Positions 1 to 64,000 of a stretch of DNA of 64,000 bases are shown piece by piece (positions within the stretch are counted from its first letter, which is position 1; every line of letters starts with the position of its first letter). The notes under the pieces were generated by a model. That model worked only from the letters and a program-made list of their open reading frames with translations. It made no database searches and was not told the origin of the DNA. The DNA comes from an uncultured Bacteroides sp. (GTDB lineage: Bacteria > Bacteroidota > Bacteroidia > Bacteroidales > Bacteroidaceae), in contig CASFGA010000009.1 in NCBI GenBank assembly GCA_949294185.1, forward strand, positions 61,968-125,967, read 5' to 3'. The translations under genes and the position numbers were made by a program.

Positions 1-1
1 C

Positions 2-400
2 AATCTGCTGGGAAAGCGAGAGCCGTCCATCTACGGAGCAGAGTCTTTCGACGATTATCTGAATAATCTGAAAGCCCGATACCCCGAGATAACGTTCGGC
101 TACTACCAGTCAAACATAGAGGGAGAAATAATCAACAAGATACACGAAACCGGATTCTCGTCCGACGGGATTATCCTGAATGCAGGAGCCTATACCCATA
201 CATCCATTGCCATACAGGATGCGATACGGGCTGTCACCGCCCCGGTCATCGAAGTACATATCTCTAATGTGCACAAGCGGGAAGAGTTCCGCCATAAATC
301 AATGATTTCGTGTGCGTGTATAGGAGTAATCTGCGGTTTCGGTCTTGATTCCTACCGGTTGGGAGTGGAAGCCCTCATACAAACAAACAACAAACATTAA
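2..400 (+). CDS. aroQ: Type II 3-dehydroquinate dehydratase, 5'-truncated by the window edge
   Basis: Not in the ORF track. Manual translation of frame +2 gives NLLGKREPSIYG...IILNAGAYTHTS...IEVHISNVHKREEFRH, the DHQase II signatures, with TAA at 398-400. Confidence 0.95.
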   Translation, partial: NLLGKREPSIYGAESFDDYLNNLKARYPEITFGYYQSNIEGEIINKIHETGFSSDGIILNAGAYTHTSIAIQDAIRAVTAPVIEVHISNVHKREEFRHKSMISCACIGVICGFGLDSYRLGVEALIQTNNKH

Positions 401-406
401 ATATAT

Positions 407-1867
407 ATGATGCTCAAACAAACAAAAATCGTTGCGTCCATCTCGGATTTACGCTGCGATGTAGACTTTATCAGAGAACTATTCGAAGCAGGAATGAATG
501 TAGTGCGCATGAACACCGCTCACGCCAGCCGCGAGGGCTTTGAAAAACTGATCGGCAACGTGCGTGAAGTTTCTAATCGCATAGCCATCCTGATGGATAC
601 CAAGGGGCCGGAGGTACGCACTACCGCCAGCGCGGAAGGCCCGATAGACTTCAAGACGGGCGAAAAGGTTCGTATCGTCGGTAATCCCAATCAGGAAACA
701 ACACATGAGTGCATCGCTGTCACATACCCGGAGTTTGTCCGCGACTTGTCTGTCGGAGTCAACGTTTTGATTGACGATGGCGAACTGGGGATGAAGGTAA
801 TCGAAAAGAATGACGAATATTTAATCTGCGAAGTGTGCAACGACGCGACATTAGGCAGCCGCAAAAGCGTGAATGTTCCCGGTGTACGCATCAATCTCCC
901 GTCTCTGACGGAAAAAGACCGCAACAATATCCTCTATGCCATCGAGAAAGACATCGATTTCATCGCACACTCTTTCGTCCGCAACCGTCAAGATGTATTG
1001 GATATCCGTGAAATCCTGACATCCCACAACAGTGATATCAAAATTATCGCAAAAATTGAAAATCAGGAAGGAGTTGACAATATCGATGAGATATTGGAAG
1101 AAGCAGACGGCATCATGGTCGCACGCGGAGATTTAGGCATTGAAGTTCCGCAAGAACGCATCCCAGGCATCCAGCGGCTATTGATAAAAAAATGTATTCT
1201 GGCCAAAAAGCCGGTTATCGTTGCCACTCAAATGCTGCATACAATGATCAATAATCCGCGTCCCACCCGTGCAGAAGTTACAGACATCGCCAACGCAATC
1301 TATTATCGTACAGACGCACTTATGCTGAGCGGGGAAACAGCCTACGGGAAATATCCGGTGGAAGCGGTAAAGACCATGACAAAAGTTGCGGCACAAGCGG
1401 AAAAAGACAAGATGGAAGAGAACGATATTCCCATTCCCTTGACTCCCAAAAACACGAATGTAACCAGTTTCCTGGCCAAACAAGCCGTCCAAGCCACTAC
1501 GCTGATGCCTATCCGCGCCATTATAACAGACAGTTTCAGCGGACTGACAGCACGCAATCTGGCTGCTTTCCGAGGGAAATATCCTGTCTTGGCCATTTGC
1601 TACAAAGAAAAGACTATGCGCCATCTGGCCCTTTCCTACGGAGTGGAAGCAATTTACATGCCGGAAAAAGCCAACGGACAAGAGTATTATTTCACGGCTT
1701 TGCGCAAGCTGATAAACGATGGGGTACTGAATGAAAACGACATGGTAGCTTATCTGAGCGGCGGAAAGAAAGGGACACAGACCTCATTCCTTGAAATCAA
1801 CCAGGTGGGTGATGTGCTCCAAAATGAAAATGATTATGTATTACCCAACCGTAACCGCTATCTGTAA
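407..1867 (+). CDS. pyk: Pyruvate kinase
   Basis: MVARGDLG, ATQML and MLSGETA motifs; 486 aa. Confidence 0.97.
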   Translation: MMLKQTKIVASISDLRCDVDFIRELFEAGMNVVRMNTAHASREGFEKLIGNVREVSNRIAILMDTKGPEVRTTASAEGPIDFKTGEKVRIVGNPNQETTHECIAVTYPEFVRDLSVGVNVLIDDGELGMKVIEKNDEYLICEVCNDATLGSRKSVNVPGVRINLPSLTEKDRNNILYAIEKDIDFIAHSFVRNRQDVLDIREILTSHNSDIKIIAKIENQEGVDNIDEILEEADGIMVARGDLGIEVPQERIPGIQRLLIKKCILAKKPVIVATQMLHTMINNPRPTRAEVTDIANAIYYRTDALMLSGETAYGKYPVEAVKTMTKVAAQAEKDKMEENDIPIPLTPKNTNVTSFLAKQAVQATTLMPIRAIITDSFSGLTARNLAAFRGKYPVLAICYKEKTMRHLALSYGVEAIYMPEKANGQEYYFTALRKLINDGVLNENDMVAYLSGGKKGTQTSFLEINQVGDVLQNENDYVLPNRNRYL

Positions 1868-2505
1868 TGAAAGAAACGGATGCATTGGATGAATATATAC
1901 TCCAACATATAGACGAAGAAGACGATTATCTGAAAGCTTTATATCGGGCAACGCATGTCAAACTATTGCGTCCCCGCATGGCTTCAGGGCATCTTCAAGG
2001 ACGTATGCTTAAGATGTTTGTGCAGATGATACGCCCCAAACAGGTGCTTGAGATAGGGACATACAGCGGTTATTCCGCGCTCTGCCTGGCGGAAGGACTG
2101 GGTGAAGGGGCTGTCTTGCATACATTCGAAATCAATGATGAACAAGAGGATTTCACCCGTCCATGGTTGGAGAATTCGCCGTATGCATCCAAGATAAAAT
2201 TTTATATCGGCGATGCCTTGAAGCTTGTCCCGCCAATGGACATCCGGTTTGACCTGGCATTCATCGACGGGAACAAGCGTTTTTACGTGGAATATTATGA
2301 GATGATTCTAAGCAAGATGGATTCAGGAGCCTATATCATCGCCGACAACACATTATGGGACGGGCATGTGCTTGAAGAACCGAACCATACGGATACGCAG
2401 ACGATTGGTATAAAAAAATTCAATGACCGGGTAGCGGCCGACAAACGTGTAGAGAAAGTCATCCTTCCCTTACGTGACGGACTAACCATCATACGAAAAA
2501 AATGA
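1867..2505 (+). CDS. O-methyltransferase (CCoAOMT/COMT-like, Methyltransf_3)
   Basis: LEIGTYSGYS, FID-x-x-K and DNTLW motifs; start overlaps the pyk stop (TAATG). Confidence 0.9.
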   Translation: MKETDALDEYILQHIDEEDDYLKALYRATHVKLLRPRMASGHLQGRMLKMFVQMIRPKQVLEIGTYSGYSALCLAEGLGEGAVLHTFEINDEQEDFTRPWLENSPYASKIKFYIGDALKLVPPMDIRFDLAFIDGNKRFYVEYYEMILSKMDSGAYIIADNTLWDGHVLEEPNHTDTQTIGIKKFNDRVAADKRVEKVILPLRDGLTIIRKK

Positions 2506-2515
2506 AATAAAGATT

Positions 2516-2851
2516 ATGGAAACAACCAGACAGAATAAGATTTCCCGACTCATCCAAAAGGAACTGAGCGAAATCTTCTTATTGCAGACCAAAAGGATGC
2601 CGGGCATACTGGTATCGGTAAGTGTAGTGCGCATCAGCCCCGACTTAAGTTATGCCAAGGCTTATCTAAGTGTATTCCCCTCAGAGCGTGGTGAAGAAAT
2701 CGTAAAAAACATCAATGACAACATGAAAGCCATACGTTTCGAGCTGGGGAAACGCCTGCGATTCCAACTGCGAATCATTCCTGAACTAAGATTTTTCGTG
2801 GACGATTCACTGGATTATGCCGCCCATATCGACGAACTCCTAAAGAAATGA
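2516..2851 (+). CDS. rbfA: Ribosome-binding factor A
   Basis: VRISPDL and IPELRFFVDDSLDYA motifs; 111 aa. Confidence 0.95.
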   Translation: METTRQNKISRLIQKELSEIFLLQTKRMPGILVSVSVVRISPDLSYAKAYLSVFPSERGEEIVKNINDNMKAIRFELGKRLRFQLRIIPELRFFVDDSLDYAAHIDELLKK

Positions 2852-2892
2852 CCGACGGCCAAAGCTCAAACCGCTAACAGATAAAGAGGCGT

Positions 2893-4116
2893 ATGAATTT
2901 TCCATTCTACATAGCCAAGAGATACCTCTTTTCCAAGAAATCTCACAATGCAGTCAATATTATTTCAAGCATATCGGTCTGCGGAGTTGCTTTGGCAACA
3001 TTGGCGATGGTATGTACGCTCTCTGTCTTCAATGGCTTTCAGGATTTGGTTTCCACTTTCTTCACGGCTTTCGACCCAGAACTGAAAATCACTCCCGTGT
3101 CCGGAAAAGTATTCGACGGACAAGATGAAAAGATACTTGCCATCCGCCAAATGCCGGAAATAGCCGTCTGCTCCGAATCGTTGGAAGATAACGCCATGGT
3201 GCAATATCAAGGGCGGCAGGCAATGGCTGTCATAAAGGGAGTAGAGGATAACTTTGACCAACTGAGCCCGATAGACAGCATTCTCTTCGGAAAAGGGGAG
3301 CTACTGCTGCACGATGAAGTGGCAGAATATGCCATTCCCGGCATCCAGCTGCTCTCCATCTTGGGCACAGGGATACGATTCTTAGACCCTTTGGAGATTT
3401 ATGCCCCGAAACGCGGCGCGAAAGTCAATGTGGCCAATCCATCCGCCTCCTTCATTTCCGGCCAACTGTTCTCTTCCGGCCTGGTTTTTGCCGTCAACCA
3501 AGAGAAATATGATGCTTCATACATCCTGACTTCCCTGAGTTTTGCCCGAAAACTGTTTCAGTATGACACGGAAATAAGCGCATTAAACCTAAAGTTGAAG
3601 CCCGGAACGGATACCGAATCCGTGAAACGAAAGTTAGAAGAACATTTGGGAAACCAATTCCGCGTTCAGAACCGCTACGAACAACAGGCCGACACATTCC
3701 GCATCATGCAGATAGAAAAACTTATCTCCTACCTTTTCCTGACATTCATCCTGCTGATAGCCAGCTTCAATGTAATCGGCTCGCTGTCCATGCTCATCAT
3801 CGACAAGCGCGACGATGTGAAAGCCTTGCGCAATCTCGGAGCAAGCGACAGGCTCATCACGCACATCTTCATGATGGAAGGCTATATGATTTCGCTGACA
3901 GGAGCCGTTTCCGGCATTATACTGGGGCTGACGCTCTGCCTGCTTCAGCAACATTTCGGTTTGCTCTCGTTAGGCAGTTCGGGAAGCTTTATCGTAGACG
4001 CGTATCCGGTTAGCGTACATATAGGGGATGTCACACTAATCTTTTTTACAGTGCTTGCCATCGGTTTCGTGTCGGTATGGTATCCGGTACGCTTCCTAAG
4101 CAAACGCTTGTTATAA
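2893..4116 (+). CDS. LolC/LolE-like (FtsX/MacB family) ABC permease
   Basis: Begins FYIAKRYLFSKKS, has TM1, a large periplasmic domain and three C-terminal TMs; follows rbfA as is usual in Bacteroidetes. Confidence 0.85.
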   Translation: MNFPFYIAKRYLFSKKSHNAVNIISSISVCGVALATLAMVCTLSVFNGFQDLVSTFFTAFDPELKITPVSGKVFDGQDEKILAIRQMPEIAVCSESLEDNAMVQYQGRQAMAVIKGVEDNFDQLSPIDSILFGKGELLLHDEVAEYAIPGIQLLSILGTGIRFLDPLEIYAPKRGAKVNVANPSASFISGQLFSSGLVFAVNQEKYDASYILTSLSFARKLFQYDTEISALNLKLKPGTDTESVKRKLEEHLGNQFRVQNRYEQQADTFRIMQIEKLISYLFLTFILLIASFNVIGSLSMLIIDKRDDVKALRNLGASDRLITHIFMMEGYMISLTGAVSGIILGLTLCLLQQHFGLLSLGSSGSFIVDAYPVSVHIGDVTLIFFTVLAIGFVSVWYPVRFLSKRLL

Positions 4117-4170
4117 CCTTTGCCTTTCGCGCAGATATATCCGTTGAAAGCTAACTTAAAAGTTCAAGAT

Positions 4171-4698
4171 ATGAATGCAGCAATAGAAAACATGAAGACA
4201 CGCCGCAGCATCCGCAGCTACAAGCCTGACGAAATGCCTGCGCAAGAGTTACTCGAACAGATTATTGAAGCCGGAACGTATGCTCCCACCGGCAAGGGAA
4301 TGCAGTCTCCCATCATCGTCGCCGTCACCAACAAGCCTCTCCGCGACCGTTTGTCCCGACTCAACGCCGAAGTGTTAGGCACCGCATCCGACCCTTTCTA
4401 TGGAGCGCCCGTGGTTCTCATCGTATTGGCAGACCGCAGCCGCCCCACTTATCTGTACGACGGCTCGCTCGTAATGGGCAATCTGATGAATGCAGCCCAT
4501 GCCTTGGGACTGGGAAGCTGTTGGATTCACCGTGCCAAAGAGGTGTTCAGTTCGCCTGAAGGGAAAAATCTGCTCAAGGAATGGGGTATCGAAGGTGACT
4601 ATGAAGGCATCGGACACTGCGTGCTGGGCTATCCGTCCACCGAAGAAGCTCCGCAAGCCAAGCCGCGCAAACAGGATTATGTGGTTTGGGTGAAATAA
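4171..4698 (+). CDS. Nitroreductase family protein
   Basis: RRSIRSY, APTG and ALGLGSCWI motifs; ATG at 4171 chosen over the TTG at 4120. Confidence 0.9.
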   Translation: MNAAIENMKTRRSIRSYKPDEMPAQELLEQIIEAGTYAPTGKGMQSPIIVAVTNKPLRDRLSRLNAEVLGTASDPFYGAPVVLIVLADRSRPTYLYDGSLVMGNLMNAAHALGLGSCWIHRAKEVFSSPEGKNLLKEWGIEGDYEGIGHCVLGYPSTEEAPQAKPRKQDYVVWVK

Positions 4699-4704
4699 AA
4701 AGAA

Positions 4705-4750
4705 AGCATATAGTGCAGGGATGTATGCGGATGTCCTTGCGCTATATGCT
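4705..4750. terminator. Hairpin between convergent genes
   Basis: AGCATATAGTGCAGGG ... CCTTGCGCTATATGCT inverted repeat. Confidence 0.6.
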
Positions 4751-4857
4751 GCCTGCCCGATAGTCTTTCTTTGAAAACTTTACGCATCCCGTATCAAAAA
4801 AACTTTTTTACAAGCTCCCGAAGCGCGGACGGCCTTTCAAAAACAAAAGTCTGCCTA

Positions 4858-5763
4858 CTATTTGCAACGCTCGGGTTCCCAATCCTCCAGCGGAGACTTG
4901 CGCTGAGACGCGCCATATTCCGATTCAATCTTGTTACGCAAAGACCGCATCTCGCTTTGCAACCGGTCCACCTCCCTGCAAAACTGTTCATCCGACAGAT
5001 GCGTATAGCGCTCGGGGCGATAACGCATATCACGCAAATTATCTTCAGCCCGCATATAAGCACGGTTCGCCGTCCGATAAGCAGCCAGAAACTTCCGATC
5101 CTGCAAATTTTTGCTTTTGGCATCTTCCTTTTCTTCCGCCTCCCCGGAAGTATCAGCTACAGAGTCCGAGCCTGTAGAAACAGCATCGAATGACTGTTCA
5201 TCCACATTAAGTGAACTGTTTTCTTTTATCGAATTTGCCGTTTCCATCAGCGATTGGCCTACTTTCATCATGTCGGCCGCAACAAGATCCCACCGGCTCG
5301 GCTCCTCATTCTCCTGTTCAACAAGCGAACGCAAATATTCAGCCATCGGCTTGGCCTCTTCATCGCCCTGTTCTATCCGTTTTTCCGTCCAATAGAGAGC
5401 GGCACTGTTCGATTGCGGCACGCCCTTCCCGCTAAAATAAGCAGCCGCCAGCATGGTCTGGCCTAACAGATTCCCGCCACAGGCAGAAGCAGCATACCAC
5501 CGGGCCGCCTCCACATCATCGGCCGGCACCCCATATCCTTGCGAATAAAAGAGACCGACCATAGCCTGCGCTTCATGATTGCCGTCTTGAGCTATCGGCA
5601 AAAGGAGTTTCAAAGCGGTTTCATAATCTTTCTTATTGAACGCATCATAGACCGCCTCCATCGAATTCGTTTCCTGCGCCTGGATAAGGTCTGGAGACAC
5701 GCCTCCCCATGCCATTATCACAAACAGCAGACGAGCCAGACATTTAGACAAAGTCGTTTTCAT
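4858..5763 (-). CDS. Secreted SEL1-like repeat protein with an unassigned C-terminal helical domain
   Basis: N-terminal signal-like segment; SEL1 repeats (AQAMVGLFYSQGYGVPADDVEAARWY; GQTMLAAAYFSGKGVPQSNSAALYW); acidic linker; promoter box CAAAGATA at 5804-5811. Confidence 0.75.
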   Translation of the reverse strand: MKTTLSKCLARLLFVIMAWGGVSPDLIQAQETNSMEAVYDAFNKKDYETALKLLLPIAQDGNHEAQAMVGLFYSQGYGVPADDVEAARWYAASACGGNLLGQTMLAAAYFSGKGVPQSNSAALYWTEKRIEQGDEEAKPMAEYLRSLVEQENEEPSRWDLVAADMMKVGQSLMETANSIKENSSLNVDEQSFDAVSTGSDSVADTSGEAEEKEDAKSKNLQDRKFLAAYRTANRAYMRAEDNLRDMRYRPERYTHLSDEQFCREVDRLQSEMRSLRNKIESEYGASQRKSPLEDWEPERCK

Positions 5764-5901
5764 AATTGCAGCAAGATTAAAGACACAGTTGTTTTCCTTT
5801 TCACAAAGATAAGAAATAAATTATTCAAGAATTACAATTTCTACATTTATTCGCCAAAACAATGAAAGGGAAAGGATAAGAAAAGTATTATGCCTGACAA
5901 T

Positions 5902-5946
5902 AAAAAAGGAGATGCCCTGAAAACAATACTTTCAGGGCATCTCTTT
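5902..5946 (-). terminator. Intrinsic terminator after tRNA-Gln
   Basis: GAGATGCCCTGAAA/TTTCAGGGCATCTC stem followed by a U run on the minus strand. Confidence 0.8.
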
Positions 5947-5956
5947 CACAATACGG

Positions 5957-6027
5957 TTGGACTACCTGGATTCGAACCAAGACAAACAGAACCAAAACCT
6001 GTTGTGCTGCCATTACACCATAGTCCA
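5957..6027 (-). tRNA. tRNA-Gln(TTG)
   Basis: Reverse complement TGGACTATGGTGTAATGGCAGCACAACAGGTTTTGGTTCTGTTTGTCTTGGTTCGAATCCAGGTAGTCCAA: TGGACTA/TAGTCCA acceptor stem, TTG anticodon loop, GTTCGAATC T-loop; CCA not encoded. Confidence 0.95.
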
Positions 6028-6056
6028 AACTTTTGCGTTTTCCTCAGAAAACGGTG

Positions 6057-6064
6057 CAAAGATA
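6057..6064 (-). promoter_or_regulatory. Bacteroidetes -7 box for the tRNA
   Basis: TATCTTTG on the minus strand, matching TAnnTTTG. Confidence 0.7.
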
Positions 6065-6127
6065 AGCCTTTTAGACTATATATTCCAAATAATTTTTCAG
6101 TTTTTTTCATGTTGTCCGCATAATCCT

Positions 6128-6135
6128 TACCTTTG
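6128..6135 (+). promoter_or_regulatory. Bacteroidetes -7 box for the tricorn-like protease gene
   Basis: TACCTTTG, 26 nt before the ATG. Confidence 0.7.
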
Positions 6136-6161
6136 CGAAAAACAAAAAACAAAGTTCTTTT

Positions 6162-9100
6162 ATGAAAAAATTCTTATTAAGCATAGCCTTGGGAGCTGTC
6201 GCCGCAAATGCAGCAGCAGCCATCACACCCATGTGGCTGCGTGACGTACGCATATCTCCCGACGGAAAGGAAATCGCATTCTGCTACAAAGGGGATATCT
6301 ATAAGGTTCCGGCATCGGGAGGAGAGGCCATCCGGCTTACCACACAGGATTCGTATGAATCTTCACCCGTATGGTCGCCCGACGGACAGGAGATAGCCTT
6401 TGCCAGTGACCGGTACGGAAATTTCGACATCTTCATCATGTCGGCAGACGGAGGGAATGCACGCAGACTGACAACACATTCCACCGCAGAGATTCCTTCG
6501 GCATTCACGCCCGACGGAAAGGCTGTCGTGTTTTCGGCTACCATACAAGACCCCGCTGCAAGCGTACTTTTCCCCAGATCGGTACTGACAGAACTTTATA
6601 AAGTCCCGACAACCGGTGGGAGAACCGAACAGATGCTGGGAACTCCGGCGGAATATGTCTGTTTCAACGGTTCTGGGAACAAGTTCCTCTATCAAGACCG
6701 CAAGGGACTGGAAGACGAATGGCGCAAGCACCATACATCCTCCGTTACCCGCGATATCTGGCTGTACGATACAAAGAGCGGAAAGCATACGAACCTGACC
6801 AACCGGGCAGGCGAAGACCGCAATGCCGTCTGGTCGGCCGATGAAAAAGAAGTCTATCTGCTGAGCGAACGAAACGGAGGCTCGATGAATGTATATGCTT
6901 TCCCGATAGAAAATCCGCAGGAGATACGCTCAATAACTTCTTTTGATACGCATCCCGTCCGTTTTTTGTCTATAGCAAACGAAACGCTATGCTATACATA
7001 CGACGGCGAAATCTATATCCAGCCCACCGGAGGAAAGCCGCAAAAGGTAGCCATTACCCTGACACGCGACGACGAATCCATGCCCGAACCGCTCAGCTTC
7101 ACACGCGGAGCAAGCGAAGCTACTGTCTCCCCCGACGGAAAACAGGTGGCATTCACCGTTCGCGGCGAAGTTTTTGTCACTTCAACGGAATATGGCACGA
7201 CCAAGCAGGTCACTCACACGCCCGAAGCGGAGGAAGGACTGTCTTTCGGAGCAGACAACCGTTCGCTGGTTTATGCAAGTGAGCGAAACGGCAACTGGAA
7301 TCTGTACACCGCCAAGATTGTCCGCAAGGATGATGCCAATTTCCCCAACGCTACACTGATTGAAGAAGAAGCCTTGCTGCCCGACAACAGAACGGAACGT
7401 CAGCAACCTCAGTTCTCTCCCGACGGAAAAGAAATAGCATTCATAGAAGACCGCACCCGTCTGATGGTAATAAACCTCGCCACCAAAAAGGTTCGCCAGA
7501 TTACAGACGGGTCGGAATGGTATGAAACAACGGGCAGCTTCGACTACATGTGGTCGCCAGACGGCAAATGGTTTACGCTAACCCTCATCGGCAACCGTCA
7601 CGACCCATATACCGACATAGCCTTAGTCAAGGCCGACGGGAAAAGCCGTCCTGTCAACCTGACCAACAGCGGCTATACCAGCGGGGCTCCACGGTGGGTG
7701 ATGGATGGGAACGCCATTCTTTTCACTACCGAACGATATGGAATGCGCAGTCATGCTTCCTGGGGGTCACTGGATGATGTCATGCTTGCATTTGTCAACA
7801 AAGATTCTTACGACAAGTTCCGGCTGAACAAAGAGGACTACGAACTCTTGAAAGAGTTGGAAAAAGAGCAGGAAAAGGCTGCTTCCGGAGAAAGTGACAA
7901 GGACAAAGACAATGAAAAGAAAGAAAAAGCGCCGAAAGACATTGTGGTAGAGCTCGATGGTATAGAAGACCGTATCGTCCGCCTGACTCCCAACTCATCG
8001 AGCATCGCATCGGCCCTCGTTTCTGCCGACGGGGAAAACCTGTATTATCTGGCCTCGTTCGAGGGAGGATTTGACATGTGGAAGATGGACTTGCGCAAAC
8101 ACGAGACCAAACTGCTGCACAAGATGGATGCCGGATGGGCAAACATGGAGACTGACAGGGAAGGGGAAAATATCTTCATTCTCGGCGGAAGCGGTATGCA
8201 GAAGATGGAAATCGCTTCTGAAGAACTGAAACCGGTCGCATACCGGGCAGAAATGAAAATGGACCTAGCGGCAGAACGGGCCTATATGTTCGAACATGTA
8301 TACAAACAGGAAAAGAAATGCTTCTATACAGAGTCTATGCACGGCGTGGACTGGGAAGCCATGACAGCTGCCTATCGCAAGTTTCTGCCGCATATCAACA
8401 ACAATTACGATTTCGCCGAACTGCTCAGCGAATGGTTGGGCGAACTGAATGTTTCCCATACCGGCGGACGGTATTACCCGGACGGAAAAGGAGAGACAAC
8501 GGCCAGTCTGGGATTACTTTTCGACTGGAACTACAGCGGAAACGGACTCTCCATCGACGAAGTCATTGAAAAAGGCCCGTTCGACCGCAAGAGCACAAAG
8601 GTAACCAAAGGCACCGTCATCGAAAAGATAGACGGAAAATCCATCGATGCCGATACAGACTACTTTGCCCTGCTGAACGGAAAGACGGGGAAAAAGACAT
8701 TGGTTTCCTTTTACAACCCCCAAACCAAGGAACATTGGGACGAGGTAATCAAACCGATAGGAAACGGAGAGCTCAACACCCTGCTTTACGAACGGTGGGT
8801 AAAGCAAAGAGCCGCCGATGTCAAGAGATGGTCGGACGGACGCTTGGGGTATGTACACATCGAGTCAATGGACGACGGCAGCTTCCGCACGGTCTATTCG
8901 GATATCCTCGGGAAATACAATGACTGTGAAGGCATCGTAATCGACACCCGCTTTAACGGAGGAGGCCGTTTGCACGAGGACATTGAAATCTTGTTCAGCG
9001 GCAAAAAATATCTTACGCAAGTAATCCGCGGCCGTTCTGCCTGCGACATGCCGAGCCGCCGATGGAACAAACCGTCCATCATGCTACAGTGCGAAGCCAA

Positions 9101-9395
9101 TTATTCAAATGCCCACGGCACACCATGGGTATACAAACACCGCGGCATCGGCAAGCTGGTGGGTGCTCCCGTACCGGGAACCATGACTACCGTCAGTTGG
9201 GAAACGCTGCAAGACCCTACGCTGATATTCGGAATTCCAGTAGTAGGCTATCAGCTTCCCGATGGAAGCTACCTGGAAAACAAGCAGTTGGAGCCGGACA
9301 TCCATGTGCTCAATTCGCCGGAGACGGTGGTGAAAGGTGAGGATACCCAGTTGAAAGCCGCAGTAGAAGAGCTGCTAAAAGAATTGGGACAGTAG
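6162..9395 (+). CDS. Tricorn-like S41 family protease (PD40 beta-propellers, PDZ, S41)
   Basis: Signal peptide, repeated SPDG/PD40 motifs, C-terminal GYVHIESM, IDTRFNGGG and PDI motifs; 1077 aa. Confidence 0.92.
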   Translation: MKKFLLSIALGAVAANAAAAITPMWLRDVRISPDGKEIAFCYKGDIYKVPASGGEAIRLTTQDSYESSPVWSPDGQEIAFASDRYGNFDIFIMSADGGNARRLTTHSTAEIPSAFTPDGKAVVFSATIQDPAASVLFPRSVLTELYKVPTTGGRTEQMLGTPAEYVCFNGSGNKFLYQDRKGLEDEWRKHHTSSVTRDIWLYDTKSGKHTNLTNRAGEDRNAVWSADEKEVYLLSERNGGSMNVYAFPIENPQEIRSITSFDTHPVRFLSIANETLCYTYDGEIYIQPTGGKPQKVAITLTRDDESMPEPLSFTRGASEATVSPDGKQVAFTVRGEVFVTSTEYGTTKQVTHTPEAEEGLSFGADNRSLVYASERNGNWNLYTAKIVRKDDANFPNATLIEEEALLPDNRTERQQPQFSPDGKEIAFIEDRTRLMVINLATKKVRQITDGSEWYETTGSFDYMWSPDGKWFTLTLIGNRHDPYTDIALVKADGKSRPVNLTNSGYTSGAPRWVMDGNAILFTTERYGMRSHASWGSLDDVMLAFVNKDSYDKFRLNKEDYELLKELEKEQEKAASGESDKDKDNEKKEKAPKDIVVELDGIEDRIVRLTPNSSSIASALVSADGENLYYLASFEGGFDMWKMDLRKHETKLLHKMDAGWANMETDREGENIFILGGSGMQKMEIASEELKPVAYRAEMKMDLAAERAYMFEHVYKQEKKCFYTESMHGVDWEAMTAAYRKFLPHINNNYDFAELLSEWLGELNVSHTGGRYYPDGKGETTASLGLLFDWNYSGNGLSIDEVIEKGPFDRKSTKVTKGTVIEKIDGKSIDADTDYFALLNGKTGKKTLVSFYNPQTKEHWDEVIKPIGNGELNTLLYERWVKQRAADVKRWSDGRLGYVHIESMDDGSFRTVYSDILGKYNDCEGIVIDTRFNGGGRLHEDIEILFSGKKYLTQVIRGRSACDMPSRRWNKPSIMLQCEANYSNAHGTPWVYKHRGIGKLVGAPVPGTMTTVSWETLQDPTLIFGIPVVGYQLPDGSYLENKQLEPDIHVLNSPETVVKGEDTQLKAAVEELLKELGQ

Positions 9396-9422
9396 CAAAC
9401 CCTTTTTTCACCCATAGCAAAA

Positions 9423-9463
9423 ATGAGGCGGGCCACCATGAAAAACACGGTAGCCCGCCTCAT
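9423..9463. terminator. Hairpin between convergent genes
   Basis: ATGAGGCGGGC ... GCCCGCCTCAT. Confidence 0.6.
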
Positions 9464-9479
9464 CTGTCATATCCCATCA

Positions 9480-10448
9480 CTACAAGTGCAACGCTTCCCG
9501 CACCTTTTCATAAGAAGTGTCTTTCAGAACCACCCGCTTGCTTTTGTCCAACAGATAGATGCTTGGCATGGACTTCAAATCATACAAAGCGTCTGTCCTT
9601 ATTGCCAGACGATCTTCGCCGACCAACCAGTCTGAAGGCATATCGGCCAAAGTCTTCTGCCAAGACTCCGCATTGCCCTCTGTATATACAGCCAGTATAC
9701 TGACCTTTTCCTGACTTACCGCCTCAGCAAGCGCCCTGTCATCCGTCATCTGGGCCAGTACCTCATGACAACTTTCACACTCCGGATCATAAAAGACCAA
9801 CAGCAGATGACTGCCTTTTACCTCTGTCATCGCCAGCGAACGCTCCGTCCCGTCTGAAAGATAATAATTGAAATCCGCCGCTTTATCTCCAGGAAGATTA
9901 CGGCTTATCAGCTTTATCCTGAAAATTACCGCCTCTCTCTGCACTTCGCCCAACACCTTGCTCTCAGCCATGCGCTTCAGATAAATCAGGTAAAGGCTTT
10001 CATTATAAAAAGGAGAATCGGGACTATACAGATAATCATAGGCCATCTCCATAAAGACCCGGCGGGCATGAATGTTTTTCTCCATGCCCGAACAGAAGTT
10101 GTCAAGACTCTGCCGGACGAGTTCCACATCTGTATCCCCGTCGGCCAGTAAGGCAATCTGGTTTACAAATCCCTGTTCGGAGATATTGCGGTTGTCTACC
10201 AGCGAAATGTCAGAGAAGTCGAAATTGTCCCAATAGTGTTTCAGAAGAAACTCCTTCCGGTCTTCAGGACGAGTCAGGTCTGAAGGAATTTCAGGAAAAG
10301 GAAACTGCGGTTCGCCCGCCTGCTTCTGTCCAGACACAACGGTCTGCCTTGACTTCATGTCCGTTTCCTGTCCGGCGTTTCCCTGACAGACCAATAAGGC
10401 AGTCAGCACAAATGCCCACACAAATCTGTTACAAAATCTTCCTTTCAT
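9480..10448 (-). CDS. DUF5106-like exported protein with a C-terminal thioredoxin fold
   Basis: Signal-like N-terminus, HYWDNFDF motif, FYDPECESC CxxC motif; start at MKGRF is a choice (ORF opens at 10472). Confidence 0.75.
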   Translation of the reverse strand: MKGRFCNRFVWAFVLTALLVCQGNAGQETDMKSRQTVVSGQKQAGEPQFPFPEIPSDLTRPEDRKEFLLKHYWDNFDFSDISLVDNRNISEQGFVNQIALLADGDTDVELVRQSLDNFCSGMEKNIHARRVFMEMAYDYLYSPDSPFYNESLYLIYLKRMAESKVLGEVQREAVIFRIKLISRNLPGDKAADFNYYLSDGTERSLAMTEVKGSHLLLVFYDPECESCHEVLAQMTDDRALAEAVSQEKVSILAVYTEGNAESWQKTLADMPSDWLVGEDRLAIRTDALYDLKSMPSIYLLDKSKRVVLKDTSYEKVREALHL

Positions 10449-10461
10449 GACCTTACAGACA

Positions 10462-11580
10462 TTAGATTCCAATCAGCCGGTATACCCCGCCGGCAAGCGC
10501 ACGGACAATCCCCTTCATCTCCAGTTCAAACAAGATTCCCGTCATGCGGTTGATGGCTATGTTGCTCTCCACCACAAGAGCATTTATCTGCATACCGTCG
10601 GCATGCTTCTGCAACAGCCCTACAACAAGCTGTCCTTCTTCCGACAAGTCGGGGAAAAGCTGCCGCTGTACGGCAGTTACAGCCGGCCTTGATGGCATAT
10701 CCCAGTTCATTGCCCTTACCAGTCCCTCAGCGTCCTGCAACAAGACGGCACGATTAGTCTGTATCAAGTTATTGCATCCTTCCGAAAAGGTATCACCAAT
10801 CCGTCCGGGCACGGCAAAACAGTCGCGATGATAGTTTTCGGCGATTTCCGCCGTAATAAGCGAACCGCCTTTGGCTGCCGACTCAATGACGATTGTGGCA
10901 TCACTCATTCCTGCTACGATGCGGTTGCGCTTCACGAAATTCTGCCTGTCGGGATTCGTTCCGCTCGGATATTCGGTCAGCAGACCGCCGTGTTCCGTCA
11001 TTTCGGCCGCCGTCTGCCGATGAACCGGCGGGTAGATGCGGTCAAGCCCGTGCGCCAAAACTCCCACGGTGTCCAGTCCGCTTTGCAGAGCGGCACGGTG
11101 GGCGTGAATGTCGACACCGTATGCCAGACCGCTGACCACAAGCGTATCCGGCAACAGCTCCTTCAGTTCGCAGACAAGCCGCAGGCAAACATCCTGCCCA
11201 TATTCCGTAATGTTGCGTGTGCCCACGATACTGACCACATGCATCGCATTCAAATCGGCGTTGCCCCTGTAAAACAAGACAAGCGGAGCATCATCGCACT
11301 CCCGCAACCGCGACGGATAATCTTCGTCCCTTTCCGTCAGCACACGGATACGGTTCTTTTCGGCAAACTGAAGCTCGGCTTCGCACATGCGCAACGTGTC
11401 CGGACAGTCAAAAGCCTTTACCAGACGCTTGGGAAACCCCGGTATACTCTGCGAAAGGTCAGCAGTATGGCGGAAAATCTCTGCCGCACTGCCTGCCGCT
11501 TGCAGCAGATTACGCGCACCGATCAAGCCCAAACCGCGTATCTTGGTCAAGGCCAACGTATAGAGTACCTCTTCATTCAT
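10462..11580 (-). CDS. dprA: DNA-processing protein DprA
   Basis: SIVGTR, VSGLAYGVDIHAH, RNRIVAG and ESAAKGGSLITA motifs, plus a C-terminal winged helix. Confidence 0.95.
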   Translation of the reverse strand: MNEEVLYTLALTKIRGLGLIGARNLLQAAGSAAEIFRHTADLSQSIPGFPKRLVKAFDCPDTLRMCEAELQFAEKNRIRVLTERDEDYPSRLRECDDAPLVLFYRGNADLNAMHVVSIVGTRNITEYGQDVCLRLVCELKELLPDTLVVSGLAYGVDIHAHRAALQSGLDTVGVLAHGLDRIYPPVHRQTAAEMTEHGGLLTEYPSGTNPDRQNFVKRNRIVAGMSDATIVIESAAKGGSLITAEIAENYHRDCFAVPGRIGDTFSEGCNNLIQTNRAVLLQDAEGLVRAMNWDMPSRPAVTAVQRQLFPDLSEEGQLVVGLLQKHADGMQINALVVESNIAINRMTGILFELEMKGIVRALAGGVYRLIGI

Positions 11581-11980
11581 CTAAATAAGGGGAAAAAGTT
11601 TCATAAAGTTCCTTGCTGTCGCCCAGTTTCCCGCCGACAACGCAAACGGTTTCCACGGTCGACCGGAGAACCGGCTTCAGGTCGGGCAAACGGAAGATAT
11701 CCTGATAAAAGACATATTTAAGGCCGTCTTTCCGCAAATACAGCTTCGAAACGAACTCGTCTCCGCTCCGCAGCGGAGTTTTAAAGGCCATCGTGAGACG
11801 AGCCACCACCGGATCGATGCCCTGCTCGTGCAGACGGGCAAAGCTGATGCCCTCCGAACAGAGAAACTCGTGGCGCGTATGCTCGATATAGTGCTGATAA
11901 TTGGCATTATTGACAATCCCTTGCAGGTCGCACTCATAGTCGCGCACCTTCATCGTAAGTTCATAAATGTATTTTCCCAT
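11573..11980 (-). CDS. Acyl-CoA thioesterase (4HBT/YbgC hotdog family)
   Basis: VRDYECDLQGIVNNANYQHY motif; start reassigned to MGKY because a -7 box lies at 12006-12013. Confidence 0.9.
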   Translation of the reverse strand: MGKYIYELTMKVRDYECDLQGIVNNANYQHYIEHTRHEFLCSEGISFARLHEQGIDPVVARLTMAFKTPLRSGDEFVSKLYLRKDGLKYVFYQDIFRLPDLKPVLRSTVETVCVVGGKLGDSKELYETFSPYLDE

Positions 11981-12134
11981 ACCGGTCATTTTCTGGTTAT
12001 GCCCACAAAGATACGTTTTTATATTTGCCTGTAAAAATATAACGGCGAGGAGAAACATCTTTATCCCGTCCTCCGGAGAAATCATGCGGACAAACGGAGC
12101 GTTTCTCCTGCATGAAAAAATGACTTCACCACGG

Positions 12135-13403
12135 TCATATTTTCCGCTTGAAGTATTCATACCCGATGCGGCAACAGAGGCATCTTTTCGGATCACAGTA
12201 ATTCTTTTTCAGTTGTATCAGGGCCTGGCTGTCTCCCGCATGGGCAGCCTCCAGGCCGCATTCCTTCCATAACCGGATAATGTAATTGTTTTCCGGCCTC
12301 ATCTCCTCAAGCAAAGCCGCGGCCCGACCATACAAGCCTTCATTCCCACGGTATTTCCCGTAAGCATAAAGAAAGGGAACCACCGTGTTGATAATAATCA
12401 AATCGACAGACGACCGGCTGAGTGTCTTCGGACGGGAGGGGGAAACCTCGCCGAAAGTATAGTGCGTAAGCCAGTAAAGCGAGGTTCCGCCTTTCAGTTC
12501 ATCACGCAGTTCCTTCAGGGTGGTCAGCTCCATCAGCCGAGAGAAAAGCCCCTGCGAACGATGATACAGGCAGGCAAGTTGGGCGATGCGTACATGCGGG
12601 AAGTTTCCCGGACGCATGCGGAGCAGCTTCCACCGGCATACGCCGGAAGGATGAAGGTCGAACTTATGCTTCAGATACTCGTATTCCTTGATTAGGCGTG
12701 CAGTATATTCATCGGCCGGAAGCTCTTCCAACAGTCCTGCCTGCCCGAAAAAGAAGGCTTCCACCTGAAAAAGGTCGTCCCGATGCTTCGCTACGGCCGA
12801 AAGAGGTATGGACTGCGCCCAAAGTTCAAAGGCATCGCTGTTTACACCGAATCCGAAATTGCGGGCAAGCGTGATGAAAAAGGCATGCTCCCAATCCATG
12901 CCGCAGGCCTGGAGGCGGCGGGCTATCTGTTCCGTCTTCTGTTCGAATCGTTCCGTCTGCAAGGAGGAGAGGAAACTGTGAATCAAGAAAGGCGGCAACT
13001 GCGGAATCAGCCGGTAGCATGCCGGATAGTGAGCTGTATGAATCAGCTCGCCGTAATTTTCCGAAAGGTAGGACGGGCAGTGGAACTCCATCTGCGGAAT
13101 CGGCTCGCCGTTGCTTCGCGAAACCGCCACATCTATATCCGAAACTACATGCAGGATAACCGAATCGTATGCCTTGTTTTTGTCATGATTATGCCGGAAC
13201 CAGTCGGACGCCCGCTCGTGAATCTCGACATTCCCAACCCACAATACACCGTCCAGCTTTATTTTGGCATTGAAAAAGTCTGGGCCGGCATCGGCATTCA
13301 CCAGTCCCGGATCGATGATTTCCACCGACTGCCCGTCGGTCGTGCTAAGAGGATGAAGCGGGAAAAGCTTGTGCTTCCACGCATAATGTAAGAGCTGTTC
13401 CAT
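12135..13403 (-). CDS. DUF2851 family protein
   Basis: MEQLLHYAWKH, GPDFFNAKI, GNVEIH and VILHVV motifs, ending in a Cys cluster (CDPKRCLCCRIG). Confidence 0.85.
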   Translation of the reverse strand: MEQLLHYAWKHKLFPLHPLSTTDGQSVEIIDPGLVNADAGPDFFNAKIKLDGVLWVGNVEIHERASDWFRHNHDKNKAYDSVILHVVSDIDVAVSRSNGEPIPQMEFHCPSYLSENYGELIHTAHYPACYRLIPQLPPFLIHSFLSSLQTERFEQKTEQIARRLQACGMDWEHAFFITLARNFGFGVNSDAFELWAQSIPLSAVAKHRDDLFQVEAFFFGQAGLLEELPADEYTARLIKEYEYLKHKFDLHPSGVCRWKLLRMRPGNFPHVRIAQLACLYHRSQGLFSRLMELTTLKELRDELKGGTSLYWLTHYTFGEVSPSRPKTLSRSSVDLIIINTVVPFLYAYGKYRGNEGLYGRAAALLEEMRPENNYIIRLWKECGLEAAHAGDSQALIQLKKNYCDPKRCLCCRIGYEYFKRKI

Positions 13404-13456
13404 GTTAATGAAGATGTAAATGTTCGTCAAATGTAATGATTAATAGCGAAAAACAT

Positions 13457-13464
13457 TATCTTTG
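13457..13464 (+). promoter_or_regulatory. -7 box for the dapB operon
   Basis: TATCTTTG. Confidence 0.7.
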
Positions 13465-13484
13465 CCGTTAAAAAGAAGCATATT

Positions 13485-14237
13485 ATGAAAATAGCATTGA
13501 TTGGATACGGCAAGATGGGAAAGGAAATCGAGCGTATCGCCCTTTCCCGCGGACACGAAATAGTCTGCATCATTGACATAAACAACCGTCAGGATTTCGA
13601 TTCGGATGCATTCCGCTCGGCGGATGTGGCTATCGAATTCACCGCCCCGTCTGTAGCTTACGGCAATTGCATCGAGGCATTCCGCCAGGGAGTAAAGGTC
13701 GTTTCAGGCAGTACAGGGTGGATAAACGAGCACCGTGAAGAGATGAAAAGTCTGTGTGACGAAGGAAAAACGTTGTTCTGGTCGTCCAACTTCAGCTTGG
13801 GCGTAGCCATCTTCTCGGCTGTAAACAAGTATCTGGTCAGAATCATGAACGATTTTCCGAATTATGATGTATCCATGGTGGAGACTCACCACATCCATAA
13901 GCTGGATGCACCGAGCGGTACGGCCATTACACTGGCAGAAGGCATTCTGGAGAACCTTGACCGGAAAGACAAATGGGTGATGGGAACCCTGACTGCCCCC
14001 GACGGAACGGTGAGCGGGACTACTGAATGCGCACCGAATGAACTGCCCGTCAGTGCGGTTCGTGAGGGAGAAGTGCCGGGAATCCATACGATAAAGTATG
14101 AATCGGAAGCCGACTCCATCATTATCACCCACGATGCCAAAAACCGTAAAGGATTTGCGCTGGGTGCCGTACTGGCTGCCGAATATACGGCCACGCATAC
14201 CGGATTTTTAAGCATGAATGACTTATTCCGCTTTTGA
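13485..14237 (+). CDS. dapB: 4-hydroxy-tetrahydrodipicolinate reductase
   Basis: GYGKMG and ETHHIHKLDAPSGTA motifs. Confidence 0.96.
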   Translation: MKIALIGYGKMGKEIERIALSRGHEIVCIIDINNRQDFDSDAFRSADVAIEFTAPSVAYGNCIEAFRQGVKVVSGSTGWINEHREEMKSLCDEGKTLFWSSNFSLGVAIFSAVNKYLVRIMNDFPNYDVSMVETHHIHKLDAPSGTAITLAEGILENLDRKDKWVMGTLTAPDGTVSGTTECAPNELPVSAVREGEVPGIHTIKYESEADSIIITHDAKNRKGFALGAVLAAEYTATHTGFLSMNDLFRF

Positions 14238-14239
14238 TT

Positions 14240-15766
14240 ATGAAAAAGATAGAAGCTCCACGCAAACAATGGATAAAGTTCGGCATCGTGCTGGCTCTCT
14301 ACCTGATATTCCTGATTTGGTTAAGAAGCTGGCTGGGTTTGATTGCCGTCCCGTTCATTTTTGATGCTTACATAACCAAATTTATCCCGTGGACATGGTG
14401 GAAGCAGTCGAAGAGCAAAACCGTACAGACAGTGATGGGATGGGTAGATGCCATTGTGTTCGCACTTGTTGCCGTATATTTCGTCAATCTTTACTTCTTC
14501 CAGAATTATGTCATACCCTCGTCTTCTCTGGAAAAGTCCCTGCTGGTCGGCGATTATCTGTTTGTCAGCAAGATGAGTTACGGGGCACGAATTCCGCAGA
14601 CTCCGCTCCACATGCCGCTTACCCAACACACGCTGCCGATATTGAACTGCAAATCGTATCTTGATTTCCCGCACTGGGAATACAAGCGCGTGGCGGGACT
14701 GGGAAAAGTCAAGTTGAACGACATCGTTGTGTTCAACTTTCCGGCAGGCGACAGCGTGGCAGCAAAAGCGCAGGCCGAAGGACTGTATCAGCTTGCCTAT
14801 CCCATCGGACAAAGCCTCTCGCAGCCAATCGACCTGTCGAAGCTGTCGCAGGAACAGCAGCTGCAAGCGTTCGACTTCTATTACCAGACCGGAATCCAAT
14901 ATATCAAGGATCATCCGGACGATTTCGGGGAGATTCTGTCACGCCCTGTCGACCGAAGAGAGAATTATGTAAAGCGTTGCGTCGGCTTGCCCGGACAGAC
15001 GCTCGAGATAAAAGACCGCATCATTTATTTGGACGGACAAGCGAACAAGGAACCCGACAACGTACAGTACCGGTATGATGTCAAGTTCAAGCGTTGCCGC
15101 CCGGAAATGTGGACTTCCCTGTTCCGCGTAAACAATACGGGCAGTGGATATACCCTGCAGGCAGGCAGAACAATGGCAGACATCACTGCCTATATCGGAA
15201 TACCGGAAGAGATTATCGACGATTTCAATATAAGCGCCGACGATATGGCCGCGCCTCCGTCAGACGGGGTGATACGCATGCCGCTGACCGAAGGGGCAAA
15301 AAATGCCTTGTTTGCGCGCAAAGACATCGTGGAATGGATAGCAAACGTTCCGGATGACATGACCGGACTTTATCCGATCAATAAGCAAACGGGATGGACC
15401 ACCGATAACTACGGCCCGGTCTGGATACCCAAAAAGGGTGAAAGCATCCGGCTGACGCTCGACAATCTCCCGATCTACGAACGGCCGATACGCAACTACG
15501 AGGGGAATTCATTGGCTGTAAAAGACGGGAAGATCTATATCAACGGAAAAGAAGCTACGGAGTATACCTTCAAGATGGACTATTACTGGATGATGGGTGA
15601 TAACCGTCATAATTCCGCCGACTCAAGGTTCTGGGGATTTGTGCCCGAAGACCACATTGTGGGGAAACCGGTATTCATCTGGCTTTCACTTGACCAGGAT
15701 CGCGGATGGCTTGACGGAAGAATACGCTGGAACCGATTGTTCAGATTTGTAGACTCTATAAAATAA
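14240..15766 (+). CDS. lepB: Signal peptidase I (S26)
   Basis: IPSSSLEKSL (catalytic Ser), YVKRC (catalytic Lys) and GDNRHNSADSRFWG. Confidence 0.95.
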   Translation: MKKIEAPRKQWIKFGIVLALYLIFLIWLRSWLGLIAVPFIFDAYITKFIPWTWWKQSKSKTVQTVMGWVDAIVFALVAVYFVNLYFFQNYVIPSSSLEKSLLVGDYLFVSKMSYGARIPQTPLHMPLTQHTLPILNCKSYLDFPHWEYKRVAGLGKVKLNDIVVFNFPAGDSVAAKAQAEGLYQLAYPIGQSLSQPIDLSKLSQEQQLQAFDFYYQTGIQYIKDHPDDFGEILSRPVDRRENYVKRCVGLPGQTLEIKDRIIYLDGQANKEPDNVQYRYDVKFKRCRPEMWTSLFRVNNTGSGYTLQAGRTMADITAYIGIPEEIIDDFNISADDMAAPPSDGVIRMPLTEGAKNALFARKDIVEWIANVPDDMTGLYPINKQTGWTTDNYGPVWIPKKGESIRLTLDNLPIYERPIRNYEGNSLAVKDGKIYINGKEATEYTFKMDYYWMMGDNRHNSADSRFWGFVPEDHIVGKPVFIWLSLDQDRGWLDGRIRWNRLFRFVDSIK

Positions 15767-15777
15767 CGGAACCGCCA

Positions 15778-16692
15778 GTGGCAAACAGGCATTGGACAGT
15801 ATGGGTGAAAGCAATCGGGGCAGCAATCGTCGCCGTATTGCTGGTCAGAATGTTCCTGGTCACCTCATGCATAATTCCTTCATCGGGCATGGAAAACAGT
15901 CTGTATCAGGGTGAAGGAATTTTGGTGAACAAATGGAGCTACGGTTTGCGTATGCCTTTCCCGTCTGTATTCGGATACCATCGTCTGATGCCAAGGCCTG
16001 TAAAGAAGGGAGACATCATTCTTTTCAACAATCCCAATCCGAAAAAGCCGGATACCGGCATCGAACGGCGGGAACTCTTTATCAGCCGCTGCATTGGAGC
16101 CGCCGGAGACACGCTGATGCTGAATCATGAATGGATTAGTGTAGGGGGAGAAGTGGAAAGTCCCGACAGCAAAGCCCTGTATGCCTATCCTTCGGCGGAC
16201 GAAGACCTGATGCAGGCCATCCTCGACACGGTGGGCATCGAGGGAAACTCCTTGGCCGGCTATACGGAGGAAGGGCACTACATACGCAGCTTCAGCCACT
16301 ATGAGTTTTATTTAGTGTCGCAAAAGGCGGAAGAACGGATAAACATAGCGCCTTTAAGCGAAAAGACACCCCAGAAGGTACATCCGTTTGTCGTTCCCCG
16401 CAGGGGAATCGCGGTGAAAGTCTATCCGTGGAACGCCACATTGCTCTGCAATGCCATCCTCAGCCACGAGCATCGGCAGGCGGAGGTACACAATGACACG
16501 CTTTGGGTGGAAGGGAAAGCGGTTCCGGCCTATACGTTCACGCAGAACTACTATTGGGTAGCGGCAAACGACCCCATCAACCTGTGCGACTCACGGCTGT
16601 TCGGATTCGTTCCGGAAAGCCATATCATCGGGAAAGCCTGGAAAATCTGGCTGACACCGCACAAAGGAAGATTTTTTCAAACGGTAGAATAA
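15778..16692 (+). CDS. Signal peptidase I paralogue, probably catalytically inactive
   Basis: GTG start; S26 boxes recognisable (IPSSGMENSL, FISRCIG, DSRLFGFVP) but the Ser and Lys positions are substituted. Confidence 0.8.
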   Translation: MANRHWTVWVKAIGAAIVAVLLVRMFLVTSCIIPSSGMENSLYQGEGILVNKWSYGLRMPFPSVFGYHRLMPRPVKKGDIILFNNPNPKKPDTGIERRELFISRCIGAAGDTLMLNHEWISVGGEVESPDSKALYAYPSADEDLMQAILDTVGIEGNSLAGYTEEGHYIRSFSHYEFYLVSQKAEERINIAPLSEKTPQKVHPFVVPRRGIAVKVYPWNATLLCNAILSHEHRQAEVHNDTLWVEGKAVPAYTFTQNYYWVAANDPINLCDSRLFGFVPESHIIGKAWKIWLTPHKGRFFQTVE

Positions 16693-16700
16693 CGGAAAGA

Positions 16701-17330
16701 ATGGACAAAAAAACGATTTTCTTAAGCTCGGCATATCTGGCTCCGGTGGAGTATTATACCAAACTGCTTGCCTATGATACGGTTTACATGGAACAATGCG
16801 ACCATTACACGAAGCAAACCTATCGCAACCGCTGTGTCATCGCGTCGGCCGACGGGCCGCTGGCACTGACCGTGCCCACAGAAAAGGCGGAAGGCAAGTG
16901 TCTGATGAAGGATGTCCGCATCTCCGACCACGGCAACTGGCGGCATGTGCACTGGAATGCCTTTGAGGCAGGATACCGGCACAGTCCCTTCTTTGATTAT
17001 TATGCGGATGAATTCCACCGCTTCTACGAGCAAAAATATGAATTTCTCTTTGACTTCAACATGGAACTGTGCCTGTGGATGTGCAGACAGATAGACATGC
17101 AGCCCCGCATCATCCCGACATCCAAGTATATCACCGCGCCCGAACAGGCGGACGACTTCCGTGAAAGGATTCATCCGAAAGCGTCTTACAGGGAAAGTGA
17201 CCCGGACTTCACTCCGGTTCCCTACTACCAGGTGTTCGACCAGAAGCAGGGATTCATCCCCAATCTGAGCATCGCAGACCTGCTCTTCAATATGGGGCCG
17301 GAAAGCCTCATCGTATTGAATGCCGTTTGA
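16701..17330 (+). CDS. WbqC family protein
   Basis: KQTYRNRC, PFFDYY, YYQVF and PNLSIADLLFNMGPES motifs; start reassigned to MDKK. Confidence 0.88.
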   Translation: MDKKTIFLSSAYLAPVEYYTKLLAYDTVYMEQCDHYTKQTYRNRCVIASADGPLALTVPTEKAEGKCLMKDVRISDHGNWRHVHWNAFEAGYRHSPFFDYYADEFHRFYEQKYEFLFDFNMELCLWMCRQIDMQPRIIPTSKYITAPEQADDFRERIHPKASYRESDPDFTPVPYYQVFDQKQGFIPNLSIADLLFNMGPESLIVLNAV

Positions 17331-17511
17331 GCCGCATCCAAACCCGCTTTTCATCCTTATGAAATCCGGATTTCCTGCTGTCAGAAACTGGATTTCATCA
17401 GGCAGAAACTGGAGCCGGCCACCTATTTATTGTTAATTCTTCATATTCCGCCCTTTATTCTTCCCAAGAATGTTATACCTTTGCAACTGATTCAATGACA
17501 GAAAACAAATT

Positions 17512-18186
17512 ATGAACAATTTACCTACAGTAACCAAAAACCTGCTCATCATCAATGTGCTGTGCTTTTTAGGCATGATAGTGGCAAGACGCTATGGGAT
17601 AGACATAGAAAACCTGCTCGGGCTGCATTTCGTGCTGGCATCCGACTTCAATGTGGCGCAGCTGTTCACCTATATGTTCATGCACGCCAACTTTTCGCAC
17701 ATATTCTTCAACATGTTTGCCGTGTGGATGTTCGGGCGTGTACTGGAGCAAGTATGGGGCCCCAAGCGTTTCCTCACTTATTACATTGTCTGCGGTATCG
17801 GTGCAGGGCTTATACAGGAACTTGTACAATACATACAGTACGCCACATCGTGGTCAAACTATGAGGCTGTCAATACAGGATTAGGCATCATCCCGATGGA
17901 AACCTTTTTGAACGAGCTTACAACGGTAGGCGCATCGGGCGCCGTCTTCGGCATCCTCTTGGCTTTCGGCATGTTGTTCCCCAACAGCCAGATGTTTGTA
18001 TTTCCCTTGCCGATGCCCATCAAGGCAAAATATTTCGTTATCATCTATGCGATAATCGAGCTGCTCTTTGGAATCAGCGGCAGCGACAATGTGGCACACT
18101 TCGCTCATCTGGGCGGAATGCTGTTCGGACTGCTCTTTATCATTTATTGGAGGAAGAAAAATGGGGGCGGGCAGATTTATTACTGA
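17512..18186 (+). CDS. Rhomboid intramembrane serine protease
   Basis: TYMFMH, HIFFNM, GASG (Ser) and AHLGG (His); -7 box TACCTTTG at 17476-17483. Confidence 0.93.
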   Translation: MNNLPTVTKNLLIINVLCFLGMIVARRYGIDIENLLGLHFVLASDFNVAQLFTYMFMHANFSHIFFNMFAVWMFGRVLEQVWGPKRFLTYYIVCGIGAGLIQELVQYIQYATSWSNYEAVNTGLGIIPMETFLNELTTVGASGAVFGILLAFGMLFPNSQMFVFPLPMPIKAKYFVIIYAIIELLFGISGSDNVAHFAHLGGMLFGLLFIIYWRKKNGGGQIYY

Positions 18187-19054
18187 TTTGAGAGAGGGCT
18201 TCCGGCGGGGAGACATCGTTACACGGCTGCTATATATAAATGTAACGGTATTTCTGATTGTGACCATCGTCAACATCGGACTGCTGCTATTCAATCTTCC
18301 GACCGGGCGATGGGACACTTATCTGGCGCTTCCCGCATCGCCGGCACGCTTCATACTCCAGCCATGGTCTTTGTTCACCTACATGTTCATGCACGCAGGT
18401 GTGTTTCACATCCTGTTCAATATGCTTTGGCTCTACTGGTTCGGGCGTTTGTTCCTGCAGTTCTTCTCGGCCAAGCATCTGCGCGGGCTTTATCTGTTGG
18501 GCGGAATATGCGGCGGCCTGCTGTATATTTTGGCCTACAACGTGTTCCCCTATTTTTCCCCGCTTGTAGAAAACGCCATGATGGTAGGAGCCTCCGCTTC
18601 TATCCTGGCCATCGTTGTGGCGACAGCTGTCCGCGAACCGAACTACCCCGTACAATTCATGTTTGTCGGAACCGTCCGTCTGAAATACGTTGCCATTTTC
18701 ATGATTATCCTTGACCTGCTGCTCATGACATCGGGCAATGCCGGAGGACACATCGCGCATCTGGGAGGCGCACTGGCAGGATGGTGGTTTGCCGCCGGCA
18801 TCTCCGACGGCCATGACGCGACAAAATGGATAAACCACGCGTTCGACTTTCTGGCAGGCAGCCGGAAACCGACACGCCGCAAGCCTAAAATGAAGGTACA
18901 CTACAGCGACAAGCAGAAAGACTATGACTACAACGCGCGCAAGAAGGAACAGTCGGAAGAAATAGACCGTATTTTAGACAAACTGCGCAAGTCCGGATAT
19001 GGAAGCCTGACAGAGGAAGAAAAGAAACGGCTCTTCGATGCAAGCAAAAAATAA
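18161..19054 (+). CDS. Second rhomboid protease with a C-terminal cytoplasmic extension
   Basis: HILFNM, GASA and AHLGG motifs; tail IDRILDKLRKSGYGSLTEEEK. Confidence 0.9.
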   Translation: MGAGRFITDLREGFRRGDIVTRLLYINVTVFLIVTIVNIGLLLFNLPTGRWDTYLALPASPARFILQPWSLFTYMFMHAGVFHILFNMLWLYWFGRLFLQFFSAKHLRGLYLLGGICGGLLYILAYNVFPYFSPLVENAMMVGASASILAIVVATAVREPNYPVQFMFVGTVRLKYVAIFMIILDLLLMTSGNAGGHIAHLGGALAGWWFAAGISDGHDATKWINHAFDFLAGSRKPTRRKPKMKVHYSDKQKDYDYNARKKEQSEEIDRILDKLRKSGYGSLTEEEKKRLFDASKK

Positions 19055-19061
19055 CTGAAAC

Positions 19062-20129
19062 ATGAGCATCATAGGCAGTACCGTACGCTTTCTGATACTG
19101 CTTGCCAACATTATCGTCGGGGCAGGCTTCCTGATATGCGCCTACAGCCCTTATGCCAACCCTATGGAATATCCGTTATGGGCATGCACAGGACTGCTGT
19201 TCCCCTTTTTTCTGCTCCTGAACTTCGTGTTCCTTCTGTTCTGGCTGATTCATAAATGGAAATATGCTTGGCTTCCGGCATTGATATTCCTCATCGGATG
19301 GGAGGCAACATGGAATTATATCCCGTTCAACCTGGGCAAGGATTCGGAAAGCAAGGAAAGCATAAAGATACTCACCTACAACATCTGGGAAATGAAAGGA
19401 GAGAAGGACGGGAATAAAGATGCGTCCGCTTCCATTACCGACTATATAAAGAATTGTGGCGCCGACATCGTCTGCCTGCAAGAATTCCCGACAAAGGATG
19501 CCAAGCTCCGAAAGAGCCTGTCGTCCGTCTATCCGTACATAAAGACCTACTCCATCTATCCGGGATACGGGATAGCCTGCCTGTCCAAATATCCCATCCT
19601 GTCTTCCGAACGGATTCATTACAAAAGCATCTATAATTGCAGCGCTCTTTTCAACATAAAGCAAAAAAAAGACACCCTTGCCGTAATCTGCAACCATCTG
19701 GAGACAAACCGACTGAACAAAGAAGACAAACAGAAATACAAAAGCATCCTGAAATCGCCCGACAAGCAGCAAATAGAAACAGGAAAGTACCTGCTATACA
19801 AATATGCGGAAGCCGCGAAGATTCGGGCCGTACAAGCAGACTCTGTCGCCCGGGCAATCCATCAGAATCAAGCCCGCTACCTGATTGTTTGCGGCGACCT
19901 GAACGATACTCCCATATCTTATACATACAGGGTGATAAGCGAAGGCTTGCAGGATGCCTATGCGGAAACAGGATTCGGGCCGGGCTTTTCCTATAACCGG
20001 AACCTTCTCTATTTCCGCATTGACCATATCATGGCAAACGATAACTTCAGGATAATCCAATGTAAAGTAGACCGTTCTATCCGTTTATCCGACCATTATC
20101 CGGTGTGGTGCCGGTTGGAAAAGAAATAA
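19062..20129 (+). CDS. Endonuclease/exonuclease/phosphatase family protein with N-terminal TMs
   Basis: LQE, CGDLND, RIDH and SDH motifs. Confidence 0.9.
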   Translation: MSIIGSTVRFLILLANIIVGAGFLICAYSPYANPMEYPLWACTGLLFPFFLLLNFVFLLFWLIHKWKYAWLPALIFLIGWEATWNYIPFNLGKDSESKESIKILTYNIWEMKGEKDGNKDASASITDYIKNCGADIVCLQEFPTKDAKLRKSLSSVYPYIKTYSIYPGYGIACLSKYPILSSERIHYKSIYNCSALFNIKQKKDTLAVICNHLETNRLNKEDKQKYKSILKSPDKQQIETGKYLLYKYAEAAKIRAVQADSVARAIHQNQARYLIVCGDLNDTPISYTYRVISEGLQDAYAETGFGPGFSYNRNLLYFRIDHIMANDNFRIIQCKVDRSIRLSDHYPVWCRLEKK

Positions 20130-20268
20130 AAACCACTCCATAACACATTTTTTACCGTCCAAAACCTAAATATTCAGAAAGCTTTCCGCATGTAAATGAA
20201 AAAAAAACTATATTTGCAACCTTGAATAAACGTATTTAATCAAAAAATAAATAATAAATTAAAGTAAC

Positions 20269-23253
20269 ATGCAAAACAAAGGATTCGTAAAAGTTTTTGC
20301 GATATTACTGACCATTGCTTGTGTATTCTATCTTTCGTTCTCTTTCGTCACCCGCTATCACATGAACAAGGCGGAGAAAGACCCGGAAGGTGTGGCACAC
20401 TATCTGGACTCCATGCAGAACGAAAAAGTATGGTTAGGTGTATATTCGCTCAAACAATGTCGTGAGATGGAGATTGGACTGGGACTTGACCTGAAAGGCG
20501 GTATGAACGTCATTTTGGAAGTTTCCGTTCCGGATGTAGTAAAGGCTTTGGCAGACAACAAGCCCGACGAAGCTTTCAACAAGGCAGTCAACGAAGCCGC
20601 CAAACTACAGAAATCAAGTCAGGAAGACTTCATCACACTGTTCGTCAGAGAGTATAAAAAACAGGTTCCGGACGGTAAATTGGCAGAACTTTTCGCGACA
20701 CAACAGCTGAAAGACCGCGTGAATACCCGCAGTACAGACGCTGAAGTGGAAAGAGTGTTAAGAGAAGAAGTCAAAGCTGCCGTGGACAATTCATATAATG
20801 TGTTACGTACCCGTATCGACCGCTTCGGCGTGGTACAGCCGAATATCCAGACTTTAGAAGGGACAATGGGGCGCATTATGGTGGAATTACCGGGTATAAA
20901 GGAACCTGAACGTGTAAGAAAACTGTTGCAGGGTTCGGCAAACCTCGAATTTTGGGAGACATTCGAAGCGAAAGATGTGCTTCCCATTTTGATGTTGATA
21001 GACGGACATGTGCGTTCAGCAATGGCTTCCGATTCTACTGCGGTAAAAGAAACTTTGGCTGAAGCACCCGCCATCTCGGCCAAGGACAGTCTGACTGCAG
21101 CCTTGAAAGGGGAAACCGCTGATGCAACCCAAGCAACCTCAAGCGATACCAAGAACTATCCGTTCTCTTCCATATTCGCAATGAACCAAAGCGGCATGGG
21201 TTCCATCGTAGGATATGCAGATTATAAGGATACAGCTACAATAAACCGGATTTTGGCTATGCCTGAAGTCAAGAAGATACTGCCTCGCGACCTGAAGTTG
21301 ATGTGGGGAGTCAAAGCTTCTGAATTGGACAAAACCGGTCGGATGTTCGAGCTTTATGCCATTAAGTCGACTGCACGCAACGGACGCGCTCCGTTGGAAG
21401 GCGATGTTGTGACAGATGCAAGAAACTCTTATGACCAGTTCAACAGACCGTGTGTAACAATGCAAATGAACACGGAAGGGGCACGCCGCTGGGCTACGCT
21501 TACCAAGAACAATGTAGGTCATCAGATTGCAATCGTATTGGATGGCTATGTATATACTGCTCCGAACGTGAACGGCGAAATTACTGGAGGTAATTCAGAG
21601 ATTTCAGGAAACTTCACGCCGGAAGAAACAAAAGACTTGGCCAATGTGCTTAAGTCTGGAAAAATGCCTGCCCCCGCAAGAATCGTACAGGAAGACATTG
21701 TCGGTCCGTCATTAGGACAGGAGTCAATCAATCAAGGTATAGTTTCATTCATCGTTGCCTTGATAGCTCTGATGCTTTACCTATGCTCAATGTACGGATT
21801 TATCCCAGGTATGATTGCCAACGGAGCACTGGTATTCAACTTCTTCTTCACGATGGGAATCCTTACTTCGTTCCAAGCTGCCTTGACAATGTCCGGTATT
21901 GCCGGTATGGTGCTCTCATTAGGTATGGCTGTGGATGCGAACGTATTGATTTATGAACGTACAAAAGAAGAGCTTAAAGCCGGGAAAGGCATGAAGCAGG
22001 CTGTAGCCGAAGGTTACTCAAATGCATTCTCTGCCATCTTCGACTCTAACTTTACCTCTATCATCACAGGTGTTATCTTGTTTTACTTCGGTACAGGGCC
22101 TATCCGCGGATTTGCAACGACACTTATCATCGGTATCCTCTGCTCATTCTTTACCGCCGTATTCATGACGCGCCTGGTTTATGACCACTTCTTGAACAAG
22201 GACAAATGGCAGAATTTAACGTTTACCACAAACATTTCCAAGAATCTGTTCCAGAATGTGCACTATAATTTCATGGGAACGATCAAGCGTTCGTTCACCA
22301 TTTGGGGCACCATCCTGGCGGTTTGCATCATCTCTTTCTTCGTTCGTGGCCTGTCACAAAGCATTGACTTCACGGGCGGACGCAACTTTGTCGTACAGTT
22401 CGACCAGGTTGTGCAACCGGAGACCGTGCGCGAGCTGCTTGACGACAAAGTGGGCGATGCCAATATTCAGGCCATTGCATTAGGTACTGACGGAAAGAAA
22501 ATCCGTGTAACGACCAACTATCGCATAGAAGAAGATTCTCCGGAAGTGGATACGGAAATAGAAGCCCTGCTGTATGACGCTCTGAAGGAAGGCAACCTGC
22601 TGGATCCAAATACCACACTGGAGAAGTTCATTGACCGCGACAACCAGGTAGGCGGCTCAATCATCAGTTCACAGAAGGTAGGGCCGAGTATCGCAGACGA
22701 TATCAAGACTTCAGCTATATGGTCTGTCATTTTGGCCTTGATTGCCATCGGTCTGTATATCTTGATGCGGTTCAACAACATCGCATTCAGTATCGGAGCC
22801 ACTGCAGCACTAACTGTCGACACCTTGCTGATTATAGGCGCATACTCACTCTGCTACGGATGGATGCCGTTCTCTCTGGAGATTGACCAGACATTCATCG
22901 GAGCCATCCTGACGGCAATCGGTTACTCCATCAACGATAAGGTGGTTATCTTCGACCGTGTACGTGAGTTCATCCATCTGTATCCGAAGCGCGGACGCAC
23001 AAGACTGTTCAACGACTCTTTGAATACGACACTGGCACGTACATTAAACACCGGTCAGAGTACGCTTATCGTCTTGATCTGTATCTTCATTCTGGGTGGA
23101 GACAGTATCCGGAGCTTCTCTTTCGCCATGATTCTCGGTGTAGTTGTCGGAACATTCTCTTCTTTGTTTGTAGCTGCTCCGATTGCTTACCTGATGCTGA
23201 AGAACAAATTGCCGAAAGACGAACCGCAGCAAGTGGAGGAAGTGAAAGCATAA
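20269..23253 (+). CDS. secDF: Fused protein translocase subunit SecDF
   Basis: LGLDLKGG, VGPSLG, GMAVDANV, GIDFTGG-like and GYSIND motifs; -7 box TATATTTG at 20209-20216. Confidence 0.97.
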   Translation: MQNKGFVKVFAILLTIACVFYLSFSFVTRYHMNKAEKDPEGVAHYLDSMQNEKVWLGVYSLKQCREMEIGLGLDLKGGMNVILEVSVPDVVKALADNKPDEAFNKAVNEAAKLQKSSQEDFITLFVREYKKQVPDGKLAELFATQQLKDRVNTRSTDAEVERVLREEVKAAVDNSYNVLRTRIDRFGVVQPNIQTLEGTMGRIMVELPGIKEPERVRKLLQGSANLEFWETFEAKDVLPILMLIDGHVRSAMASDSTAVKETLAEAPAISAKDSLTAALKGETADATQATSSDTKNYPFSSIFAMNQSGMGSIVGYADYKDTATINRILAMPEVKKILPRDLKLMWGVKASELDKTGRMFELYAIKSTARNGRAPLEGDVVTDARNSYDQFNRPCVTMQMNTEGARRWATLTKNNVGHQIAIVLDGYVYTAPNVNGEITGGNSEISGNFTPEETKDLANVLKSGKMPAPARIVQEDIVGPSLGQESINQGIVSFIVALIALMLYLCSMYGFIPGMIANGALVFNFFFTMGILTSFQAALTMSGIAGMVLSLGMAVDANVLIYERTKEELKAGKGMKQAVAEGYSNAFSAIFDSNFTSIITGVILFYFGTGPIRGFATTLIIGILCSFFTAVFMTRLVYDHFLNKDKWQNLTFTTNISKNLFQNVHYNFMGTIKRSFTIWGTILAVCIISFFVRGLSQSIDFTGGRNFVVQFDQVVQPETVRELLDDKVGDANIQAIALGTDGKKIRVTTNYRIEEDSPEVDTEIEALLYDALKEGNLLDPNTTLEKFIDRDNQVGGSIISSQKVGPSIADDIKTSAIWSVILALIAIGLYILMRFNNIAFSIGATAALTVDTLLIIGAYSLCYGWMPFSLEIDQTFIGAILTAIGYSINDKVVIFDRVREFIHLYPKRGRTRLFNDSLNTTLARTLNTGQSTLIVLICIFILGGDSIRSFSFAMILGVVVGTFSSLFVAAPIAYLMLKNKLPKDEPQQVEEVKA

Positions 23254-23307
23254 TCAAAGGGATAAGATAAAGAAGACGGCTTGAAAAACAGTTGTCACAA
23301 AGGTTGG

Positions 23308-23366
23308 GGCACGGATTACAAGGAATATACGGTCGTTTGACACCGGACAATCCTGTAATCCGTGCC
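23308..23366. repeat. Intergenic palindromic element, copy 1
   Basis: GGCACGGATTACA-(33 nt)-TGTAATCCGTGCC; same arms at 55774-55833. Confidence 0.8.
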
Positions 23367-23395
23367 TCCTTTATATAAAATCAAAAGGTGAATCC

Positions 23396-24100
23396 ATGTC
23401 CACCAAAAGAATCATACCGGACGAAGACTTCGGAAGAATTATCCTGCGCACCCGGCGCGGAGCACGGAATGTGACCATGTGTGTAAAGCCGGACGGACTG
23501 TATCTCACCGTTCCGCCGCGGAGCAAGACGGATGCCGTATTGGACATCCTGCGCCCATACCGGGGAAAACTCATCGAACAATACCGTCAAATCAAGCCCC
23601 GGCTGATAGATCTGGATTTCCGGATTCAGGCAGAATGCTTCCATCTCTCCCTTGCAACCGGCACGATGAAGCACTTTACCGTTCGCTGCGACGAAGAAAA
23701 AATGGTCATATACTGCCCGCCCGATACCGATTTCACGCGTGCAGAAGTGCAGAAGCTGCTTCGCAACGCCATTCTCCGCGCCTTGAAAAAAGCGGCTCAA
23801 AACTATCTGCCCCCACTGCTGAGCGTATGGGCGGAACGCTTCGGACTGACCTACCGGAAAGTCCGCATTACGGGCGCACATTCGCGATGGGGAAGCTGTT
23901 CGGCGGCAGGCACCATCAGCCTGTCTTGCTACCTGATGCTCGTGCCCGCACATTTGATGGATTATGTTATGCTTCACGAACTGGCGCATACACGGGAGAT
24001 GAACCACGGCCCGCGCTTTTGGGAACTGCTCAACGGCCTGACCGGAGGACTGGCTTTGCAGCTGCGTGCAGAATTGCGCAAGTTCCGTCCCGCATTCTGA
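23396..24100 (+). CDS. YgjP/DUF45 (SprT-like) zinc metalloprotease
   Basis: SRWGSCS and HELAH...HGPRFW motifs. Confidence 0.9.
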   Translation: MSTKRIIPDEDFGRIILRTRRGARNVTMCVKPDGLYLTVPPRSKTDAVLDILRPYRGKLIEQYRQIKPRLIDLDFRIQAECFHLSLATGTMKHFTVRCDEEKMVIYCPPDTDFTRAEVQKLLRNAILRALKKAAQNYLPPLLSVWAERFGLTYRKVRITGAHSRWGSCSAAGTISLSCYLMLVPAHLMDYVMLHELAHTREMNHGPRFWELLNGLTGGLALQLRAELRKFRPAF

Positions 24101-24274
24101 CCCTTCTTCATTTCCTTTTCATCCAGACAAAAATCCCTTTTGTCCCTATCAAGACTTAGGCCTGCCCAATATCTTTTTTCGCTTTCTCCGCCCATCCACA
24201 GCAATGACGTCCACTCCACTCAAGGCTGCCGTCCTAAAAACAACCATTCAGAAGAACAAACCGCTCAAAAAAGA

Positions 24275-24317
24275 CCGTCGGCCGTGAAATATCTGAAGTC
24301 CATTTCACGGCCGACGG
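24275..24317. terminator. Hairpin between convergent genes
   Basis: CCGTCGGCCGTGAAAT ... ATTTCACGGCCGACGG, 16-bp stem. Confidence 0.7.
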
Positions 24318-24342
24318 CCATTGATAAATCGGGGTTTCCCGA

Positions 24343-24666
24343 TCAAATCTGTCCATATTCGTGCTTCCGCCTGGGATTCATAGGAAACCATCCTTTCAGC
24401 ACACGCTTCCGCTGATCGAACAGCTCCTTGATAGTCCAGAAAGACGAGAATGAAAATACACCCAACAGGGAGGAAAGCAAAATATCACCGACCGCTATCG
24501 AACCGATGATGCCTGCAAAGCCCAACAACAGAAATAACCACCAGCAACGCGTCCCCCAATAATACTCGGCCTTCACCACTACGGGGTGAAACAATCCGAT
24601 GATGAGAAACGTACAGACCCCGATGACAATCCCCTCCATGCGGCAGGCAGCAATCCATTCCATCAT
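24343..24666 (-). CDS. DUF4491 family membrane protein
   Basis: IGLFHPVVVKAEYY and KGWFPMNP motifs. Confidence 0.8.
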   Translation of the reverse strand: MMEWIAACRMEGIVIGVCTFLIIGLFHPVVVKAEYYWGTRCWWLFLLLGFAGIIGSIAVGDILLSSLLGVFSFSSFWTIKELFDQRKRVLKGWFPMNPRRKHEYGQI

Positions 24667-25133
24667 TCTCCCGCCTCTCTCCGGATAGGTATTTCCTTCT
24701 TGATGCTCTGCTCCAGCGAAATCAAGGTCTCGGTGGCCGTAACGCCAGGTATTTCCTGAATCCGCGAATTGAGCAGCTCCATCAGGTGTTCGTTATCTGT
24801 ACAATATAGTTTGGTCAGCATGGTATACGGCCCCGTAGTAAAGTGACATTCCACAATCTCAGGAATCTTTTTCAATTCTGCTACTACACTCTTGTACATC
24901 GAACCTTTCTCAAGTTTGATTCCTACATAAGTACACGTGCTGTATCCCAGACTCTTCGGGTTCACATGATAGCCTGAACCGATAATAACTCCCAAGTCAA
25001 TGAGACGCTGAACGCGCTGATGGATAGCCGCGCGAGAAACTCCACACTCTGCCGCCACATCCTTAAACGGAATACGAGCATTCTGGGAAATGATTTCCAG
25101 TATCTGCCTGTCAAGCTTGTCTATCTTTTCCAT
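24663..25133 (-). CDS. Lrp/AsnC family transcriptional regulator
   Basis: MEKIDKLDRQIL...NARIPF HTH and VECHFTTG RAM domain. Confidence 0.93.
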   Translation of the reverse strand: MEKIDKLDRQILEIISQNARIPFKDVAAECGVSRAAIHQRVQRLIDLGVIIGSGYHVNPKSLGYSTCTYVGIKLEKGSMYKSVVAELKKIPEIVECHFTTGPYTMLTKLYCTDNEHLMELLNSRIQEIPGVTATETLISLEQSIKKEIPIRREAGE

Positions 25134-25446
25134 ATTTTTCTTATTATATCATTTTGTAAGCAAATGTAGAAAAACTTTTTTATTCCTCTGACTTTTTCCC
25201 TTAAAAAACATGCTTTTTTATGAAATTTGCCATGCAGCAAAAATTTCCTGCTGCCATCTTTCGTGCCGGACTATGGCAAACAGACCGCATGACACGGCCA
25301 AACTTTATCATTAAAGGATCATACCGGCGGCATGACAGCACCAAAAAAGGCGTTTACCATGAAAACAATTTGGTTAAATATGAAAAACATGCACAACCGC
25401 AACAATCAAATACGTATATTTGCGAAATCAAAAAAATGAAAAGACT

Positions 25447-25980
25447 ATGCATCCGTTAGAATTATTCAGATATTGTCCGAAATGCGGCTCGTCGCGCTTC
25501 GAAATCCACAATGGGAAATCAAAGAAATGTGCCGACTGTGGATTTACTTACTACTTCAACTCCAGTGCCGCCACGGTGGCCTTCATCTTAAACCACCGGA
25601 ATGAACTGCTAGTGTGCCGCCGGGGAAAAGAACCTGCCAAGGGGACACTCGACCTTTCCGGAGGATTCATCGACATGTATGAAACGGGCGAAGAGGGTGT
25701 CGCCCGCGAAGTAAAAGAAGAAACGGGACTGACGGTAACGGAGGCTAAATATTTGTTCTCACTCCCCAACCGGTATCTGTATTCGGGTTTTCTCGTGCAT
25801 ACGCTCGACCAGTTCTTTTTATGCAAAGTGTCTGACGACAGCAAACTGAAGGCGATGGACGATGTGGCCGAATCTTTCTGGCTGCCGCTTGACAAGGTTA
25901 ATCCCGAAGAATTCGGTTTGGAATCTGTCCGAAAAGGAATATCATTCTTTCTGGAAGCATATAAACAGCATAGAATATGA
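25447..25980 (+). CDS. NUDIX hydrolase with an N-terminal zinc ribbon
   Basis: CPKCG...CADCG plus Nudix box GGFIDMYETGEEGVAREVKEETG. Confidence 0.92.
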   Translation: MHPLELFRYCPKCGSSRFEIHNGKSKKCADCGFTYYFNSSAATVAFILNHRNELLVCRRGKEPAKGTLDLSGGFIDMYETGEEGVAREVKEETGLTVTEAKYLFSLPNRYLYSGFLVHTLDQFFLCKVSDDSKLKAMDDVAESFWLPLDKVNPEEFGLESVRKGISFFLEAYKQHRI

Positions 25981-28900
25981 AAAGCAAGAAATATCTGTGG
26001 ATAGGATGGCTGTGCATCGCCCCGTTGTCTCTCGCAGCCCAACAGACTGAACCGCTGACCGAAACCACACGGCTATATGATGAAGGGAAACTGTTGTTTC
26101 AGCGTAAAGACTATGCGGCCGCGTGCCAGACCTTGTCGCAATATGTCAAACAGGAAGGACAACCGGAGCTGATGGACGAAGCGGCATATATGCTGGCATG
26201 TTCCGCCTACGAACTAAAAATGCCAGACTGCATACATACGCTGGAAACTTACCTGGAGAACCATCCGGAATCACGTTATGCCAATCGCATACAGTCGCTG
26301 ATTGCCTCGTCTTATTTCTTCAACAAAAAATATTTGGAAGCGATAGCCTGCTTCAAGACATGCGACCTCGAACAGCTTAGCAACGAAGAACGAGACGACT
26401 GCACCCTGCGGATGGCTACAGCATACCTGAGGATAAACAATCTGAAAGAGGCCGCCTTCTGGTTTGCCGTGCTGAAAGAGGTCAGTCCGGCCTATCGGGA
26501 CGATGCCGTCTATCATCTGGCATACATCGATTATACAGAGCAACTATATGACAAGGCCCTGCAAGGCTTCCGCCTGATAGAGCAAAACGAGCCTTATCAA
26601 AGATTCGCCCCTTATTACATGGCAGACATTTATCTGACTAAAGGAGATTATAAGGCCGCACTCCGGACAGCCGACGCTTACCTCGCCACTTACCCGGACG
26701 AAAGCCGTGCAACAGAGATGCGGCGCATTGCAGGCGAATCGGCTTATGGCTTGAACGACTACACTTCGGCCATCAAAACGTTGGAAGCGTATAAAGGCGC
26801 AGCCGAACATCCCGCACGAAACGCCATGTACAAGCTTGGCATGAGCTACTTTCACACCCAAGTATATTCGGAAGCCGCTGCCTGTCTGGGACAGACCGTC
26901 GGAGAAAAAGATGCCTTGACCCAGAATGCCTATCTCCACATGGGATTGTCTTACCTGCAACTGAAGGAAAGAAACCTCGCCCGTATGGCATTCGAACAGG
27001 CTTCTGCAAGCGACTTCGACCGCAGCATAAAGGAACAGGCTCTTTATAACTATGCTCTCTGCATTCACGAAACGTCATATTCCCCTTTTGCCGAATCGGT
27101 AACCGTTTTCGAACGTTTCCTCAACGAGTTTCCCAACTCTCCTTATGCCGATAAGGTAAATGATTATCTGATAGAGGTCTATCTGAACACACGCAGCTAC
27201 ATGGCGGCATTGCGCTCCATTGACAAGATAAGCCAGCCCGGGCCGCGGATTCTGGAAGCCAAGCAGAAGCTGTTGTTCAGGTTGGGTACGCAAGCTTTCG
27301 CACAGGGAGCTTTTGAAAATGCCGCCGACTACTTTACCCGCTCGCTCCGGTTGGGGCAATACAACCAACAGACCAAGGCCGATGCCTTTTATTGGAGGGG
27401 AGAATCCAAATACCGCATGGGGCAATATCAGCAGGCTGCCAATGACTTGCAGCTATATCTGGAGTTTGCCACAGACAAGAACACGCAAGAATACGGACTG
27501 GCCCTGTACAATCTGGGATATACCGCCTTCAAACAGAAGCAATACACGCGCGCACTGACATGGTTCACCCGCTGCGCGGAATCGGGCAAGGTCAAAGACA
27601 CTGCGGTCATGGCGGATACCCACAACCGGATAGGGGACTGCTACTTTTATGAACGGCGGTTTGACGAAGCGCGTGCCCAATACGCACAGGCTACATCCGT
27701 CAATCCTGCCTTAGGAGACTATTCTCTCTTTCAAGAAGGCTTTGTAAAAGGACTGCAGCGCGACTATACCGGAAAAATCCAGACGCTGAACCGCCTGCTG
27801 ACCGACTATCCGGAGTCGCAATACATTGATGACGCACTGTATGAACAAGGCCGGGCTTTCGTACAGATGGAAGACAACGACAATGCCATCAGGCGCTACA
27901 CGCTGCTGGTACAGCGATATCCGGAGAGTTACCTGTCACGCAGAGCCGCCAATGAAATCGGACTGCTTTATTATCAGAACGACAACTACGAAAAGGCCAT
28001 TGCAGCCTACAAGGAGGTCATAAGCAAATATCCGGGAAGCGAGGAAGCCCGCTTAGCCCAACGCGACTTAAAGTCGATTTATATCGACTTGAACCGGGTG
28101 GATGACTATATGGCTTTCGCCTCTTCACTGCCGGGAGGAACGAACTTTGATGTAAACGAACGCGACTCGCTTACTTATGTGGCTGCCGAACGGGTATATA
28201 TGCGGGGCAATATCGCCGAAGCAAAAAGCAGCTTCATCCGATACCTGCAGTCGTTCCCTCAGGGAGCATTCAGCGTAAATGCTTCTTATTATTTAGGACT
28301 GATAGCCTATAATGAAAAAGATTATGGCAATGCCGTGGCATATCTGGACAAAGTCATCGAATATCCGGACAGCAAATTCTCTGTTGAGGCGATGGCAATG
28401 TGTGCAGACATAGCCTACAATGCCGATGACTACGAGAAAGCCCTGGCTTTATACAAACGAATGGCCGACAGAGCCACTTCACAAGAAGAACGGCTTCAGG
28501 CAGAAACCGGAGCATTGCGCAGTGCACACCAACTGAACAACGCAGAAGAAGTCATTGCTGCCGCATCCGCCTTGCTTGCACAAAGCAAACTGACGCCCGA
28601 ACTTGAGAATGAAGCCCGCCATTACCGGGCACAAGCCTTGACGGATTCGGGAAAACAGCAGGAAGCACAGGCCGATCTGGAGGTCTTGGCCAAGGATACA
28701 CGGAACATTTACGGAGCCGAAGCCAAATACCGCATCGCACAAATTTACTTCGACAACGGAGAAACGGAAAAGGCCGAACAGGAAATACTGGAATACATTG
28801 AGGTAAGCACGCCTCATGCCTACTGGCTTGCACGCAGCTTTGTCTTGCTATCGGACATTTATGTCAAATTAGGACGGAATCTTGACGCCAAGCAATATCT

Positions 28901-28982
28901 GCTGTCCCTGCAACAAAATTATCAGGCAAACGACGATATTGAACAAATGATAGAAAGCCGTCTGAAAAAACTGGAACAATGA
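25977..28982 (+). CDS. Large exported TPR protein
   Basis: Signal peptide and continuous TPR repeats over ~1000 aa. Confidence 0.88.
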   Translation: MKSKKYLWIGWLCIAPLSLAAQQTEPLTETTRLYDEGKLLFQRKDYAAACQTLSQYVKQEGQPELMDEAAYMLACSAYELKMPDCIHTLETYLENHPESRYANRIQSLIASSYFFNKKYLEAIACFKTCDLEQLSNEERDDCTLRMATAYLRINNLKEAAFWFAVLKEVSPAYRDDAVYHLAYIDYTEQLYDKALQGFRLIEQNEPYQRFAPYYMADIYLTKGDYKAALRTADAYLATYPDESRATEMRRIAGESAYGLNDYTSAIKTLEAYKGAAEHPARNAMYKLGMSYFHTQVYSEAAACLGQTVGEKDALTQNAYLHMGLSYLQLKERNLARMAFEQASASDFDRSIKEQALYNYALCIHETSYSPFAESVTVFERFLNEFPNSPYADKVNDYLIEVYLNTRSYMAALRSIDKISQPGPRILEAKQKLLFRLGTQAFAQGAFENAADYFTRSLRLGQYNQQTKADAFYWRGESKYRMGQYQQAANDLQLYLEFATDKNTQEYGLALYNLGYTAFKQKQYTRALTWFTRCAESGKVKDTAVMADTHNRIGDCYFYERRFDEARAQYAQATSVNPALGDYSLFQEGFVKGLQRDYTGKIQTLNRLLTDYPESQYIDDALYEQGRAFVQMEDNDNAIRRYTLLVQRYPESYLSRRAANEIGLLYYQNDNYEKAIAAYKEVISKYPGSEEARLAQRDLKSIYIDLNRVDDYMAFASSLPGGTNFDVNERDSLTYVAAERVYMRGNIAEAKSSFIRYLQSFPQGAFSVNASYYLGLIAYNEKDYGNAVAYLDKVIEYPDSKFSVEAMAMCADIAYNADDYEKALALYKRMADRATSQEERLQAETGALRSAHQLNNAEEVIAAASALLAQSKLTPELENEARHYRAQALTDSGKQQEAQADLEVLAKDTRNIYGAEAKYRIAQIYFDNGETEKAEQEILEYIEVSTPHAYWLARSFVLLSDIYVKLGRNLDAKQYLLSLQQNYQANDDIEQMIESRLKKLEQ

Positions 28983-30622
28983 TGACGAAAAGAATGATTA
29001 TACTGTATGCCGGAATCTTGTCGGCCTCCGTGCTGACAGCACAAGAGCAGGACTCTACCCTGAATCGGACAATTGTTGTAGAGAACCAATACAACCCGGA
29101 AGTAATGGATGCCTTCAAGGTCAACATACTTCCTGAAATTGAAGAGCCGGCCGTCGCAAAAAAAGAAATAGACTACGCAACCGGAATACGCCCGTTCGAC
29201 GGATGGACAGCGGTACCTATGGCATCGTTTGTCCCGGATGCCGGACAGAAGAACGCCCGTCGCGGGTATCTTCGCGCTGCCTACGGAAACCGGAACAATA
29301 CGGATATAAAGGGGAGCTACTTGTGGAACATCACTTCGCAAGACCAACTGGGAGTGATGGCCTCGCTCTACGGAATGTATGGCAATATCCCCAGTCTGGG
29401 AGATGAGGAAAAATGGAAGTCCCGCTTCTACCGTACAGACATTTTATTAGACTACAAGCACGATTTCCGCAAGGTATCGCTGAACGTTGGCGGGGCTTTC
29501 GCCTCGCAAGTGTTCAACTATATGCCTGCCTATGACCTGACACACAGCCAGCCGGCCACAGCCAGCCAGCATTATACATTGGGCGAAGGATACGCGGGCA
29601 TTGCTTCGCGCGGAAAGGAGATGCCTGTAAACTTCTCTTTGCAGACGGGATTCCGCACGTTCAACCGCAAGTATCCCAATACCAGAATAGGGGAAGGGGC
29701 GGAAAACATCATCCATACGGAAGGCTTCATAACAGGAGAAATCAGCGAGGAACAGTGCATAAGCATCGGCATGACAATGGATAACCTGATTTATGAAACG
29801 GAGATGAAAGATTATACGCTGCTGCAAATCAATCCTTACTACACGCTGCGGAACGACGACATCAGCTTGCGCGTGGGCGCGCATGCCGACTTGCAGACCG
29901 CCAACGGCAGCGGAATGAAATTCGCTCCGGATGTAAAACTGGCCTATACCTTTGCCGAATCATACGTGGTCTATCTGCAAACAGAAGGAGGGACACGGCT
30001 GAACGACTTCCGCCAACTGAATGAAATTTCTCCGTATTGGGACCAGCGCCGGCAGTTGCGCACATCATACACTCCGATAGACGCAAGCATCGGACTGAAA
30101 GCATCGCCTGCCGACGGCTTCGGATTCCGTCTCTACGGAGGTTATCGCATAACCAAAAACGAACTGTTCTCGCTTCCCGCATCTTTCGGAAGCAGCACCA
30201 ACTGTCTGCTGCTACAGGACAAGGCAAAAGTAGCCTACGCCGGAGCCTCCGTAAGCTATGCTTATCGTGACTGGATAGACTTCACCTTAAAAGGTACATA
30301 TTATGACTGGAAGACAGAAAGCAAGGATGACAGGCTGCTGTGGCTGAAACCTCAGTTCGGCATCGACTTTTCCGCACGGGGAAAAGTGACGGACAATCTG
30401 CATATCACCCTGAACTATCTCTACGAAGAACGGAGCGAATCTGCCGGACGGAAGAAGGCAGACGCGGCGAACAGCCTCAATATAGGAGCCGAATACCTGC
30501 TGTTCGACCGTCTGACCGCATTCGTGCGTCTGAACAATCTGCTTGACAAATATTACATAACCGAAGCAGGATATCCGATACAAGGATTCAACGTGATGGG
30601 AGGACTCAGCTTCCGCTTCTGA
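28979..30622 (+). CDS. Putative outer-membrane beta-barrel (TonB-dependent-receptor-like)
   Basis: Signal peptide, amphipathic strands, C-terminal NNLLDKYY...GGLSFRF ending in Phe; overlaps the TPR gene stop. Confidence 0.7.
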   Translation: MMTKRMIILYAGILSASVLTAQEQDSTLNRTIVVENQYNPEVMDAFKVNILPEIEEPAVAKKEIDYATGIRPFDGWTAVPMASFVPDAGQKNARRGYLRAAYGNRNNTDIKGSYLWNITSQDQLGVMASLYGMYGNIPSLGDEEKWKSRFYRTDILLDYKHDFRKVSLNVGGAFASQVFNYMPAYDLTHSQPATASQHYTLGEGYAGIASRGKEMPVNFSLQTGFRTFNRKYPNTRIGEGAENIIHTEGFITGEISEEQCISIGMTMDNLIYETEMKDYTLLQINPYYTLRNDDISLRVGAHADLQTANGSGMKFAPDVKLAYTFAESYVVYLQTEGGTRLNDFRQLNEISPYWDQRRQLRTSYTPIDASIGLKASPADGFGFRLYGGYRITKNELFSLPASFGSSTNCLLLQDKAKVAYAGASVSYAYRDWIDFTLKGTYYDWKTESKDDRLLWLKPQFGIDFSARGKVTDNLHITLNYLYEERSESAGRKKADAANSLNIGAEYLLFDRLTAFVRLNNLLDKYYITEAGYPIQGFNVMGGLSFRF

Positions 30623-30648
30623 GCCCTGACCTCCATTTCATCCCATAC

Positions 30649-30692
30649 TGATAAACCCCGGTTTCCATCATCATGAAAGCCGGGGTTCATCA
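30649..30692. terminator. Hairpin between convergent genes
   Basis: TGATAAACCCCGGTTTC ... GAAAGCCGGGGTTCATCA. Confidence 0.6.
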
Positions 30693-30737
30693 GCATAAAA
30701 ACCGATTTTCATCTGCATCAGCCGCCACTACCACAAC

Positions 30738-32351
30738 CTATATCGACCGGATATAGGCCACCAAATCGTCTTCGGCAGACAAGCCCAGCGACTTGCGCAG
30801 GCGGTAACGGTTCATATTGATGGTTTTCGGCGTGGTGCCGGTCAGCATGGCAATCTCTTTGGTAGAAAGCTCCACACGCAAGAGCGTGGCCAAATGCTTC
30901 TCTCCCTGCGTCAAGTTGGGATGACGCAAGACCAGACGCCCGACAAACTCCTGGTTTTTTTCATCAATATGCTGCAAAGTGATGTTTCCGGTCTTCTCTC
31001 CATTCAGATTTTGTGCGATGAAAGCATTGATTTTCTTCAGATAAGCAATCAGCTCCGCTCCCTCCATCTTGTAGCTTTGCCTGATCATTTCGCGTATTTT
31101 CTCAAGCAGTTCGTTACGGCTTTGCAGAAAGACGGCAAAGTCGGTTATCTCCTGCTTGTTGGTCGCCAGTTCGGTCTGGGCCTTTTCCAGTTCCATCTTC
31201 TGCTGCTGCACCTTCAGCTTCGCCACTTCATGCTCCGACTGCTCCAGACGATACTGCGTATTGATCAGCTGAAGCTTTTTCTTTCTCTTGAACCGCTGAT
31301 GAAGCAGCAGTCCGATTACCGCCAGCGAACAGCCCACTATGATGATGGTCAGAATATTCCGCCGCAACTGTTCGATTTTGTATTCCTGTTCCTTGCGTTC
31401 GGTCTCCTGCTGCTGCGACAGCAAACGTTTCTCCGCAATGTTCTGCTCTACCGTACGCAGTTTGCTCCCGCTCTGTATCTCTTTGCTCAGGCTGTAAAGA
31501 GCCGCCTGCTGCTCATAAGCCTTCTTGTATTCTCCCGTAGCGGCATATACCATTGCAAAATACTCATAATTGTCGCAGATAATTCCTCTTGCCCCCACCT
31601 TCGAGGCAAGTTCATGGGCCTTTTTCAAGACAACGACGGCCTGCGCATATTTTTTCTCATAGTAATACAGACGCCCCAGATTGTTGTAATTCTCGCTCAA
31701 TGACCATACCGCATTCAGATTCCGGTTGATGACAATCGCTTCACTGATCCAACGTATCTGCTGCTTTATATCACCCGGATACAGACAAAGGTTATTCAGG
31801 TTTGCCGCAATGCTCTTCAGATTCCTGTGGCGGCGGTTGATGTCGAGAGCCAGATGAAAGAAACGTTCCGCCTGCTCCGACTCATTGATATACATGTGGA
31901 TAATTCCCCGGTTATTGTACGCCTGAGCCATAATTACAGAGTCATTCTCCACTTTCGACAGGGCAATGGCCTCATCGCTCAATTCAATCGCCTTCGTATA
32001 ATCCCCCAAACTGCAATAACTGGCACTCATCTGGTTATAAATCTTGCTCTTCCACTTGTTATTGCCATAGGGAACTATTTCTTCTGCCTGATAGAGTGCC
32101 TGAATCCCGCCGTCATAATTGCCCAAAAACCTTTCGGCCTGAGCATACAGGCAAAGCGAACGGATTTTCTGATTGACATCCTCGCTCTGCTTAAAGACCT
32201 GCTGCGCAAAAAAGGCCGACTGCGCCGGATTGGAATACAGACCCTGTTCGGCCTTGTCCAACAGACTGTCGGGGTCGCTTGCCGGAAAGGCACGGAAAAT
32301 GCAGGCAGAAACAAAGATGATGAAAAGTGATATGTGCTGATATTTCCCCAT
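30738..32351 (-). CDS. Membrane-spanning TPR plus LuxR-type HTH regulator
   Basis: Signal-like N-terminus, TPRs, TM segment (ILTIIIVGCSLAVIGLLLH), C-terminal LTQGEKHLATLLRVELSTKEIA...RYRLRKSLGL HTH. Confidence 0.85.
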   Translation of the reverse strand: MGKYQHISLFIIFVSACIFRAFPASDPDSLLDKAEQGLYSNPAQSAFFAQQVFKQSEDVNQKIRSLCLYAQAERFLGNYDGGIQALYQAEEIVPYGNNKWKSKIYNQMSASYCSLGDYTKAIELSDEAIALSKVENDSVIMAQAYNNRGIIHMYINESEQAERFFHLALDINRRHRNLKSIAANLNNLCLYPGDIKQQIRWISEAIVINRNLNAVWSLSENYNNLGRLYYYEKKYAQAVVVLKKAHELASKVGARGIICDNYEYFAMVYAATGEYKKAYEQQAALYSLSKEIQSGSKLRTVEQNIAEKRLLSQQQETERKEQEYKIEQLRRNILTIIIVGCSLAVIGLLLHQRFKRKKKLQLINTQYRLEQSEHEVAKLKVQQQKMELEKAQTELATNKQEITDFAVFLQSRNELLEKIREMIRQSYKMEGAELIAYLKKINAFIAQNLNGEKTGNITLQHIDEKNQEFVGRLVLRHPNLTQGEKHLATLLRVELSTKEIAMLTGTTPKTINMNRYRLRKSLGLSAEDDLVAYIRSI

Positions 32352-32426
32352 AACATTACAATTCAGTCTTTCAAAAATAGAAATATTCTTTCAGACTTTC
32401 ATTATCTTTGCCCATAAAAAGTTATT

Positions 32427-33401
32427 ATGAAGCGGCGCATAGAAGAAATCGACTTCCTGAAATGTACGTTCATCTTGCTGATGATCCTATTTCATCTGGT
32501 ATATATCGGCGACAAATACCCTTATGCCAAACAGTTGGTCTATACGTTCCACATGCCTGCCTTCCTGATAATTTCAGGATACCTGATGAATGTGGGCAAA
32601 CCGGCACGTTCCTTCCTGCGGTCGATGGGATGGATATTTGTCCCTTATGCCGTAATGGAGAGCGGTTATGTAGTGATGTCTTCCATCTTGCCCGTACGCG
32701 AACGGGTGGAAATCCTGAATCTTCCGGTATGGGCAGACAAGCTTTTCCTGCATCCATTAGGGCCTTACTGGTATCTTCATACACTCATCGTGTGCGGAAT
32801 AACCTACTATATCGTCGACAGACTTAGCCGACGGTGGGACAACAGCCTGTCTTTTCTCATTTTACTGGCATTGTGCTACACCGCAGAAGCCGAACTTCTT
32901 GGCATTGTATCGCTCTCAAACGCATTATACTTTACAGCAGGAGCGTTCTTACATCGCATCCAAATGTCGTTCACCTCTTTCTTCCGCCCGTCTTTCTGGT
33001 CGGCTATCCCTTTTGTCATGTTAGCCTGTTTCCCCGAGAACCTGAACAAGACCACTCTCTCCGGAGTCATAATGACTTATCTGGCTATTAGTCTGGCACT
33101 GACACTGTATCAATACCTCTCTTCCACCGCCAGACAAATCTGCGGATATGTCGGCTCGCATACATTTATATTATTGGTCTTTTCTCCGATATTCACAATG
33201 GCCGTCAAGCCATTGGCCGACATACTTCGGTTCGATCCGTCCGGAATCCTTTTTATGATTGTCGCACTGCTCATTACACTGGCGGGATGTTTCAGCATCG
33301 CATGGCTTATCGACCGCCTTCATCTTTCCCCATATTTCTGGGGCAAGAAGCGTATGCTGCAACCCTTCCGTCAAAAAAATGACAAGTTGACAGAAAAATA
33401 A
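32427..33401 (+). CDS. Acyltransferase family 3 membrane protein
   Basis: IDFLK, FHMPAFLIISGY and YWYL motifs with multiple TMs; -7 box near 32404. Confidence 0.88.
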   Translation: MKRRIEEIDFLKCTFILLMILFHLVYIGDKYPYAKQLVYTFHMPAFLIISGYLMNVGKPARSFLRSMGWIFVPYAVMESGYVVMSSILPVRERVEILNLPVWADKLFLHPLGPYWYLHTLIVCGITYYIVDRLSRRWDNSLSFLILLALCYTAEAELLGIVSLSNALYFTAGAFLHRIQMSFTSFFRPSFWSAIPFVMLACFPENLNKTTLSGVIMTYLAISLALTLYQYLSSTARQICGYVGSHTFILLVFSPIFTMAVKPLADILRFDPSGILFMIVALLITLAGCFSIAWLIDRLHLSPYFWGKKRMLQPFRQKNDKLTEK

Positions 33402-33484
33402 ATTTCTTCCCCGAGCAAGACCAATGGCACTCCCTTTGCGGGACTTATAAAGAAAGTGCAGTTTAACCATTAAAACATACGATT

Positions 33485-33970
33485 ATGATTTCAGAAAAAT
33501 TACAGAACGCGATTAACGAACAGATTACGGCAGAAATGTGGTCATCCAATCTTTATCTCTCCATGTCTTTCTATCTGAAGAGTGAAGGCTTCGACGGATT
33601 TGCCCACTGGCTGAAACTCCAGTCACAAGAGGAACTGACGCATGCATACGATTTAGCCGACTATTTGGCCAAGCGCGGCGGCGCGGCAAAAGTAGACAAA
33701 ATAGATGTCGTGCCGCAGGGATGGGGAAGTGTGCTCGAAGTATTCGAACACGTTTACAAGCATGAATGCCACGTATCAGAGCTGATAGACAATCTGGTGA
33801 ACGTTGCATCCGAAGTAAAAGACAAGGCTTCACAAGACTTTTTGTGGGGATATGTCCGCGAGCAGGTAGAGGAAGAAGCTACGGCTCAAGGTATCGTAGA
33901 CAAATTAAAACGGTGCAATGACCAGGCAAGCATCCTTTATATGGATGACAAACTGGGAGCACGCCAGTAA
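33485..33970 (+). CDS. ftnA: Non-heme ferritin
   Basis: INEQITAEMWSSNLY, EELTHA and EQVEEE ferroxidase motifs. Confidence 0.92.
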   Translation: MISEKLQNAINEQITAEMWSSNLYLSMSFYLKSEGFDGFAHWLKLQSQEELTHAYDLADYLAKRGGAAKVDKIDVVPQGWGSVLEVFEHVYKHECHVSELIDNLVNVASEVKDKASQDFLWGYVREQVEEEATAQGIVDKLKRCNDQASILYMDDKLGARQ

Positions 33971-34131
33971 TCTTACCCTACATATTTCAGGCGCAGGTTA
34001 TGCCAAATGGATGGATTCAGATACATATCCGTCAAAAGTGGCGTAATCTGCGCTTCTTTTTCTTTATAAATATAGTTTTTTGTTATCTTTGCTCGTGAAA
34101 AGGAAGCGTTGTCACATTAAAGCATAGCAAT

Positions 34132-34812
34132 ATGGGAGGTATTTTCCTACGGAGTTGGAATTGGTGCAAGCGTATCCGCCACCGGCGAGGATATGGTGTA
34201 CACTCACCGTCAGACTTCTTTCTGATTACTTTTGTCATATACGAACAAATGCCGTTCTATGCTTATTCTCCTCTTCATCACCTGCGAAGAGTGGTCAATC
34301 ACTTGCCCCATTACCGTGAGAAAGTAGACAAACTGCTGTTTCGGCTTACTAATTATCTACAGCCCTCCCTAATCATCGAAGCAGGAACAGGCAGTGGAAT
34401 CAGCACCCGATATATGGCAGAAGCTTGTTCCAAAGCAGAAGTCTGCTCTTTTTCTGAGAACAAAGAAGATGCTGTGGAGCGTATTCTTTCCACCAGACCC
34501 ACCATCATATACGACTCTGGAAATATCATGAAAAAGATACGCCAACTGACAAAAGAAGGCAGAACACCTGATATCGTACATATAGCCCATACCCCAAATT
34601 ACAAAGAAATATTTGAACTGCTCCTGCCCTTTGCAGGAAAAAAAACTTGTTTCATCATCGGACAACCCTATGAAAACGAAGAAAAAAAGCACTGGTGGAA
34701 AGAAATCGTCAGCGACAAGCGTACAGGAGTCACTTTCGACCTGTATGACATCGGACTGGTGTTTTTTGACAAAGAACGGACAAAAGAGCATCGCATCATA
34801 AATTTCCTTTAA
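34132..34812 (+). CDS. Hypothetical protein, SAM-methyltransferase-like
   Basis: RHRRGYGVHSP N-terminus, IIEAGTGSG motif-I-like segment, TFDLYDIGLVFF tail. Confidence 0.65.
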   Translation: MGGIFLRSWNWCKRIRHRRGYGVHSPSDFFLITFVIYEQMPFYAYSPLHHLRRVVNHLPHYREKVDKLLFRLTNYLQPSLIIEAGTGSGISTRYMAEACSKAEVCSFSENKEDAVERILSTRPTIIYDSGNIMKKIRQLTKEGRTPDIVHIAHTPNYKEIFELLLPFAGKKTCFIIGQPYENEEKKHWWKEIVSDKRTGVTFDLYDIGLVFFDKERTKEHRIINFL

Positions 34813-34830
34813 ACCTTAAACATTATAAAG

Positions 34831-35394
34831 ATGAACAAGATTTATACACGCACGGGAGACAAAGGCATGACTTCATTGGTAGGAGGCATACGCGTATCAA
34901 AAACAGATATACGACTGGAAGCCTACGGGACTGTAGATGAACTAAACTCTTTTCTGGGCTGGCTGATTTCCCTCATCAACGATGAAACAAGCAAGAAACA
35001 GCTGCAATACATCCAGAACAAGCTGTTCTCCATCGGTTCTTATCTTGCGACAGACACAAAACAGACCAAGCTACGCATGGAAAGCAACCTGTCAGACGAA
35101 AGTATACTGAAGCTGGAAAAAGAGATTGACGATATCAATCTTTCCCTGCCCAAGCTATCAGGATTCATTCTCCCCGGAGGCTCACAAGCTGCTTCCGCCT
35201 GTCATATCTGCCGGACGGTCTGTCGCCGCGCCGAGCGCAGAATATTGGAACTGGAAGAATCCGGTGAAGAAAAAATCGATGAAAAAGTCAAACGTTTTGT
35301 AAACAGATTGTCGGATTATTTGTTTATTCTATCAAGAAAATTAAACCATTTAACACAAACTGATGAAATTTATTGGGATAAGAGTTGCGAATGA
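34831..35394 (+). CDS. ATP:cob(I)alamin adenosyltransferase, PduO type
   Basis: KIYTRTGDKG, AYGTVDELNS, FILPGG and RRAERR motifs. Confidence 0.93.
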   Translation: MNKIYTRTGDKGMTSLVGGIRVSKTDIRLEAYGTVDELNSFLGWLISLINDETSKKQLQYIQNKLFSIGSYLATDTKQTKLRMESNLSDESILKLEKEIDDINLSLPKLSGFILPGGSQAASACHICRTVCRRAERRILELEESGEEKIDEKVKRFVNRLSDYLFILSRKLNHLTQTDEIYWDKSCE

Positions 35395-35458
35395 AAGAAA
35401 TTGTTATACTTTTGTGGCTCAATAACGAAATATGTAAAACTTTTAAAACTATCATACT

Positions 35459-35680
35459 ATGTACTGGACATTAGAATTGGCCTCCAAACTGGAAGATGCT
35501 CCTTGGCCTGCAACCAAAGATGAATTGATTGACTACGCTATGCGCTCAGGTGCGCCGTTAGAAGTCATTGAAAACCTTCAGGAGATGGAAGATGAAGGCG
35601 AAATATACGAAAGCATAGAGGACATTTGGCCTGATTATCCGAGCAAAGAAGACTTCTTCTTCAACGAGGAAGAATATTAA
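35459..35680 (+). CDS. DUF2795 small acidic protein
   Basis: MYWTLELASKLEDAPWPATKDELIDYA signature; -7 box TACTTTTG at 35407-35414. Confidence 0.9.
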   Translation: MYWTLELASKLEDAPWPATKDELIDYAMRSGAPLEVIENLQEMEDEGEIYESIEDIWPDYPSKEDFFFNEEEY

Positions 35681-35713
35681 TCAAGAAACGGAGCTTAGTG
35701 CCGACGGACATTT

Positions 35714-35783
35714 CACCACAAAAGATGCAGAGCTTCATAAGGGCAAGCTTGTGTTTCTCTGTATCTTTTGTGGTGTTTTTTTT
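35714..35783 (+). terminator. Intrinsic terminator after the DUF2795 gene
   Basis: CACCACAAAAGATGCAGAG/CTCTGTATCTTTTGTGGTG stem followed by T8. Confidence 0.75.
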
Positions 35784-35816
35784 AAACCTTTTTCCAAACC
35801 AAACTGTTATAATCAC

Positions 35817-36296
35817 ATGAAGAAACTTTTATTACTCACATTTGCCATATTGATTGCCGGCACGGCATGCAGTGGCAATTTAAACAAGAACGAAACGAAA
35901 ACAAAGACTGGTATGGAGATAACAGAAAAAGCAACAGTAATACATCTTTCAAAGGCCGACTTCCTGACAAAAGTGTATAACTATGAAAAGAATCCCGATG
36001 AATGGAAATATGAAGGCGACAAGCCTGCCATCGTAGATTTTTATGCTACCTGGTGTGGCCCTTGCAAGATGATCGCTCCCGTTTTGGAAGAGCTGGCCAA
36101 GGAATATGCCGGACAGATAGTCATCTATAAAATAGACACAGACAAGGAACCGGAACTGTCTGCCGCGTTCGGTATCCGCAGCATCCCGACGCTGCTATTT
36201 ATTCCAATGACAGGAGAGCCGCAGATAGCGCAGGGAGCCATGCCTAAGGCCGCACTGAAAAAAGCCATCAACGAGTTTCTGTTAGGGAACAAATAA
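35817..36296 (+). CDS. trxA: Thioredoxin with a lipoprotein-type signal peptide
   Basis: WCGPC active site; MKKLLLL...GTAC lipobox-like segment. Confidence 0.85.
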   Translation: MKKLLLLTFAILIAGTACSGNLNKNETKTKTGMEITEKATVIHLSKADFLTKVYNYEKNPDEWKYEGDKPAIVDFYATWCGPCKMIAPVLEELAKEYAGQIVIYKIDTDKEPELSAAFGIRSIPTLLFIPMTGEPQIAQGAMPKAALKKAINEFLLGNK

Positions 36297-36387
36297 GCCA
36301 GATATACAGACAAAAATGTCCGCATACAAGGAGTCCGATGGATTTTGCCTTGTATGCGGACTTTTTTCAAAGCTTCAAATGGCGGTT

Positions 36388-38874
36388 TCACTGTGGCTTC
36401 ACTCTGCGCAGCTGCAACAAAACCGCTGCCAGTATGCCCAATGCTAACAATCCCAACGCTGTAAAGGCAATGGTTTCCGTCACATGAAGCGACTGCGGAT
36501 CAAACTTAAATTCCACCGTATGCTTTCCGGCGGGAACATTCATCGCACGCAAGATGTAGTCTGCCCGGCCGTGTTCCACTTCCGCCCCGTCAATGTATGA
36601 ATGCCATCCCGGATAATAGATTTCGGCAAATACCACCGTGCCCCCTTCAGGAGAATCCACCTCATAGCGCAAGGCGTTCGGGCGATAATCGGTCAGCCTG
36701 ATGACATTCAGACTGTCCTGTCCGGCTACCGGTTTCACCTGTCCGGCAAACTTTTTGTCCACCACAGCCGTATGCGCCGGACTGATGTGATGCAGCGCGT
36801 CTATTTCCTCATTGGCATTGTCCACATACCTTACCTCATCTACAAACCAAGCATTGCCCAATGCATGAGGATTAAACAGCGGGACTGTACCGCCACCCTG
36901 CAAAGGGAATATCACATAACGCGTGTTAAGCATATTAAGCACAGGGGTCAGGCCGGCATCCAACAGGCCCATATCCCCGGTTTCCGGCAGTTTTGCATAT
37001 AAAGCATTTATTTCCCCCTGGATATGTTCTTCGATAATCTCCTGATAGCGGCGGAGCTTGGCTGCATGATACCCGCCGATGCTCTTATGCCAGTATGCCG
37101 TATTGTTTTCATTAAACGTATTTACCGAAAGGTTAAGCACCCGATAATCCAGTGTCTTGTCTTTCAGAATCTCCTTGTCCGTTTCCGAAGGCTGCATGAA
37201 AGGCTGCATCTCTGTGCCTTCCGCCACAAACTGCTCATCGTAAAGATAACGTTTGTTCACGCTCCACATATCGGCCAGACAGAGTAAAATCAGTGCGGCA
37301 GTCAGCACTTTCGCATTCAGCCGCTTGCTGCAATAAGCCCATACCAAGGCAAAACCTGCCACGACGACTGCAAAACTCCTCCACGCATCGGCAGTAAAGA
37401 TGGAACGGCGTATCTCCTCCAGATTTGCCAGAAGCGGCGCCAACTGTTCGGCAGGAATCTGCCTCAGGGCATTCATTTCCATCGTCGAGACATACGAGGG
37501 GAAAAAGAACGAAGGAGCAAGGGCAAAAAGCAAAGCGATGCCTCCGGTCAGAACAAAACTGCCATAAAACGCCTTCGGACGCTCACGAAACAGCTGTGGC
37601 CTGCTGACAATCTCCCTGAAAGCCATAACCGCCAACAGCGGTATCGTAAACTCCGCGATGACGAGAATGGAGGAAACCGCACGGAACTTGCTGTACATCG
37701 GTATATAATCAATGAAGAAATCCGTCAACGCCATAAAGTTATGCCCCCATGAAAGGAGAATGGAAAAGACCGTCCCTCCGACCAAGGCCCATTTCATCGG
37801 GCCTTTTACGACAAACAGTCCCAATATAAACAGAAACATCACGAAAGCACCGACATACACCGGGCCGGAAGTACCCGGCTGCTCCCCCCAATATTGTCCC
37901 AACTGACTATACAGTCCCACATAGGCCGGATCTGCCTTCTCCATTGCCCGCTCATTTTGAGACAAAGGAACGGAAGCCCCGCCCTTTACATTGGGAACCA
38001 ACAGTGAAAACGTTTCTCCGATACCGTAACTCCATTGCGTAATATAGCTCCGCTCCAGTCCGCTGTCCGTCTGGTCGGCTGTATTCTCCTTTACCAACTC
38101 GCTCTTCCCGCGCATGGTCTCCTTGCTATACTCATACGTATGGTAAAGGTTCGACAGATTGATACAGACTCCCACCAGTCCGGCCGCCACCAGCACACCA
38201 CTTGCCTTGAGAAATCGTCCCATCTGCCTTTCACGCCAGGCCGACACGCCATAAGCTATCGCCATAAACAGCATGACGAACAAGAAATAATAGCTCATCT
38301 GCGGATGGTTTGCCCTTATCTGAAGCGCGACAAACAAAGCAGTAACCACACCGCCCCACAGATACTTACCCCGGTAAGCCCATACCATACCGGCAATAGT
38401 GGGCGGTATATATGCCAGGGCGACAAGCTTCCAAATGTGTCCGGCTGCAATGATAATGAAAAAATAAGAAGAGAAAGCCCACATTATTGCGCCGAGCATC
38501 GCCATCCAAGCCCTGAAGTCAAACGCCCGCAGCAGGATATAAAAACCCAAAAGCATCGCGAACACATACCATACGTATGTGGGCAAAAAAAGATGATAAA
38601 GGTTTTGAACGAAACTTAGCGTATCGGTGGAATCATAGCTTGGAGACATCTGATAGGTAGGCATCCCGCCGAAAATAGAGTTTGTCCACCGGGTGCGCTC
38701 TCCCGTTTCCTCCAGATACTCCTTCATTTCATGCCCCGAACCGATTCCGGCAACGGCATCATGCTGGGCGAGGATACGCCCCTCGCTCACGGCCGGAAGG
38801 AAATAAACGAAAGCAATCAGCGCAAACAGCGCGACCGCCACTATATCGGGAAGAAATTTCTTGAACTGGTTCAT
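36388..38874 (-). CDS. YfhO family membrane protein (GT-C-like)
   Basis: WTNSIFGGMPTY, YWGEQP..SGPVYVG, SIGGYHAAKL and EIYYPGW motifs with many TMs; start reassigned to MNQF. Confidence 0.85.
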   Translation of the reverse strand: MNQFKKFLPDIVAVALFALIAFVYFLPAVSEGRILAQHDAVAGIGSGHEMKEYLEETGERTRWTNSIFGGMPTYQMSPSYDSTDTLSFVQNLYHLFLPTYVWYVFAMLLGFYILLRAFDFRAWMAMLGAIMWAFSSYFFIIIAAGHIWKLVALAYIPPTIAGMVWAYRGKYLWGGVVTALFVALQIRANHPQMSYYFLFVMLFMAIAYGVSAWRERQMGRFLKASGVLVAAGLVGVCINLSNLYHTYEYSKETMRGKSELVKENTADQTDSGLERSYITQWSYGIGETFSLLVPNVKGGASVPLSQNERAMEKADPAYVGLYSQLGQYWGEQPGTSGPVYVGAFVMFLFILGLFVVKGPMKWALVGGTVFSILLSWGHNFMALTDFFIDYIPMYSKFRAVSSILVIAEFTIPLLAVMAFREIVSRPQLFRERPKAFYGSFVLTGGIALLFALAPSFFFPSYVSTMEMNALRQIPAEQLAPLLANLEEIRRSIFTADAWRSFAVVVAGFALVWAYCSKRLNAKVLTAALILLCLADMWSVNKRYLYDEQFVAEGTEMQPFMQPSETDKEILKDKTLDYRVLNLSVNTFNENNTAYWHKSIGGYHAAKLRRYQEIIEEHIQGEINALYAKLPETGDMGLLDAGLTPVLNMLNTRYVIFPLQGGGTVPLFNPHALGNAWFVDEVRYVDNANEEIDALHHISPAHTAVVDKKFAGQVKPVAGQDSLNVIRLTDYRPNALRYEVDSPEGGTVVFAEIYYPGWHSYIDGAEVEHGRADYILRAMNVPAGKHTVEFKFDPQSLHVTETIAFTALGLLALGILAAVLLQLRRVKPQ

Positions 38875-38971
38875 AACTGGATGTTTATTAATTATTAAGT
38901 TTTCGTCCGACAAAGATAACACAATACTCCTTGAAAAGTCGTAAATTTGACGGCGAAAATCGTTATCAAAC

Positions 38972-39667
38972 ATGAAAATAGGAATTATTACCGCCATGTC
39001 TTCCGAACAAAGACAACTGGCAAACCAACTGGAAAACAAGACAGAACTGGCAGAAGGCCCTTTCAGCTACATCAAAGGAAACATCAAGAGCAATGAAATC
39101 ATTCTGATGCAGTGCGGCATAGGCAAGGTAAACGCCGCTGCCGGCACGGTGGAACTGATACGCAACTTCGGCCCCGACTGCATTATCAGCAGCGGTGTGG
39201 CAGGGGGCATCGATTCATCCCTGAATATCATGGATGTGGTAGTGAGCCAGAGTATTGTCTATCATGATGTATGGTGCGGTGAAGGAAACGCTTACGGACA
39301 GATACAAGGATTGCCGCTCTATTTCCGCGGAAATGACACCTTATATCAATGCGCCCTTTCGATAGACACAGAAACCGCCATCCACGGCGGCCTGATCTGT
39401 ACGGGAGACAAGTTCATCACCGATTCCGCCGAGCTGAAAGCCATCAAGAAAGAGTTTCCCGAAGGTCTGGCCGTAGACATGGAGTCGGCAGCCATTGCCC
39501 AAATCTGCCATCTTTATAAGATACCGTTCATCAGCTTCCGGATTATCAGCGACACGCCGGGCGTGGAACAGCATCTGGAACAGTACCAGAACTTCTGGGG
39601 AGAAATGGCAGACCGCTCTTTCCACGTTACCGAAACTTTTTTAAGAGCCTTGCCAAACCAATTATGA
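38972..39667 (+). CDS. mtnN: 5'-methylthioadenosine/S-adenosylhomocysteine nucleosidase
   Basis: GIGKVNAA, DMESAAIAQ and RIISD motifs. Confidence 0.95.
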   Translation: MKIGIITAMSSEQRQLANQLENKTELAEGPFSYIKGNIKSNEIILMQCGIGKVNAAAGTVELIRNFGPDCIISSGVAGGIDSSLNIMDVVVSQSIVYHDVWCGEGNAYGQIQGLPLYFRGNDTLYQCALSIDTETAIHGGLICTGDKFITDSAELKAIKKEFPEGLAVDMESAAIAQICHLYKIPFISFRIISDTPGVEQHLEQYQNFWGEMADRSFHVTETFLRALPNQL

Positions 39668-39697
39668 TCTGCACCAAAAACAAAAACCATCAGCATC

Positions 39698-40177
39698 ATG
39701 AAAAAAATACCAAGCTTCACAATCGACCATACCCGCCTGCTGAGGGGCGTTTATGTGTCACGCAAAGATGAAATGGCCGGAGAAACCGTCACCACCTTCG
39801 ATATCCGGATGAAGGAACCTAACCGCGAACCGGTGCTGGGACAGCCTGAAATCCACACCATCGAGCATCTGGCAGCCACTTTCCTGCGCAACCATCCCAC
39901 GTGGGCCGACAAGATAATCTATTGGGGCCCTATGGGATGTCTTACCGGCAACTACCTTCTCGTAAAGGGAGACCTTACTTCGCGCGACATACTCCCGCTC
40001 GTAACGGAAACTTTCCGCTTCATCGCCGGCTACGAAGGCGAGATACCGGGAGCTTCTCCCAAAGACTGCGGAAATTATCTGATGATGAACCTGCCGATGG
40101 CAAGGTGGGAAGCAGCCAAATACCTGCACGAAGTACTGGAACAGGCTACCGACGCCAATCTGGAATATCCGGAATAA
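39698..40177 (+). CDS. luxS: S-ribosylhomocysteine lyase (AI-2 synthase)
   Basis: SFTIDH, HTIEH, GPMGCLTG and CGNY motifs. Confidence 0.96.
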   Translation: MKKIPSFTIDHTRLLRGVYVSRKDEMAGETVTTFDIRMKEPNREPVLGQPEIHTIEHLAATFLRNHPTWADKIIYWGPMGCLTGNYLLVKGDLTSRDILPLVTETFRFIAGYEGEIPGASPKDCGNYLMMNLPMARWEAAKYLHEVLEQATDANLEYPE

Positions 40178-40230
40178 AAAAATTTTGGCCGCCTCCTGAT
40201 CAAGATTGGGAGGCGGCCAAAAAATTTTTT
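40176..40230. terminator. Bidirectional intrinsic terminator (luxS/rpsO)
   Basis: A-run, TTTTGGCCGCCTCC ... GGAGGCGGCCAAAA, T-run. Confidence 0.85.
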
Positions 40231-40247
40231 GTTCGCTGCAAGTGAAA

Positions 40248-40517
40248 TTACTTACGCAGACCAAGCTCTTTAATGATGGCACGGTATCTCTCGATGTCGC
40301 GTGACTTCAGATAGTCCAACAAGGAGCGACGCTTACCTACCAAGATTGTCAGGGCTCTTTCAGTTCTATAATCCTTTCTGTTGAGCTTCAGATGCTCAGT
40401 CAGATGGGAAATACGGTATGAAAACAATGCAATCTGAGACTCAGGAGACCCAGTATCAGTGTTAGACTTCCCGTACTTTCCGAAGATTTCTTGCTTTTTA
40501 GCTGAATCTAAATACAT
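40248..40517 (-). CDS. rpsO: 30S ribosomal protein S15
   Basis: DTGSPESQIALFS...GKRRSLLDYL...LGLRK. Confidence 0.98.
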   Translation of the reverse strand: MYLDSAKKQEIFGKYGKSNTDTGSPESQIALFSYRISHLTEHLKLNRKDYRTERALTILVGKRRSLLDYLKSRDIERYRAIIKELGLRK

Positions 40518-40645
40518 AATACTTTTGACTTAAAAAAATATATAAATTTGATTTGCGGTTGCAAAGGTAGTGATAATCTTTCGGATAACAATATTTTTCT
40601 CGAAAAAATATCGTAACTTTGCCCGCAAATAAGAATAGGTATAGT

Positions 40646-42451
40646 ATGCAAGACATTAGAAACATTGCCATCATCGCCCATGTAGACCACGGTAAAACTA
40701 CATTAGTGGACAAGATGATGCTGGCGGGACACCTGTTCCGCAATGACCAGACCAACGGGGAACTGGTTTTGGATAACAATGATTTGGAGCGCGAGAGAGG
40801 TATAACCATCCTTTCAAAAAACGTATCCATCAATTATAACGGTACTAAAATCAATATCATCGATACTCCGGGACACGCCGACTTCGGCGGAGAGGTGGAA
40901 CGCGTGCTGAATATGGCAGATGGATGCATCCTTCTGGTGGACGCCTTCGAGGGGCCAATGCCGCAGACACGCTTCGTATTGCAGAAAGCCTTGCAGATCG
41001 GACTGAAACCGATAGTCGTAGTCAACAAGGTGGATAAGCCAAACTGCCGTCCCGAAGAGGTTTATGAGATGGTGTTCGACTTGATGTTCAGCCTGAATGC
41101 TACTGAAGACCAACTGGACTTCCCTGTTCTTTACGGTTCGGCCAAGAACAACTGGATGGGAGAAGACTGGAAAACGCCGACAGGCACGATTACACCGCTG
41201 CTGGATGCTATCGTAAAATACATTCCCGCGCCGAAGCAGCTAGAGGGAACACCGCAGATGCTGATTACTTCGCTTGACTATTCTTCATACACAGGCCGCA
41301 TCGCGGTGGGACGCGTGCATCGCGGCACACTTACCGAGGGCATGAACATCACGCTTGCCAAGCGCGACGGATCGATGGTCAAGTCGAAAATCAAGGAGGT
41401 GCATACCTTCGAGGGACTGGGACGCAAGAAAGTGGCATCCGTATCGTCGGGAGACATCTGCGCCATCATCGGTATCGAGAATTTTGAAATAGGCGACACC
41501 ATCTGCGACTTCGAGAATCCGGAACCGCTGCCGCCTATCGCCATCGACGAGCCTACGATGAGCATGCTGTTTACCATCAATGATTCGCCATTCTTCGGCA
41601 AGGAAGGAAAATATGTCACCTCGCGCCACATCCAAGACCGACTGACGAAAGAGCTCGACAAGAACTTGGCTCTGCGCGTGCGCAAGGCAGAAAACGAAGA
41701 CGGCAAATGGATTGTGTCCGGACGCGGTGTGCTTCATCTGTCCGTACTCATTGAGACCATGCGCCGAGAGGGCTACGAACTCCAAGTAGGACAGCCGCAA
41801 GTCATCTTCAAGGAAATAGACGGCGTGCGGTGTGAGCCGATAGAAGAACTTACCATCAGTGTGCCCGAAGAATTTTCCAGCAAGATGATTGATATGGTGA
41901 CCCGCCGCAAGGGAGAGATGGTTTCGATGGAAACGCAGGGCGACCGCGTCAACATCGAGTTCAACATGCCTTCGCGCGGAATCATCGGCCTGCGCACCAA
42001 CGTGCTGACCGCATCGCAAGGCGAGGCCATCATGGCTCACCGCTTCAAGGAATATCAGCCCTACAAGGGAGACATACCACGCCGCACAAACGGCTCGATG
42101 ATCGCGATGGAAAGCGGGACGGCCTTCGCATACGCCATTGACAAACTGCAAGACCGCGGCCGCTTCTTCATCTATCCGCAGGATGAAGTCTACGCCGGAC
42201 AGGTGGTAGGCGAGCATGTGCACGAGAACGACCTGGTGATTAACGTGACCAAATCGAAAAAGCTCACCAACATGCGTGCTTCCGGCTCTGATGAAAAGGC
42301 GCGCATCATCCCTCCGGTCATCTTTTCACTGGAAGAAGCCCTGGAGTATATCAAGGAAGACGAATATGTGGAAGTGACCCCGAAGAGCATGCGCATGCGC
42401 AAAATCATTCTCGACGAAACGGAACGCAAGCGCGCCAACAAGAACAACTGA
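40646..42451 (+). CDS. typA: Translational GTPase TypA/BipA
   Basis: [26 protein letters not shown] and [12 protein letters not shown] motifs; -7 box TAACTTTG at 40614-40621. Confidence 0.97.
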
Positions 42452-42468
42452 TTTTCTCCTATACACCT

Positions 42469-42502
42469 AAAAGGCCGTTTCTATTACGAAACGGCCTTTT
42501 TT
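42469..42502 (+). terminator. Intrinsic terminator after typA
   Basis: AAAGGCCGTTT ... AAACGGCCTTTTTT. Confidence 0.85.
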
Positions 42503-42539
42503 ATTTTTAAAAGCCCTCTAAATCACAAACAAACGGGCA

Positions 42540-42920
42540 CTACATTCTTTTATTTTTGAACACGAACCTTACCAACAGGAAGTTTACTGGGACGGCAATG
42601 GCAAACACCGGAAGCGGAGCCCACACTTTCGGCACTCCCGTCCACAGAAACACGTTCAGAAGCACGATATGAAGCAGATAATTCACGCCGTGAGCGGCTC
42701 CCATGCCGAAAAGCTTCTTCCACGACGGGGAAGTGCCGAAGGTAAAATAGGATGTGGCATAGAAGTTGGCGACGAATGACAGCACATAACCTGCCGTATA
42801 CGCCACGTTCACATCGATAACCCGCTGCAACAGGAAATAAATCCCATAGTGCAGCGCCGTCGCCAATACGCCCACAATGCCGAAACGCACAGCTTCTCCG
42901 AACCATTTCCCCCGTTTCAT
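42540..42920 (-). CDS. GtrA family membrane protein
   Basis: VRFGIVG, ANFYATSYFTF and NFLLVRFVF motifs; four TMs. Confidence 0.88.
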   Translation of the reverse strand: MKRGKWFGEAVRFGIVGVLATALHYGIYFLLQRVIDVNVAYTAGYVLSFVANFYATSYFTFGTSPSWKKLFGMGAAHGVNYLLHIVLLNVFLWTGVPKVWAPLPVFAIAVPVNFLLVRFVFKNKRM

Positions 42921-43185
42921 CTTCCGTTTTTCCTGACAATTCTTATTTTCCTACACAGGCAATCCTGATTCCCGTAATCAGAATCCGCCTCCAAGCCTGC
43001 GGCGGATGTCCGGTAGTCTGCCTGCATCGGCAAAGATAAAGGTTTTATCTGTAGTTTCATCGATGGGAAACCGAAATTCTCTCTTATGAAACCGCCATTG
43101 CAATCAGGTGAAACATGATTTTCAACCTTATGAAACCGCCGGATGCTCCCTACAAAATGAAAAGTTACCTTTACAAGGATATGAC

Positions 43186-43230
43186 AAAGGTGCGGACACC
43201 ACCCGAAAAAATCTGAGTATCCGCACCTTT
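43186..43230 (-). terminator. Hairpin after the CoA-transferase gene
   Basis: AAAGGTGCGGA ... TCCGCACCTTT. Confidence 0.65.
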
Positions 43231-43254
43231 CACTATATACAAACAGATTCCGAA

Positions 43255-44745
43255 TCAGAATTCCCCCCAGTCGGTCAGGCGCATATCCCCTTTATTCAGG
43301 AACACCTGGTGCATTCCTAAAGCCGCAACCAGACTGTGACTGGTATGTCCCTTCGTGGCAATCTTCAGATAATCCCACAACAACTGCTTGTAATCGGGAT
43401 GCGCACAGTGCTCTATCACCTCTTTCGCACGCTCCATCGGACTTTTGCCGCGCAAATCGGCTATTCCCTGCTCGGTAATGATTACGTTTACCGAGTGCTC
43501 GCTGTGGTCTTGATGTGACACCATCGGCACAATGGAGCTGATACAGCCCCCTTTTGCCGTAGACGGGCACGAGAAGATGGAGATGTAGGCGCTGCGGGTA
43601 AAGTCGCCCGAACCGCCGATGCCGTTCATCATCTTCGTTCCACAGATATGAGTGGAGTTTACATTCCCGTAAATGTCGGCTTCGATAGCTGTATTCATGG
43701 ATATGACCCCAAGACGGCGCACCACTTCCGGGCAGTTGGAGATTTCCGACGGGCGGAGCACCAGCTTGTCGCGGAAGAAATCCATGTGGTCATAGATATC
43801 CTGCAAGCAGTCATTCGTCACGCTCAGCGAACAGGTGCTTCCAAACTTGATACGGCCTTCCTTTATCAGATTAATGACCGAATTCTGTATCACTTCCGTA
43901 TACATCTCAAAGGGCGGGATACTGGGATCTTTTCCCAGAGCACTCAGCACGGCGTTGGCTATATTGCCTACTCCCGACTGCAAGGGCAGGAAAGAAGACG
44001 GGATAATCCCTTTGCGCAGGTCGGCTGCAAGGAACTCCGCCACATTCTGCCCGATCTTGTCCGTAATCGGATCAGGATCGTGGAAGGCCCGCGCCTCATC
44101 CGGAATGTTTGTCTCTACGATACCCACCACCTTGTCCGGGTCTATCTGGATATAGGGCTGTCCAACGCGGTCGCTCGGCTTCACTATAGGGACGGGACGG
44201 CGGAAAGGCGGACGCTCCATCTCATACAAATCGTGCATGCCGATAATCGCTTTGCTGTGAGCCGCGTTCAGCTCAATCACTATCTTGTCGGCAAGACGGG
44301 CTACGGTAGGCGTGATTCCCACACCCGATGTAAGGAAAACCCGTCCGTCGTCAGTAACCTCACACGCTTCGATAATGGCCATATTGACATGCCCCAAGAA
44401 CCCGGAGCGCAGACGCTGCGCCACTTGCGAAAGATGGATATCAGTATAATTGATTTCTCCATTATTGACCGCCTTGCGGAAGTCTGTATTCGTCGTATAG
44501 GGAGCGCGGAATCTGATGGCTTTGGCGCGTGACAAAGCGCCGTCGCACGAGTCTCCCGTCGATGCTCCCGTAATGATTCCTACCTGAAAGTGCTCCCCTT
44601 TCGCGTGTTTCTCCTCTGCTATCCTGGCTAGCTCGTGTGTTACGGCCTTCGGGCTTCCTGCCGGAGTAAACCCGCTCAGCCCGATGATGTCTCCATCCTT
44701 AATCAGACCGGCAGCCTCAGCTGCCGAAATAAATCCAAATCTCAT
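43255..44745 (-). CDS. Succinate/acetyl-CoA CoA-transferase (acetyl-CoA hydrolase family)
   Basis: SGFTPAG, LQSGVGNIANA, YTEVIQ and NGIGGSGDF motifs. Confidence 0.93.
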   Translation of the reverse strand: MRFGFISAAEAAGLIKDGDIIGLSGFTPAGSPKAVTHELARIAEEKHAKGEHFQVGIITGASTGDSCDGALSRAKAIRFRAPYTTNTDFRKAVNNGEINYTDIHLSQVAQRLRSGFLGHVNMAIIEACEVTDDGRVFLTSGVGITPTVARLADKIVIELNAAHSKAIIGMHDLYEMERPPFRRPVPIVKPSDRVGQPYIQIDPDKVVGIVETNIPDEARAFHDPDPITDKIGQNVAEFLAADLRKGIIPSSFLPLQSGVGNIANAVLSALGKDPSIPPFEMYTEVIQNSVINLIKEGRIKFGSTCSLSVTNDCLQDIYDHMDFFRDKLVLRPSEISNCPEVVRRLGVISMNTAIEADIYGNVNSTHICGTKMMNGIGGSGDFTRSAYISIFSCPSTAKGGCISSIVPMVSHQDHSEHSVNVIITEQGIADLRGKSPMERAKEVIEHCAHPDYKQLLWDYLKIATKGHTSHSLVAALGMHQVFLNKGDMRLTDWGEF

Positions 44746-44900
44746 GGTATCAGTGTTTTTATGTTAGTATTATCTCATTGTCACTCCATACGAATGATTG
44801 TTTCAAAGATACAAATAAATCTGATATATTCCACCAATTTCATGGAAGTTAACCAAGAAACCGGTATCTTTGCAACCTCATTTATTTAAACAAAGACATT

Positions 44901-46262
44901 ATGACAAAAGAAAAGGCGGAAGCAGACTTTAAATCTGCAACCGAAAACAAGAAACTGTTTATCGAAACCTACGGTTGCCAGATGAATGTGGCCGACAGCG
45001 AGGTGGTTGCATCCATTATGCAAATGGCAGGATATTCGCCGTGCGACTCGATAGAGGAGGCGGATGCCGTATTTATGAACACATGCTCTATCCGCGACAA
45101 CGCCGAGCAGAAGATTCTGAACCGGCTGGAGTTTTTCCATTCGCTCCGGAAAAAGAGAAAAAATCTGATTGTCGGCGTACTGGGATGTATGGCAGAGCGT
45201 GTAAAGAACGATTTGATCGAACACCATCACGTGGATCTGGTGGCCGGACCGGACGCTTATCTGACACTTCCGGAACTGATTGCCGCCGTGGAGGCCGGAG
45301 AAAAGGCCATAAATGTAGAGCTGTCTACAACGGAAACTTATCGGGACATCATCCCGTCGCGCATCTGCGGCAACCATATATCCGGATTCGTGTCCATTAT
45401 GCGCGGATGCAACAACTTCTGCCACTATTGCATCGTGCCTTACACTCGGGGGAGAGAGCGAAGCCGCGATGTGGAAAGCATATTGAAAGAAGTATATGAC
45501 TTGAAAGAAAAAGGGTATAAGGAAGTCACCTTGCTGGGACAGAATGTAAATTCTTACCGCTTTGAGAAAGACGGCAGGATTGTAACTTTCCCCATGCTGC
45601 TGCGTACTGTGGCCGAATCCGTTCCTGGGATGAGAGTACGCTTTACGACCTCACATCCCAAAGACATGAGCGATGAAACGCTGCATGTCATCGCCGACAC
45701 GCCGAACGTTTGCAGGCACATCCATCTGCCGGTGCAGAGCGGAAGCTCCCGCATCCTTAAGTTGATGAACCGGAAATATACCCGCGAATGGTATCTGGAA
45801 AGGGTGGAAGCCATCCGGCGCATCATTCCAGACTGCGGATTGAGCACGGACATATTCTCCGGATTCCACTCCGAAACCGAGGAAGACCACCAGATGTCGC
45901 TTTCGCTCATGCGTGAATGCGCATACGACTCCGCCTTCATGTTCAAATATTCAGAGCGTCCGGGCACATTTGCTTCGAAGCACCTGCCGGATGACATTCC
46001 TGAAGAAACAAAAATCCGCCGTCTGAACGAACTGATAGAGCTTCAGAACCAACTTTCGGCAGAAAGCAACGCCAAAGATATCGGAAAGACATTCGAAGTT
46101 TTAGCCGAGGGAATCTCAAAACGTTCGAAGGAACAGCTTTTCGGGCGTACAGAGCAAAACAAGGTGGTAGTGTTCGACCGCGGAAACCACCGCATCGGCG
46201 ACTTCGTAAACATACGCATCACCGAAGCAAGCTCGGCAACACTGAAGGGAATTGAAGTATAA
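44901..46262 (+). CDS. miaB: tRNA-2-methylthio-N6-dimethylallyladenosine synthase
   Basis: TYGCQMN, NTCSIR, radical-SAM GCNNFCHYC and a TRAM domain. Confidence 0.96.
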   Translation: MTKEKAEADFKSATENKKLFIETYGCQMNVADSEVVASIMQMAGYSPCDSIEEADAVFMNTCSIRDNAEQKILNRLEFFHSLRKKRKNLIVGVLGCMAERVKNDLIEHHHVDLVAGPDAYLTLPELIAAVEAGEKAINVELSTTETYRDIIPSRICGNHISGFVSIMRGCNNFCHYCIVPYTRGRERSRDVESILKEVYDLKEKGYKEVTLLGQNVNSYRFEKDGRIVTFPMLLRTVAESVPGMRVRFTTSHPKDMSDETLHVIADTPNVCRHIHLPVQSGSSRILKLMNRKYTREWYLERVEAIRRIIPDCGLSTDIFSGFHSETEEDHQMSLSLMRECAYDSAFMFKYSERPGTFASKHLPDDIPEETKIRRLNELIELQNQLSAESNAKDIGKTFEVLAEGISKRSKEQLFGRTEQNKVVVFDRGNHRIGDFVNIRITEASSATLKGIEV

Positions 46263-46318
46263 CAGTCATCAGGATACGGGCACGGCAGAAGTCTGCCCGT
46301 ATCCTTTTATCTGAAACA

Positions 46319-46516
46319 TCAGTCTATACGCTTCACTTCGGGCATAACCACCCACAATATCAAATATACGATACCGCCGGAGAAAGCTGTAAAGAAGGTA
46401 GCTATCACATATATGATACGCACTAAGGTAATGTCCCATCCAAAATAATCCGCAATGCCCGCACAGACTCCCGCAATCATACGATTGTTTGAACGTGTCA
46501 ATCTTCTTTTTTCCAT
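46319..46516 (-). CDS. PspC domain protein
   Basis: RSNNRMIAGVCAGIADYFG...YLILWVVMP. Confidence 0.92.
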   Translation of the reverse strand: MEKRRLTRSNNRMIAGVCAGIADYFGWDITLVRIIYVIATFFTAFSGGIVYLILWVVMPEVKRID

Positions 46517-46644
46517 AATAATCTGTATTTTGGGGTCTAATATACGGAATTTATACTAATTCATCACCATACTCTTAAAAACTTTTAAAGAAAATCGTTC
46601 TATAACCGATTTATTTGTTATTTTGCAGCAAATTAGGGGATATT

Positions 46645-47541
46645 GTGAATGTACTTGAAATAAATAAATGTCCGCTTTGCGGAAAAGAGCTGTTCGAAGA
46701 GGTGATGGTATGTAAAGACCATTACGCGACCGGTGAATCATTCAGCATCTGCCGCTGCAAAACATGCGGTTTCCTGTTTACCCAGTCAGCTCCCGCAGAG
46801 ACGGAAATCGGACGGTATTATGAAAGTCCTGACTATATATCCCATAGCGACACACGCAGCGGACTGATAAACCGCATCTATCATCAGGTACGGCAGTATA
46901 TGCTTGCGCGGAAAGCCCATCTGATCAAGCGATACAGCGGACTGAACCAAGGTCATCTGCTGGACATCGGTACAGGAACAGGATATTTCAGCCATTTCAT
47001 GAAAGGAAAAGGATGGGAGGTAACCGCCACGGAAAAAAGCTCCCAAGCCCGTTCTTTCGCCAAGGAACATTTCGGATTGAAAGTAGATTCGCCGGAGACA
47101 TTGGGGTCTTACAAGGAAAAGACATTCGATGTCATCACATTATGGCACGTAATGGAGCATCTGGAACACCTGAACGAAACGTGGGAGGCTTTAGGCCGCC
47201 TGCTGAATGACAGGGGCATACTGATTGTCGCCGTTCCCAATCCTGACTCTTTCGACGCACAAAAATACAAGGAAATGTGGGCTGCCTATGATGTTCCCCG
47301 ACACTTATGGCATTTCACTCCCTCGGTAATGCAGCAGTTCGGGATAAAGCATGGCTTCATTCTGGCAGAACGGCGTCCGATGCCTTTTGACGCCTTTTAC
47401 GTATCCATGCTGACAGAAAAATATCAAAGGCATTCGTTCCCTTTCATCAAAGGACTGCTTACCGGATGCAGGGCATGGTTTGCTTCCTTAGTAAGAAAAG
47501 ACCGCAGCAGTTCCATGATTTATGTTTTTAGAAGAAAGTAA
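46645..47541 (+). CDS. Class I SAM-dependent methyltransferase with an N-terminal Cys cluster
   Basis: CPLC...CKTCG, LDIGTGTG, WHVMEH and YDVPRHLWHF motifs; start uncertain (GTG 46645; ORF opens at 46615). Confidence 0.85.
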   Translation: MNVLEINKCPLCGKELFEEVMVCKDHYATGESFSICRCKTCGFLFTQSAPAETEIGRYYESPDYISHSDTRSGLINRIYHQVRQYMLARKAHLIKRYSGLNQGHLLDIGTGTGYFSHFMKGKGWEVTATEKSSQARSFAKEHFGLKVDSPETLGSYKEKTFDVITLWHVMEHLEHLNETWEALGRLLNDRGILIVAVPNPDSFDAQKYKEMWAAYDVPRHLWHFTPSVMQQFGIKHGFILAERRPMPFDAFYVSMLTEKYQRHSFPFIKGLLTGCRAWFASLVRKDRSSSMIYVFRRK

Positions 47542-47544
47542 AAG

Positions 47545-48408
47545 ATGGGTAAGAAGTCAGGATCTTTTTTTGATATGCAGTTCATCACTTCCAGCATCAG
47601 CACCATGCTGGTATTGCTGTTGTTGGGAATGGTCGTTTTTCTCATATTGACGGCCAGCAATCTTTCTGTATACGTACGCGAAAACATTACCTTTTCCGTC
47701 ATTGTCAGCGACGACATGAAGGAACCGGACATTCTGAAACTACAGAAGCAGCTGAATGCCGAGCCGTATGTAAAGCAAACCACCTATATCTCAAAGAAGC
47801 AGGCACTGGAAGAACAGACCAAAGCGATGGGAACAGACCCGAAGGAATTTGTAGGATACAATCCATACTACGCCTCCATCGAGGTGAAGCTGACCTCGCA
47901 GTATATGAAAACAGACAGCATACAATGGATTCAGAAAAAGCTGCTCGCCAATAAAAAGATCGTTGAAGTAAGCTATCCGCAGAATCTGATAGACTCTGTA
48001 AACAAGAACTTACGGAAAGCCAGTCTTTTCCTGCTTGGACTTGCCGCGCTGCTCACCTTCATTTCTTTCGCCCTCATAAACAATACCATCCGGCTGACCA
48101 TCTACTCCCAACGTTTCCTGATACATACCATGAAACTGGTAGGAGCCAACTGGTCTTTCATCCGGCGTCCGTTTCTGGCCAGAAACGTATGGGTCGGCAT
48201 ACTGGCGGCTGCAACAGCCAGTGCGCTCCTGATGGGAATGGCCTATTTCCTGATAAAATATGAGCCAGACCTGATAGAAGTCGTCACTCCCACGGTCATG
48301 CTTGCCGTGATGGGGGCGGTCTTTGTCTTCGGCATTGCCATCACCAGTCTCTGTGCCTTCGTCTCCATCAACAAATATCTGCGGATGAAAGTCAGTGAAC
48401 TATATTAA
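47545..48408 (+). CDS. ftsX: Cell division permease FtsX
   Basis: STMLVLLLLG, NNTIRLTIYSQRFLIHTMKLVGA and FIRRPF motifs. Confidence 0.9.
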   Translation: MGKKSGSFFDMQFITSSISTMLVLLLLGMVVFLILTASNLSVYVRENITFSVIVSDDMKEPDILKLQKQLNAEPYVKQTTYISKKQALEEQTKAMGTDPKEFVGYNPYYASIEVKLTSQYMKTDSIQWIQKKLLANKKIVEVSYPQNLIDSVNKNLRKASLFLLGLAALLTFISFALINNTIRLTIYSQRFLIHTMKLVGANWSFIRRPFLARNVWVGILAAATASALLMGMAYFLIKYEPDLIEVVTPTVMLAVMGAVFVFGIAITSLCAFVSINKYLRMKVSELY

Positions 48409-48444
48409 ACGCCAAGAAGTATTCATTAAAACACATTTATATAT

Positions 48445-48693
48445 ATGGACAAAAAAAATTTTGCTTTTGATAAAACCAACTTTCTGCTACTGGGAATCGG
48501 TATGGTTGTCATTATCATCGGCTTCTTATTGATGAGTGGTTCCGGCTCTACCGAAACGGCCTTCAACCCGGATGTATTCAGTGTACGCCGCATCAAGATA
48601 GCACCCGCAGTATGTTTCATCGGCTTCATATTCATGATTTACGGCATACTGCGCAGACCTTCATCCGATACAAACACTAAAAACAACAAATGA
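48445..48693 (+). CDS. DUF3098 membrane protein
   Basis: [21 protein letters not shown] motif; sits between ftsX and uppP. Confidence 0.85.
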
Positions 48694-49550
48694 TGGGAGG
48701 AGATTTGAATTTGTTTCAGACGATTGTCATTGCAATCGTGGAAGGGTTGACCGAGTTCTTGCCGGTTTCATCAACCGGCCACATGATCATTACTCAGCAT
48801 ATACTGGGGGTAGAAAGCACTGATTTCGTCAAGGCGTTCACGTTCATCATCCAGTTTGGTGCCATTCTTTCCGTGGTATGCCTTTACTGGAAGCGTTTTT
48901 TCCGCCTCAACCGCACGCCGGCTCCTGAAGGAAGCTCTGCCTTGAAGCGCTTTCTCCACAGGTTCGACTTCTACTGGAAGCTGTTTGTCGCATTCATTCC
49001 GGCCGCCGTTCTGGGACTGCTGTTCAGCGATGCCATCGACGCCATGCTTGAAAGCGTCACCGTGGTAGCCATCATGCTGATTGCCGGCGGAATCTTCATG
49101 CTGTTCTGCGACAAGATATTCGGCAACGGAAGCGAGAAGACCGTCCTTACGGAAAAAAGAGCGTTCGTCATCGGTCTGTTCCAGTGTATTTCCATGATAC
49201 CGGGCGTATCGCGCTCGATGGCCACCATCGTGGGCGGAATGGCTCAAAAGCTTACCCGCAAGGCGGCTGCCGAGTTCTCATTCTTTCTGGCCGTACCCAC
49301 CATGTTCGCCGCCACGGTATACAAGATGGCGAAACTGTTCATGGACGGAGGAACGACCGTCATCATGGACAATCTGACCCCGCTGATTGTAGGAAACATC
49401 GTGGCCTTCATCGTGGCCATGCTCGCGATAAAGTTCTTTATCAGCTTTGTAACGAAATATGGCTTTGTCGCTTTCGGGTGGTACCGCATCATCGTTGGGG
49501 CTGCCATATTGATAATGACATTCTTGGGTTATAATTTAGAATTAGCTTAA
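48690..49550 (+). CDS. uppP: Undecaprenyl-diphosphate phosphatase
   Basis: [14 protein letters not shown] and PGVSRS motifs. Confidence 0.96.
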
Positions 49551-50251
49551 TGAACTTTAAGGAAGGAGAAGTATTATATTTCGACAAGCCGCTGCGATGG
49601 ACATCGTTCGCGGTGGTCAACAAGATAAGATACCATATCAGCCGCAGGCTGGGTGTAAAGAAAATAAAGGTAGGACATGCCGGAACACTCGATCCGCTGG
49701 CTACGGGAGTTATGATTGTCTGCACAGGAAAGGCAACCAAGCGCATCGAAGAGTTCCAGTATCATACGAAAGAATACATAGCGACCTTACAGTTGGGAGC
49801 TACGACCCCATCGTTTGACCTGGAAAAAGAGATTGACGCAACTTATCCCACCGCACACATCACCCGTGAACTGGTGGAAGAAACCCTGCAAAAGTTCGTC
49901 GGGACGATTGAACAGATTCCACCCGCATTCTCGGCATGCAAGATAGACGGAAAGCGCGCTTATGATCTTGCCCGGCAAGGGGGAGATGTGGAGCTGAAGC
50001 CGAAAACGCTGGTCATCGACGAAATAGAACTGCTTGAATGCAATCTGCCGGAAATCAAGATCCGGGTGGTTTGCAGCAAAGGCACCTACATACGGGCCTT
50101 GGCCCGGGACATAGGAGAAGCTTTGCACAGCGGAGCGCATCTCACCGGCCTTATCCGCACACGGGTAGGAGAGGTAAGACTGGAAGACTGCATGAAAGTA
50201 GACGACTTTGAAGCATGGCTTGAAAAACAAGATATAGTTATAAACGATTAA
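49550..50251 (+). CDS. truB: tRNA pseudouridine(55) synthase
   Basis: [12 protein letters not shown] and [13 protein letters not shown] motifs. Confidence 0.96.
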
Positions 50252-50268
50252 GGAAAGAAAGGAAGAAG

Positions 50269-51324
50269 ATGAAACTGTCACAATTCAAATTCAAGTTGCC
50301 GGAGGAAAAGATAGCCCTTTATCCGGCCAAGTACAGAGATGAATCCCGCCTGATGGTCGTTCACAAGAGCACAGGCGAAATCGAGCACGTAATGTTCAAG
50401 GAAATCTTGAACTACTTCGACGACCAAGATGCGTTTATCTTTAACGATACCAAAGTATTTCCGGCACGTTTATACGGAAACAAGGAAAAGACAGGAGCAC
50501 GCATCGAAGTTTTCCTGCTGCGCGAACTGAACGAAGAACTGCGCTTGTGGGATGTGCTGGTGGATCCCGCCCGGAAAATCCGTATCGGAAACAAATTATA
50601 CTTCGGTGATGACGACTCGATGGTGGCCGAAGTCATCGACAACACTACTTCCCGCGGACGTACGCTCCGCTTCCTGTATGACGGGCCACACGATGAGTTC
50701 AAGAAAGCCCTTTATGCTTTGGGCGAACCACCGTTGCCTCCGTTCATTCACCGGCCTGCAGAGCCGATTGACGAAGAGCGCTTCCAGACTATCTATGCCA
50801 AAAACGAAGGCGCGGTTACCGTTCCGGCTGCCGGACTGCACTTCAGCCGCGAACTGATGAAGCGCATGGAGATAAAAGGAATCAATTTCGCCTTCATTAC
50901 CATGCACTGCGGACTGGGCAACTTCCGTGACATCGATGTGGAAGATCTGACCAAACACAAGATGGACTCTGAGCAAATGTTTGTGGAAGCGGAAGCCTGC
51001 CGCATCGTCAACAAGGCAAAAGACGACGGACACAAGGTCTGCGCCGTAGGAACAAGCGTCATGCGAACCATCGAAACTGCTGTAGGGGCAGACGGACACC
51101 TGAAGGAATATGAAGGATGGACAAACAAGTTCATCTTCCCGCCTTATGAATTTTCCGTAGCCAATGCCATGGTGAGCAATTTCCACATGCCGCTTTCCAC
51201 GATGCTTATGCTGGTATGTGCGTATGGAGGGTACGAACTTGTCATGGAAGCTTACAATACAGCACTGAAAGAAGACTACCGTTTCGGCACATACGGAGAC
51301 GCCATGCTGATTCTGGACAAATAA
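50269..51324 (+). CDS. queA: S-adenosylmethionine:tRNA ribosyltransferase-isomerase
   Basis: [27 protein letters not shown] and [12 protein letters not shown] motifs. Confidence 0.96.
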
Positions 51325-51399
51325 CAGTTTAAAACCAAGAGATACGGACGGTTTGATGGAATTCAAAACCGTCCGTATTTCACCAAAACACATCCGTGT

Positions 51400-51870
51400 A
51401 TGGCAAATGTCTATTTGGGATTAGGTACAAACCTGGGTGACAAAGCATCCAATCTCTACCAGGCCATCGGCTGGATAAGGAAAGAAGTGGGGAAAATCGT
51501 CTCACAGTCGGCCTTCTGCGAAACCGCTCCATGGGGATTCGACTCTGAAAACACATTCCTCAATGCCGCCTTATGCGTGAAAACGGATCTTTCTCCGCTT
51601 GAAGTGCTGCGCCTTACCCAAGAAATAGAACGAAGGATGGGAAGAAAACAGAAATCTGTAAACGGCATCTATACCGACCGGACTATAGATATCGACCTGC
51701 TGCTTTATGACGAGATGATTCTGCAAACACCCGAACTGACTCTTCCACATCCGCTCATGACAGAACGCGACTTCGTCATGCGTCCTTTGACCGAAATAGC
51801 CGGAAATGTGATTCATCCGGTCTTCCGAAAAACACTTGCCGAACTGTGGGAGTCCCGGAAATCCCTTTGA
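51400..51870 (+). CDS. folK: 2-amino-4-hydroxy-6-hydroxymethyldihydropteridine diphosphokinase
   Basis: YLGLGTNLG, FLNAA, DRTIDIDLL and PHP motifs. Confidence 0.95.
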   Translation: MANVYLGLGTNLGDKASNLYQAIGWIRKEVGKIVSQSAFCETAPWGFDSENTFLNAALCVKTDLSPLEVLRLTQEIERRMGRKQKSVNGIYTDRTIDIDLLLYDEMILQTPELTLPHPLMTERDFVMRPLTEIAGNVIHPVFRKTLAELWESRKSL

Positions 51871-52041
51871 CTCTCCTGCCTTTTCCCGGATTTTCACCCG
51901 TATTCATCCTTTGTTCTACCGGACAAAAAATTCATTTCATCCTGTCCGGAATCTTTTTTCCCGCTATCCCGCCCAAATTTTCTCCGACAGGAAAATATGT
52001 TAAATAACCGTTTCACGTGTTATTATTCCGATTTATATCCG

Positions 52042-52049
52042 TATCTTTG
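52042..52049 (+). promoter_or_regulatory. -7 box for metK
   Basis: TATCTTTG just upstream of the riboswitch candidate. Confidence 0.75.
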
Positions 52050-52065
52050 CGCCCGAAATAAAAAA

Positions 52066-52112
52066 GTGGAAAGATTTGAGTAGCTTGCAACCACGGAAAA
52101 AAATGCTAAAAC
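52066..52112 (+). promoter_or_regulatory. SAM-II-type riboswitch candidate
   Basis: GTGG-AAA-GATTT-GAG-TAGC-TTGCAA-CCAC-GGAAAAAAAT-GCTA-AAA: GTGG/CCAC stem, TAGC/GCTA pseudoknot and the GAUUU, UUGCAA and GCUAAAA words of SAM-II, upstream of metK. Confidence 0.75.
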
Positions 52113-52196
52113 ACATAGTTTGATTCCTTGATGATTACTTCTCTACTCTGTCCGTACACGGATAAACCATCATTAAACAACTTAATTATCAAAAGA

Positions 52197-53489
52197 ATGG
52201 GATACTTATTCACATCCGAATCGGTGTCTGAAGGACACCCCGACAAAGTGGCGGATCAGATATCCGACGCTGTGCTTGACAAACTGTTGGCTTACGACCC
52301 CAGTTCGAAAGTAGCTTGCGAAACTCTGGTGACTACCGGACAGGTGGTACTGGCAGGAGAAGTGAAATCCAAAGCGTATATCGACCTCCAAAGGGTAGCA
52401 CGCGAAGTGATCAACCGCATAGGCTATACCAAGAGCGAATACATGTTCGAAGGGAATTCGTGCGGCGTATTCTCCGCCATTCATGAGCAGAGTCCGGACA
52501 TTAACCGGGGAGTGGAACGCGACGACCCTATGGACCAGGGAGCAGGAGACCAGGGCATGATGTTCGGCTATGCTACCAATGAAACCGAAAACTATATGCC
52601 TCTTTCACTCGACCTTGCACACAAACTGCTGAAAGTATTGGCCGAAATCCGCCGCGAAGGTAAGGAAATGACCTATCTACGGCCGGATTCCAAAAGTCAG
52701 GTGACTATCGAATACGACGACAACCGCCGTCCGGTACGCATTGACACAATAGTCGTATCTACTCAGCACGATGAGTTCATCCGTCCGACAGACGGTTCAA
52801 AAGAAGCCCAATTAAAGGCCGACGAAGAGATGCTTGCGCAAATCCGAAAGGATGTCATTGATATCCTGATGCCGCGCGTCATTGCCGAAATCCATAATCC
52901 GGAGGTATTGAAGCTGTTCAACGGACAGATAAAATATTTCGTCAACCCCACAGGCAAGTTTGTTATCGGCGGTCCCCACGGCGATACAGGTCTGACCGGA
53001 CGTAAGATTATTGTTGACACCTATGGAGGTGCCGGTGCACACGGAGGCGGAGCCTTTTCCGGAAAAGATCCGAGCAAGGTAGACCGTAGCGCAGCCTATG
53101 CCGCACGGCACATTGCAAAGAATCTGGTGGCAGCCGGAGTATCAGACGAAATTCTGGTACAGGTATCCTATGCCATCGGAGTTGCCCGTCCCATTAACAT
53201 TTATGTAAATACATACGGACGAAGCCACGTATCCATGAGCGACGGAGAGATAGCTCAAAAAATAGATGAAATCTTTGATATGCGTCCGCGCGCCATAGAA
53301 GAACGGCTGAAGTTGCGTAATCCTATTTATAGCGAGACAGCTGCTTACGGACACATGGGACGCGAACCCAAAACCGTGGTCAAGCATTTCGAATCCATTT
53401 ACGAAGGAAACAAAGACATTGAAGTAGAGCTCTTCACCTGGGAAAAACTGGATTATGTAGACAAGGTAAAGGCCGCTTTCGGACTCTGA
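52197..53489 (+). CDS. metK: S-adenosylmethionine synthetase
   Basis: [32 protein letters not shown] and [10 protein letters not shown] motifs. Confidence 0.98.
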
Positions 53490-53621
53490 TATGGCAAAAG
53501 GCGGTCATAAAAAGAATTCATATCATTTTGTTTAAATAAAGATGAAGAACCTTATAGATATGCATCTCTTTTAAAGAGACTTATAAGGTTCTTCACTTGT
53601 TATAGAATATCAGCAAAGCAG

Positions 53622-54209
53622 ATGAACGAAATTAAAAATGTATGTGTCTATTGTGCGTCAAGCACCCAAATTCCGAACATCTACTTCAAAACAGCCGAGC
53701 ATCTGGGAGAACTTCTGGCACAACAAGGCATCAACCTGATTGACGGTGCAGGCCAACAGGGACTTATGGGATGCATAAACAATGCTATACTCGCATCCGG
53801 AGGTACGGTTACCGGAATCATCCCGCATTTCATGGTAGAACAGGGATGGCATCATCCGCATCTTACCCAACTTATAGAAACGGAAACCATGCACGAACGA
53901 AAGCAGATGATGGTAAGCATGTCAGACGGTATCATTGCCTTGCCCGGAGGATGCGGAACGATGGAAGAATTGTTGGAGGCCATTACATGGAAACAGTTGG
54001 GTCTTTACCTGAAGCCCATTGTCATCCTGAATACCGCAAATTTTTATAATCCTTTGTTCACCCTGCTGCAACAAGCCGTCAATCAGAACTTCATGCGGCG
54101 TGAACATGAAAATATATGGCAAATCGCGTCAACTCCTGAAGAAGCCATACATTTATTATATACAACTCCTCATTGGAACAAAGAAATTCGTAAATTTGCG
54201 GCTATATGA
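53622..54209 (+). CDS. LOG family protein (TIGR00730-like)
   Basis: VYCASS, MHERK and PGGCGTMEE motifs. Confidence 0.9.
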   Translation: MNEIKNVCVYCASSTQIPNIYFKTAEHLGELLAQQGINLIDGAGQQGLMGCINNAILASGGTVTGIIPHFMVEQGWHHPHLTQLIETETMHERKQMMVSMSDGIIALPGGCGTMEELLEAITWKQLGLYLKPIVILNTANFYNPLFTLLQQAVNQNFMRREHENIWQIASTPEEAIHLLYTTPHWNKEIRKFAAI

Positions 54210-55015
54210 ATGAAGTATGCCGCGGAAGCTTTAAACTGATACAAGAGCTGTTGGAACAAAACCGACAAGAACTGGACAGCGCACTTGTAAGAAGCATGCA
54301 GGAAACACCGTTTCCAGGCATGAACGGCGAACCTTTATCCTATCGTCTGAACGATGACTGGATAATTACCTGTCTGATGTTCTTGTGTTTCTTCCTGCTC
54401 TACTATGCATTAAACAGGAAACGGAAATATCTGTACCAACATTTGAAACGTTTCTTTATCCACAAGAAACGTTCCAATCTTTTCGATGATCCTATCGAAC
54501 CGTCTCAATTATCTTCACTCACACTGATTGGAACTACCTGTATACTGGGTGGAATATGCCTGTATGACTACTTTTTGGAAACCAACTCCGCGCTGTTTGT
54601 CTGTATCCCTCATCATTGGCTGCTAATATTCTACATTCTCTCCATAATCATTTTAGTAATTGGGAAATGGAGTCTGTACAGTTTTACAAATAAAATTTTT
54701 TTTGACAAAGAGCGAAATGATTCTTGGACAACATCCTACTTTGACCTGATAATAGCCACCGGTTTCGTGCTTTTCCCGACAATTCTGCTGATAGTCTTTT
54801 TCAATTTACCTTTCCTCCCATCACAAACACTCGTTCTTGCAACGCTGCTAATTACTAAATTATTGTTATTTTATAAGTGTATTAGGAACTTTTTCAATCA
54901 TTTTCATGGCATTTTACATTTAATTCTGTACTTTTGCACCCTCGAAATAGTACCCGATCTACTTTTATGGAAGGGTATAATTTATGTAAACAAGATAGTG
55001 ATTTTAAATTTTTAG
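54206..55015 (+). CDS. DUF4271 membrane protein
   Basis: Multi-TM protein ending LYFCTLEIVP; lies between LOG and hemD. Confidence 0.75.
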   Translation: MNEVCRGSFKLIQELLEQNRQELDSALVRSMQETPFPGMNGEPLSYRLNDDWIITCLMFLCFFLLYYALNRKRKYLYQHLKRFFIHKKRSNLFDDPIEPSQLSSLTLIGTTCILGGICLYDYFLETNSALFVCIPHHWLLIFYILSIIILVIGKWSLYSFTNKIFFDKERNDSWTTSYFDLIIATGFVLFPTILLIVFFNLPFLPSQTLVLATLLITKLLLFYKCIRNFFNHFHGILHLILYFCTLEIVPDLLLWKGIIYVNKIVILNF

Positions 55016-55019
55016 TACA

Positions 55020-55766
55020 TTGAAAATAAAGAAAGTTCTTATTTCTCAGCCTAAGCCTACATCGGAGAAATCTCCTTACTTCGATATAGCTGAGAAATAC
55101 GGGGTGAAAATAGATTTCCGCCCATTCATAAAAGTAGAAAGTTTGTCGGCTAAAGAATTTAGACAACAGAAAGTTTCTATTTTAGATCATACCGCAGTTG
55201 TCTTTACTTCACGTCATGCGATTGATCATTTCTTTAGTCTTTGTGCAGAATTACGTGTCACGATTCCGGAAACAATGAAATATTTCTGTACATCGGAGAC
55301 AATCGCATTGTATATCCAGAAGTATGTACAGTATCGGAAGCGGAAAGTATTTTTCGGAGCGACAGGAAAATTCATTGATTTGATACCGCTCATTGTAAAA
55401 CACAATACAGAAAAATACCTTATCCCGATGTCTGATGTTCACAACAATGAAGTCAGAGACTTGTTGGACAAGAATAAGATTCAGCATACCGAAGCCGTTA
55501 TGTACCGTACGGTCAGCAATGATTTTACTCCGGAAGAGAAATTCGACTACGACATGTTGGTATTCTTCAGTCCGGCCGGAATCCAATCATTGATGAAGAA
55601 CTTTCCGAAGTTTGAACAGAAAGAAATTGCTATCGGATGCTTTGGTCCTACCACAGCCAAGGCAGTGAAGGAAGCCGGACTTCGCCTTGACTTGGAAGCT
55701 CCTACAACTGCCGCGCCGTCAATGACGGCAGCACTGGATATGTTTATCCGCGAACACAACAAATAA
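55020..55766 (+). CDS. hemD: Uroporphyrinogen-III synthase
   Basis: TTG start; KVLISQP, VFTSRHA, YRTVS and FFSPAGI motifs. Confidence 0.88.
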   Translation: MKIKKVLISQPKPTSEKSPYFDIAEKYGVKIDFRPFIKVESLSAKEFRQQKVSILDHTAVVFTSRHAIDHFFSLCAELRVTIPETMKYFCTSETIALYIQKYVQYRKRKVFFGATGKFIDLIPLIVKHNTEKYLIPMSDVHNNEVRDLLDKNKIQHTEAVMYRTVSNDFTPEEKFDYDMLVFFSPAGIQSLMKNFPKFEQKEIAIGCFGPTTAKAVKEAGLRLDLEAPTTAAPSMTAALDMFIREHNK

Positions 55767-55773
55767 AAACAGT

Positions 55774-55833
55774 AGGCACGGATTACATCTTCTCACAGAT
55801 TTTGTCTGTGAATGTATAATGTAATCCGTGCCT
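55774..55833. repeat. Intergenic palindromic element, copy 2
   Basis: AGGCACGGATTACA ... TGTAATCCGTGCCT with inner TCACAGAT/GTCTGTGA hairpin. Confidence 0.8.
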
Positions 55834-55844
55834 GACACTTTTAT

Positions 55845-56240
55845 ATGAAATCTCTCCAAACATACAGATTACATAAGGAAGAACGTCTGAACAGCCGTAT
55901 TCTGATAGAAAAACTTTTCACTGGAGGAAGCAAATCACTCCCCGCTTTTCCGCTGCGTGTAGTCTATATGATTGTAGAAGGAGAACATCTTCCCCCTGTT
56001 TCATTGCTTATCAGCGTTCCTAAAAAACGGTTCAAACGCGCAGTCAAGCGCAACCGGATAAAACGGCAGATACGAGAAGCCTACCGGAAAAACAAACAAA
56101 TACTGACACTTCCTTTGACAGAAGCACAGCAGAAAATGGCAATTGCTTTCATCTGGTTGGACAATGAGCTTCATTCCACCCAAGAAGTGGAAACGAAAGT
56201 ACGGAAACTGCTCCAACTTTTATCCGAACGTCTGCCATGA
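55845..56240 (+). CDS. rnpA: Ribonuclease P protein component
   Basis: [28 protein letters not shown] motif. Confidence 0.95.
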
Positions 56241-56458
56241 GAAAACTTTTCACCTTTCTGCTGCTACTGCCCATTTATTTTTATCGGAACTGCATATCTC
56301 CGTTTACCCCTCCTTCATGCCGCTTTACTCCAACATGTTCGCAATACGCCATCGAAGCCATCAAAAAACACGGTCCGGTAAAAGGACTATACCTTGCCAT
56401 CCGGCGCATTTTGCGCTGCCATCCGTGGGGAGGTTCCGGATATGACCCAGTTCCCTAA
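56237..56458 (+). CDS. yidD: Membrane protein insertion efficiency factor
   Basis: [10 protein letters not shown] and [17 protein letters not shown] motifs. Confidence 0.96.
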
Positions 56459-56468
56459 TGCAACATTC

Positions 56469-57122
56469 ATGAAAAGCAAAATCCTCGACATACATACCCA
56501 TCACCTTTCTTCATGTCCAGAGCAAGCTTTGCTTTCTTGCTGCATGAAAGATGTAACATCTGCCGGATTTCGTTCCGCCCACTTTCTTTCTATAGGGATA
56601 CACCCGTGGTTTCTTTCCGAAGAAGATTTTCACTTCCAACTAAACTGGATAGACAATGTATTGGCAACGGACTGCCGAGTGATAGCTTTGGGTGAATGCG
56701 GGTTGGACAAATTATGCTCCACACCTTATTCTCTTCAGACAAAAGCATTTCTGAATCTTATCAAGCGTTCAGAAGACCACCATCTCCCCTTACTCATCCA
56801 TGCAGTGAAGTATGCCAATGAGATAATGGAACTGAAAAAAAAGCTTCGCCCACACCAGCCCTGGATTATCCACGGCTTCCGGGGGAAAAAAGAACTCGCG
56901 TCCAGTTATCTGCAACACGGGTTTTACCTTTCATTCGGAGAAAAATATCAGGAAGAAGCCTTAAAATCCATTCCTGCCGACAAACTTCTGCTCGAAACCG
57001 ATGAAAGCAAAAGCGATATCCGGGAAATCTACGAACAAGCCGCCGACATACGAAACGTAAGCTTAGAGGAACTGACAGCACACATACAGGAAAATATCAG
57101 CAGACTCTTTTTTAATCGCTAA
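56469..57122 (+). CDS. TatD family hydrolase
   Basis: DIHTH, GIHPW, GECGLD, IIHGF and LLETD motifs; start reassigned to MKSK. Confidence 0.9.
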   Translation: MKSKILDIHTHHLSSCPEQALLSCCMKDVTSAGFRSAHFLSIGIHPWFLSEEDFHFQLNWIDNVLATDCRVIALGECGLDKLCSTPYSLQTKAFLNLIKRSEDHHLPLLIHAVKYANEIMELKKKLRPHQPWIIHGFRGKKELASSYLQHGFYLSFGEKYQEEALKSIPADKLLLETDESKSDIREIYEQAADIRNVSLEELTAHIQENISRLFFNR

Positions 57123-57192
57123 AAATTGGTTATTCAGATAAAGTGTCGTACTTTTGCCAATACCTTTATTGTTAAACTAAGAAATTCATTCG

Positions 57193-58485
57193 ATGAACTT
57201 TGTAGAAGAATTGAGATGGCGCGGAATGGTGCACACCATGATGCCAGGCACGGAAGAATTACTGGAAAAAGAAATGGTAACCGCTTATGTAGGCATTGAC
57301 CCCACGGCCGATTCACTCCATATCGGCCATCTGGTAAGCGTAATGATACTGAAACATTTTCAACGGTGCGGACACAAACCTCTGGCTCTGGTAGGAGGAG
57401 CGACCGGCATGATAGGCGATCCGTCAGGAAAATCGGCTGAACGCAACCTGCTAGATGAGGAAACCTTGCGCCACAATCAGGAATGCATTAAAAAACAATT
57501 AAGCAAATTCCTCGATTTCGAGTCGGATGCCCCCAACAAGGCTGAGTTGGTCAACAATTACGACTGGATGAAAGACTTCACTTTCCTTGATTTCGCCCGC
57601 ACAGTAGGCAAGCATATCACGGTCAACTATATGATGGCAAAAGATTCCGTACAGAAGCGACTGAACGGTGAAGCACGCGACGGACTTTCCTTCACCGAGT
57701 TTACCTACCAGCTTCTGCAGGGATACGACTTCCTTCATCTGTATGAAACGAAAAACTGCAAGCTTCAGATGGGTGGTTCCGACCAATGGGGAAACATCAC
57801 CACCGGTGCCGAACTGATTCGCCGCACGAATGGAGGAGAAGTTTTCGCCTTGACCTGTCCGCTGATTACCAAAGCCGACGGCGGAAAGTTCGGTAAGACA
57901 GAATCGGGCAATATATGGCTTGACCCGCGTTATACCTCGCCCTACAAGTTCTACCAGTTCTGGCTGAACGTGAGCGATGAAGATGCAGAACGCTATATCA
58001 AGATATTCACCATGCTGAGCAAGGAAGAAATCGAAGCGTTGGTTGCCGAGCAGAAAGCCGCTCCCCACCTGCGTCCGCTCCAGAAGCGACTGGCCAAAGA
58101 AGTTACCATCATGGTACACTCGGAAGCCGACTATAACGCCGCTGTAGAAGCATCCGGTATCCTGTTCGGCAATGCCACATCCGAAGCGTTGAAGAAACTG
58201 GATGAGGATACACTTCTGTCGGTATTCGAAGGCGTTCCTCAATTCGAAGTATCGAAAGCTGATATAGATGCAGGCGTAAAAGCTATTGACCTGTTTACCG
58301 AAAAGGCCGCCGTATTCCCGTCGAAAGGCGAGATGCGCAAGCTGGTTCAAGGCGGAGGTGTTTCGCTGAACAAGGAGAAACTGACCGCTCCCGACCAGAC
58401 CGTCACCCCAGCCGACCTGCTGAACGGAAAATACCTCCTCGTGCAACGCGGAAAGAAAAACTATTATCTGCTGATTGCGAAATAA
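57193..58485 (+). CDS. tyrS: Tyrosine--tRNA ligase
   Basis: [19 protein letters not shown] and a C-terminal S4-like domain. Confidence 0.98.
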
Positions 58486-58512
58486 GACAACGAATCGAGA
58501 TAATCACTTTCA

Positions 58513-58560
58513 TAAAACAAGGTCTTGCCAAAATGTATATTTGGCAAGACCTTGTTTTAT
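58513..58560. terminator. Bidirectional terminator
   Basis: ATAAAACAAGGTCTTGCCAAA ... TTTGGCAAGACCTTGTTTTAT. Confidence 0.8.
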
Positions 58561-58637
58561 TATAAACAAAACCAAAAGCACCGCGCAGCCGATATAAAAA
58601 TTTCGACACCTGCCCGATTCGCCATTTCTGTATTCTG

Positions 58638-58790
58638 TCACGACTTGTTCAGTATGACAAGCGCACCGATTACCCCCGGAACCCATCCCGCCGCTGTAAG
58701 CAGAAATACGATAAGCACCGAGCCGCATCCCTTGTCGATTACGGCAAGCGGCGGAAAAATAATGGAAAGAATTACTCTTATCAATGACAT
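58638..58790 (-). CDS. YqaE/Pmp3 family small membrane protein (50 aa)
   Basis: MSLIRVILSIIFPPLAV...LLTAAGWVPGVIGAL; -7 box near 58819. Confidence 0.88.
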   Translation of the reverse strand: MSLIRVILSIIFPPLAVIDKGCGSVLIVFLLTAAGWVPGVIGALVILNKS

Positions 58791-58908
58791 AACCCCTTGT
58801 CTTCTTTGTTGCAAAAGCAAAGATAAGCATTTAAAATACATCCTCAAAGCATTGCCGTCACAATAAAAATTTGACTACCTTTGCAGCGAATCCTTAAAGA
58901 AGAATCGT

Positions 58909-59919
58909 ATGAACCGATTGAAAAATATCTGGATAACCGCTACACTGTTGGGAGGTATGGCCTTTATTTCCTGCGGAAGCAGTGCAAAAAAGGAAAACGC
59001 ACGGACGGAAGACACACAAGAAAAGGAGACAATGGTAGTTCCTCCTGCTTTCTCGGCCGACAGTGCTTACCGCTACATCGAAGAACAAGTCACTTTCGGA
59101 CCAAGAGTGCCCAATACATCCGCCCACCGGGCATGCGGAGATTATCTGGCCGCGCAACTCGAACGCTTTGGCGCCAAAGTATACAATCAACATGCCGATC
59201 TGATGGCATACGACGGTACAATTCTGAAAGCCCGCAACATCATCGGCGTATACAATGCAGAACAAAAGAAGCGCGTGATGCTCTGCGCACACTGGGACAG
59301 CCGCCCGTATGCCGACCAAGATGAGGAGAAACATCATCACAGTGCGATAGACGGTGCAAACGACGGTGCGAGCGGGGTAGGAGTGCTGCTCGAAATTGCC
59401 CGCCTGATTCAGCAGAAGGCTCCGGCCATCGGCATCGACATCATATTTTTCGATGCGGAAGACTATGGCATCCCCGACTTCTATAAAGGAGTCTACAAAC
59501 CAGACACCTGGTGTCTGGGGTCACAATACTGGGGACGCATACCCCACGTGTCCGATTACAAGGCACGCTTCGGCATTCTGCTCGACATGGTGGGAGCCAA
59601 GAACGCTACATTCTATTACGAAGGCTATTCACGCCGCACGGCCAACCGGTTCGTAAAGAAAATTTGGAAGATGGCCGAACGGTTAGGCTACGGCAATTAT
59701 TTCATTCGCGAAGACGGAGGCGAAGTTACCGACGACCATGTGTACGTGAACCAGTATCGGCAGATTCCGTGTGTAGATATCATCCATTACGACAATCAGG
59801 GGACAACCGGATTCAACCCTACATGGCACACGTTGGATGACAATCTGCAACACATCGACAAAGCAACCCTCCAGGCTGTAGGACATACCGTAACGGCAGT
59901 TATCTATAATGAAAAATAA
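58909..59919 (+). CDS. M28 family lipoprotein (glutaminyl-cyclase-like peptidase)
   Basis: Lipobox FISC; HWDSRP, GANDGASG, DAEDYG, LDMVG and DDH motifs. Confidence 0.9.
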   Translation: MNRLKNIWITATLLGGMAFISCGSSAKKENARTEDTQEKETMVVPPAFSADSAYRYIEEQVTFGPRVPNTSAHRACGDYLAAQLERFGAKVYNQHADLMAYDGTILKARNIIGVYNAEQKKRVMLCAHWDSRPYADQDEEKHHHSAIDGANDGASGVGVLLEIARLIQQKAPAIGIDIIFFDAEDYGIPDFYKGVYKPDTWCLGSQYWGRIPHVSDYKARFGILLDMVGAKNATFYYEGYSRRTANRFVKKIWKMAERLGYGNYFIREDGGEVTDDHVYVNQYRQIPCVDIIHYDNQGTTGFNPTWHTLDDNLQHIDKATLQAVGHTVTAVIYNEK

Positions 59920-59930
59920 TCTTATCCGAA

Positions 59931-60359
59931 ATGAAGACAATAAATGAACTGCAAGACGAAGTTATCGAAGAGTTCAGCGACTTTGATGACTGGATGGACA
60001 AATATCAACTGCTTATTGATTTGGGCAGCGAACAGGCACCTCTTGACCCGAAATACAAGACGGAACAGAATCTGATAGACGGCTGTCAGAGCCGCGTATG
60101 GTTGCAAGCCGACTTTATAGACGGCAACATCGTGTTCCAGGCAGAGAGTGACGCGCTGATAGTGAAAGGTATTATCGCCCTTCTGATAAAGATAGTGTCG
60201 GGGCATACTCCGGATGAAATACTCGATTCCGACCTCTACTTCATCGAAAAAATCGGTCTGAAGGAACATTTGTCGCCGACGCGCAGCAACGGGCTCTTGG
60301 CCATGGTCAAGCAGATACGCATGTATGCACTGGCATTCAAGGCCAAACAGGAACAGTAA
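59931..60359 (+). CDS. sufE: Fe-S cluster assembly sulfur acceptor SufE
   Basis: IDGCQSRVW, SDALIVKG and LSPTRSNG motifs. Confidence 0.94.
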   Translation: MKTINELQDEVIEEFSDFDDWMDKYQLLIDLGSEQAPLDPKYKTEQNLIDGCQSRVWLQADFIDGNIVFQAESDALIVKGIIALLIKIVSGHTPDEILDSDLYFIEKIGLKEHLSPTRSNGLLAMVKQIRMYALAFKAKQEQ

Positions 60360-60420
60360 TCTTACATTGTTTCTGCCTTCACACGACAAGCAACAACCGT
60401 ATCCGGAACAACACACAACT

Positions 60421-60452
60421 CTCCCTTATGAAAACATGTTTTCATAAGGGAG
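60421..60452. repeat. Perfect 32-bp palindrome
   Basis: CTCCCTTATGAAAACA|TGTTTTCATAAGGGAG. Confidence 0.85.
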
Positions 60453-60623
60453 AAACAACTTTTCATGCAGATGATATTGCAATTTCATAGGCATGAAATT
60501 ACCGTATGCCTACACATTCAGCAGAAGTCATCCGAACAAAACCGTAAAATATAAGTTCTGCCATAACGCTAACTAAGGGATTTTACATTATCTTTGTCGC
60601 ACATAAGAAGTTAATCACCTGAT

Positions 60624-62465
60624 ATGAAAGAATTTTTCCAACTCATGAGGCGTTTTGTGTCGCCTTATAAGAGATTTGTAGGTTGGGCAGTCATTCTGAA
60701 TCTGCTTTCAGCCGTGTTCAACGTATTTTCCTTTTCACTGCTTATCCCTATCCTGAACATTCTTTTCAAGACCGGCGCACAGGAAAAGGTTTACCAATAC
60801 ATGGAATGGGAGTGGACACTCGACTCAATCAAAGAGACAGCCGCCAATAACTTCTATTACTATGTCAACCAACTTATAGCAAGTTTCGGTCCGGCCACCA
60901 CTCTGCTGTTTCTCGGACTTTTCCTTGCCCTGATGACCTTCTTTAAAACAGCATGCTACTTCGGTTCATCTGCCGTCATGATACCGCTTCGTACCGGCAT
61001 TGTGCGCGACATCCGCACGATGGTATACGCGAAAGTGATGTATCTGCCCTTGGGATTCTTTTCCGAAGAAAGGAAAGGAGACATCATTGCCCGCATGAGC
61101 GGAGACGTTTCAGAGATAGAAAACTCCATCACAAGCTCGCTCGACATGCTTTTGAAAAATCCTATCCTGATTGTTTCTTATTTCACAACGCTTCTTATCA
61201 TCAGTTGGCAGCTTACGCTGTTCACTATCCTCGTACTGCCTACCATGGGCTGGCTGATGGGAAAGATAGGGCGGAAACTGAAGCGGCAGTCGTTGGAAGC
61301 GCAAGGAAAATGGAGCGAAACCATGTCGCAACTGGAGGAAACGCTCGGCGGACTGCGGGTGATAAAAGCCTTTACTGCGGAAGAAAAGATGATCCGCCGC
61401 TTCAACAAATGCAGCAACGAATATCGTGATGCCACCAGCAGAGTATCTACCCGCCAGTCGATGGCGCATCCGATGAGCGAATTTCTCGGCACTATACTGA
61501 TTGTACTTGTATTATGGTTCGGCGGATCGCTGATTCTAAGAAACGATTCCTCTATTGATGCCTCCACTTTCATCTATTATATGGTCATTCTTTACAGCAT
61601 CATCAATCCGCTGAAAGAGTTCTCAAAAGCAAGTTACATGATTCCTCGCGGACTGGCTTCTATGGAACGCGTGGACAAAATACTGAAAGCCCCCAACAAT
61701 ATAGTGGAGAAAAAAAATCCTGCACATGTATCTGAGTTGAAAGAAAGCATTGACTTCAGCCATATCACCTTCAGCTACAACAACCAGCATCAGGTGCTTA
61801 ATGATGTCAGCCTGCATATCCGCAAAGGGGAGACCATTGCCCTGGTGGGACAAAGCGGCTCGGGAAAGTCGACTTTGGTCGACCTGCTTCCCCGTTTCCA
61901 CGATGTGCAGGGAGGAGAGATACTGATTGACGGCATAAACATCAAGGACTTGTCTATCCAAGACCTGCGCTCGCTGATAGGATACGTGAATCAGGAAGCT
62001 ATTCTGTTTAATGACAGCTTCTACAACAACATAACATTCGGAGTAGAGAACGCCACCAAAGAGCAGGTGATCGAGGCCGCCAAGATTGCCAATGCCCACG
62101 ATTTCATCATGGAGAGCGAACAAGGATATGACACGAACATAGGCGACCGTGGCTGCCGCCTTTCGGGAGGACAGCGGCAACGTATCTCCATCGCCCGTGC
62201 CATCCTGAAAAATCCGGCTATTCTCATTCTCGACGAAGCTACATCGGCTCTTGACACGGAAAGCGAACGCCTCGTTCAGGAAGCTTTGGAGCGCCTGATG
62301 AAGACGCGCACGACAATCGCCATCGCCCACAGGCTTTCAACCATCAAGAATGCCAACCAAATCTATGTGCTTTACGAGGGAAAAATCGTGGAACATGGCA
62401 AGCATGAGGAATTACTTACCAAGAACGGCTATTATAAGCGACTGAATGACATGCAGGCGCTATAA
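60624..62465 (+). CDS. MsbA-like ABC transporter (TMD-NBD fusion)
   Basis: GQSGSGKS, LSGGQ, ILDEAT and AHR motifs after a six-TM domain. Confidence 0.93.
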   Translation: MKEFFQLMRRFVSPYKRFVGWAVILNLLSAVFNVFSFSLLIPILNILFKTGAQEKVYQYMEWEWTLDSIKETAANNFYYYVNQLIASFGPATTLLFLGLFLALMTFFKTACYFGSSAVMIPLRTGIVRDIRTMVYAKVMYLPLGFFSEERKGDIIARMSGDVSEIENSITSSLDMLLKNPILIVSYFTTLLIISWQLTLFTILVLPTMGWLMGKIGRKLKRQSLEAQGKWSETMSQLEETLGGLRVIKAFTAEEKMIRRFNKCSNEYRDATSRVSTRQSMAHPMSEFLGTILIVLVLWFGGSLILRNDSSIDASTFIYYMVILYSIINPLKEFSKASYMIPRGLASMERVDKILKAPNNIVEKKNPAHVSELKESIDFSHITFSYNNQHQVLNDVSLHIRKGETIALVGQSGSGKSTLVDLLPRFHDVQGGEILIDGINIKDLSIQDLRSLIGYVNQEAILFNDSFYNNITFGVENATKEQVIEAAKIANAHDFIMESEQGYDTNIGDRGCRLSGGQRQRISIARAILKNPAILILDEATSALDTESERLVQEALERLMKTRTTIAIAHRLSTIKNANQIYVLYEGKIVEHGKHEELLTKNGYYKRLNDMQAL

Positions 62466-62678
62466 GAAAACCAGAACTTATCTTACGGCTTACCGACTTG
62501 TCACAACAGACTTTTGCCAATTTAGTCTGTTGGAGCGACTGGTATGCCTTATCAGACGATATATCAACAAAAGAAACAAACGATATAAGCACCTTCTCCA
62601 GACATAAAATCCTCAACATAACAGCAAACCATTATAGAAAAAAACTATATTTGCATCCCGAAAAATCATTTCACCGGA

Positions 62679-63680
62679 ATGAAAGTTATTGTTGACGACA
62701 AGATACCTTACATAAGGGAAGCATTGGAACGACTGGCCGACAAGGTCATCTACCTGCCGGGAAAAGACATTACAGCCGATATAGTAAGAGACGCCGACGC
62801 GCTGATTATACGTACCCGCACACATTGCAATAAAGAACTGCTCGAAGGAAGCCGGGTTCGCTTCATCGGCACGGCCACCATCGGATTCGATCATATTGAT
62901 ACCGAATATTGCCGCTCGGCAGGAATCGCATGGAGCAACTGTCCGGGATGCAATGCCGGAGCAGTGGAACAATACGTTCATGCCTCACTGCTGCTGCTGC
63001 AAAAAGAGAAAAATGTCAGTCTGAAGCAGTCTTGTCTGGGTATTGTAGGAGTGGAACATGTAGGAAGCCGCATTGCAAACCTGGCACAACGGTTGGGAAT
63101 GCGGATTTTACTGAATGATCCCCCTCGTCATGACCGCGGTGAAAACGAATTCTGCTCCTTACAAAAACTGGCTGAAGAATGCAACATAATTACTTTTCAT
63201 ACGCCCTTAATCCGGAAAGGAATCTACAAGACATTTCATTTGGCCGATCATTCTTTCTTCAATATGTTGGAAAAAAAGCCTTATCTTATCAACACTTCCC
63301 GCGGAGAGGTGGTAGACACTGAAGCTTTGCTTGCGGCAATGAATGAAAAGATAGCCGGTGTAATAGTCGATGTATGGGAAAACGAGCCGGATATCAACCG
63401 GGAATTGCTCGACAAGGCATTTATCGCCACACCTCATATAGCCGGTTACTCCGCCGACGGCAAGGCAAACGCCACACGCATGGTATTGGAAGCCTTCTGC
63501 CGGTTCTTTCAAAAACCGATGGACTTCCATATATCTCTCCCGGAAATAACCGGTTCCGACAAGAATGAAGATATTCGTACACTGCAACAATATAATCCGC
63601 ATGACGACTGCAACGCCTTGCGCCTGCACCCGGAAGCTTTTGAAAAACTTCGCGAGCACTACCGGCTGCGCAGAGAATAA
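62679..63680 (+). CDS. pdxB: 4-phosphoerythronate dehydrogenase (NAD-binding loop altered)
   Basis: IRTRT, TATIGFDHID, NCPGCNA, FHTPL, INTSRG, DVWENEP and TPHIAGYS motifs; GIVGVEHVG replaces GxGxxG. Confidence 0.88.
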   Translation: MKVIVDDKIPYIREALERLADKVIYLPGKDITADIVRDADALIIRTRTHCNKELLEGSRVRFIGTATIGFDHIDTEYCRSAGIAWSNCPGCNAGAVEQYVHASLLLLQKEKNVSLKQSCLGIVGVEHVGSRIANLAQRLGMRILLNDPPRHDRGENEFCSLQKLAEECNIITFHTPLIRKGIYKTFHLADHSFFNMLEKKPYLINTSRGEVVDTEALLAAMNEKIAGVIVDVWENEPDINRELLDKAFIATPHIAGYSADGKANATRMVLEAFCRFFQKPMDFHISLPEITGSDKNEDIRTLQQYNPHDDCNALRLHPEAFEKLREHYRLRRE

Positions 63681-63704
63681 GACCAACCATTCACGTACAG
63701 GCAT

Positions 63705-63768
63705 AAAAAAAGGAGTACCGCTGTACTCCAACCTTTGTTAACCTTAAATCTAATACTATGAAAAACAC
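63705..63768 (-). ncRNA. Candidate trans-acting sRNA, ~65 nt
   Basis: Complete minus-strand promoter TTTG(63800-63803)-19 nt-TATCTTTG(63773-63780), then GTGTTTTTCATAGTATTAGATTTAAGGTTAACAAAGGTT and terminator GGAGTAC-AGCG-GTACTCC-T7; 5' end estimated. Confidence 0.7.
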
Positions 63769-63845
63769 GATGCAAAGATACGGACTTTAGGCAATTCTGC
63801 AAATTATCCCAATCAAAAATCGTGTTTTATAACATATATTAGAAA

Positions 63846-63998
63846 TTACAAACCTAATTTTTCAGATATTTCCAACATCCGGCGAATCGGCTTGATGGCA
63901 TCTTTTGCTATATTTTCATCGACCTGCACTTCCGGCCACTCGTATTTCAGCGTATTATAAAGCTTTTCAAGCGTATTCAGACGCATGAAATTGCATTC
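63846..63998 (-). CDS. nadA: Quinolinate synthase, C-terminal part (continues beyond the window)
   Basis: Not in the ORF track. Manual translation gives ECNFMRLNTLEKLYNTLKYEWPEVQVDENIAKDAIKPIRRMLEISEKLGL*, the NadA C-x-x-M...PIRRML tail. Confidence 0.85.
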   Translation of the reverse strand, partial: ECNFMRLNTLEKLYNTLKYEWPEVQVDENIAKDAIKPIRRMLEISEKLGL

Positions 63999-64000
63999 GT

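Follow-up and report, generated by a model that had tools for sequence, protein, structure and literature searches.

A FopS-family small RNA gene between nadA and pdxB of a Phocaeicola-like genome, and a candidate operator upstream of FopS genes

Introduction

The 165 nt that separate the convergent genes nadA and pdxB in the 64-kb stretch of DNA analysed here (the window) raise the question of whether they encode a regulatory RNA, to which family such an RNA would belong and on which mRNAs it would act. The preliminary description of this DNA had seen in the gap a self-contained gene for an sRNA of about 65 nt that could act in trans by pairing across many start codons. It pointed to a resemblance to the FopS sRNAs of B. 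thetaiotaomicron, allowed that the element may be undescribed should it not belong to them, and called it the strongest unannotated element of the window.

FopS was described in B. thetaiotaomicron as a "family of paralogous sRNAs" with 14 copies, most of which are intergenic and have their own promoter (Ruttiger et al., Nat Commun 2025; PMC11697453). Its members, about 65 or about 70 nt long, are built from a single-stranded 5' seed (R1/R1') and a Rho-independent terminator and are preceded by a canonical sigma-ABfr promoter (PMC11697453). The genes are induced by bile salts, for which "an unknown transcriptional regulator" was postulated, and the RNAs are bound by the RRM-1 protein RbpB (PMC11697453). 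FopS represses the susC gene BT_3983 of PUL72 and other PUL leaders through start-codon pairing; for FopS-10, the block of susC translation at the start codon was established by in-line probing, EMSA with compensatory mutants, in-vitro translation and antagonism by RbpB (PMC11697453). Conservation was reported "within Bacteroidaceae" only, with 12-15 copies per genome (PMC11697453).

Results

A promoter, a 64-nt RNA and a terminator occupy the gap

Reading both strands, we find a 64-nt sRNA gene on the minus strand between the convergent genes pdxB and nadA, and the coordinates bear out the arrangement first described, namely a minus-strand promoter, some 40 nt of body and a 7-bp terminator with T7. 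The flanking genes had also been named correctly: pdxB (4-phosphoerythronate dehydrogenase; 62679..63680, plus strand, stop 63678-63680) clears the NCBIfam NF001309 cut-off of 434 with 453.3 bits, and the 3' end of nadA (quinolinate synthase; 63846..64000, minus strand, stop 63848-63846) was identified from the NCBIfam NadA C-terminus and the ORF list. The PdxB closest to that of the window, at 89% identity, belongs to an uncultured Phocaeicola MAG (L001); those of other species representatives reach 74% at most. This places the DNA in a Phocaeicola-like genome that has no close representative in the collection.

The -33 box TTTG (63800..63803, minus strand), read directly and kept in the class I profile, is separated by a 19-nt spacer from the -7 box TATCTTTG (63773..63780, minus strand), which is of the Bacteroides sigma-ABfr type (TAnnTTTG); both boxes are invariant between the window and L001. 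The first base of the -7 box is at -12 relative to the RNA start in 119/123 family copies, as it is in the window. To judge by these motifs (-33 TTTG / -7 TAnnTTTG), the promoter would be of the sigma-ABfr type and not of the PM2 type found at GibS. Five bases past the -7 box begins the RNA sequence GTGTTTTTCATAGTATTAGATTTAAGGTTAACAAAGGTT, whose first base, 63768, is position 1 of the Rfam model; from this predicted 5' end, G63768, to the end of the U-run the RNA (63705..63768, minus strand) measures 64 nt, compared with a median of 68 nt (range 61-92) in the sampled family.

The seed region R1/R1' (nt 1-35, GUGUUUUUCAUAGUAUUAGAUUUAAGGUUAACAAA; 63734..63768, minus strand) equals the published 70% consensus. 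It lies in a 42-nt stretch before the hairpin that is 71% A+U and mostly unpaired when folded; the seed is single-stranded in the MFE and centroid structures alike, with a mean P(unpaired) of 0.68 over nt 1-21 in the ensemble. A Rho-independent terminator, found by both the terminator scan and the fold, follows: the hairpin GGAGTAC-AGCG-GTACTCC (63712..63729, minus strand), with a 7-bp stem and the loop AGCG, is succeeded by a U7 tract (63705..63711, minus strand; terminator scan). The whole nadA-pdxB gap is filled by this unit.

The RNA is a member of the FopS family

Rfam model RF04319 (FopS) matches 63768..63702 over its full length (model positions 1-71/71) at 78.2 bits against a gathering threshold of 56 (E 8.4e-12), level with the 78.1 bits of a B. 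thetaiotaomicron FopS copy. When the model was run over the whole 64-kb window (E 8.9e-10, far beyond chance), this was the sole FopS copy found, and it is among the three matches in all that reach the gathering threshold in a whole-window scan with Rfam 15. Nucleotides 1-35 are identical to the FopS 70% consensus query given in Supplementary Data 2 of PMC11697453, to the Rfam consensus and to FopS-10. The resemblance to FopS pointed out earlier was thus sound, and the suggestion that the element may be undescribed falls, as it belongs to a described family.

FopS-10, as specified by its in-vitro transcription primers, has a 5' part identical to that of the window RNA up to the stem. The two differ in the stem itself (GGAGCAA-GGCG-TTGCTCC in FopS-10), where the upper three pairs and the loop have changed and the stem changes are compensated. 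Both have an unstructured 5' seed, a single terminator hairpin, a U-run and a sigma-ABfr promoter, and fall in the class of about 65 nt; FopS-10 resides in B. thetaiotaomicron, the window copy in a Phocaeicola-like host between nadA and pdxB. GibS (RF04182) has the R1 seed in common with the window RNA, and the first ~30 nt align almost perfectly, but the window RNA reaches only 40.1 bits against a gathering threshold of 115, with just the 5' R1 part and the U-run aligning; GibS carries an R2 seed and central structured domains that the window RNA lacks (~90 model positions are deleted), its promoter is of the PM2 type where that of the window copy is canonical, and it does not bind the FopS target susC BT_3983 (PMC11697453). 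Against BTnc231 (RF04180) the window RNA scores 24.3 bits, below the gathering threshold of 80.4, and only the common 5' motif aligns.

Family membership and the promoter/terminator anatomy of the window copy are hence well established, and we regard it as very probable that the element is a functional FopS-family copy in a Phocaeicola-like Bacteroidaceae genome. It is already known in kind: an ordinary extra copy of a described and curated family and no new type of regulator. What had been called the strongest unannotated element is a real gene, but a textbook FopS found by a routine Rfam 15 scan; as such a scan would annotate it, the finding itself carries no novelty.

Conservation points to selection on the RNA

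In the alignment of the window with L001, the 165-nt intergenic region contains 19 differences, all of which lie in the spacer between the palindrome described below and the -33 box, in the -33/-7 spacer, or downstream of the U-run. The 86 nt of 63787-63702, which take in the -7 box, the RNA and the U-run, are invariant; the RNA, for which conservation of the body sequence had been named as a check, is 100% identical. By a rough estimate of our own, the chance that none of the 19 changes hits the 64-nt RNA is ~9e-5. The terminator tells the same story across the family. In an alignment of 15 members, in which three rows had the linker or T-run trimmed or padded by one or a few bases for register, 99% of cells are paired and 5/7 stem pairs show compensatory double changes; the covariation is 0.751 compared with 0.230 in shuffles (0/500 as high), and slid registers give no more than 0.144. 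A stable hairpin stands directly before the T-run in 120/121 sampled copies with a T-run, which represent 75 distinct sequences, and the commonest variant among the 121 is the hairpin of the window. Judged from these sequence comparisons, the RNA is under purifying selection.

Of the 80 pdxB loci compared, L001 alone carries FopS at this spot beside pdxB, and neither an empty-site comparison nor insertion boundaries could be derived from the pdxB neighbourhoods of 80 species. Another FopS copy, with two seed mismatches, lies ~270 nt downstream of pdxB on the plus strand in Ca. Phocaeicola gallinarum (L007 3772-3842); it looks like an independent arrival beside the same gene.

Transcripts with the FopS sequence are abundant in gut RNA libraries

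Transcript data were taken from assembled contigs of public runs, along which the depth of words from the window was counted. Transcripts with this sequence are abundant in gut RNA libraries: in three gut/faecal metatranscriptomes the word depth at 63708-63731 was 14135, 6753 and 4800, against 23, 3.4 and 0 in the flanking genes, and over 63708-63755 the depth was 200-2000x that of the flanks (a family-level figure, from contigs only). In a run of unknown type, the depth was 184 at 63708-63731, with a peak of 345 in the adjacent bin and 8.6 in the flank. Two RNA-library contigs, one from a size-fractionated ncRNA-seq of mouse gut and the other from isolate RNA-seq (X26 and X29), show no differences over 63700/63702..63768 and end 1 nt beyond 63768. 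These data agree with a short RNA that is abundant and has its 5' end where predicted. Because the sequence is common to paralogues and to many species, and because contig ends may reflect graph branching, they support the family and are not proof for this locus. The sequencing runs, which are communities, hold many contigs in which the FopS core is carried with different flanks.

No target stands out within the window

The preliminary description had proposed pairing with generic start codons, on the grounds that the complement of the body reads TTAACCTTAAATCTAATACTATGAAAAACAC, like a leader and start codon, and that the genes at 6162, 14240 and 39698 begin ATGAAAAA. Both readings of the letters are accurate; the proposed pairing found no support. 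In a simple duplex calculation, the 58 start regions of the window gave a mean of -10.8 kcal/mol with the seed (sd 2.8) and a best value of -16.4, whereas shuffled seeds reached a mean best energy of -16.7 kcal/mol. The three named genes gave -9.6, -14.5 and -8.6 kcal/mol, respectively, and no start region of the window, these three included, beats chance. For comparison, the validated BT_3983 leader, whose match to the seed is bipartite (AAUCUUAAAU ... UAUGAGAA), gave -20.1 kcal/mol. Contiguous complementarity on both strands of the window likewise revealed nothing above chance, nor did 1.35 Mb of loci when compared with the seed complement in a locked register.

Neither a susC gene nor an rbpB gene lies within the 64-kb window; a 1001-aa ORF at 25977, considered as susC-like, was rejected because it encodes a TPR protein. 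Since published work names specific susC/PUL leaders as targets, of which the window has none, a generic start region as the target is not supported; and with neither a susC gene nor above-chance pairing in the window, the targets are to be sought in the rest of the genome.

A palindrome recurs upstream of FopS genes

Ten nucleotides past the nadA stop begins a near-palindrome, ATGTTATAAAACAC (63822..63835, minus strand), with the consensus ATGTT-N4-AACAT, which starts 67 nt upstream of the RNA 5' end and is invariant between the window and L001. The exact palindrome occurs in 35/123 FopS upstream regions but in only 1/5000 AT-matched control stretches from the same loci, and with at most one mismatch it occurs in 63/123 upstream regions compared with 66/5000 controls. 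Its start positions form two clusters, -67/-68 and -34/-35 relative to the RNA 5' end, and of 40 exact palindromes in 1.41 Mb of locus sequence 36 precede a correctly oriented FopS seed by 20-90 nt. Within the window the palindrome is not enriched (3 matches against 2.5 expected), so its significance comes from the cross-locus comparison only.

The distal class (at about -67) is that of Bacteroides, Phocaeicola and Mediterranea and includes the copies of the window, L001, B. thetaiotaomicron, B. faecis and Mediterranea, whereas the proximal class (at about -35), in which the palindrome overlaps the -33 box, comprises copies of Dysgonomonas, Paludibacter, Muribaculaceae and Parabacteroides; from the Prevotellaceae copies sampled the palindrome is essentially absent. 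Recent duplication does not explain the palindrome, since the stretch that separates it from the promoter boxes shows no conservation. PMC11697453 mentions no palindrome or inverted repeat. A possibility that we take seriously without yet favouring it is that ATGTT-N4-AACAT may be the operator of a transcription factor that switches on the whole FopS family.

In Dysgonomonas sp. 521 (L141 3330-5177), four same-strand FopS copies form a local cluster within 1.85 kb, and three of them have a proximal palindrome.

Read-through from the flanking genes and other explanations of the locus

In the terminator scan, the FopS hairpin is the first terminator downstream of the nadA stop; as none lies between nadA and the element, nadA transcripts probably end at this hairpin too. 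The situation is reminiscent of FopS-14 (BTnc248), a 3'-UTR-derived copy downstream of BT_4331, which likewise has a co-oriented gene upstream with no terminator between, and on this likeness a long precursor that ends at the sRNA terminator would be expected for the window copy. Unlike FopS-14, the window copy has a complete promoter of its own, and its parental gene would be nadA and not BT_4331. In such a read-through, 21 bp can form between the 25 nt that follow the nadA stop (63843-63819) and 63748-63770, which extends from two bases upstream of the RNA start through nt 21 of the seed. The predicted fold of the nadA read-through 3' UTR (-36.1 kcal/mol, z -3.9, 0/200 shuffles as stable) masks the seed, and for that reason only the promoter-initiated RNA may be active. 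This nadA-side complementarity is also present in L001. As a rule for the family an anti-seed block was rejected, with a class I mean of -12.1 kcal/mol compared with -11.1 for shuffled upstream sequence. An invertible promoter between the anti-seed arms was also set aside: the segment they enclose measures only ~48 bp, the repeat is not general and the contigs hold no strand-switch joints.

The lack of a terminator between the nadA stop (63846) and the FopS hairpin, together with the 3'-UTR origin of FopS-14 in B. thetaiotaomicron (PMC11697453), could be taken to mean that the region is nothing but the nadA 3' UTR and its terminator, that the promoter boxes are inactive and that any short RNA arises by processing of nadA mRNA. 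Given that the -7 box occupies the exact position it has in 119/123 family copies, that both boxes are invariant in L001 while the spacers between them have diverged, that the family is mostly intergenic with its own promoter (PMC11697453), and that the RNA contigs end one base before G1 without entering the promoter, we consider this very improbable.

We judge it similarly hard to believe that the copy acts mainly in cis, be it as an antisense RNA or bidirectional terminator for pdxB, or through pdxB read-through that sponges FopS. The pdxB gene ends 24 nt before the U-run and has no convincing terminator of its own ahead of the FopS hairpin, which on the plus strand is followed by only AACCTTTGTT; with so weak a terminator, read-through would carry a perfect FopS complement, and 4/14 B. 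thetaiotaomicron copies were classed as antisense RNAs (PMC11697453). Yet the pdxB-adjacent position is found only in the nearest relative among the 80 pdxB loci, and a position that is not general cannot explain the conservation of the RNA, so that a role in pdxB expression would be at most an additional local effect. That the plus strand encodes a tiny protein of 10 codons, ATGAAAAACACGATGCAAAGATACGGACTTTAG, with the leader-like sequence as a real translation start, is scarcely credible: the complement does resemble an AT-rich leader followed by ATG-AAA-AAC, but in L001 the stop codon is replaced, giving a frame of different length, past ATGAAAAACAC the family keeps only the complement of the -7 box, and sORFs were ruled out at the B. 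thetaiotaomicron loci by the family's authors (PMC11697453).

FopS is spread across Bacteroidales

At least 120 stretches of Bacteroidales genomes contain the 27-nt seed exactly when its position 12 may vary. Among the matches listed, the hosts are species representatives labelled Bacteroides, Phocaeicola, Mediterranea, Prevotella/Segatella, Paraprevotella, Alloprevotella and Muribaculaceae, with Paludibacter, Dysgonomonas, Parabacteroides, Proteiniphilum, Porphyromonas and Odoribacter as further labels. Eighteen loci were scanned with the Rfam model, drawn from Paludibacter, Dysgonomonadaceae (including Dysgonomonas and Ca. Symbiothrix), Prevotellaceae (Prevotella, Segatella), Muribaculaceae (including Muribaculum), Parabacteroides, Proteiniphilum, Mediterranea, Phocaeicola and B. 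thetaiotaomicron, and all 18 score above the gathering threshold (67.6-80.8 bits). FopS passes the Rfam threshold across Bacteroidales and not in Bacteroidaceae alone, which goes beyond the source paper; the families sampled are Prevotellaceae, Muribaculaceae, Dysgonomonadaceae, Paludibacteraceae and Tannerellaceae, together with MAGs labelled Porphyromonadaceae or Odoribacter.

FopS sequence also turns up in phages. Bacteroides phage BX-TP2, an induced temperate phage (PQ571285.1, about 44785-44871; L201 954-1040), has a complete FopS unit, with a half-palindrome, promoter, seed and terminator, past its last annotated gene and ~950 bp from the end of the record. Two origins are conceivable: cargo by which the phage lowers SusC-type receptors, or a piece of host DNA from the prophage border. 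A phage copy of FopS was remarked on in PMC11697453, and this observation agrees with it. FopS fragments were also seen in three faecal phage contigs.

Discussion

We propose the following working model for the window copy, by analogy with its relatives. Its canonical sigma-ABfr promoter (TTTG-19-TATCTTTG) would start transcription at or beside G63768, and the resulting 64-nt RNA would end at the 7-bp hairpin and U7. Nucleotides 1-33 would then pair with the leaders of genes elsewhere in the genome, mostly those for susC-like outer-membrane transporters, and this seed-leader pairing would block ribosome binding. The RRM-1 protein RbpB would bind the same 5' part and counteract the repression; the part bound by RbpB in B. 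thetaiotaomicron is identical in the window RNA. The targets, the link to RbpB and the induction by bile salts are all inferred for the window copy from its homology to FopS-10 of B. thetaiotaomicron. Taken together, the RF04319 match, the seed identity with FopS-10 and the published consensus, and the FopS-10 work (PMC11697453) favour the core of what had been proposed at the outset, a self-contained gene for an RNA of about 65 nt that would act in trans on initiation regions, here through its 5' end.

Proteobacteria, too, have short sRNAs in several paralogous copies, OmrA/OmrB and Qrr1-5, in which, as in FopS, the 5' seed is conserved, the terminators vary and the regulons overlap; that their targets include outer-membrane and TonB-dependent receptor mRNAs is established knowledge and is discussed in PMC11697453. 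These sRNAs are unrelated to FopS in sequence and depend on Hfq, whereas FopS has an RRM-1 protein as antagonist, and the copy number of FopS (12-15 per genome) is much above theirs.

For the window itself, the outcome is an annotation: a Phocaeicola-like genome carries FopS, and the RNA is the same, base for base, as that of copies in several other genera. Only the upstream palindrome and the spread across the order lead beyond the source paper. Given that spread, the FopS-SusC-RbpB circuit may be general in the glycan metabolism of gut Bacteroidales. If the palindrome is indeed an operator, the regulator and the FopS regulon would be far older and broader than reported, belonging to the order Bacteroidales and not to the family Bacteroidaceae, and the palindrome would offer a concrete handle for finding the regulator through which bile or membrane stress leads to PUL repression.

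Several smaller observations accompany these results. Three MAGs labelled Desulfovibrio, Clostridium and Staphylococcus (L044, L113 and L170) contain Bacteroidales pdxB or FopS sequence; the labels are probably due to binning contamination or mislabelling. In L113, L117, L099 and L125, tRNA genes lie a few hundred to a few thousand bases from FopS copies. Elsewhere in the window, a tRNA gene (5957-6027, minus strand; Rfam, 58.3 bits) is situated between the ORF at 4858-5763 and the 1077-aa ORF that starts at 6162, and a SAM-II (long-loop) riboswitch (52060-52119, plus strand; 65.1 bits against a gathering threshold of 44) lies directly 5' of the ORF at 52128-53489.
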